From: a virus
Lineage: Duplodnaviria; Caudoviricetes
DNA: 29,322 bases
Virus record (IMG/VR): IMGVR_UViG_3300022885_000066
Span: 1-29,322 of that record
Reading direction: 5' to 3' (one strand)
Shown here: in pieces, positions 1 through 29,322 of the stretch
How the letters are laid out: each line of letters starts with the position of its first letter
How positions within the stretch are numbered: position 1 is the stretch's first letter
The notes under the pieces: generated by a model
What the model was told of the DNA's origin: nothing
Databases searched by the model: none
Seen by the model: the letters and a program-made list of their open reading frames with translations, nothing else
Made by a program: the position numbers and the translations under genes

Positions 1-777
1 CTCAGCCGTTTCAGCATTAGTCTCTGCTGTTTCCGCCGCTGTTGCACTCGTTGCCGCTGCTGAGGCACTACTAGCCGCCGCTGCGCTTGAACCCACCCAC
101 CATGCAGCACTAGATGCCGGGACCTGGTTTGTATTTGAGTTTTGTAAAGAAGTGTAAAGCACTCCATCAGTGCCTATAACATTCTGATGGATTGCGTAAG
201 TGATTGTTGATAACCATGCAAATTGCAGAGAAACCCAATAAGATCCTGCTGTAGATGGGTTTTGATTTAAATTAGTCCCCTGCAAAGACTGATATTGCAA
301 ATTGTCATAGGTAACTAAAGCGCCAACAGCATAAGTTATCCCTGCATTCCACTGAACAGAGTAAAGCAAAGCCCACGAGCCTGAAGTATTAACAGGGTTA
401 TTGTTTTGGTTAGCGTTGACTAAAGATCTGTAATAGATGCCGTCAGAGCCTCTCACAACGTCTAAGGCGCTGTATATCCTTGTGGCTATCCACTCGTTAC
501 CGAAATCGGTTCCTGTCTCTCCTACGGGGTCTTGGACGGCTATCTGGACATCTGCGCTATCTGTCAGAATGGCCTTGGCTACGCCTTCAAAAAATACGTT
601 AGGCTGCCTTCCCGAAGCCGTAAGAATTACGGGATTAGTATTCGCAATACTATTGTTTATATCTGCATAGGTAGTCTTCGGAGTAGTTGTTCCAGTTTCG
701 AAGAAGTACAGTCTCCCCGATACCAAAGGATTGCCATCGTTTCCTAGATATTGATCAAAATTTCCGAATCTTGCCAT
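1..777 (-). CDS. Tail fibre/tailspike, N-terminal part (runs off window); head-binding domain plus three CBM5/12-like repeats
   Basis: Not in ORF track. Read by hand from ATG at 777: MARFGNFDQYLGNDGNPLVSGRLYFFETGTTTPKTTYADINNSIANTNPVILTASGR..., open to position 1. The N-terminus matches podophage tailspike attachment domains (GxPLxxGxLYF...NTNPVILxxxG). It ends in an Ala/Ser/Thr/Glu-rich coil and lies downstream of the ejection genes. Confidence 0.85.
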   Translation of the reverse strand, partial: MARFGNFDQYLGNDGNPLVSGRLYFFETGTTTPKTTYADINNSIANTNPVILTASGRQPNVFFEGVAKAILTDSADVQIAVQDPVGETGTDFGNEWIATRIYSALDVVRGSDGIYYRSLVNANQNNNPVNTSGSWALLYSVQWNAGITYAVGALVTYDNLQYQSLQGTNLNQNPSTAGSYWVSLQFAWLSTITYAIHQNVIGTDGVLYTSLQNSNTNQVPASSAAWWVGSSAAAASSASAAATSATAAETAETNAETAE

Positions 778-801
778 TGTCTTATCCTATGCGTGTATGA
801 G

Positions 802-2691
802 TTAGTCAAAGCTTTTGAGAAGCTTTTCCATTGCTCTAAATTGTTTTTTCTCATCTCTTCCCATGATCTTGTTCGCGCCTTGACGCAATCCCTCCATAGC
901 AACCCCAGAAACCGACATCGGAACTCTAGATGCTGTGTCTACCGCTGACTGTGCCGCAAACGCTGTATCTGCCTTGGTCCCAAATATTTTGTCTAGCTCC
1001 ATTGTAAATTGCGCCTGAGTCAAAACGTCATCGTTGAACTTCTGCCCATACTTAGCAGATAGACCGTCCAAATCATTTAGCGCATTTAATAAATTAACTC
1101 TAGTAACCCTATTAGAACCAACAGCCCTGACCGCAGTACCGACGGCGCTATTTGCCCCAATTCCTTCTACGTCAATGCTTGGGCCTACCGCCTTTTTAAA
1201 GGCTTTTAATGCCGTTATTGACTCTGCGTATTTAGTATTGAGTTTATCATATTTAGGGTATTTATTATCTAACACCCCATCAAGCTGTCTTCGGAGATTC
1301 TTTACCGCTCTTTCTGCATCCCCCTCAAGACCTTCCATTGACCTGCCGTAAGCAAGCTGAGTATCTAAGAATCTCTTAAAAGTATGGACCTCGTATGCGC
1401 TCATATTCCTTTGGCTTCTCATTCTTCCTACAATTCTGTTTAAAAACCCCTCGACTCCAGCCATGCCCTGCATGTCAGCATTTGAAAAGTCCAGACTGTT
1501 ATCTGGGTTAAACCTTACGTTCATGTTTTCTAGCGTAGATCTAAACTCATTTACAGGCTCAGAAAAATCTACAGAAGATGTCCTCATGTTTGCCTTTGCA
1601 AATCTATCGATTCCCTCTCCTGCCTTCTTATTTTCCCTTGCTACAGTATTGTACCTTTTCAAAACAGAATCTCCGGCTACGTCAGTTGTTCTAGCCGTCA
1701 TTCTTGCTCGTGTGTTATTTGTCGCTTCTTCCATGATCCCTAATGAGGTCAGCATGTTTTTTCTGTCCACAGGACTGCCTTCTCGGATCATCGCAATAAG
1801 ACCCTTATCAAACCCTTGCCTTATAGCATCCTTTTGAATGGGGTCTTTTACGGCCTTAAAGGTTCGCCCTTCTGCCATGTAATCAGGAGTTCCGCCTTGA
1901 CGCTCAAACAACACAGGCAAAGTATTGTCAGGGTCAATAACCTCCTCCATTCTAAATCCCGCAGTTGAGTTTCTTGTTGCAGGCAATCCACCTTGACGCA
2001 TGTTCTCGGCAGCTTCTAGCTGTGCTGGGCTTTCGTAGTCTCTAAACTGTGATGATATTCTTTCTCTCGCTTCGTTTGCCGCTCTTACGGGCCTTGCAGC
2101 AAGATCAGCCGAAGCGTCAGCCAATCTGACACCCGTAGACGCTGCCACCCTTGATGCCGCAGGAATGCCCATGCCAGCTAACAAAATAGGATCGGCTTCA
2201 GTAAGGGTCTGAGTTTCTGGATCATATACCGAGCCAGTCTCGCTTCCGAAGGCTTCCATCTGTCCTGACAACAAGCTAGGAATGGCTCGAACTGTAGATT
2301 CTATTGTTTCACCTACCGCCGCCCGCTCTTCTTCGTCACCAATAAAAACGTCTCTTATAAATCCAGCCGCTTGCTTGGCTCCTCTTACAATAGGCATATA
2401 AGAAAGACCAAACTCATTCTCTCCGAGGACGGCAGGTATGGGTTCAAATCCCTGCTGCATTCTCCCCATTCTGTCAAAAGATGTTTGCCCAGTAGGGATG
2501 GTTGTTTCTTCTTGTATAATTTCTCGTCTAAAAGGCATGAAAGCGTCAATCGCCCCTCTATCCCCGCCATAGTCAAATTTAGTCTCCTTGCCCGTAACTA
2601 TTTCTTTGACCTTCCTTCGTATAACAGCCGGATCGGTCCCGTCAGGGAACTCCAGTACAGTGCCGTCATCTAGTATGGCTTCTATGCTCAT
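802..2691 (-). CDS. Ejection/DNA transfer (internal virion) protein, P22 gp16 position
   Basis: 629 aa, helical composition. N-terminal LDDGTVLEFPDGT motif typical of internal virion proteins. Last ejection-gene slot before the tail gene. Confidence 0.65.
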   Translation of the reverse strand: MSIEAILDDGTVLEFPDGTDPAVIRRKVKEIVTGKETKFDYGGDRGAIDAFMPFRREIIQEETTIPTGQTSFDRMGRMQQGFEPIPAVLGENEFGLSYMPIVRGAKQAAGFIRDVFIGDEEERAAVGETIESTVRAIPSLLSGQMEAFGSETGSVYDPETQTLTEADPILLAGMGIPAASRVAASTGVRLADASADLAARPVRAANEARERISSQFRDYESPAQLEAAENMRQGGLPATRNSTAGFRMEEVIDPDNTLPVLFERQGGTPDYMAEGRTFKAVKDPIQKDAIRQGFDKGLIAMIREGSPVDRKNMLTSLGIMEEATNNTRARMTARTTDVAGDSVLKRYNTVARENKKAGEGIDRFAKANMRTSSVDFSEPVNEFRSTLENMNVRFNPDNSLDFSNADMQGMAGVEGFLNRIVGRMRSQRNMSAYEVHTFKRFLDTQLAYGRSMEGLEGDAERAVKNLRRQLDGVLDNKYPKYDKLNTKYAESITALKAFKKAVGPSIDVEGIGANSAVGTAVRAVGSNRVTRVNLLNALNDLDGLSAKYGQKFNDDVLTQAQFTMELDKIFGTKADTAFAAQSAVDTASRVPMSVSGVAMEGLRQGANKIMGRDEKKQFRAMEKLLKSFD

Positions 2692-4112
2692 ATCTGATTG
2701 CCCTCGGCATCAAATAGCATCCTCATAGGGGCTCCGCTCTGCCCCATAGGAGTCTCTTCGCCAGTGATTACTAAACCGCCCTGACTGCGAATAAGTGAGT
2801 TAGACAAAGAGGTTATAATCCTGTCTAAATCGGCTTTGAATAAACCTTCTGATCGAAGCCTGTTCAATCCGCCGCCTGCTACGTCAGCAATAATCTGTAT
2901 ATCTGTTTCACTAAGGACACCCGTCATCATAGATAGATTGTCTGCTGTTAGCATGTTGAGCAAGTTCTCAATATCGACTATAGCGTCAGTCTCTCCAGGA
3001 TCATTTCTGTGGGCAAGATCTCCGAGCTGAGAAGCTCCTTGTTTAGAACCTAAGACAGCGTTTAAATCTCCATTGTTGCGGATTCTCTTAGCTATTATTA
3101 GCGCGTTTTGTTGCACCTCTCTTCCTTTCTTGTTTGTTTTTTGCTGCTCTCTTGTCGTTGTGGCAAGCGCCATCCCTGTCTCAACATCCTCAGCCTGATC
3201 CACTATGGCTCTTAATTGTCCCAGCTCATCATTTGTGGCAGAAGGAAACACAGTTGAAAGAGTCTGATCTAGGCTTCCTCTGCGCCCGCGCTCTCTGTCA
3301 GTTTTTAAAAGTGCGTTATATGCTGTCATCGATGCGGAACCTCCTCCCAAGCTTGACCAAACCTCTTGAGCCTCTGCCTGCATAGATGGGCTTAAGTCTC
3401 TCAATAACGAAGGAGGGATGGTTCTGTCTAGACGACTCTGTTCTTCGGCTCTTTGATCTAATATGCTCATGTCACTAGACCCACCCTGAATAGCAGATAA
3501 AGACATTGCCCCATCGGTTACAGGAACCCTTTCTCCGGTATCAACAAATCTAGTGATGCTATTAATGTCTTGGAAGACCGCTCTATCTTGTTGGTTAGGC
3601 GTAAAACCTTCTACCTGAGAGGCTCGGAAGCCCCCTTCCGCAGTTGGAAGAACAACCTGACCACTTTGGTTTATGCTTGCCGCTGACAAAGGCTTAGGAG
3701 CTTCTGGTCTAGGGATTACCCCATAATCCATGCCCATATTATAAATCCTGCTTAAGACCTGCCCAAGCCTAGCTTTCGCTTCTGGGTTATTGGAAGCGGC
3801 CCTGGCTAAGTTTTTAATCTCAATAGAATCGCTCTTATTGACATCTTCGCCAAGAAGATTCTCTCTGTCTCCAAATAGTTCAACAATTGACCCGTAGTCT
3901 CCTTCATCAAACATCCTTGAGGCTACGCGAGCATCCAAAAATAAAGTCTTTTGGCGCTTCTCTGTTTGGGCTAGGCGTCTGTCATCCATTGCCATATTTC
4001 GATCATCCATCGCCATCCGATCAATGTCTTCATTACGAATGCGCTCTCGGAACTGTGGGACTTCGTTCTTAAAGGCTGCTCCTAGCCCGCCTAATGCTCT
4101 TGCGATATCCAT
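2688..4112 (-). CDS. Ejection/DNA transfer protein, P22 gp20 position
   Basis: 474 aa. ALGGLGAAF N-terminus and GVLSETDIQII motif near the C-terminus. Syntenic, with ATGA coupling to the next gene. Confidence 0.6.
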   Translation of the reverse strand: MDIARALGGLGAAFKNEVPQFRERIRNEDIDRMAMDDRNMAMDDRRLAQTEKRQKTLFLDARVASRMFDEGDYGSIVELFGDRENLLGEDVNKSDSIEIKNLARAASNNPEAKARLGQVLSRIYNMGMDYGVIPRPEAPKPLSAASINQSGQVVLPTAEGGFRASQVEGFTPNQQDRAVFQDINSITRFVDTGERVPVTDGAMSLSAIQGGSSDMSILDQRAEEQSRLDRTIPPSLLRDLSPSMQAEAQEVWSSLGGGSASMTAYNALLKTDRERGRRGSLDQTLSTVFPSATNDELGQLRAIVDQAEDVETGMALATTTREQQKTNKKGREVQQNALIIAKRIRNNGDLNAVLGSKQGASQLGDLAHRNDPGETDAIVDIENLLNMLTADNLSMMTGVLSETDIQIIADVAGGGLNRLRSEGLFKADLDRIITSLSNSLIRSQGGLVITGEETPMGQSGAPMRMLFDAEGNQI

Positions 4113-4123
4113 TGCGCTATCCT

Positions 4124-6007
4124 TTAATTAAATATGTCTCTAAACGAGGGAACCTGAACTGGGGAATAGTTTTGTCCGCCTTGATTATCCCCCCCGCCCG
4201 CTAATTTAGATCCTAACGCAGCCGCATCAAGCGCATTGCCAATCCCTTGAGCATAATTAGGATTAACGAAAGGTGTAAAAGGAACCCCTGCTTGGGCGTT
4301 GCCTCTGCTCATTTCTGACTGGGCCAACATCTCACCAAACCTTGTCTGCGCCGCAGCCTCATCAATAAACCCGCCATCAACCATCTCAACCAACATGTTG
4401 CGCTGTGCATTAATAATGCCTCGCGTGTTCGCTGCCTCATTTTCAAACGAGGTCGCTAAATTATTAGCTGTATTAGTCTCACCTGCCGCAATGTTATTAC
4501 CGGCATTAGTTCTGCCTGTTGCCAAGTTAATGCCTAAGTTATTGTTAAATCTTGATACAAGATCGGCGCTATTAGCATTATTCTGGAATAACGCATTGCC
4601 CAGCCCTGTGCTGGTTCCGAGAGCCTGGCCGCCTAGTGCTGAAGCTATGTTAGCTCTATTACCACCGGCATTAGTTAGCCCCTGCATTTCAGCTTGACCA
4701 CCAGCAACATTGATATTGGCTAAATTATTACCCAAACTTGTCTGAGTGTTTAACTGCTGACTACCTAAACCACTGGCTATGTTGGCAAGGTTGGAGCCTT
4801 GATTAGAGAATGACTGAAGCCCAGCCTGACCCTGAGAAGACGCAAGGTTCGCTAGATTAGTGCCGCCTGACATTGCTGTACTTGCCGCGCTGCCTGTTGC
4901 GTTTAATCCCTGACCTGATAACTGACTTAAATTAGAAATCTGTTGCTGCAAGCCCTGAGAGGCTAAGCCCTGACCAAATCTTTGCAATTCTTTCTGGACA
5001 TTACCACCGCCTAAGCCTCCTGTAGCTCCTGCGCCTGCGAGGTTAGCCCGCATTCCTTGTTCTCTCAAGAAAGCCATCTGAGGGGATTCATTGTACGCCT
5101 GATCAAATGCTTCCTGCCCAAGAGATCCAGATAATGCCTGCTGCATACCAAGAGCATTCTGACCCGCTTGACGAAAAGGATCGAACATTCCCTCGGCTCG
5201 GCCAAAGGCTCCACTAATATCTGTTCTCGCCTGATCTGTTCCAGCACCAAAGGCATTTAAGCCTAGCTGGGTGTTGTCCATTATATCTTGGCGGGCTACA
5301 TTAGCTTGGTTTTCAGCCGAAGCTAACCCAGCTTGATAGTTTGTATTTAGATTGCCAGTAGCCGTTCCTTGAGCAGCCCTCATTGCCGCTATGCCTTCAG
5401 CAGTGCTAGAGGTAATGTCATCACGGGCTATCTGAGCTTGGTCTGTTGCAACGCCTAAGCCTTGATTGTACTGGGCTTGAAGCATGGCATTGTTCTGAGC
5501 GTTAGAAGCATTTAATGCGTTGATAGCCGCTGTCACACCACCAGTAAGAGCCTGCTCTGAGCCAGCTAGACCGGTCCTCGGGTCAGCTTGTGTTTCTGGG
5601 GTTTCAAAGTTAGTGCTAGTTACTCCAGTATTTATACTGACACCCTGCCTTGCATTGTCCATCTGAGCGGGGGAATAATTAAACCCGTTAGTGAATATCT
5701 CTTCGACAAATTCAGGAGGCGCTGAATAAAAATTCGCCACGTCTTGAATGCTGGCAACGCCAGAAGACACCAGCCTATTCATGGCTTCTGCGTCTGCCAT
5801 TGTTCCTGTGTTCTGAGTAAACGCTGAAGGGTCGCTGCCTGTAAGGCTCTGGATTATTATATTAGGGTCGACCCCAAAGTGTGAGGATACATCGTTTATC
5901 GATACCTCTCCCGCGTTTAATAAAGCCGTAACCCCGTTTACTGCCTCAGCGGTAAAGTCCTGACCCGCTTCGGGAATTGTAAACCTTTTTAGTTTAGCCA
6001 GGGACAT
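4124..6007 (-). CDS. Ejection protein with P22 gp7-like core
   Basis: Gly/Ala/Gln/Asn-rich. The segment PFRQAGQNAL...ESPQMAFLREQGMRANLAGAGATGGLGGGNVQKELQRFGQGLASQ resembles the gp7 'ATGGLGS' core. Strong AGGAGG SD. Confidence 0.7.
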   Translation of the reverse strand: MSLAKLKRFTIPEAGQDFTAEAVNGVTALLNAGEVSINDVSSHFGVDPNIIIQSLTGSDPSAFTQNTGTMADAEAMNRLVSSGVASIQDVANFYSAPPEFVEEIFTNGFNYSPAQMDNARQGVSINTGVTSTNFETPETQADPRTGLAGSEQALTGGVTAAINALNASNAQNNAMLQAQYNQGLGVATDQAQIARDDITSSTAEGIAAMRAAQGTATGNLNTNYQAGLASAENQANVARQDIMDNTQLGLNAFGAGTDQARTDISGAFGRAEGMFDPFRQAGQNALGMQQALSGSLGQEAFDQAYNESPQMAFLREQGMRANLAGAGATGGLGGGNVQKELQRFGQGLASQGLQQQISNLSQLSGQGLNATGSAASTAMSGGTNLANLASSQGQAGLQSFSNQGSNLANIASGLGSQQLNTQTSLGNNLANINVAGGQAEMQGLTNAGGNRANIASALGGQALGTSTGLGNALFQNNANSADLVSRFNNNLGINLATGRTNAGNNIAAGETNTANNLATSFENEAANTRGIINAQRNMLVEMVDGGFIDEAAAQTRFGEMLAQSEMSRGNAQAGVPFTPFVNPNYAQGIGNALDAAALGSKLAGGGDNQGGQNYSPVQVPSFRDIFN

Positions 6008-6785
6008 TGCGACCTCCTAGTGGTGATCTTTGTGATTCTGTAAAAATGTTTTGAACTTGTTGGGCGGTAAACGGTTGATTTTGAACGCCGTTAGACTGAG
6101 GCAAGCTCCTTGCTGGACCGCCTAAAGCTGGCCGAAGTCCAGCGTCTATCTCTTGCCTGCCAAAATTATCATAGTGAGACTTAGCAAACCCCTCCAGTGT
6201 ATTAAACTGAGGATCGCCCCCTTCAATTAAGGCTTGTTTGTTCATTTCATAATCTTGGGCTATGTCTGGGTTTTGAGCTAGATATGATTGCGCGTCGAAT
6301 GATGTCCACTCAGACACCCCGGAATCCGCATAAGTAGGCACGGCCATAGAAGAAAAGTTCATTGGCTCTGGGTTAGTCAATCCAGTTAAACCACTGAACC
6401 TGTCAGTGAGCTGTTGATTCTGCAAAGCGCCAAAATCTACATCATTGCCAAGAATTGCATTTCTGCTGTTTTCTCTTCCTGCCAGCAGTGCTTGCCGAGC
6501 CATGTAGCTGCCTTCTCGCATTGTCTCCATACTAGGTAGAAAAGTCTGTCCTGCCAGCAATAGGTTTCTATTCATCCCCTCTTGTCGTGCGCCTTGTGCG
6601 TTATTGTATGCAGGGGTTAAGGCTTCTATGCCTCTATTGTATGCGGAATCAACTATGCCAAGGGTATCTTGACGGTTCTCTTCTTGGAGTTTGGCTTGTT
6701 TCTTTCTGGCGTTATAGTCCAAGCCAGAACCGACAAGGCTTGCGCCCGCTCCTGCAAGTGCTGCTGCTGTTACCGCGAATGCCAT
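5994..6785 (-). CDS. Putative ejection/pilot protein with gp7-like hydrophobic N-terminus
   Basis: MAFAVTAAALAGAGASLVGSG followed by KKQAKLQ. First ejection-gene slot. C-terminal FDAQSYLAQNPDIA...HYDNFGRQE module. Confidence 0.55.
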   Translation of the reverse strand: MAFAVTAAALAGAGASLVGSGLDYNARKKQAKLQEENRQDTLGIVDSAYNRGIEALTPAYNNAQGARQEGMNRNLLLAGQTFLPSMETMREGSYMARQALLAGRENSRNAILGNDVDFGALQNQQLTDRFSGLTGLTNPEPMNFSSMAVPTYADSGVSEWTSFDAQSYLAQNPDIAQDYEMNKQALIEGGDPQFNTLEGFAKSHYDNFGRQEIDAGLRPALGGPARSLPQSNGVQNQPFTAQQVQNIFTESQRSPLGGRNVPG

Positions 6786-7228
6786 TATTCTTTCTCCAAT
6801 AATTTATCTAGGCTTTCGCCATCGATTGTTTCGTATGTAGGAATAATGTATTCCTGCTCAACCAGCTCAACGCTCGGTTCTTTATCCCAAGGAAGGCAGT
6901 TAATCCAAACAGCATCCTCAACTGCGTAAATAGCTTTTTTTGTAAGCTCTCCCGAGACAAGAGTGTAAGGAGCCTCAAGCTCTACCCTACCCTTGTCTGT
7001 AATAGCTACAACCCTTCCCTTTGATAGTATATTCACATTGGAGTATTTGTGGATCGCGCCGGTAATCACCACCCCTGCGGGTATGTGTAGCTCTCTCGTA
7101 TAGAGCCCGTGGCTGAAGTAATGATTGCACTCAAGCTCAGTAGCTTTAATGTTATTAGGGCTTTCAAGTATCGCTTTCTCAAGCTCTGCCATCTGTTCTC
7201 TGTGCTTCATATTTACTAATTGATTCAT
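6785..7228 (-). CDS. Conserved phage cupin-fold protein (P22 gp14 position)
   Basis: HYFSHGLYTRELHIPAGVVITGAIHK...LSKGRV...EDAVWINC cupin-like pattern. Confidence 0.6.
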   Translation of the reverse strand: MNQLVNMKHREQMAELEKAILESPNNIKATELECNHYFSHGLYTRELHIPAGVVITGAIHKYSNVNILSKGRVVAITDKGRVELEAPYTLVSGELTKKAIYAVEDAVWINCLPWDKEPSVELVEQEYIIPTYETIDGESLDKLLEKE

Positions 7229-7479
7229 ACCGCTACCCAGCCCTTTAAGATATCCCCAGTAATTGATGGAGACATCTTCCTGTATTCTATAGATCCAGTA
7301 GATCCATTTTTGTCAATGTATAAGCTGTACTGTCTAGCCCCAATAACCCCTTCAGGACTGCCCGCTCCAATTATAGGGATGCTTAAACTTACATCCTGTG
7401 TGAATTGTCTGAAAGGCGATGCCATCGTTCCATTTGATTCAACTATTGGCTGCGCTACATTAAGCAATGGACCCGTCAT
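7225..7479 (-). CDS. Small tail protein (gp26/plug position)
   Basis: 84 aa directly after gp10. The GAGSPEGV...SLYI...GW motif also occurs in tail-fibre termini. Confidence 0.5.
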   Translation of the reverse strand: MTGPLLNVAQPIVESNGTMASPFRQFTQDVSLSIPIIGAGSPEGVIGARQYSLYIDKNGSTGSIEYRKMSPSITGDILKGWVAV

Positions 7480-8909
7480 TTATCACCCCCAACAATGTTA
7501 GCAGTAAGTCCAATAATCACAGGCTTTACCGCGTCCGTTAGAGTGAATCTAAATATCTCAAACCGAGCGGCTCTTCCGTTGCGTCTCCAGATTGCTCTGT
7601 GAGTGTACTCGCCTATCTTACCAATGCTTCTGGATATTGGACCGCTCCATGTCTTGCCGTCTTTACTTCTTTCTAATGTAATATGAGGGTCTAGTACGGC
7701 ATCATTGCCGACTCCTGACTCGACGGTAAGCTCTAAGCTAGGAAAGAAAACGGCCTGCATGTTGTTTTGAAAAGGCTGAGTTGCAATTCTTCGGATAATT
7801 TCGCTACCGTATTCGGTATAAACGTCAGGGTCTAATCTTCCTATCCTCCCGTCTACTATGTCCCCGCAAAGAATTTGATTGTATGCCTTGACTATAGAGG
7901 CCACTCTAAACGCTCCTAGCGAACTTCCAATGACAGACTTACGTTCGTGCCATCTCTGAGATGCTGTGTCGTAGACGAGCGTTGTGGACGGCAGGCTGAA
8001 GCCTATGAAGTATGCCCCTTTGCTTGCGTAAACCCAGCCGTAAATAGCTTTGACTTGGGACTCTGTTAAACCTGATAAGATTGCGTCTATTGCTGTCGTT
8101 GATAGCTTTACCGTTGAATTGCCACTTAGACCCCAAATAGCAGTCGACTCGTTCTGACCACCGCCGACCCACATAAAAGTATCTTGTGTATTAATTAGGG
8201 AGTACGGAGCAAAGCATCCTTTCTGTAGGAACAATCCAGTTCTTTGAAACGGGAAATCAGCTCCCCCAATGTTTTGAAATGCCTCAAACGTCTCGCTGCC
8301 GCCTATGAATACTTGGTTCTTATAAACTACAGGCGCCACAATATCATCTGGATCAGATTCTGCGGTTCCAAAGTCTAGCGCGTTATATTCCATCCCGTTG
8401 TTAATAGAGCTGACAATAAACTTTTTTGAGTCTGTTGTTACTAAAAAATAGCCGTCAATAAACACCACAAACTGAGGGATACCATTAGCGTCAAAATCAT
8501 CATCAACTATCTGCTCAAAGGTATCGTCTACATGATTGTAAATATACCCATTGCCTCCAGGAACCAAGACCATTATCTGAGTGCCATTGTCGGCCATCGA
8601 CACACGAGCGTCCCCTGTGACAGTCCCTAGCGCAACTAGCGTATAGTCATCGCCAGATTGATCCAGCCTGTACAATACAGTCCCGTTTACAAAATATGGC
8701 TTTCCAGCCATTTCATGTGAGCCTCGATTAATTTCTTGAAAATCCCCAGATGTTGCTAATTGCACGAGCCCCTCTGTACCAAAGAGAGTTTCAGCGAACA
8801 AGCCTCCTTGAGTAATATTCGGATACCAATTAGTACATTCCTGCGCTGAAATAGGTAGTGAGTCGCTGACATAGAACCCATTGGCAATAGGTAGCTCAAT
8901 AACAGGCAT
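7476..8909 (-). CDS. Packaged DNA stabilization protein / tail hub (P22 gp10-like)
   Basis: 477 aa, beta-rich. Motifs RVSMADNG, FIDGYF, TAESDPDDIV, LELTVESGVG, SKDGKTWS and IGKIGEY. Confidence 0.9.
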   Translation of the reverse strand: MPVIELPIANGFYVSDSLPISAQECTNWYPNITQGGLFAETLFGTEGLVQLATSGDFQEINRGSHEMAGKPYFVNGTVLYRLDQSGDDYTLVALGTVTGDARVSMADNGTQIMVLVPGGNGYIYNHVDDTFEQIVDDDFDANGIPQFVVFIDGYFLVTTDSKKFIVSSINNGMEYNALDFGTAESDPDDIVAPVVYKNQVFIGGSETFEAFQNIGGADFPFQRTGLFLQKGCFAPYSLINTQDTFMWVGGGQNESTAIWGLSGNSTVKLSTTAIDAILSGLTESQVKAIYGWVYASKGAYFIGFSLPSTTLVYDTASQRWHERKSVIGSSLGAFRVASIVKAYNQILCGDIVDGRIGRLDPDVYTEYGSEIIRRIATQPFQNNMQAVFFPSLELTVESGVGNDAVLDPHITLERSKDGKTWSGPISRSIGKIGEYTHRAIWRRNGRAARFEIFRFTLTDAVKPVIIGLTANIVGGDK

Positions 8910-9761
8910 TTAAGCCTCCGCGCCAAAGATTGCACTTAACACTTCTAGGTTGTCAGTAGAAGTTTCGTTCTGAATAAACATTTCAACATAATCATTTGTG
9001 GACATCTCAATATTTGCATAGGAGCATAGGTTTCTATAATAGCTTGCAGAAGTTGTCGCAGTTACCTTTGTATCCGCCCTAACCACTCCATTTAGGGCTA
9101 TATAGATAGACATATCCCTATAGGTTCCTGTCGCCACTGTTAGACTTAGTATAGCGTGAATTGTGATCCTTCGGGTATCTGACCCATTGTAAGTGATCCT
9201 CCCCGCAGCGTTGCCAGTAAACCCTGACTCATTATCTGAGACAAAGGTTCCTGCTACCAAAACCGGAGTCGCTGTCGACGCTATCACTGTGTCTGTTGTG
9301 TTTCCCTGCATTGTAACTTTAGCAAAGGCCACTGATGCCTCGCTTGCCGATACAGTAACGTAATTGCCTGTAGCTGTTAGCGAGATACCAGTGCCAGAGA
9401 CAAGGCTCGCCACAACAGGATTGGTAGCTGTAGTATTAAGGAGCAGGGGAGTTCCTGTCGCGTCAGCAGTAAAAGTATGTGTTAAGACTATCCCATTGCC
9501 TGCCGAAACATTTGCGCTTACTCCAGAACCATTTTCAATATTACGTATCTTATTGACAGATCCGTCAGTATCTAAAACAGGAGCGCCAGTAACCGCGCCC
9601 GCTTGGACTATGGTTCCCGTCACACCAAGACCTGAAAGAAAATCAGTGTAAGGTATCTTGAAGTTAGAACCATTTACGACATAATCAAAAAAAGCACCAT
9701 CCTCGACAGTGCTTTTTGCTATGAATAGGCTTTTCTTTCTGCCCTGAGCCCTATAAGTCAT
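8910..9761 (-). CDS. Putative accessory fibre/spike with C-terminal C1q/TNF-like jelly-roll
   Basis: Thr/Gly-rich shaft with repeats (IENGSGVS, LVSGTGIS). C-terminal GRITYNG...IALNG...IEMSTNDYVEMFIQN. Confidence 0.55.
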   Translation of the reverse strand: MTYRAQGRKKSLFIAKSTVEDGAFFDYVVNGSNFKIPYTDFLSGLGVTGTIVQAGAVTGAPVLDTDGSVNKIRNIENGSGVSANVSAGNGIVLTHTFTADATGTPLLLNTTATNPVVASLVSGTGISLTATGNYVTVSASEASVAFAKVTMQGNTTDTVIASTATPVLVAGTFVSDNESGFTGNAAGRITYNGSDTRRITIHAILSLTVATGTYRDMSIYIALNGVVRADTKVTATTSASYYRNLCSYANIEMSTNDYVEMFIQNETSTDNLEVLSAIFGAEA

Positions 9762-10237
9762 ACGGTACTTACCTCTAAGCCTATTGCGCCAGTAGATTCG
9801 GCTAGTATTTCCGCCTCTTGGTCTGGGTAGAAGTTCCCACCAAACCCAAAAGACCTATCCTCATTGCCAGAGCCAACAGGGAGAGTGCTTGGATTTAATG
9901 TTGCACCCATTTGTTGACCGATAATTCTCATGGTCGAAAGCCCCTCTTTGGCCGCAATTCCTAGCGCCTGAGAAATTACTCCCCCATAGTCAGGGGACAC
10001 CTCGATAGCCATGTTAGCGATAAGCCCCCTCAAAGCTCCCGTAGGGATTGTTACTATGTCTCCAAGGTCATTGACCTCGGTATAGCCTAACATAATGCCA
10101 TTAGCGTCAAGCTGTGCCATAAAATTGTTCATTGCAAAGATGAAGTCTTGGTATTCAGATGCCTCAAGCGGAGCTTCAGAAGCCTGTACTAAGATCCTTT
10201 GCAGAGATGCCTTTGCTACCTGAGCCACTGTTGCCAT
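9758..10237 (-). CDS. Head-to-tail adaptor (P22 gp4-like)
   Basis: 159 aa after coat. Motifs NMAIEVSPDYG and PSTLPVGSGNE. Confidence 0.88.
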   Translation of the reverse strand: MATVAQVAKASLQRILVQASEAPLEASEYQDFIFAMNNFMAQLDANGIMLGYTEVNDLGDIVTIPTGALRGLIANMAIEVSPDYGGVISQALGIAAKEGLSTMRIIGQQMGATLNPSTLPVGSGNEDRSFGFGGNFYPDQEAEILAESTGAIGLEVSTV

Positions 10238-10347
10238 TATTCAAAAGTCGCCGGTTTTGCCGGTTTCTTGCCTTTCTTCTTTGCGGTTTCAGCAGCCTTC
10301 TTTCCTGCTTTGGTGTATGGGAATTTCTTACCTTTAACCATTGGCAT
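10237..10347 (-). CDS. 36-aa Lys-rich micro-protein MPMVKGKKFPYTKAGKKAAETAKKKGKKPAKPATFE
   Basis: Below ORF-track cutoff. AAGAGGT SD. Its TAA overlaps the gp4 ATG (TAATG). Confidence 0.75.
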   Translation of the reverse strand: MPMVKGKKFPYTKAGKKAAETAKKKGKKPAKPATFE

Positions 10348-10374
10348 GATGTGACCTCTTTATGCGGAGATTAG

Positions 10375-10396
10375 AAAAAGGGAGCCGAAGCTCCCC
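10375..10396 (-). terminator. Rho-independent terminator after coat gene
   Basis: GGGAGC-TTCG-GCTCCC-TTTTT on the - strand. Confidence 0.85.
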
Positions 10397-10413
10397 TTGA
10401 CTATTTTACTATC

Positions 10414-11676
10414 TTAAGCGCCGTAACCCTGACCCGCGAAGAACGGGTTAAAGCAGGCATAAGCTGGAAGTAAATCAAAACGAATCTTTTGCGTGTTGGC
10501 ATCTCCATCGGCATACTTAGAGATCCGAATAGACATACCATCGCTAGTTGTAGCAACAGTGTCTGTGGAGTACAGCTTAGGAAGCTTAACTGTGCCTAAT
10601 CCAAACGCTTGCTTAGTATAGAACAAGTTAGGCTGATAGACAGTGCCTGCCGCGCCGAGGATAGTAACCACCGCATCATTAGCAGGGGCAGCATCAACAG
10701 TGTTGTACTGTCCGTTTGCCTCGTAGATAGCCGCTCCAGATACAACAATCTCCGCTGCATTAGTATTGATGGTCACAGTGCTTAGTACAGTGCCGACCCA
10801 AGGAACCGGCGCACCAGCCGCATCAAGCAATACCTGACGAGTGCTAATGTTTAGCTGATTCACTCCAGCTATGGTCACCTGGTCTCCTGCTACGATGGTC
10901 CCAGTTCCCAAGGCATCAATAGCCAAAGTCTGAGTCATTGTATCCTTAGCCGCCAAGTATGTAGCGTTAGGCGCTGCTGACAATGCGCCAGTTCGGTCAA
11001 CGGTTGAGCCAGAAGTGTAGCTAGACAGTGAGTTGGTCGATAAAGCCATCATGCCGCCAAAGTTATTGGATATCTGTGCTTTTTCCCATGCTGTTCTAAC
11101 AAGCCCGTCAGCAGCCGTTAAGCCAGTCTGAGCAGACGCTAATGCAGTAGTGGTAAAAGGTGACATCAAGTAATACTTCTCATCCGACATCGGTACACCG
11201 ACACCGTCCATCATTGCACCAGCACCAGCAATATCTGACCATGCGTCAACGGCAGTACCGCGAGCGCCATAGCTAAGGCCAGTGTTTGTGCGTATGAATT
11301 TAGCGTAATCTAGCTCTAAGTCAGTAACAATACGTCTAGCCATTGGCTCAAGGATTGTATCTAACTGATCTAGTTCTAAAGCCTCTTCAACATTCCCCCA
11401 CTCTGTAGCAGCGGTGAAGTAGTCTTGAACCGTACCAGTCGCCTTGCCTGCAATGATGTCTGACTTGTCTGATCCAGAGATATCGCCGCCAGATGTGCGG
11501 ATAGAGTTGTAATCGTGGGGACGTTTAAAGTCCACTGTACTGCCGCTAGAAGGACTGAACTTGCCGCTTAATAGCTGAGTGTTGGTTGTTTTCGTAACCA
11601 CACGTGAAGACTCAAATGCGTCCAAAAAGACCCGCGCAACTTTGCGGGTGACGTTTGCTTGTAAATTATTAGCCAT
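10414..11676 (-). CDS. Major capsid protein (P22 gp5 coat family)
   Basis: 420 aa. MANNL start, GSTVDFKRP and C-terminal IRFDLLPAYACFNPFFAG. Follows scaffold. Confidence 0.93.
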   Translation of the reverse strand: MANNLQANVTRKVARVFLDAFESSRVVTKTTNTQLLSGKFSPSSGSTVDFKRPHDYNSIRTSGGDISGSDKSDIIAGKATGTVQDYFTAATEWGNVEEALELDQLDTILEPMARRIVTDLELDYAKFIRTNTGLSYGARGTAVDAWSDIAGAGAMMDGVGVPMSDEKYYLMSPFTTTALASAQTGLTAADGLVRTAWEKAQISNNFGGMMALSTNSLSSYTSGSTVDRTGALSAAPNATYLAAKDTMTQTLAIDALGTGTIVAGDQVTIAGVNQLNISTRQVLLDAAGAPVPWVGTVLSTVTINTNAAEIVVSGAAIYEANGQYNTVDAAPANDAVVTILGAAGTVYQPNLFYTKQAFGLGTVKLPKLYSTDTVATTSDGMSIRISKYADGDANTQKIRFDLLPAYACFNPFFAGQGYGA

Positions 11677-11688
11677 GCTAATTTAATC

Positions 11689-12522
11689 CTATTCAAATGT
11701 AGCGCCTGCCGGTCCTCTAGGTTTAGGAGACTTTCCTGCGCTGTGGGGGCTTTCCAGAGGGTCTGGAGCGCCATTTACCTTGGGTTTAAGAGCAGCAGCC
11801 TTCTGCTTAATCTGGGTCGCTATCCGTACCGCAGCCTGAGCTGGCGATAGATGGCTTAACTCTTCCAGTTCGATTGGATTCTTAGAGAGATAGGTCGTAA
11901 TTAATGGGCCTTGCTCATCATCCAGAATAAACTGGACTACATCGTTATTGATGCCAAACTGCGCCACCACATTAGCCGCGACCTGCAACTCTTCTGCCTT
12001 AACCCCTAGCCTTTTAGCTGCCTGAGAATAAGACTCAACCCTTTCGTTTAAAGCTTCGTACTGCTTTTTATCTTGCTCATGCTTAAGACTCTGCTGCTGT
12101 TGGCTTATCGCCTTCTGCTGTTGGTCATAAGCAAAAGCATTTCGCATGGCCTCATCCCTTTGCGCGTAACTCCTTTTGTACTCCTCGTCAGAAAGTGCAT
12201 AAGGGTCTGGTGCTTGGGGTATTTGTGGCCTGCCCTGTTTAGGTAGCTTTGCTTGTAGCTCTGTCAGTTGCCTTTGAAGATCTTCTGCTTCTCGCTGAAA
12301 CTTCCGTTCTTTCTCGTGAGACTTAAAGACCTTCTTGTTAATGGCATCGTCAAAGACACGTTGCTGTTCTACACTAAACTTTACTTTCGCAGTTTCCTGC
12401 GACTCCGACGCTGACTCGGCATCTTGATCCTCATCAAGATCTTCGGTCTCTACCTCCTCCTCTTCTAATGAAACGTCTTCATCATCCAATTCGTAGTTGT
12501 CTTCCGGTTGCAGCTCGCTCAT
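11689..12522 (-). CDS. Scaffolding protein
   Basis: Acidic N-terminus, coiled coil and GPLITTYLSKNP. Directly upstream of coat. Start re-assigned to MSELQPED (ATG 12522). Confidence 0.85.
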   Translation of the reverse strand: MSELQPEDNYELDDEDVSLEEEEVETEDLDEDQDAESASESQETAKVKFSVEQQRVFDDAINKKVFKSHEKERKFQREAEDLQRQLTELQAKLPKQGRPQIPQAPDPYALSDEEYKRSYAQRDEAMRNAFAYDQQQKAISQQQQSLKHEQDKKQYEALNERVESYSQAAKRLGVKAEELQVAANVVAQFGINNDVVQFILDDEQGPLITTYLSKNPIELEELSHLSPAQAAVRIATQIKQKAAALKPKVNGAPDPLESPHSAGKSPKPRGPAGATFE

Positions 12523-12578
12523 ATCTTGCCCTTGTAGGTAAATGCCACAGATAAGGATGTGTGCCTGTATTAATGCCA

Positions 12579-12587
12579 ATAATACCA
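12579..12587 (-). promoter_or_regulatory. Candidate extended -10 promoter for scaffold/coat
   Basis: TG-G-TATTAT about 57 nt upstream of the scaffold ATG. Confidence 0.4.
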
Positions 12588-12654
12588 TATTATGGTCAAA
12601 AGCAATACATTGTGGTTAGATTGACCAAATCAACAAAACTGATAAGGAATAGTT

Positions 12655-12816
12655 ATGAATGATTTATATGAATTGTTTGAAACGGACGACCCTTCCCAGA
12701 TGGCAGATAGACTAATGCAGTTGATAAGAGAGGCGATAGAAGACGAGGGTCACACTGAGGAGACTCTAGAGGTAATCAAGGAGATGGTAGACGAGCTGAC
12801 GGGTTTAGTGGGATAG
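12655..12816 (+). CDS. 53-aa acidic helical protein, candidate immunity/antitoxin
   Basis: Not in ORF track. TAAGGA SD. Sequence MNDLYELFETDDPSQMADRLMQLIREAIEDEGHTEETLEVIKEMVDELTGLVG. Its stop is 8 nt from the stop of the convergent effector gene. Confidence 0.65.
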   Translation: MNDLYELFETDDPSQMADRLMQLIREAIEDEGHTEETLEVIKEMVDELTGLVG

Positions 12817-12824
12817 AGCCCTAT

Positions 12825-14198
12825 CTAAGCAGCCCCAGACATTGACCTTCCGTATATCCCTGATAGCAGGTTTGCACTGTCAGCCTTGGCTGGGTCAAAC
12901 TCTGCGTTAGTAGAGCGGATGTTCTTAGGGTCGAATATAAGGTAATGAGTTGCAGGTGTGTAAGTTCCATAATCCGCATTATCTGAGAAGTTCTTAATTT
13001 TAATGCCGTCAAACCCCTCCTCCTTTGCCTTGGTGGCCCAAGTAGCAAGTTGGCTATCGTCTAAATCTGACATTGTTGCCCCATCGACATCGACCTCAAA
13101 CAAGTTGCCGCGTATTCTTGCCGAGATTATGTTCTGCCCTCCCCCGTCAATAAGCTCGCCGCTTTGCTCTAACTTTTCCGCTTGAGCCATTAAATCGTGC
13201 GATTTATCCCATTCTCCCGCTCTTTCTGCTGCGTTTGAGGCATCTACCAGCCTTTGAACGGGCATATCTTCCGAGGCCATTTTAGCGTAACCAGCAGACA
13301 CCTCTGGATTATCTGAAAACCAAGTGCCCATCTTTGCGCTTTTAGCCCTTGTAACAGACCCGCCAAACTCTTTGGGATTAAATTCTTCAATATCTGCCGA
13401 CGTACCTGTATAAACAGTTTCGGGCAAGAAACCACCCTCTTCGGATCTCTGCATCCTTGCCGCTGTTGACGGGTCCAGCCCCCTCAGTGATGACTGGCTT
13501 CCTGCTGGGGATATATCTCTTAGAGTAGACCTATTATACTCTGGAGCGGCTTGAATAGACTGCTTGAGAGTCATTCGAGAAGTTGCATCGTCAGCAGGGT
13601 CAAAATAGCCTTGGACGGTTCTCTCTCCTCTATCCTTTGCCTCCCAATAACGATGAGAACCGTCCATAATGGTTAGCTTCCCGTCGGCTCCTTTAGATAC
13701 AAGTATCGGCCCTGAGGTTTGACTTTTGTTTACCCTCAGCGAGTCGCTGATTAAAGGCTTTAAATCATCTATATTAAAGTCTGTTGCGTGCGGGTAAAGA
13801 TTGCTAGAACCTTCGCCTATATCTCTAAGTGTAGACCTTGCGCCCTTTGCTGCCTTGGATGCAAGCCCGCCCACTATAGGGACCGCCCCCACCATGTTAA
13901 TTACAGCTCCTAACATATCGCCCTGATTAAAGGATCTACCTGCATCCTCTAGGGCTATAGCGTCTCCTATCACGGGAGCGAAGTCTGCTGCCGTATTAAT
14001 GCCATCGGCAAGGTTAAGAAGTCCAGTCCTATAGCCTCCTTCCAAGCCTGTCGCGTCTATCCCATCTCTCATTAGATTGCGTAATGTAGACCTAATACCA
14101 GTATTGTTGGTTACTGTTGCCTGAAATCTAGGGACTTCAGAGGAAAGGAGTTTTTCTCGCTGTACCTCTCTAGCTAAAGCCCTAAGATCAACGCCCAT
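12825..14198 (-). CDS. Modular effector: pre-toxin TG-like + ParB/Srx-like + ART-PolyVal-like ADP-ribosyltransferase domain
   Basis: aa ~70-120: DFAPVIGDA...GDMLGAVINMVGAVPIVGG..K.AK. aa ~145-200: GPILV...IMDGSHRY. aa ~245-445: ARMQR..E.GF..TVYTGT...GTWFSDNPEVS..YA...GFDGI...YLIFDPKNIRS.NAEFDP. Confidence 0.7.
   Translation of the reverse strand: MGVDLRALAREVQREKLLSSEVPRFQATVTNNTGIRSTLRNLMRDGIDATGLEGGYRTGLLNLADGINTAADFAPVIGDAIALEDAGRSFNQGDMLGAVINMVGAVPIVGGLASKAAKGARSTLRDIGEGSSNLYPHATDFNIDDLKPLISDSLRVNKSQTSGPILVSKGADGKLTIMDGSHRYWEAKDRGERTVQGYFDPADDATSRMTLKQSIQAAPEYNRSTLRDISPAGSQSSLRGLDPSTAARMQRSEEGGFLPETVYTGTSADIEEFNPKEFGGSVTRAKSAKMGTWFSDNPEVSAGYAKMASEDMPVQRLVDASNAAERAGEWDKSHDLMAQAEKLEQSGELIDGGGQNIISARIRGNLFEVDVDGATMSDLDDSQLATWATKAKEEGFDGIKIKNFSDNADYGTYTPATHYLIFDPKNIRSTNAEFDPAKADSANLLSGIYGRSMSGAA
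13512..14093 (-). repeat. RSTLR(D/N) domain-junction direct repeats
   Basis: AGGTCTACACTTAGAGATATA (13838-13818) and AGGTCTACTCTAAGAGATATA (13532-13512) match at 19/21. A third copy AGGTCTACATTACGCAAT starts at 14093. Confidence 0.8.
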
Positions 14199-16440
14199 TG
14201 GCTATAGCCTCTAACTCTTGAGGGCTTAAAGATCTAAGCATCTCCCTCATTTGCTCCTCTTCCTTAATTCTCTGCTGCTCTTGCATTTGAGTAATCTTCT
14301 GCTGGTTGTTAAGTTCTTCACCAAATGACTTTATGTTGCTCATATCTATCGTGGCCCCAGCCTGCTCTGCCTTGACCTGAGTATTCATTCTGTCAGTCTC
14401 AGCCCTGAAGCCGTCTATCTGAGCATCTGATTGGTTGTCAGCCATAAGCATCTGTAGCTTCTGAGCTTCTAACTGTAGCTTTATCCTTTCGTTATTGAGC
14501 TTCTCTTGGTCTATCTGAGCCTTGAGCATTTCAGCTTGAGCTTTTAGCTGCTCGGCTTGAGCCATAACCATTGCGGGGTCAGGTGGTTGTTGGCCCTGCA
14601 TCTGTGCCTGCGCCTGTTCTCTTTCCTGCCGTTCTTCGTCAGTTAATTGAGACTCTGGAATAATGCCAGCAGAAAGCATCTGCTCTCGCTTGCGCTCAGA
14701 TATCTGCGTAGCAGCAGGGGTAGAGATGTTCTGTAATAACAAGTCACCAGCCATCTGCATTAACGTAGGATCAACTTGCGCGAGCTTGGTAATTGCTTCG
14801 ACTGTTTCCTGCTGACGGTTCTTAAAACTGGCCCCAGCTTTGCATATAACATCATAGATGCCTTGCGATAAATCATTAAGGGTTACTATTTTCCCTGTCT
14901 GCTCATCGATGATCTGATTATTGATGTCAGTCATATTATAAGTGTCGTCTTCTCTTAGCACTCTGACAACTCTCTGAGTATCGTATACTTTAGGGATGGC
15001 ATCTTTTAACAATCGGCCAGTTGCGCCTATAGCAATCTCCATAGCCCTAGTGTAGTTGTAAGTAGCATTGTCGCCTTTGTTTTGTAGTTGGCGGATAGCC
15101 ACTCCTGACTGGGCATTAGGATTGTCACCCATGTTGGCCGCGAACATGCCAGAAGAGGCGTTCATCATCCCCTGCATAGCCTGAGCTATAGTTCTTAGCC
15201 CGCCGTTAATCTGCGCCCCACCCTGCTGTTGGGGGATACCAGGAGCTTCAGGGTCTTGGTTGTAAAACTGTACGGGATCGGCATTAGTGTTCAGGGTTTG
15301 GAGAGTTTTCTCATGCCCTGCCGCTTGACCGGGGGTCATCCAATACTTGGCCCTTGGTGCTAAGGCTCCCTCTTCTATCTCTCTTGATAGCGCATAATTT
15401 AGAACCCTTTGAGGGTCCAGTAATTTCTGTACAACGCCGTAATAGATAGTCTTGTTCTCGAATATCTTAAAATTACCATAGACCGGGACAACGGGTATTC
15501 TGTTAAAAACAGTCTTCTTAGCCTCTTCTAACCAATCCTTACCATCAAAGTATCTCGAGCAAACGATATGACCCTTTCGCGTTCGTCTTTTAATCTCTGT
15601 GACCCCAATCTTTTCAAGGTCATCAACAACAGATTCAAAGTCATCATCGACTTCGTGGACCTGCCCGTTAGACATCATTACCAGCTCTTTATCCTCGCTC
15701 TCAAGATACAGAAACTCTCCGACTACAACAGCCTCAGCCTTGTCAAAGTATGCGTCTCCATCTCTGTCCTGAGATACTGATTCTCCAGATCCTTCGGGCC
15801 ATCTGTTCTCGTACTCATCGGGGGCCATAGGATGCAAAACGAAAGCATAACGAGAGTCTGACTTGTCTTGAAGCTCGGCAGATGAATCAAACCATACCCT
15901 GTCGATAGGATTGGCTATCTTCTCAAGCATGAGATCCTGGTCAAATGAGTTGTCATCTGCATACTTCTGGCTAACTCTCCACGCATCAAACCCACTTGTA
16001 ACCATTCCGCGACAGGCTTGAGCGTATATCTGTTTAGCACTGGATAGGTTTTCTACGTTCCTGATAATGCCGTCATAGGTCATAGCGATATCTTTTGTTG
16101 CATCGCCTCCAGAAGGAGAGACTCGTATATCAAAGTCTGCCTGCTCAATCTCTGATGATATTTGAGATACTATTGGGCTAACCTGATCGAAGGTATAGCG
16201 GGGCTTGTCTACATTAGAAGTCCACCATTGGGGCTCCCACTGTCCATCCTTCTTATCTACAAAGAGATGAGCTTCTCTGGCATTATCCCTGTTATCGCTT
16301 TCAGTTTGTTGGCAAGACGATAATAGATTAACGACACTCTGATGCTCTTCGTACTTATCCTTATAAGATAGATCAGCCCCAGTGTATTCAGCCGACTCGT
16401 CTTCAGAGTTCTCGCCTTGCTCATTTTCATACTTAGACAT
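14188..16440 (-). CDS. Portal protein (P22 gp1 family)
   Basis: 750 aa. Motifs DGQW, RIPVVPVYG, LLDPQRVLNY and AQSGVAI. Gln-rich C-terminal barrel. Confidence 0.93.
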   Translation of the reverse strand: MSKYENEQGENSEDESAEYTGADLSYKDKYEEHQSVVNLLSSCQQTESDNRDNAREAHLFVDKKDGQWEPQWWTSNVDKPRYTFDQVSPIVSQISSEIEQADFDIRVSPSGGDATKDIAMTYDGIIRNVENLSSAKQIYAQACRGMVTSGFDAWRVSQKYADDNSFDQDLMLEKIANPIDRVWFDSSAELQDKSDSRYAFVLHPMAPDEYENRWPEGSGESVSQDRDGDAYFDKAEAVVVGEFLYLESEDKELVMMSNGQVHEVDDDFESVVDDLEKIGVTEIKRRTRKGHIVCSRYFDGKDWLEEAKKTVFNRIPVVPVYGNFKIFENKTIYYGVVQKLLDPQRVLNYALSREIEEGALAPRAKYWMTPGQAAGHEKTLQTLNTNADPVQFYNQDPEAPGIPQQQGGAQINGGLRTIAQAMQGMMNASSGMFAANMGDNPNAQSGVAIRQLQNKGDNATYNYTRAMEIAIGATGRLLKDAIPKVYDTQRVVRVLREDDTYNMTDINNQIIDEQTGKIVTLNDLSQGIYDVICKAGASFKNRQQETVEAITKLAQVDPTLMQMAGDLLLQNISTPAATQISERKREQMLSAGIIPESQLTDEERQEREQAQAQMQGQQPPDPAMVMAQAEQLKAQAEMLKAQIDQEKLNNERIKLQLEAQKLQMLMADNQSDAQIDGFRAETDRMNTQVKAEQAGATIDMSNIKSFGEELNNQQKITQMQEQQRIKEEEQMREMLRSLSPQELEAIANGR

Positions 16441-16441
16441 C

Positions 16442-17854
16442 TCAGCCCCATCCTTTAAATGTGAGTGTAGTAGCAGACTTCAGAACCGCTTTTGGTGAAT
16501 ACATAGCCATCATTAGCGCGTCACCCATGTTCGGAGAGGGTAGCTGGTAAGGTTTTTTAGCCATGTCTATTTTGCTCATTATCTGTATTTTACCATTGTT
16601 CCCGCGCTTTTGTGGGATTCGACAAACCTCAGAGCGCAACTGGTCTAATACAGCAATGTCAGATGATAATGAGATCATAAGCTCAGGGTCAATGTACTCG
16701 TTGTTAGTCACAGCTCGATAAGTAGCATAGAACCTGTCTCTAAGCCTCCACCAATACTGAGCTCGTTTATTTAAGAAGGTGTCCTTATTAGATTTCGAGT
16801 CCTTTCCAGAATAGGGGACGTTAGCATCGTCAGGAGATTCTGAGCCTCTGAACTGGTGCTTCTGCATCTTAGTAGACTCAAGCTCTTGGTCTACTTGCCT
16901 CTTTAATGATATGCCTAAGCCGTCACAGTCCCACACAAACCAATCCGCGCCACAGTTTCTAGCCTTGGCTAAGGCCCAGTCCATACCTTGATTGACATCA
17001 CCTGTCACCATCTCATCAACCTCTAGCACTACCGAACCCTTGCGTAATGCCCAGCCCTTACTATCACCGCCTTCGTCAGACGGATCGTGAGAGGCTATCT
17101 TCGCACCGGTTGCTTCAAAGCCCAGCTTGACGTGAGCATCTATAGCTGCATCGAACCACTCTGAAGGGATAATTGAGTCTTCAACATCATCCAGAAATGC
17201 TCCCTTCCATATATGAGAGAAAAGAGCGGGAGACATAGACGTTCTGTCGTGCTCCATCTCTTCTAGGAGGACCGTAGGCACAAAGGGATTGTCTTCAATG
17301 TTGATGATTATTATTAGGTGTAGGTCGTCTTCGTAGAAGCCGTCTCGAATAAGCTCCTTTTCGTAGGGCTTGATGAACCTTTGACTGAATGCGTCAGCAC
17401 TAGACCTGGGGTTAGCAGAGAACCATATTTCTGACCCTTCCTCTCTCAGTGTAGGAGTTAAGGCCTTGAGGCTGTCTGCGCTTATTGTCTGTGCTTCCTC
17501 GACCCAGAACCGTCGAAAGCCGTGCATCGACTTAACCCCTTCAGGATTTCTAGCCAGCCCCCTGAATTTAAACATTGGGTCATCATTAAAAAGGATCTGG
17601 TTGTTCTGCACCTCAAAGCCTTGCAGAGAGAGTCTCTCTATCTCGGACTTAAGCAGAGCATGGACAGAGTCATCAATGGAGTTCTGAAACTCTCGGAAAC
17701 AAGCCGTCTTTACATTCTTGGTCATTGCATCCATTAAGCACAAGTCAGCAAAGGTCATTGACTTGCCTGATCCCCTCCCACCAATGGCTATCTTAAATCT
17801 TTTGGGAGTGTTGATGAACTTGCCCAGCTTCTCAGGCACTTGCATCTTAGGCAT
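16442..17854 (-). CDS. terL: Terminase large subunit (PBSX/Sf6-type)
   Basis: Walker A GGRGSGKS, Walker B FWVEEAQ, SANP motif, nuclease HDPSDEGGD and SPNMGDALMM. Start may be 17854 or 17863. Confidence 0.95.
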   Translation of the reverse strand: MPKMQVPEKLGKFINTPKRFKIAIGGRGSGKSMTFADLCLMDAMTKNVKTACFREFQNSIDDSVHALLKSEIERLSLQGFEVQNNQILFNDDPMFKFRGLARNPEGVKSMHGFRRFWVEEAQTISADSLKALTPTLREEGSEIWFSANPRSSADAFSQRFIKPYEKELIRDGFYEDDLHLIIIINIEDNPFVPTVLLEEMEHDRTSMSPALFSHIWKGAFLDDVEDSIIPSEWFDAAIDAHVKLGFEATGAKIASHDPSDEGGDSKGWALRKGSVVLEVDEMVTGDVNQGMDWALAKARNCGADWFVWDCDGLGISLKRQVDQELESTKMQKHQFRGSESPDDANVPYSGKDSKSNKDTFLNKRAQYWWRLRDRFYATYRAVTNNEYIDPELMISLSSDIAVLDQLRSEVCRIPQKRGNNGKIQIMSKIDMAKKPYQLPSPNMGDALMMAMYSPKAVLKSATTLTFKGWG

Positions 17855-18239
17855 TGCCGACAATTTCTACAGTCCACTTCATATCCACATCAACATCAAT
17901 TGGTTCACCATCTCTACCGCTTATCTCCTTCCTCTTGGTTTCTGTCCATCCTGCTTGGTGAGATAGGTAGAACTTGGCTGCTGTAACATCGCCGTCAAGA
18001 GCCTTCTGAGCCAATGATTTAGCGACCTTGGTAATTCCAAGCGCCTTCCCCTTCCTATACGCCTCAGAAAGCTCTGGCTGTCTTTTAAAGGCCGCACGTA
18101 ACGTATTGGGAGTGCAACCAAAATACATAGCTAGCTGTTTCTGGCTTAATACGTCAGATAGGTCTTTGCACTCTGCAATTTCTTCCCCTGTGAATACTCT
18201 TGGGGGTCTGTGAGAAGGATTGGCTACCTTGTCTTCCAT
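17847..18239 (-). CDS. terS: Terminase small subunit
   Basis: N-terminal HTH plus ALDGDVTAAKFYL..QAGW.E and EISGRDGEPI. Overlaps terL. Confidence 0.85.
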   Translation of the reverse strand: MEDKVANPSHRPPRVFTGEEIAECKDLSDVLSQKQLAMYFGCTPNTLRAAFKRQPELSEAYRKGKALGITKVAKSLAQKALDGDVTAAKFYLSHQAGWTETKRKEISGRDGEPIDVDVDMKWTVEIVGNA

Positions 18240-18361
18240 ATCTCTTAATCCAGCTAATTACTTGTTGACTTGTAGTGATATATTAACATTGATCAGGCTT
18301 ATTCACTATACTTCGCTTGCCGTCTCCCCTCTTCAGTATTTAGGTTATGCGGCTTTACGGG

Positions 18362-18679
18362 CTAGATGCCATCATAGTAAGTAGCGGAAGGATCAACCCT
18401 TTGCTGTGCCCCTGCAAGACTACCTAGCGCTCTATTGGATTCTTCAGGAGGATTAGGTAGATCACGAACTCCCTCAAAACTCCTGCTAGTAATATCTTGG
18501 CTAAACTTCGTGGTTGTAGTCTCCTCTGTGTCCTTCACAGGCTCTACAAGGGTAACGTGGTGAAAGGTAGGTATCATGTCGCGAACTGCCTCTGTTGCGT
18601 CCTTGGCTAATACTGTGCGCGTAGTCTCACTCATATCTTGCTTAATACCTGTAACGTTAAACGCTCTTAGCTCGCTCAT
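18362..18679 (-). CDS. Hypothetical protein
   Basis: 105 aa. AAGGGG SD and its own upstream promoter candidate. Confidence 0.65.
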   Translation of the reverse strand: MSELRAFNVTGIKQDMSETTRTVLAKDATEAVRDMIPTFHHVTLVEPVKDTEETTTTKFSQDITSRSFEGVRDLPNPPEESNRALGSLAGAQQRVDPSATYYDGI

Positions 18680-18714
18680 CTTTATTCCCCTTTATTAATC
18701 ATTAACTTAAAGAC

Positions 18715-18723
18715 ATTATACCA
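18715..18723 (-). promoter_or_regulatory. Extended -10 promoter toward packaging genes
   Basis: TG-G-TATAAT, a perfect extended -10, in an AT-rich intergenic region. Confidence 0.6.
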
Positions 18724-18750
18724 TTTATGTATATTTATTATCATAATCAC

Positions 18751-18779
18751 TTGCTACACGTCTTGACGAGGGCTATAGT
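18751..18779 (+). promoter_or_regulatory. Sigma70 promoter with palindrome in spacer
   Basis: TTGCTA-N17-TATAGT. The spacer contains CGTC-TT-GACG. Confidence 0.7.
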
Positions 18780-18816
18780 TCTCCCATTGAACGCAAATAC
18801 ACAACGGGAACAGATT

Positions 18817-18918
18817 ATGAAACTATTAACACGCATTCTAAACGAAATACTTTGTGCTGGGGTTATCGCAGCATTATTTCTCTTCGTACTATTCACATTC
18901 TTTGGAGGTCCAATATGA
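18817..18918 (+). CDS. 33-aa single-TM peptide
   Basis: MKLLTRILNEILCAGVIAALFLFVLFTFFGGPI. GGGA SD. ATGA-coupled to the next gene. Confidence 0.6.
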   Translation: MKLLTRILNEILCAGVIAALFLFVLFTFFGGPI

Positions 18919-19079
18919 GCGACTCTAACGCCCATAGGAAAGGTAAGCGTAACTTCCAAGCATTCCTACCACCTAACGAAGCAAAAGCCGTAGATGAGGC
19001 TAAGAGGCTCTTACAAGCCAGCACAGACAGAGAGTTGGTGATTAAGCTGATAGAGTTCCTTGAATCTAAGCCCCTCTAA
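18915..19079 (+). CDS. Small ribbon-helix-helix-like regulator
   Basis: MSDSNAHRKGKRNFQAFLPPNEAKAVDEAKRLLQASTDRELVIKLIEFL shows a strand-helix-helix pattern. GGAGG SD. Confidence 0.55.
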   Translation: MSDSNAHRKGKRNFQAFLPPNEAKAVDEAKRLLQASTDRELVIKLIEFLESKPL

Positions 19080-19093
19080 TGGGGCTAGTCTTT
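19069..19093. terminator. Hairpin between convergent genes
   Basis: AGCCCC-TCTAAT-GGGGCT followed by AGTCTTT. Confidence 0.5.
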
Positions 19094-19292
19094 ATTCCCC
19101 CGCTAATTCAAAAGGCTGGCCGATGCCAATCATCGCCACCTGTACATTGTAACCACTATCAAACTCTTCACGCTCTAAGTCTGTCTTGCCGCCGTTAGTT
19201 GTCATTGAATAGCCCAGCCTGGCGCAGATCATGCCCGCGTAAAATGCTGGCGTTATCTCGAATATCTCCTTCCCTACTTGGATTTTATTCAC
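19092..19292 (-). CDS. Hypothetical protein
   Basis: 66 aa, GTG start, GGGTG SD, in operon. Confidence 0.55.
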   Translation of the reverse strand: MNKIQVGKEIFEITPAFYAGMICARLGYSMTTNGGKTDLEREEFDSGYNVQVAMIGIGQPFELAGE

Positions 19293-19303
19293 TTAACACC
19301 CCG

Positions 19304-19501
19304 TTATATCCCATCAATTAATTTATCGTAACTAAAGCCCGTACCTGCTTTGATCTTCTTTAGATTAGCAAATGAGGGATCTCGTTTACCTGATTCGTAC
19401 TGTGATATATGAGCGCCACTTATGCCGCATCGCCTGCCTAGCTCTACTTGTGTTAGGCCCATCATCTTCCTGATAGATGTTAAATGATTGCAGAAACTCA
19501 T
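19304..19501 (-). CDS. XRE-family HTH regulator
   Basis: IRKMMGLTQVELGRRCGISGAHISQYESGKRDPS. Confidence 0.9.
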   Translation of the reverse strand: MSFCNHLTSIRKMMGLTQVELGRRCGISGAHISQYESGKRDPSFANLKKIKAGTGFSYDKLIDGI

Positions 19502-19935
19502 GCGAAGTGTTCCTTAATGCCTTTTGCTACTTCAGGCAGGAAGTATTGATTAGGGTATTTTTGGAGGCGTTTAGATATCTTTTTAAATGAATAGCCTTCT
19601 TTGTCGTTCATTTGTGCGCAACTTGGTGTGGATCTTCGCGTCCAACTGCTTACTAGCATCCCTATATCGTCTTCCTCAGTAATTGGGGGCTCTATCTTTT
19701 CGTAATGACTAGCCCCTACTTCGCTAAGAAGCCCCACCTTTCCAACCAAAGCGGAAGAAGTGGCCGTTAGTCCTCGATATTTTATCTTGGTAACTACACA
19801 CGCCCTTCCTAAGCAGCAAAATCCTATAGCTTTATTGCCAAGTTCTTCTTTAGTCTGCCCAATACCTCTGTCTGTAGCCGTCATTAAATCCTCGAGCCAA
19901 AGAATTGCTGCTTTAATCTGATCTTCAGTTTTCAT
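19498..19935 (-). CDS. Conserved phage hypothetical protein
   Basis: FCCLGRAC...MNDKEGYSFKKI pattern. Strong SD. Confidence 0.7.
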   Translation of the reverse strand: MKTEDQIKAAILWLEDLMTATDRGIGQTKEELGNKAIGFCCLGRACVVTKIKYRGLTATSSALVGKVGLLSEVGASHYEKIEPPITEEDDIGMLVSSWTRRSTPSCAQMNDKEGYSFKKISKRLQKYPNQYFLPEVAKGIKEHFA

Positions 19936-20007
19936 AATCTTCCCCTTTGTTAATTAGCATCTAGTAAACCATACATCTACCATTAAGTATAGTATTATAT
20001 TGCAGAC

Positions 20008-20034
20008 AAAGAAAAGCCCCAAAACAGCAGGGGC
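20008..20034 (-). terminator. Rho-independent terminator after lysis cassette
   Basis: GCCCC-TGCTGTTTT-GGGGC-TTTTCTTT. Confidence 0.75.
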
Positions 20035-20155
20035 GCAAGGGTCACTCTCAAGTAGGTGGCAAGGCTGGCACAACGGGAAGAAGGGGGACAGCCAGCCCTG
20101 CCGTAAGTCGTTGTTATTTTTCGTAACCTTTACCTTTAGGCATGATGTTCTCCAA
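20008..20155 (-). ncRNA. Candidate structured small RNA / 3' UTR with 9-codon minigene
   Basis: 12-bp stem (20058-20069/20091-20102) with C/U-rich loop, then terminator. SD-led MPKGKGYEK ORF at 20143-20114. Confidence 0.3.
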
Positions 20156-20159
20156 TTAG

Positions 20160-20357
20160 TTAGTCCTTACAATACTCTATGGCCTGCCCTACTGTATACT
20201 CTTTCGGCACTTTACATAAATCTACATCTGCTTCCGAATCTGTGAACGAGCCTTCAACGTGAACAGTTCCTTTTGCGTGTGTTGCGCCATCTAATACAGT
20301 CAACGCGCTCTGACAGCTTGTGAGGGCGACTAACGATATAAATAATAGTATTTTCAC
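20160..20357 (-). CDS. Small lipoprotein (o-spanin-like position)
   Basis: GTG start overlapping the upstream TGA. MKILLFISLVALTS-C lipobox. Confidence 0.75.
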   Translation of the reverse strand: MKILLFISLVALTSCQSALTVLDGATHAKGTVHVEGSFTDSEADVDLCKVPKEYTVGQAIEYCKD

Positions 20358-20761
20358 TCTGTTTTCTCCAGTTTCCCATCCCAAAAGGCTTCCCCGCCCC
20401 ATGTTTGAACTAATTTGTAATAAGTAAGCACTCGCAGCCGTCTAACAGGCTTCAGGAACCACACAGAGAACAACCTTACCAATCTATGCCCGTTGTTCCT
20501 CATCCGTCTGTCAGCTCGCTCCTTGTCCTCGTGCGTCTGCCCGTAATAATAGTCAGCATCATGTATCTGGCACATTGGCCGCAAGTCTAAGCCCCATGCT
20601 GTTTGAGGCACAGGAAGTCTAGATCCTTTACTGCCGCATGAATTACATATTTCTAATAGCTCATCGAAGTTGATCCGCGCAAATCTGGCATCAGCATCAA
20701 GTTTCCCTGCTTCTACCAGCTCAAGCGTTTTAATCAATGATTCTGTTAGAGTTTGCCTCAT
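20354..20761 (-). CDS. Phospholipase A2-like protein
   Basis: CNSCG...CQIHDADY...AD..M...YYKLV matches the prokaryotic/viral PLA2 CxxHDxxY...D pattern. Confidence 0.6.
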   Translation of the reverse strand: MRQTLTESLIKTLELVEAGKLDADARFARINFDELLEICNSCGSKGSRLPVPQTAWGLDLRPMCQIHDADYYYGQTHEDKERADRRMRNNGHRLVRLFSVWFLKPVRRLRVLTYYKLVQTWGGEAFWDGKLEKTE

Positions 20762-21192
20762 ATCTCGGAGATAACCCAGTAGACTTCTTGTTGGTCGTCT
20801 AATGCTGCCTGTACAAGCACTGTAAGCTCGCGCTCAAGGCTTCCTGATACTTTGCCCTTGCCGTCTGACTTCTTAGCCACTATCACGCAGCCAGAGGTGT
20901 GTTCGATGTTATTTCCGCCATGCACTCTAATACCCGTAAACCTTACCCCATGCCTGTTTATGCTGTGGTCATACTCAGTGTCGAACAATACAATCATGTT
21001 GCGCTTAAAAGCAGGGGATCGAGTAATTTTTACTTGGTAGGTAAATTCTGGGATGCACGTCTCGTCTTGGATCTTAACGCCTGGTGGCCGTCCTGCGTCT
21101 TCTAAGCTATTGCCGAAGTAATTGCCATTAACGTACACTTTGCCGTCAGTATGGTCTTTCTGATAGGTTCTGAAGGTGTTGATTATCATCAT
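20758..21192 (-). CDS. DUF5675-family L,D-peptidase-like protein, putative endolysin
   Basis: SLED...KI..ETCIP..TY...SPAF...FTGIRVHGGNNIEHTSGCVIV. Confidence 0.82.
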   Translation of the reverse strand: MMIINTFRTYQKDHTDGKVYVNGNYFGNSLEDAGRPPGVKIQDETCIPEFTYQVKITRSPAFKRNMIVLFDTEYDHSINRHGVRFTGIRVHGGNNIEHTSGCVIVAKKSDGKGKVSGSLERELTVLVQAALDDQQEVYWVISEI

Positions 21193-21437
21193 AAGGTGTC
21201 GAATTGACGCTCTAATCGCTCTAATCTAATATTAGTTGATTTTTGAAAGCTATCTGTTTGCGCCCCTAACACCCCTATTTTAGTTTCTAAATCCCCAAGG
21301 ATTAAGCCTAGATTATAAGTCAGCCCTGATAGCAAGAGCGCAAAGGATATTAATATTACCGCCACAAGCTTGATGAGAGAGGCCATCTTGTTGAGGCTTG
21401 CGTCTGTTATAACTTCTGCTGCGATAGAACTGCTCAT
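21189..21437 (-). CDS. Holin-like membrane protein
   Basis: 82 aa, one strong TM segment and a coiled C-terminus. Precedes the endolysin candidate. Confidence 0.5.
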   Translation of the reverse strand: MSSSIAAEVITDASLNKMASLIKLVAVILISFALLLSGLTYNLGLILGDLETKIGVLGAQTDSFQKSTNIRLERLERQFDTL

Positions 21438-21509
21438 TATCCATCATACCTTTTAAGCGATTAATCAAATACTTAAAGCATACTACTACACTGTTGGCTA
21501 GGGTGCTAA

Positions 21510-21995
21510 TTAGCTAAACCCCAACATTTGATCGATTGTATTCTGTGCGATTTCCTCAGTCATACCGTGGACCTTAGACACAACTAACCGCCATATAACC
21601 TCGAATACAGTTTTATACAGCTCGTTGAACTCCAGCTCATCCATACTCCCGAAACTAATAGACTTAGCCACGAACCTAACCTCGTTCTTAATGTTGACCA
21701 CGGCCTCCCTGTGCCCCGCTAGGATAGTTACATCTTCGCGGAATCTATCAAAATTCTTTACCGCTTCCATTTCCCTTATCATCTGTGGCTCAGGCTCAAA
21801 ATACTGATAGCCAAAGTTTAATAGGGCAAAGAACTTCGCGTGAAAAGCAGGGTTTCGCACCTGCTTAATGTCAGCGGTTACATAACGGTTATTAGCTATC
21901 TTTTCCACTATCTCTGCGTCAGATTCATTAGCAGGCCGGAACATGCCGCCAGGCATCTTAATCAGGGCTAATTGCATATTGACCTGCTTATCCAA
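21510..21995 (-). CDS. DUF1367-family protein
   Basis: RNPAFHAKFFALLNFG...FDRFREDVTILAGH...AKSISFGSMDE.EF..LY. Confidence 0.85.
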   Translation of the reverse strand: MDKQVNMQLALIKMPGGMFRPANESDAEIVEKIANNRYVTADIKQVRNPAFHAKFFALLNFGYQYFEPEPQMIREMEAVKNFDRFREDVTILAGHREAVVNIKNEVRFVAKSISFGSMDELEFNELYKTVFEVIWRLVVSKVHGMTEEIAQNTIDQMLGFS

Positions 21996-22240
21996 AGTTG
22001 CGAGAGGACAGCATCATAGTGTATGCCGTTCTTTTGAGCTGTTAGTCTGCTTGGTGGTGGTAATTTGCCCCTATTTCTGATTCGAAGCCTTGTAGCTTCA
22101 GCGCTCGTCCGCAATACACCTGCATCGAATAGCTTATTTCTTACACAGCTATGACTAATGCGAATGGTTAAGGCTAGGTCTTTTATGCTGCTGCCGTCTA
22201 CGTAGTCCTGTATCTGCTGATCTGTTAAGTTATTACTCAT
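21968..22240 (-). CDS. Putative HTH DNA-binding protein
   Basis: YVDGSSIKDLALTIRISHSCVRNKLFDAGV. Confidence 0.65.
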   Translation of the reverse strand: MSNNLTDQQIQDYVDGSSIKDLALTIRISHSCVRNKLFDAGVLRTSAEATRLRIRNRGKLPPPSRLTAQKNGIHYDAVLSQLWISRSICN

Positions 22241-22249
22241 TATTTTACC

Positions 22250-22690
22250 TCAAAACGGAATATCGTCGTCAAAGTCGTGGAAACCGCTAGGCGGTGCTTG
22301 CTGTGGCTGTTGTGCCTGCTGCTGTGGCTGACTAGGTGCGCCCTGCTGATAATCGCCCTTGCTGTCTAGCATCTGCATTTCATGGCACTTAATCTCAGTT
22401 GTGTACTTCTTCGCGCCGTCTTGCTCATAGGATCTAGTCTGTAGCTTGCCTTCCAAATAAAGTTTTGAGCCTTTTTTCACATACTGCTCGATAATCTCGG
22501 CCAATCGACCCCAAACAACTATTCGATGCCACTCGGTTTTCTCTTGCTTTTGACCGGAATCCTTATCTTTCCATGTCTCGCTCGTTGCAATTGAGAAGTT
22601 AGCCACAGCGTTACCGTTATCTATGCGCTTAACTTCTGGATCATTGCCAACATTGCCGATAATGATTACCTTGTTTATTCCTCCGCTCAT
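22250..22690 (-). CDS. ssb: Single-stranded DNA-binding protein
   Basis: [15 protein letters not shown]...TEWHRIV...DFDDDIPF. Confidence 0.97.
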
Positions 22691-23082
22691 AATCCTAGCT
22701 CCTTTCTCATTTTTCGTAATCTTAATTGAATTTCGTTTCCTTCCATCGCCTTGTGTGGCAATGCTTTGAACTGGCTGTGGCTAAGGTGGTTGCGCTCTTT
22801 TCGGCACAATCCTCTAAAGTCTCCCAGCCCCATAAACCCTTTCCAATCCTCAGCTCTCTTAGCTCCGCGCTGGATATCCTGTTCGCTAAAGTCAGCCAAT
22901 ACGGACGCTTCCCAATATTTAAAATCAGTCGAGCCAATAGGGTCGTGAACATACTTCATAGCTTCAAGTTTCCTCCATGCCGTAGAGAACACGGTTCTTT
23001 TGGATGTATTCTCTTGCTGCCTGGTCTGACCGCTCTGATCTTGTTTGCCTAGCTGGTTGACTAAATTGTTTACCTTTTGCAT
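22687..23082 (-). CDS. Replication-associated protein (lambda P-like position)
   Basis: 131 aa overlapping the initiator 3' end. W...L.DFS..DI..G...LGDFRGLC pattern. Confidence 0.5.
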
Positions 23083-23701
23083 CTGCCTTGCCTCGTGTTA
23101 TCCAAGTCGTTACAGCGTGTTTCCAAGACTTCATTGGATTCTTGCCAACCTTCCAGCCATTAGATTCGTAGTGATTTAAGAATGATACAGCTTGCTGGTT
23201 AGGATCTATAACTCGTGAATCAAATTCTATTATCAATTCATCAATCGTAGGACGTGCCATACGTCCAGTGTGTTTATTAACACTTATTAACTTATTATCT
23301 TTATTTAAGTTATTAAGGTGTGGTCGTTCGCTGGTTGTTTGCTGGTCATATGCTGGTTGTTTGCTGGTTGTTTGCTGGTTGTTATATTGGTACTTTTCGT
23401 AGTTAAGCACCGTAATCATTGAGTATTGGCTGGTTGTTTGCTGGTCAATCATGTGGTCATTAACTAGCATGTCAATGTAGCGCCTTAGCTTAGTCTCAGA
23501 AATGCTCAAACGCTCGGACCATACCTTCCTGCCAAATATAACTTGGCCCCTCTCAACAGTGATTAGCTTCTTATTAAACAGTTTGGTTTTAGTCTCCCAA
23601 TTAGCTTCCATAAGCAAGGCCACCCAAAACTTGAGTAAGTCTGACTCTTGGAACACCCAATGGGATTGCATTGATCTTTGTAGAGAAATCCAGCCTGACA
23701 A
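22964..23701 (-). CDS. Phage replication initiator (O-like/replisome organiser)
   Basis: MSGWISLQRSMQSHWVF...VERGQ wHTH and C-terminal F.NHYESNGWKVGKNPMKSWK. TTG start with AAGGAGG SD. Contains iterons. Confidence 0.85.
   Translation of the reverse strand: MSGWISLQRSMQSHWVFQESDLLKFWVALLMEANWETKTKLFNKKLITVERGQVIFGRKVWSERLSISETKLRRYIDMLVNDHMIDQQTTSQYSMITVLNYEKYQYNNQQTTSKQPAYDQQTTSERPHLNNLNKDNKLISVNKHTGRMARPTIDELIIEFDSRVIDPNQQAVSFLNHYESNGWKVGKNPMKSWKHAVTTWITRGKADAKGKQFSQPARQTRSERSDQAAREYIQKNRVLYGMEET
23270..23447. repeat. Putative replication origin: 11-bp iterons plus AT-rich tract
   Basis: GCTGGTTGTTT at 23330, 23352, 23363 and 23429, with variants at 23341, 23374 and 23440. AT-rich stretch ~23272-23316. 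Confidence 0.8.
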
Positions 23702-23703
23702 AA

Positions 23704-23920
23704 TAACCTCCTTAAAATTGGTCCCTCGGTTTGAAGCAGCCCGAGCGGCAAATCTTGAACGATTAGAAAGGCTCCCAAGGGACCAAATCTAAAAAGGCTA
23801 TTTATGGTTTCATAGCCACTCTTTTGTTAGCCCCGCTTCAACAGGGATAGTGCTTTAAAAAACGGGAACCTAAACCTGAGCATTCCCACACAAAGTCTGA
23901 TTACTCACAATAAGTAATAC
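23704..23920 (-). promoter_or_regulatory. Structured 5' leader of replication gene
   Basis: Several hairpins, two terminator-like elements, complementary loop sequences and a 12-bp stem ending just before the SD. Confidence 0.55.
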
Positions 23921-23926
23921 ACAACA

Positions 23927-23999
23927 ATCTTACTACTCGGCTTACGACTTATCAATTGGTATTTCCGATAGTAAACCGATCATCATCGGAAAAAACGAT
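23927..23999 (-). promoter_or_regulatory. Sigma70 promoter with upstream LysR-type box
   Basis: TTGATA-N17-TAAGAT (23955-23927). ATC-N9-GAT at 23985-23999 and ATC-N9-AAT at 23955-23969. Confidence 0.6.
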
Positions 24000-24100
24000 T
24001 AAAGATGGCTCTCGGCATTAGCTATTGCATAGCCAATAATAATGGCAGAGATAACAATGCCGACAAGTATTCCAATTCCAAATGCTGCTAATATGCTCAT
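23999..24100 (-). CDS. 33-aa single-TM peptide
   Basis: MSILAAFGIGILVGIVISAIIIGYAIANAESHL. AGGGG SD, directly after ninG. Confidence 0.6.
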   Translation of the reverse strand: MSILAAFGIGILVGIVISAIIIGYAIANAESHL

Positions 24101-24102
24101 AA

Positions 24103-24765
24103 TTATTCCCCTAATTTATCTAAACTGCGCCAATCTCGTGACGGCGCACCATGCTCCTCAATGTATCTTATCTCTTTAGCGTAAACAGATCTTAATGCTA
24201 TCAACTCTTCGCACGTTCGCTTTAAAGTAGGATGAGGGCCATCAAGGTAATCTAGCATCTTTTGACCGTATCTTAGCCGTAGCCCCTCTGTGAAGCCGTA
24301 GCTGTGCTTATCTCCTGCTATGTTGCCGGATTTCTCCATATTGCAGAGCTTATTAGCTTGTCCGTGGATATTCCTAAGATCCAAAGCCATTTCAGGATGC
24401 CCGCCAGCAGTCTTATAGTGACCTCCACAGAACTGAACTGCTCCCCTCATCGTACCGCAACAGATACAAGGCTTCTCGTGGTCAATCCGGTTAGCTAATG
24501 CTTGTGCCGTCTTCTTAGTCAAATCAAACTGATACTTATGGTTATGCTTAAGCAAATCTTTAACAGCTTTCTTATTATCCGTTTTAACCCTCTTCTCCGC
24601 CCTCTCCTTGGCTTTAATCCTGTTCTCCCTGTTACGTGCTAGGTTAGCTAACGCAATGGCTTCTTGGCACTCAGGAGAGCACCAGAACTCTTTGACCCAT
24701 ATCTCAGTAACTTTGGGCCGGAAGAATTTACCACAGGCTTTATTGCGGCATTTGCGCTTATTCAC
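24103..24765 (-). CDS. ninG: Recombination protein NinG/Rap (HNH-like endonuclease)
   Basis: CRNKAC...WCSPEC, PCICCG...GGHY...DLRNIHGQ...CN...SGN. Confidence 0.88.
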   Translation of the reverse strand: MNKRKCRNKACGKFFRPKVTEIWVKEFWCSPECQEAIALANLARNRENRIKAKERAEKRVKTDNKKAVKDLLKHNHKYQFDLTKKTAQALANRIDHEKPCICCGTMRGAVQFCGGHYKTAGGHPEMALDLRNIHGQANKLCNMEKSGNIAGDKHSYGFTEGLRLRYGQKMLDYLDGPHPTLKRTCEELIALRSVYAKEIRYIEEHGAPSRDWRSLDKLGE

Positions 24766-25070
24766 GCTCTAAAGCTCGGGTAATTGCGTTGTACGCGCTG
24801 CAAAGTAGCAGCAGGAACAGGCCAGAAAGGGTAAACAGGAGTAATACCACAAGGTTTGAACACTGAATCCGCCTCGCTTGAGTATGCCTTCTCGGTTCGT
24901 GTATAGCGTCTGTATCCACCTTCACCAATAGCTAGTAGATAGCCCTTATCAACCATTTCCTTGGCTATGTGTCGGCCAGTGTTGGGAGATAGATTGCACC
25001 GTTGTGATATCTCCCTGTTTGCCATTGTTAGCTTGGTTGCGTCTAGGTAGTTAATTTGGTTCTGATTCAT
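24762..25070 (-). CDS. Winged-helix DNA-binding protein
   Basis: NREISQRCNLSPNTGRHIAKEMVDKGYL...G.GG...Y. Start moved to the SD-led ATG at 25070. Confidence 0.6.
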   Translation of the reverse strand: MNQNQINYLDATKLTMANREISQRCNLSPNTGRHIAKEMVDKGYLLAIGEGGYRRYTRTEKAYSSEADSVFKPCGITPVYPFWPVPAATLQRVQRNYPSFRA

Positions 25071-26118
25071 TTTCATTCTCCTGCTGTAAAGCTTTGATAT
25101 AGTCATATACTTCTGATTCGCAGTTATTATGCAGCCAATCCATAGGCTCTTGCGGCAACTCTTCAAGCACTTCCCATGCGGCAGAATCGTCACCAGATGC
25201 CAAAGCCTCTGTTACAACTAATAAAATATCTGCAAGTTGGCTGTGACCGTCCTGCTCAAGAGTGCTGACAATTGCTTTGTACTTTGTTTTAGTACCCTTC
25301 TCAAACGAATTATAAAGGCTGGCTTGTATTCCCCCATCAATACTGGTCATAAAACAACGCATGCCCATAGCGTCAGAATTGGTTATCAAATAATCAAAGT
25401 GCTTTTTCTGCTCATTGGTATATTGGCTCATTTCTGGCGATGTTACCAAAGGCTCAAACCCTTCATTGTTATTTGACAGCTCAATTGCTTGCGCCATGCG
25501 ATCTAGCTTTTCAGTCTTAGGCCAAGTTTTAAACGCTTGACGGATAACTGTTTTTAATGCCATCTGGGTATAGTCTGAGATCCACGGCCCCATTTGTTTC
25601 TTGCCAGACTCCGAGCGCATCATAATCGCGTCAGTTTCAGCCTTGCTCATTTCGTTGGTGAGGTAAGCTCCTGTCACAGTCTTGGCAACACAATAGAAAC
25701 CAACTAAAACGCCTCGGTCTTTAAATGCGTTGAAGGTATGGCTAGGCTTATCGTCAACACCATTGTTTGTATAAACGTCTTCAGCGTAGACAGCTTTGGC
25801 CTGAACAAACTCCAAAGTACCTGACTGAATCGCAAGGTCACACATGCCCATGTAAGAAGGATCAAGGCAAATCTTTCCACCTCTAGGCACAAGGTATGCC
25901 TGCTTCTTTGCGGGGTTCAGAGACAGCCCTACAGACGCCACGTTTGACATTGCGTGTAGTAGAGACAAAGGATTATCTCTAGCCACTTTCTCAAGGTAAG
26001 AGTTCGCAGCAAACAATTGCATTGCATAGCTTTGCTCTTGTTCAAACAGCATCCCAACCGGTGCGTTATCAAATTTCGGCTCTGCTTTTTGTAAAAACTC
26101 TACCAATTCATTACTCAT
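25051..26118 (-). CDS. recT: RecT-family single-strand annealing protein
   Basis: GLSLNPAKKQAYLVPR...SYMG...GPW.SDY.QMALKTVIRQAFKTWP. Start MSNELVEF. Confidence 0.9.
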   Translation of the reverse strand: MSNELVEFLQKAEPKFDNAPVGMLFEQEQSYAMQLFAANSYLEKVARDNPLSLLHAMSNVASVGLSLNPAKKQAYLVPRGGKICLDPSYMGMCDLAIQSGTLEFVQAKAVYAEDVYTNNGVDDKPSHTFNAFKDRGVLVGFYCVAKTVTGAYLTNEMSKAETDAIMMRSESGKKQMGPWISDYTQMALKTVIRQAFKTWPKTEKLDRMAQAIELSNNNEGFEPLVTSPEMSQYTNEQKKHFDYLITNSDAMGMRCFMTSIDGGIQASLYNSFEKGTKTKYKAIVSTLEQDGHSQLADILLVVTEALASGDDSAAWEVLEELPQEPMDWLHNNCESEVYDYIKALQQENENESEPN

Positions 26119-26332
26119 CGCCGCGTATACCTCGTGTGAAAAATGCGTGTTCAAGCACTGGGCCAAATAATGACTGGCTCATTAGGTCCTGGCCTTTTAA
26201 CAACTTAGCAGCCTCTTCTTTAGCATAAGCCGCTTGAGCATCTGCTAGGCTCTCTTCTATCTCAGTGTTAATGATAGATTGCGCTGTTCTGTTAGTGTGG
26301 TGCTTGCCTCTAAACTCTATTACGTTGCTCAT
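26111..26332 (-). CDS. Hypothetical protein
   Basis: MSNVIEFRG start, GGAG SD, coupled to neighbours. Confidence 0.6.
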   Translation of the reverse strand: MSNVIEFRGKHHTNRTAQSIINTEIEESLADAQAAYAKEEAAKLLKGQDLMSQSLFGPVLEHAFFTRGIRGDE

Positions 26333-26655
26333 TATGATCGCTCCCAATATGCCGTGTAGTTGTCGCCAGCCAAATCGCCAGCCCTTTCTTTCTTATCCGC
26401 TTGGATATGCTCATCATCTCGCGTTGCATCATCTTGTGCTGAGCTGATTTCTTCAAAGCGGATATCAACGTGTTCACGAATAGCCACACAGATAAGCTCG
26501 CCTATCCGCTCATGCTTGCCGCTCTCGGTTAAGTTATTGTCTTCCATGCGAACAATTAAGCCTCTAACCATTCCCACAAGAGCGTCGCCAGTAATGTTTT
26601 CGTTATCCTGCTTATTCTCTGCAACAAAATCGTATCGCTGTAATAGTGTTCTCAT
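26332..26655 (-). CDS. Hypothetical protein, first gene of leftward arm
   Basis: 107 aa, GGGGA SD. Confidence 0.65.
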   Translation of the reverse strand: MRTLLQRYDFVAENKQDNENITGDALVGMVRGLIVRMEDNNLTESGKHERIGELICVAIREHVDIRFEEISSAQDDATRDDEHIQADKKERAGDLAGDNYTAYWERS

Positions 26656-26685
26656 TGTGAATCCCCGTTAATGAATTGAGTAATT

Positions 26686-26792
26686 ACTTTATATCTTTAG
26701 TATTGGGATAACAAGCCCTAATTCATTTAAAGCGTAATTAAATCACGGGGATTAAAAGTATTGCTTGCGTGATGAAAGATTAAGAGTATAGT
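26686..26792. promoter_or_regulatory. Divergent promoter region
   Basis: Leftward TTGTTA-N17-TAAAGT (26714-26686). Rightward TTGCGT-N16-TATAGT (26765-26792). Confidence 0.65.
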
Positions 26793-26817
26793 CAGGGTTA
26801 ATCAAGGAGCAACATCA

Positions 26818-27024
26818 ATGAGCGATAGCAAGATAAAGAAGTGTATAAAAATGGCGATGATTCGAGGGGATATTAGCAGTCCTGAACTAGCCAAGGCATT
26901 AAACGTATCAGAAGATACGGTAGTTAATTACAGGGCCGGTAAAACGGATAGCATTAAGAAGCTCACTAGGATTGCCACAGCTTGCGGCATGAATTATGAG
27001 GATATGATGAAACTAGCAGACTAA
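26818..27024 (+). CDS. Cro/XRE-like HTH regulator
   Basis: SSPELAKALNVSEDTVVNYRAG...LTRIATACGM. AAGGAG SD. Confidence 0.85.
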   Translation: MSDSKIKKCIKMAMIRGDISSPELAKALNVSEDTVVNYRAGKTDSIKKLTRIATACGMNYEDMMKLAD

Positions 27025-27034
27025 GGGGAAGTTT

Positions 27035-27283
27035 ATGAGAAATGAAAAGATTGTAAAAGTATTTATTGAAGTTGAAGTTGAGGTTAATTGCTGGGTGCAG
27101 CCATTCAGGGCTCAAACATTAAATGAGCCAGAAGAACCTTATGACGTTGTAGTGCAGAGCGTTTTGCTTAGAAGTGAGTGCGGGAAAGTAAAAACATGGA
27201 TTACTAGCTGCGTTGATAAAGATGCTGTAAAGCAGTTGGCTATTGATGAGCTTAATTACGATGACAGGGGCAATGAGCCATGA
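27035..27283 (+). CDS. Hypothetical protein
   Basis: 82 aa, AAGGGG SD. Confidence 0.7.
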   Translation: MRNEKIVKVFIEVEVEVNCWVQPFRAQTLNEPEEPYDVVVQSVLLRSECGKVKTWITSCVDKDAVKQLAIDELNYDDRGNEP

Positions 27284-27498
27284 GCATGTTCTACTGCAAC
27301 AGATGTGATTGTTTAATAGATGGCGATGAAACCGAATCGGTTGATGACTCAGACGGGGATTTAGGTGAGATATGCTGCCTCGAATGCTTGAACGAAGAGG
27401 AAAGGGAAGATGAGCAGTATTTTGAGGAATCAGTTAAAAACGTTAGGCGTGATGCCTTTGTAGACAAAATGGAATCGGAGATTGATGAAGATGAATAA
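27280..27498 (+). CDS. Highly acidic zinc-ribbon protein
   Basis: CxxC...CxxC. About 27 of 72 residues are D/E. Confidence 0.65.
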   Translation: MSMFYCNRCDCLIDGDETESVDDSDGDLGEICCLECLNEEEREDEQYFEESVKNVRRDAFVDKMESEIDEDE

Positions 27499-27793
27499 AT
27501 TACTAGCAGTATTACTATTAACAGCTCTATCAAGCACCGCAAGTGCCGCATGTAGATGGGTATTTGTAGACCATGACTACAACGCAGGTACGCCAGCAAT
27601 AAGAAAGCAGATTTGTGACAGTGTAATTGATGTGCCTGCCATTAGATCACCTGCAATAGCGCCTATCCAAGCTCCACGGATTAGACCTATTAACCCTATT
27701 GGCATAAACCCAATTGGCACTAGTCGCTGTCGTATGGAGTCTGTGTACAACACTAGAACCCGTCAGTGGGAAAACCAGAGAGTTTGCAGATAA
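27491..27793 (+). CDS. Small secreted/periplasmic Cys- and Pro-rich protein
   Basis: Signal peptide MNKLLAVLLLTALSSTASA, 4 Cys and P/I-rich repeats. Confidence 0.75.
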   Translation: MNKLLAVLLLTALSSTASAACRWVFVDHDYNAGTPAIRKQICDSVIDVPAIRSPAIAPIQAPRIRPINPIGINPIGTSRCRMESVYNTRTRQWENQRVCR

Positions 27794-27811
27794 TTAACTA
27801 AGGGGAAGATT

Positions 27812-28000
27812 ATGACATATCAAGACATGATGCTTAGAGACTTAAAGAATGGCAAGACAGTATCACCACTAATGGCGCTAAGGAATTACGGGTGTCTAAG
27901 GCTTGGTGATGTAGCCTTCCAGCTTAGAAAGAAGGGCTATAAGGTAGTTACTACAATGGTTGAGAGGAATGGCAAGCGATACGGGGTGTATTCGCTATAA
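27812..28000 (+). CDS. Small winged-helix protein (HTH_39-like)
   Basis: LKNGKTVSPLMALRNYGCLRL....QLRKKGY.V.T......YSL. Confidence 0.8.
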   Translation: MTYQDMMLRDLKNGKTVSPLMALRNYGCLRLGDVAFQLRKKGYKVVTTMVERNGKRYGVYSL

Positions 28001-28011
28001 ATGACATTGAG

Positions 28012-28248
28012 GTGCAAAAATTTCGCAACATGGTTTTAAAGCAACAAGAGCGCATTGACGCGCAGGAGATTGAGATAGCCCGCCTACTAGCTGTGGAAGT
28101 GGCCGCTAAGGAGATATGCAGAGACGCTTATTGGAAAATCTGTAATTGCGAAGGCCGTACAGATAAGAAAACAGGATTAGCTTCAATTGCCCATAAAGCC
28201 GACTGCCACGTCCTAGTCATTAACCCTATAGGTGATGCCAATGAATGA
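28012..28248 (+). CDS. Hypothetical protein
   Basis: Coiled coil plus CxC..H...C. Ends in INPIGDANE. Start uncertain. Confidence 0.55.
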   Translation: MQKFRNMVLKQQERIDAQEIEIARLLAVEVAAKEICRDAYWKICNCEGRTDKKTGLASIAHKADCHVLVINPIGDANE

Positions 28249-28516
28249 TTGCAAGCATGGAACTACTAAGGGTTTTTGCTCAGTGTGTGACCTCCAGCCC
28301 GAAACAGTAACCATATCGCGCGAGCCGATGAAAGAAGTGCCAAACTACGTTGCTGTAGCAGAGACAGTTAAGGTTCCTAGTAAGCTAAAAGGCCGTTTTG
28401 AGTCTGAGTTGTTTTGGACAGGGGTTTACGCCATGCGCGATGCCCTTATATCTGACGAACTAACAAAGGCGATGGACGCGAGGGTCATTAACCCTATAGG
28501 TGATGCCAATGAATGA
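28241..28516 (+). CDS. Hypothetical protein with N-terminal CxH..CxxC knuckle
   Basis: MNDCKHGTTKGFCSVC. AGGTGA SD. Ends in INPIGDANE. Confidence 0.65.
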   Translation: MNDCKHGTTKGFCSVCDLQPETVTISREPMKEVPNYVAVAETVKVPSKLKGRFESELFWTGVYAMRDALISDELTKAMDARVINPIGDANE

Positions 28517-28568
28517 TTGCAAGCATGGAACAATTAAAGGCTTTTTTGCGAGAAATCTAAAATATTGA
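28509..28568 (+). pseudogene. Truncated duplicate of preceding gene's 5' end
   Basis: MNDCKHGTIKGFFARNLKY*. Apparent frameshift in the T-run where the paralogue reads GFC. Confidence 0.5.
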
Positions 28569-28578
28569 GGAAAATATA

Positions 28579-28785
28579 ATGGGCGCAATAAATATAGTTT
28601 TTGACGGGGCACCAGGACCTGAATCAGGACGCTTCGTTGAAGTAGAGGATGACGCGGGTGTATCTATAAGGATTGGTGAATGGATAGAGCGGAGAGATGG
28701 GTTTTGGGTGCTTAGGATTACCCAGCTTCCTTCCACTCCTGGGGACACCCCCCACATTAACCCTATAGGTGATAAGAATGAGTGA
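28579..28785 (+). CDS. Conserved phage hypothetical protein
   Basis: INIVFDGAPGPESGRFVEVEDD.G.SI.IGEW. GAGG SD. Ends in INPIGDKNE. Confidence 0.75.
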   Translation: MGAINIVFDGAPGPESGRFVEVEDDAGVSIRIGEWIERRDGFWVLRITQLPSTPGDTPHINPIGDKNE

Positions 28786-29134
28786 AGTGAGCGAGATATT
28801 AGCGGAGATTGATGTGCTTCAAACCACGGTTAGCTGGCAGCAGCAAGTATTAGTAAATGCGCTGCTCGATAGAGTCAAAGCCCTGTTGGAGTCTGATGCG
28901 GTCATAGAAATTGATACTGCCAAAGCATCCGAAACCGTGGCCCTCCAAGAGATAGTGGAAAAAGTTTGCGAGGGACTAACCGACACAGATCAAGATGAAG
29001 ACTTTATAAAGCAATCGAAGTCGCAAAGAGCCAAAGAAAGAACAATGCTTTTTTTAAAAAATCAATACCCATCCCTAAATGACGATGAGCTGTCAACCTT
29101 TATAGATGGTGATACTTATGCGGGCCATAAATAA
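28778..29134 (+). CDS. Hypothetical protein
   Basis: ATG after the AGGTGA SD in the junction repeat. Confidence 0.65.
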   Translation: MSEVSEILAEIDVLQTTVSWQQQVLVNALLDRVKALLESDAVIEIDTAKASETVALQEIVEKVCEGLTDTDQDEDFIKQSKSQRAKERTMLFLKNQYPSLNDDELSTFIDGDTYAGHK

Positions 29135-29185
29135 TGATTGATGCTGAAGCCCAGCTAGAAGAAATACTCTGCCCGCTTCAAGATC

Positions 29186-29322
29186 TTATCTGTCTGGAAG
29201 CTCTTGAAGCATCTCTGCCAATGTTGGCTTATCTCTTGCCCCGCTGTCTACGTTTTTCTGCACCTCAAATGCGTAGTTCCATACAGCGTCTCGCCAGTCC
29301 ACAGTTACCTGAGCCTCTACTC
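29186..29322 (-). CDS. 3' end of tail-fibre-associated (assembly/chaperone-like) protein, partial
   Basis: Read by hand: ...VEAQVTVDWRDAVWNYAFEVQKNVDSGARDKPTLAEMLQELPDR*. The EA....WRDAVW...G.R..PT..E...ELP motif is typical of genes following tail fibres. Confidence 0.7.
   Translation of the reverse strand, partial: VEAQVTVDWRDAVWNYAFEVQKNVDSGARDKPTLAEMLQELPDR

Follow-up and report, generated by a model that had tools for sequence, protein, structure and literature searches.

Cassette exchange and a recurrent six-residue peptide in a portal-adjacent gene of P22-like podoviruses

Is the gene lodged between the portal and scaffold genes of a P22-like podovirus a toxin kept in check by its small convergent neighbour, as the original prediction had it, or does this slot house another kind of effector? 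The locus lies in a 29,322-nt stretch of viral DNA (the whole of it hereafter called the window). Profile searches identified this stretch as the record of a P22-like podovirus carrying a terminase, a P22 portal, a scaffold, a P22 coat, head completion genes and a gp7-like ejection gene; RecT, NinB and NinG are encoded in it as well. Salt-lake metagenome runs contain the window sequence, and no RNA runs carrying it are listed.

The portal-adjacent protein and its modules

The main features of the locus, in window positions, are as follows.

14188-16440, - strand: P22-like portal; its C-terminus lacks the recurrent peptide here, and the peptide is present in relatives whose slot is empty
12825-14198, - strand: portal-adjacent polyvalent-type (cassette-array) gene, 457 aa, between portal and scaffold (the slot gene)
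13839-14132, - strand: constant Gly-rich helical head, aa 23-120, a putative membrane-insertion or loading region (head profile, low model confidence)
13587-13817, - strand: ParB/Srx-fold cassette with DGSHR at 13650-13664 (structure and PHROG); missing from most relatives
12876-13466, - strand: ART-PolyVal domain in a conserved frame, with a swappable core at 12936-13451 and Thr264 at the usual His position (profile and fold)
12655-12816, + strand: gene of an acidic 53-aa helical-hairpin protein, a lineage-specific accessory converging on the slot gene
11689-12588, - strand: scaffolding protein, probably starting at 12522; a possible partner in cargo loading

As had been proposed, the 457-aa ORF begins within the portal gene, whose stop it overlaps by 11 nt, and precedes the scaffold gene. 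The slot gene would likely be co-translated with the portal through translational coupling. A programmed frameshift fusing the two genes was dropped: many loci share a +1 overlap, others are gapped in all frames, and no slippery site was seen. The 457-aa protein has no tblastn match in cultured phages, and neither it nor the 53-aa protein matches NCBIfam or PADLOC.

Both enzyme-like modules of the original prediction held up. The ART-PolyVal profile matches residues 259-431 (E 1e-8; 36.4 bits against a cut-off of 31.2), and ART folds lead the structure searches, with RES toxins and PARPs aligning to the domain at Z 6-7.8. The AlphaFold model of the protein reaches a pTM of 0.40 overall, and its confident part is the one that aligns to ART folds. 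Foldseek gave weak E-values in the PDB and 38 viral matches at E≤0.001 for this domain, whose sequence has no meaningful match in the PDB. The strand-1 His of the H-Y-D active site, described for the ART-PolyVal (Tox-ART-HYD2-like) family in the excerpts of PMC5512222, is replaced here by Thr264; among 47 close homologues this residue is His in 41, Thr in 5 and unread in 1. The window allele, with a seemingly non-canonical active site, may be weakly active, altered or a form that binds NAD. The predicted ParB/Srx-like DGxHR module is seen as DGSHR at residues 179-183. In the Atlas model, residues 128-204 adopt a ParB_N fold (TM 0.54-0.57 to five ParB_N clusters), and the cassette matches PHROG ParB weakly (E 8e-4); against Pfam ParB_N it stays below the cut-off.

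Two conflict-related enzymatic domains in one polypeptide (ParB fold and ART-PolyVal, where at least two mark the class) and a place among virion and packaging genes, in the portal-scaffold interval, are those features of phage polyvalent proteins that sequence can reveal, and on them the protein would belong with that class. As described in the excerpts of Iyer et al. 2017 (PMC5512222) and Iyer et al. 2022 (PMC9503650), polyvalent proteins likewise carry several conflict domains per chain, among them ART-PolyVal, ParB-like, PBECR, GNAT and LPD23; their genes lie beside portal or capsid genes, and they are predicted to be packaged and injected. The slot family differs from that description in its small size (160-1070 aa), its lack of a MuF or portal fusion, its fixed slot, its shared Gly-rich head and its repeated peptide, and the window allele in lacking a metallopeptidase and the strand-1 His.

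The claim that the system is MuF-independent was upheld. PF04233, the one MuF model searched with, has no match at E≤10 anywhere in the record and none in the Pfam scans. The PT-TG-like character ascribed to the head was not confirmed: PF14449 has no match in it at E≤10 and matches 0 of 20 heads, an Atlas PT-TG cluster feature score of 0.88 being a lead only. For want of a profile match MuF membership was rejected, and PT-TG membership is at most tentative. The slot family resembles MuF polymorphic toxins (Jamet et al. 2017, PMC5576092, in the parts of that paper considered) in that the gene lies immediately 3' of the portal and joins a constant N-terminus to variable enzymatic cargo. It differs from them in being without a MuF match, in occurring in podoviruses where MuF toxins belong mostly to siphoviruses, in varying its internal cassettes too, and in having a small neighbour that is convergent and does not co-vary. 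No integrase was found either, tyrosine or serine, in five of five related records rated 97-100% complete (the window record is rated 85% complete). As MuF toxins are described in the excerpts of PMC5576092 and PMC3482391, the slot protein is not one.

The head itself is widespread, its profile retrieving 1486 clusters at E≤0.001. A weak match to the translocation helices of diphtheria toxin (E 0.012) suggests that it could form a membrane-inserting hairpin. A second head type is found on 8 of 62 slot proteins and is homologous (E 1e-5 to 7e-23) to part of gene 802-2691, with which the ejection block ends.

2128-2580, - strand: N-terminal region (aa 38-188) of the last ejection-block gene, homologous to the second head type; the gene lies after the gp7-like gene and before a tail gene

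This homology argues that heads have been exchanged between the ejection-block and slot loci. The ejection-type head differs from that of the window allele (HHalign probability 13%), and a common origin of the two head types was sought without success. In one relative (L249) the orthologue of gene 802-2691 matches only from aa 217 onward, past the head region at aa 38-188.

Cassette repertoire and exchange

Most of the 120 homologues listed for the 457-aa protein share the head, the frame around the terminal ART, or both, and vary in the middle. Our cargo survey covered 114 of the best 150 head-profile clusters and 64 further slot proteins. Behind the shared head it recovered ART-PolyVal, PBECR5, GNAT, ParB_N, LPD23, zeta toxin (zeta kinase), DUF3293 and lysozyme domains, together with many segments left unassigned; the same domain set is described for phage polyvalent proteins in the excerpts of PMC5512222. 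The frame pattern was found in 35 of 61 proteins, whose terminal cassettes form 18 clusters, and some alleles contain LPD23 together with an HExxH segment. The expected constant N-terminus with variable cargo was recovered, in that the head is kept. What follows it is a cassette array in which internal as well as terminal modules vary and the C-terminal tail is usually conserved, rather than a single variable toxin tip. The same ART frame also occurs in other phages inside proteins of 1000-2700 aa that lack the peptide (L042, L036, L078, L083, L086 and others); these are classical large polyvalent proteins.

We also sampled the slot from the scaffold side, taking the best 80 of 286 loci, of which 28 lacked the portal end and 38 were distinct. 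A gene of at least 150 aa occupies the slot in 36 of these 38, and two are empty; the sequences are related, so that locus counts here are not counts of independent events. Two loci carry a Cys-rich acidic gene of 127-129 aa between portal and slot gene (L041, 3591-3980; L054, 2700-3080), with no clear family match. Small ORFs in the slot-scaffold gap of two others (L032, 5163-5366; L052, 1243-1455), amid accessory genes, resemble by eye what we take to be Phd/YefM-type antitoxins.

Exchange can be followed within one population, among alleles whose flanks are 98.5-100% identical. In three contigs (L005, L006 and L007) the stretch from about 13876 to 12890 is replaced by a short module of 393 bp, with loss of the ParB cassette and the terminal ART; in a fourth (L109) the ART core alone is swapped. 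Contigs of all three allele forms were recovered from the same salt-lake sample in runs X8 and X20, and two forms each from runs X18 and X19. The joints read from them, at 13452 and 12935 with 522 other letters between, and a loose end at 12890, agree with L109 and L005. Recovery from several runs is not independent replication, since 19 of the 20 matching runs may be the source of the window DNA. The truncated allele and the empty slots show that the slot gene is dispensable. The crossovers lie in the conserved ART frame and in head sequence, outside the peptide, which was accordingly rejected as a crossover site. Such positions are as expected for RecT/NinB/NinG functions, and homologous recombination by this phage system is the probable shuffling engine. 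Compared with L005, the short allele in L006 (5001-5727) has one extra base, which divides it between two reading frames. Besides an allele series found within single samples, the family supplies many uncharacterised cassettes as candidate anti-defence or host-takeover enzymes.

The convergent acidic gene

The original prediction was right about the existence and character of the small gene. It converges on the slot gene across an 8-nt gap (ORF 12655-12816, + strand), encodes 53 aa with 16 D/E against 3 K/R, and is judged real, having 51 homologues in the database at E≤0.001 and an AAGGA site that lies 6 nt ahead of it. It had also been called the only + strand gene of the morphogenesis block; the ORF list contains other + strand ORFs there. 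The protein is predicted to be a helical hairpin (pLDDT 77), and a fold search returned no match at E≤0.001.

That this protein is the cognate immunity of a polymorphic toxin has in its favour a neighbour gene that is adjacent, small, acidic and conserved, the 57 loci found with its profile all being contigs of this phage group where the scaffold is visible, and a match to EntA_Immun at E 8e-4, which lies below the cut-off. Relatives argue strongly the other way. In one population the protein is 98-100% identical beside three different slot alleles. Across 36 loci its similarity tracks that of the scaffold (rho 0.59) and hardly that of the cargo (rho 0.12), and in 103 of 129 locus pairs near-identical small proteins accompany unrelated cargo (pairs are not independent); the small ORFs co-varying with cargo that had been anticipated are thus not what we found. 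Where portal and scaffold are both visible, 30 distinct loci have slot gene and small gene, 20 the slot gene alone and 3 the small gene with an empty slot, so that 20 of the 50 slot-bearing loci lack the small gene, which all three slot-empty ones keep. The small gene is lacking in L023, where the ART and that of the window are 67% identical. Nor was it found elsewhere in any of three records that lack it locally, one of them rated 100% complete, while the same search found it in five of five controls. Furthermore, it lies on the opposite strand, whereas MuF immunity ORFs follow the toxin in the excerpts of PMC5576092, and the five near-complete relatives showed no integrase. We consequently rejected cognate immunity on co-variation, and regard the toxin-immunity explanation as highly improbable.

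The 53-aa protein could possibly be a broad inhibitor or chaperone that binds a constant part. Most likely, judging from its distribution, its gene is an independent lineage-specific accessory that shares the intergenic slot. Acidity, small size and adjacency do not by themselves make a gene an immunity gene. In phage H6/1 the portal-scaffold gap holds four small opposite-strand ORFs and no effector.

A recurrent peptide shared with the portal tail

The window allele contains four internal copies of a peptide of the form S[ST]LRx[LI], placed at module borders, the terminal copy being missing (S[AST]LRx[LIV] in the family).

14073-14090, - strand: copy 1 (aa 37), within the head
13818-13835, - strand: copy 2 (aa 122), at the head/ParB border
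13512-13529, - strand: copy 3 (aa 224), after the ParB cassette
13476-13493, - strand: copy 4 (aa 236), ahead of the ART frame

Copies 2 and 3 share 19 of 21 nt, more than in any of 100 codon shuffles (maximum 18). Counting with the pattern S[ASTP]LR, we found 125 copies in 59 of 61 distinct slot proteins, a set without the broken L052 and L006 and with L059 reassigned, against 2.8 expected in shuffles (maximum 8). Position +5 is L, I or V in 102 of the 125. A copy lies within 20 aa of the C-terminus in 46 of the 61 proteins, and copies are often N-terminal too, where the profile used itself contained the peptide. The copies use all six Ser, Leu and Arg codons and include 70 distinct 12-mers; these patterns show that the peptide is selected at the protein level. 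The regular expression finds no copy in 2 of the 61 slot proteins and in 3 of 36 in the scaffold-anchored sample. Four slot proteins without a terminal peptide (L196, L197, L210 and L213; 4 of 119 rows) end in Gly-Tyr-Glu, like the scaffold tail, which may be chance. In a partial survey of the literature no account of the peptide or of the slot family was found.

Scaffolds are nearly devoid of the peptide (one copy in 71 sequences). Portals, many of them partial, have four copies in 68 sequences, all at the C-terminus and all at loci with an empty slot; in the scaffold-anchored sample, largely the same contigs, the portal bears the peptide in 2 of 2 empty and 0 of 36 filled loci. There it occupies the position that the slot-gene tail would take relative to the small gene. 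This portal copy occurs in three variants with synonymous differences only, on two portal backgrounds. Compared by eye, slot protein P0200 shows the reverse swap, ending in a portal-type tail. Seven of 35 distinct portal tails end in SALN or SALT. In eight near-complete records and in the window the ejection proteins lack the peptide, which was therefore rejected as a general ejection signal.

The explanation that we favour, with moderate confidence, is that the slot gene encodes a MuF-free polyvalent protein whose constant helical head and exchangeable enzyme-like cassettes are loaded into the procapsid through the peptide and injected against host targets or defences. Loading would likely occur during prohead assembly, with the peptide as a docking tag common to the cargo and the portal tail, and injection would follow with the DNA, helped by the head. 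The ART and ParB modules would then act on host macromolecules or on NAD+ and nucleotides, the predicted activity being NAD+-dependent. The timing of loading is reasoned from P22, whose ejection proteins are recruited by scaffold and lie near the portal barrel (excerpts of PMC8402733 and PMC4992974). In the same sources, loading of T4 IPIII depends on a short sequence at its terminus (PMC8402733), and Alt is a packaged and injected ART (PMC5512222). Like the P22 ejection proteins and the T4 internal proteins and Alt, which are internal cargo recruited during prohead assembly, the slot protein may be such cargo, and a role as virion-packaged effector is plausible. It differs from them in that its gene is dispensable and hypervariable and its putative tag occurs in several copies and on portal tails as well; Alt, moreover, belongs to the R-S-E clade of ARTs and the slot ART to the HYD-like clade. 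An internal protein of another podovirus, in the pre-ejectosome of cyanophage A4 (PDB 9k3a, chain B), can be aligned with the ART domain over 111 residues (Z 7.2, rmsd 3.4). This is a lead only, as the score is in the range that the tool calls common and "ribosyl" does not occur in the text of PMC12002296.

The main rival to docking is that the peptide is a protease recognition site, at which a polyprotein would be split into separate enzymes, either ahead of packaging or once injected. Copies at module borders and protein-level selection fit this reading, as do the processing into units proposed for polyvalent proteins in the excerpts of PMC5512222 and the LPD23 plus HExxH segment in some slot alleles. 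We nevertheless consider it unlikely: cutting at copies that lie 2-3 residues from an N-terminus, 3 from a C-terminus or in the tail of the portal would free no more than tiny fragments; in the window and two near-complete relatives no protease family was matched at E≤1e-5 among 76 further ORFs, many of which match nothing; and HExxH is absent from the 113 ORFs screened.

Less likely again is that the protein stays unpackaged, as a late accessory whose targets in the infected cell would be progeny DNA, host defences or competing phages, with the peptide a linker spread by recombination. A dispensable gene, two copies near-identical in DNA and a portal-scaffold gap that also hosts unrelated accessory genes would suit it. 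Against this reading stand crossovers that fall in the ART frame and head and not in the peptide, retention of the peptide at free termini and, with synonymous drift, on the portal, and the second head type, common to slot and ejection-block genes.

A stronger form of the docking explanation, which we put forward tentatively and think doubtful as a whole, is that these aquatic podoviruses load a rotating enzyme arsenal by means of a six-residue tag that mimics the C-terminal helix of the portal. The portal would then carry the tag when the cargo gene is lost because its vertex always requires one copy. Capsid entry and processing of MuF-free polyvalent proteins, both so far predicted in the parts of the literature considered, become testable through the peptide.

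Scaffold tails and leader

Tail-sharing occurs a second time in this clade. Small basic ORFs after the coat gene end, like the scaffold, in an aromatic-Glu tail, and one to three of them occur in many related loci; scaffold and small basic proteins thus form a second tail-sharing pair beside portal and slot protein, whatever its function. In the window, a very basic ORF of 36 aa (10237-10347, - strand) between the coat and head-completion genes has such a scaffold-like tail. If the stronger form of the docking explanation is true, the peptide and this scaffold-tail tag on small basic proteins would amount to two peptide address codes for capsid cargo.

The scaffold gene is preceded by a further conserved element.

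12579-12605, - strand: conserved promoter-like motif of the TTGCTT-15 nt-TG-TATTAT type, ahead of the scaffold gene and divergent to the small gene (by eye)

A consensus scan did not report this motif. In the scaffold leader of the window (12522-12605, - strand) and of related loci lies a stem-loop whose arms vary yet stay paired. It is possibly a site of translational autoregulation, for which the P22 scaffold is a precedent.
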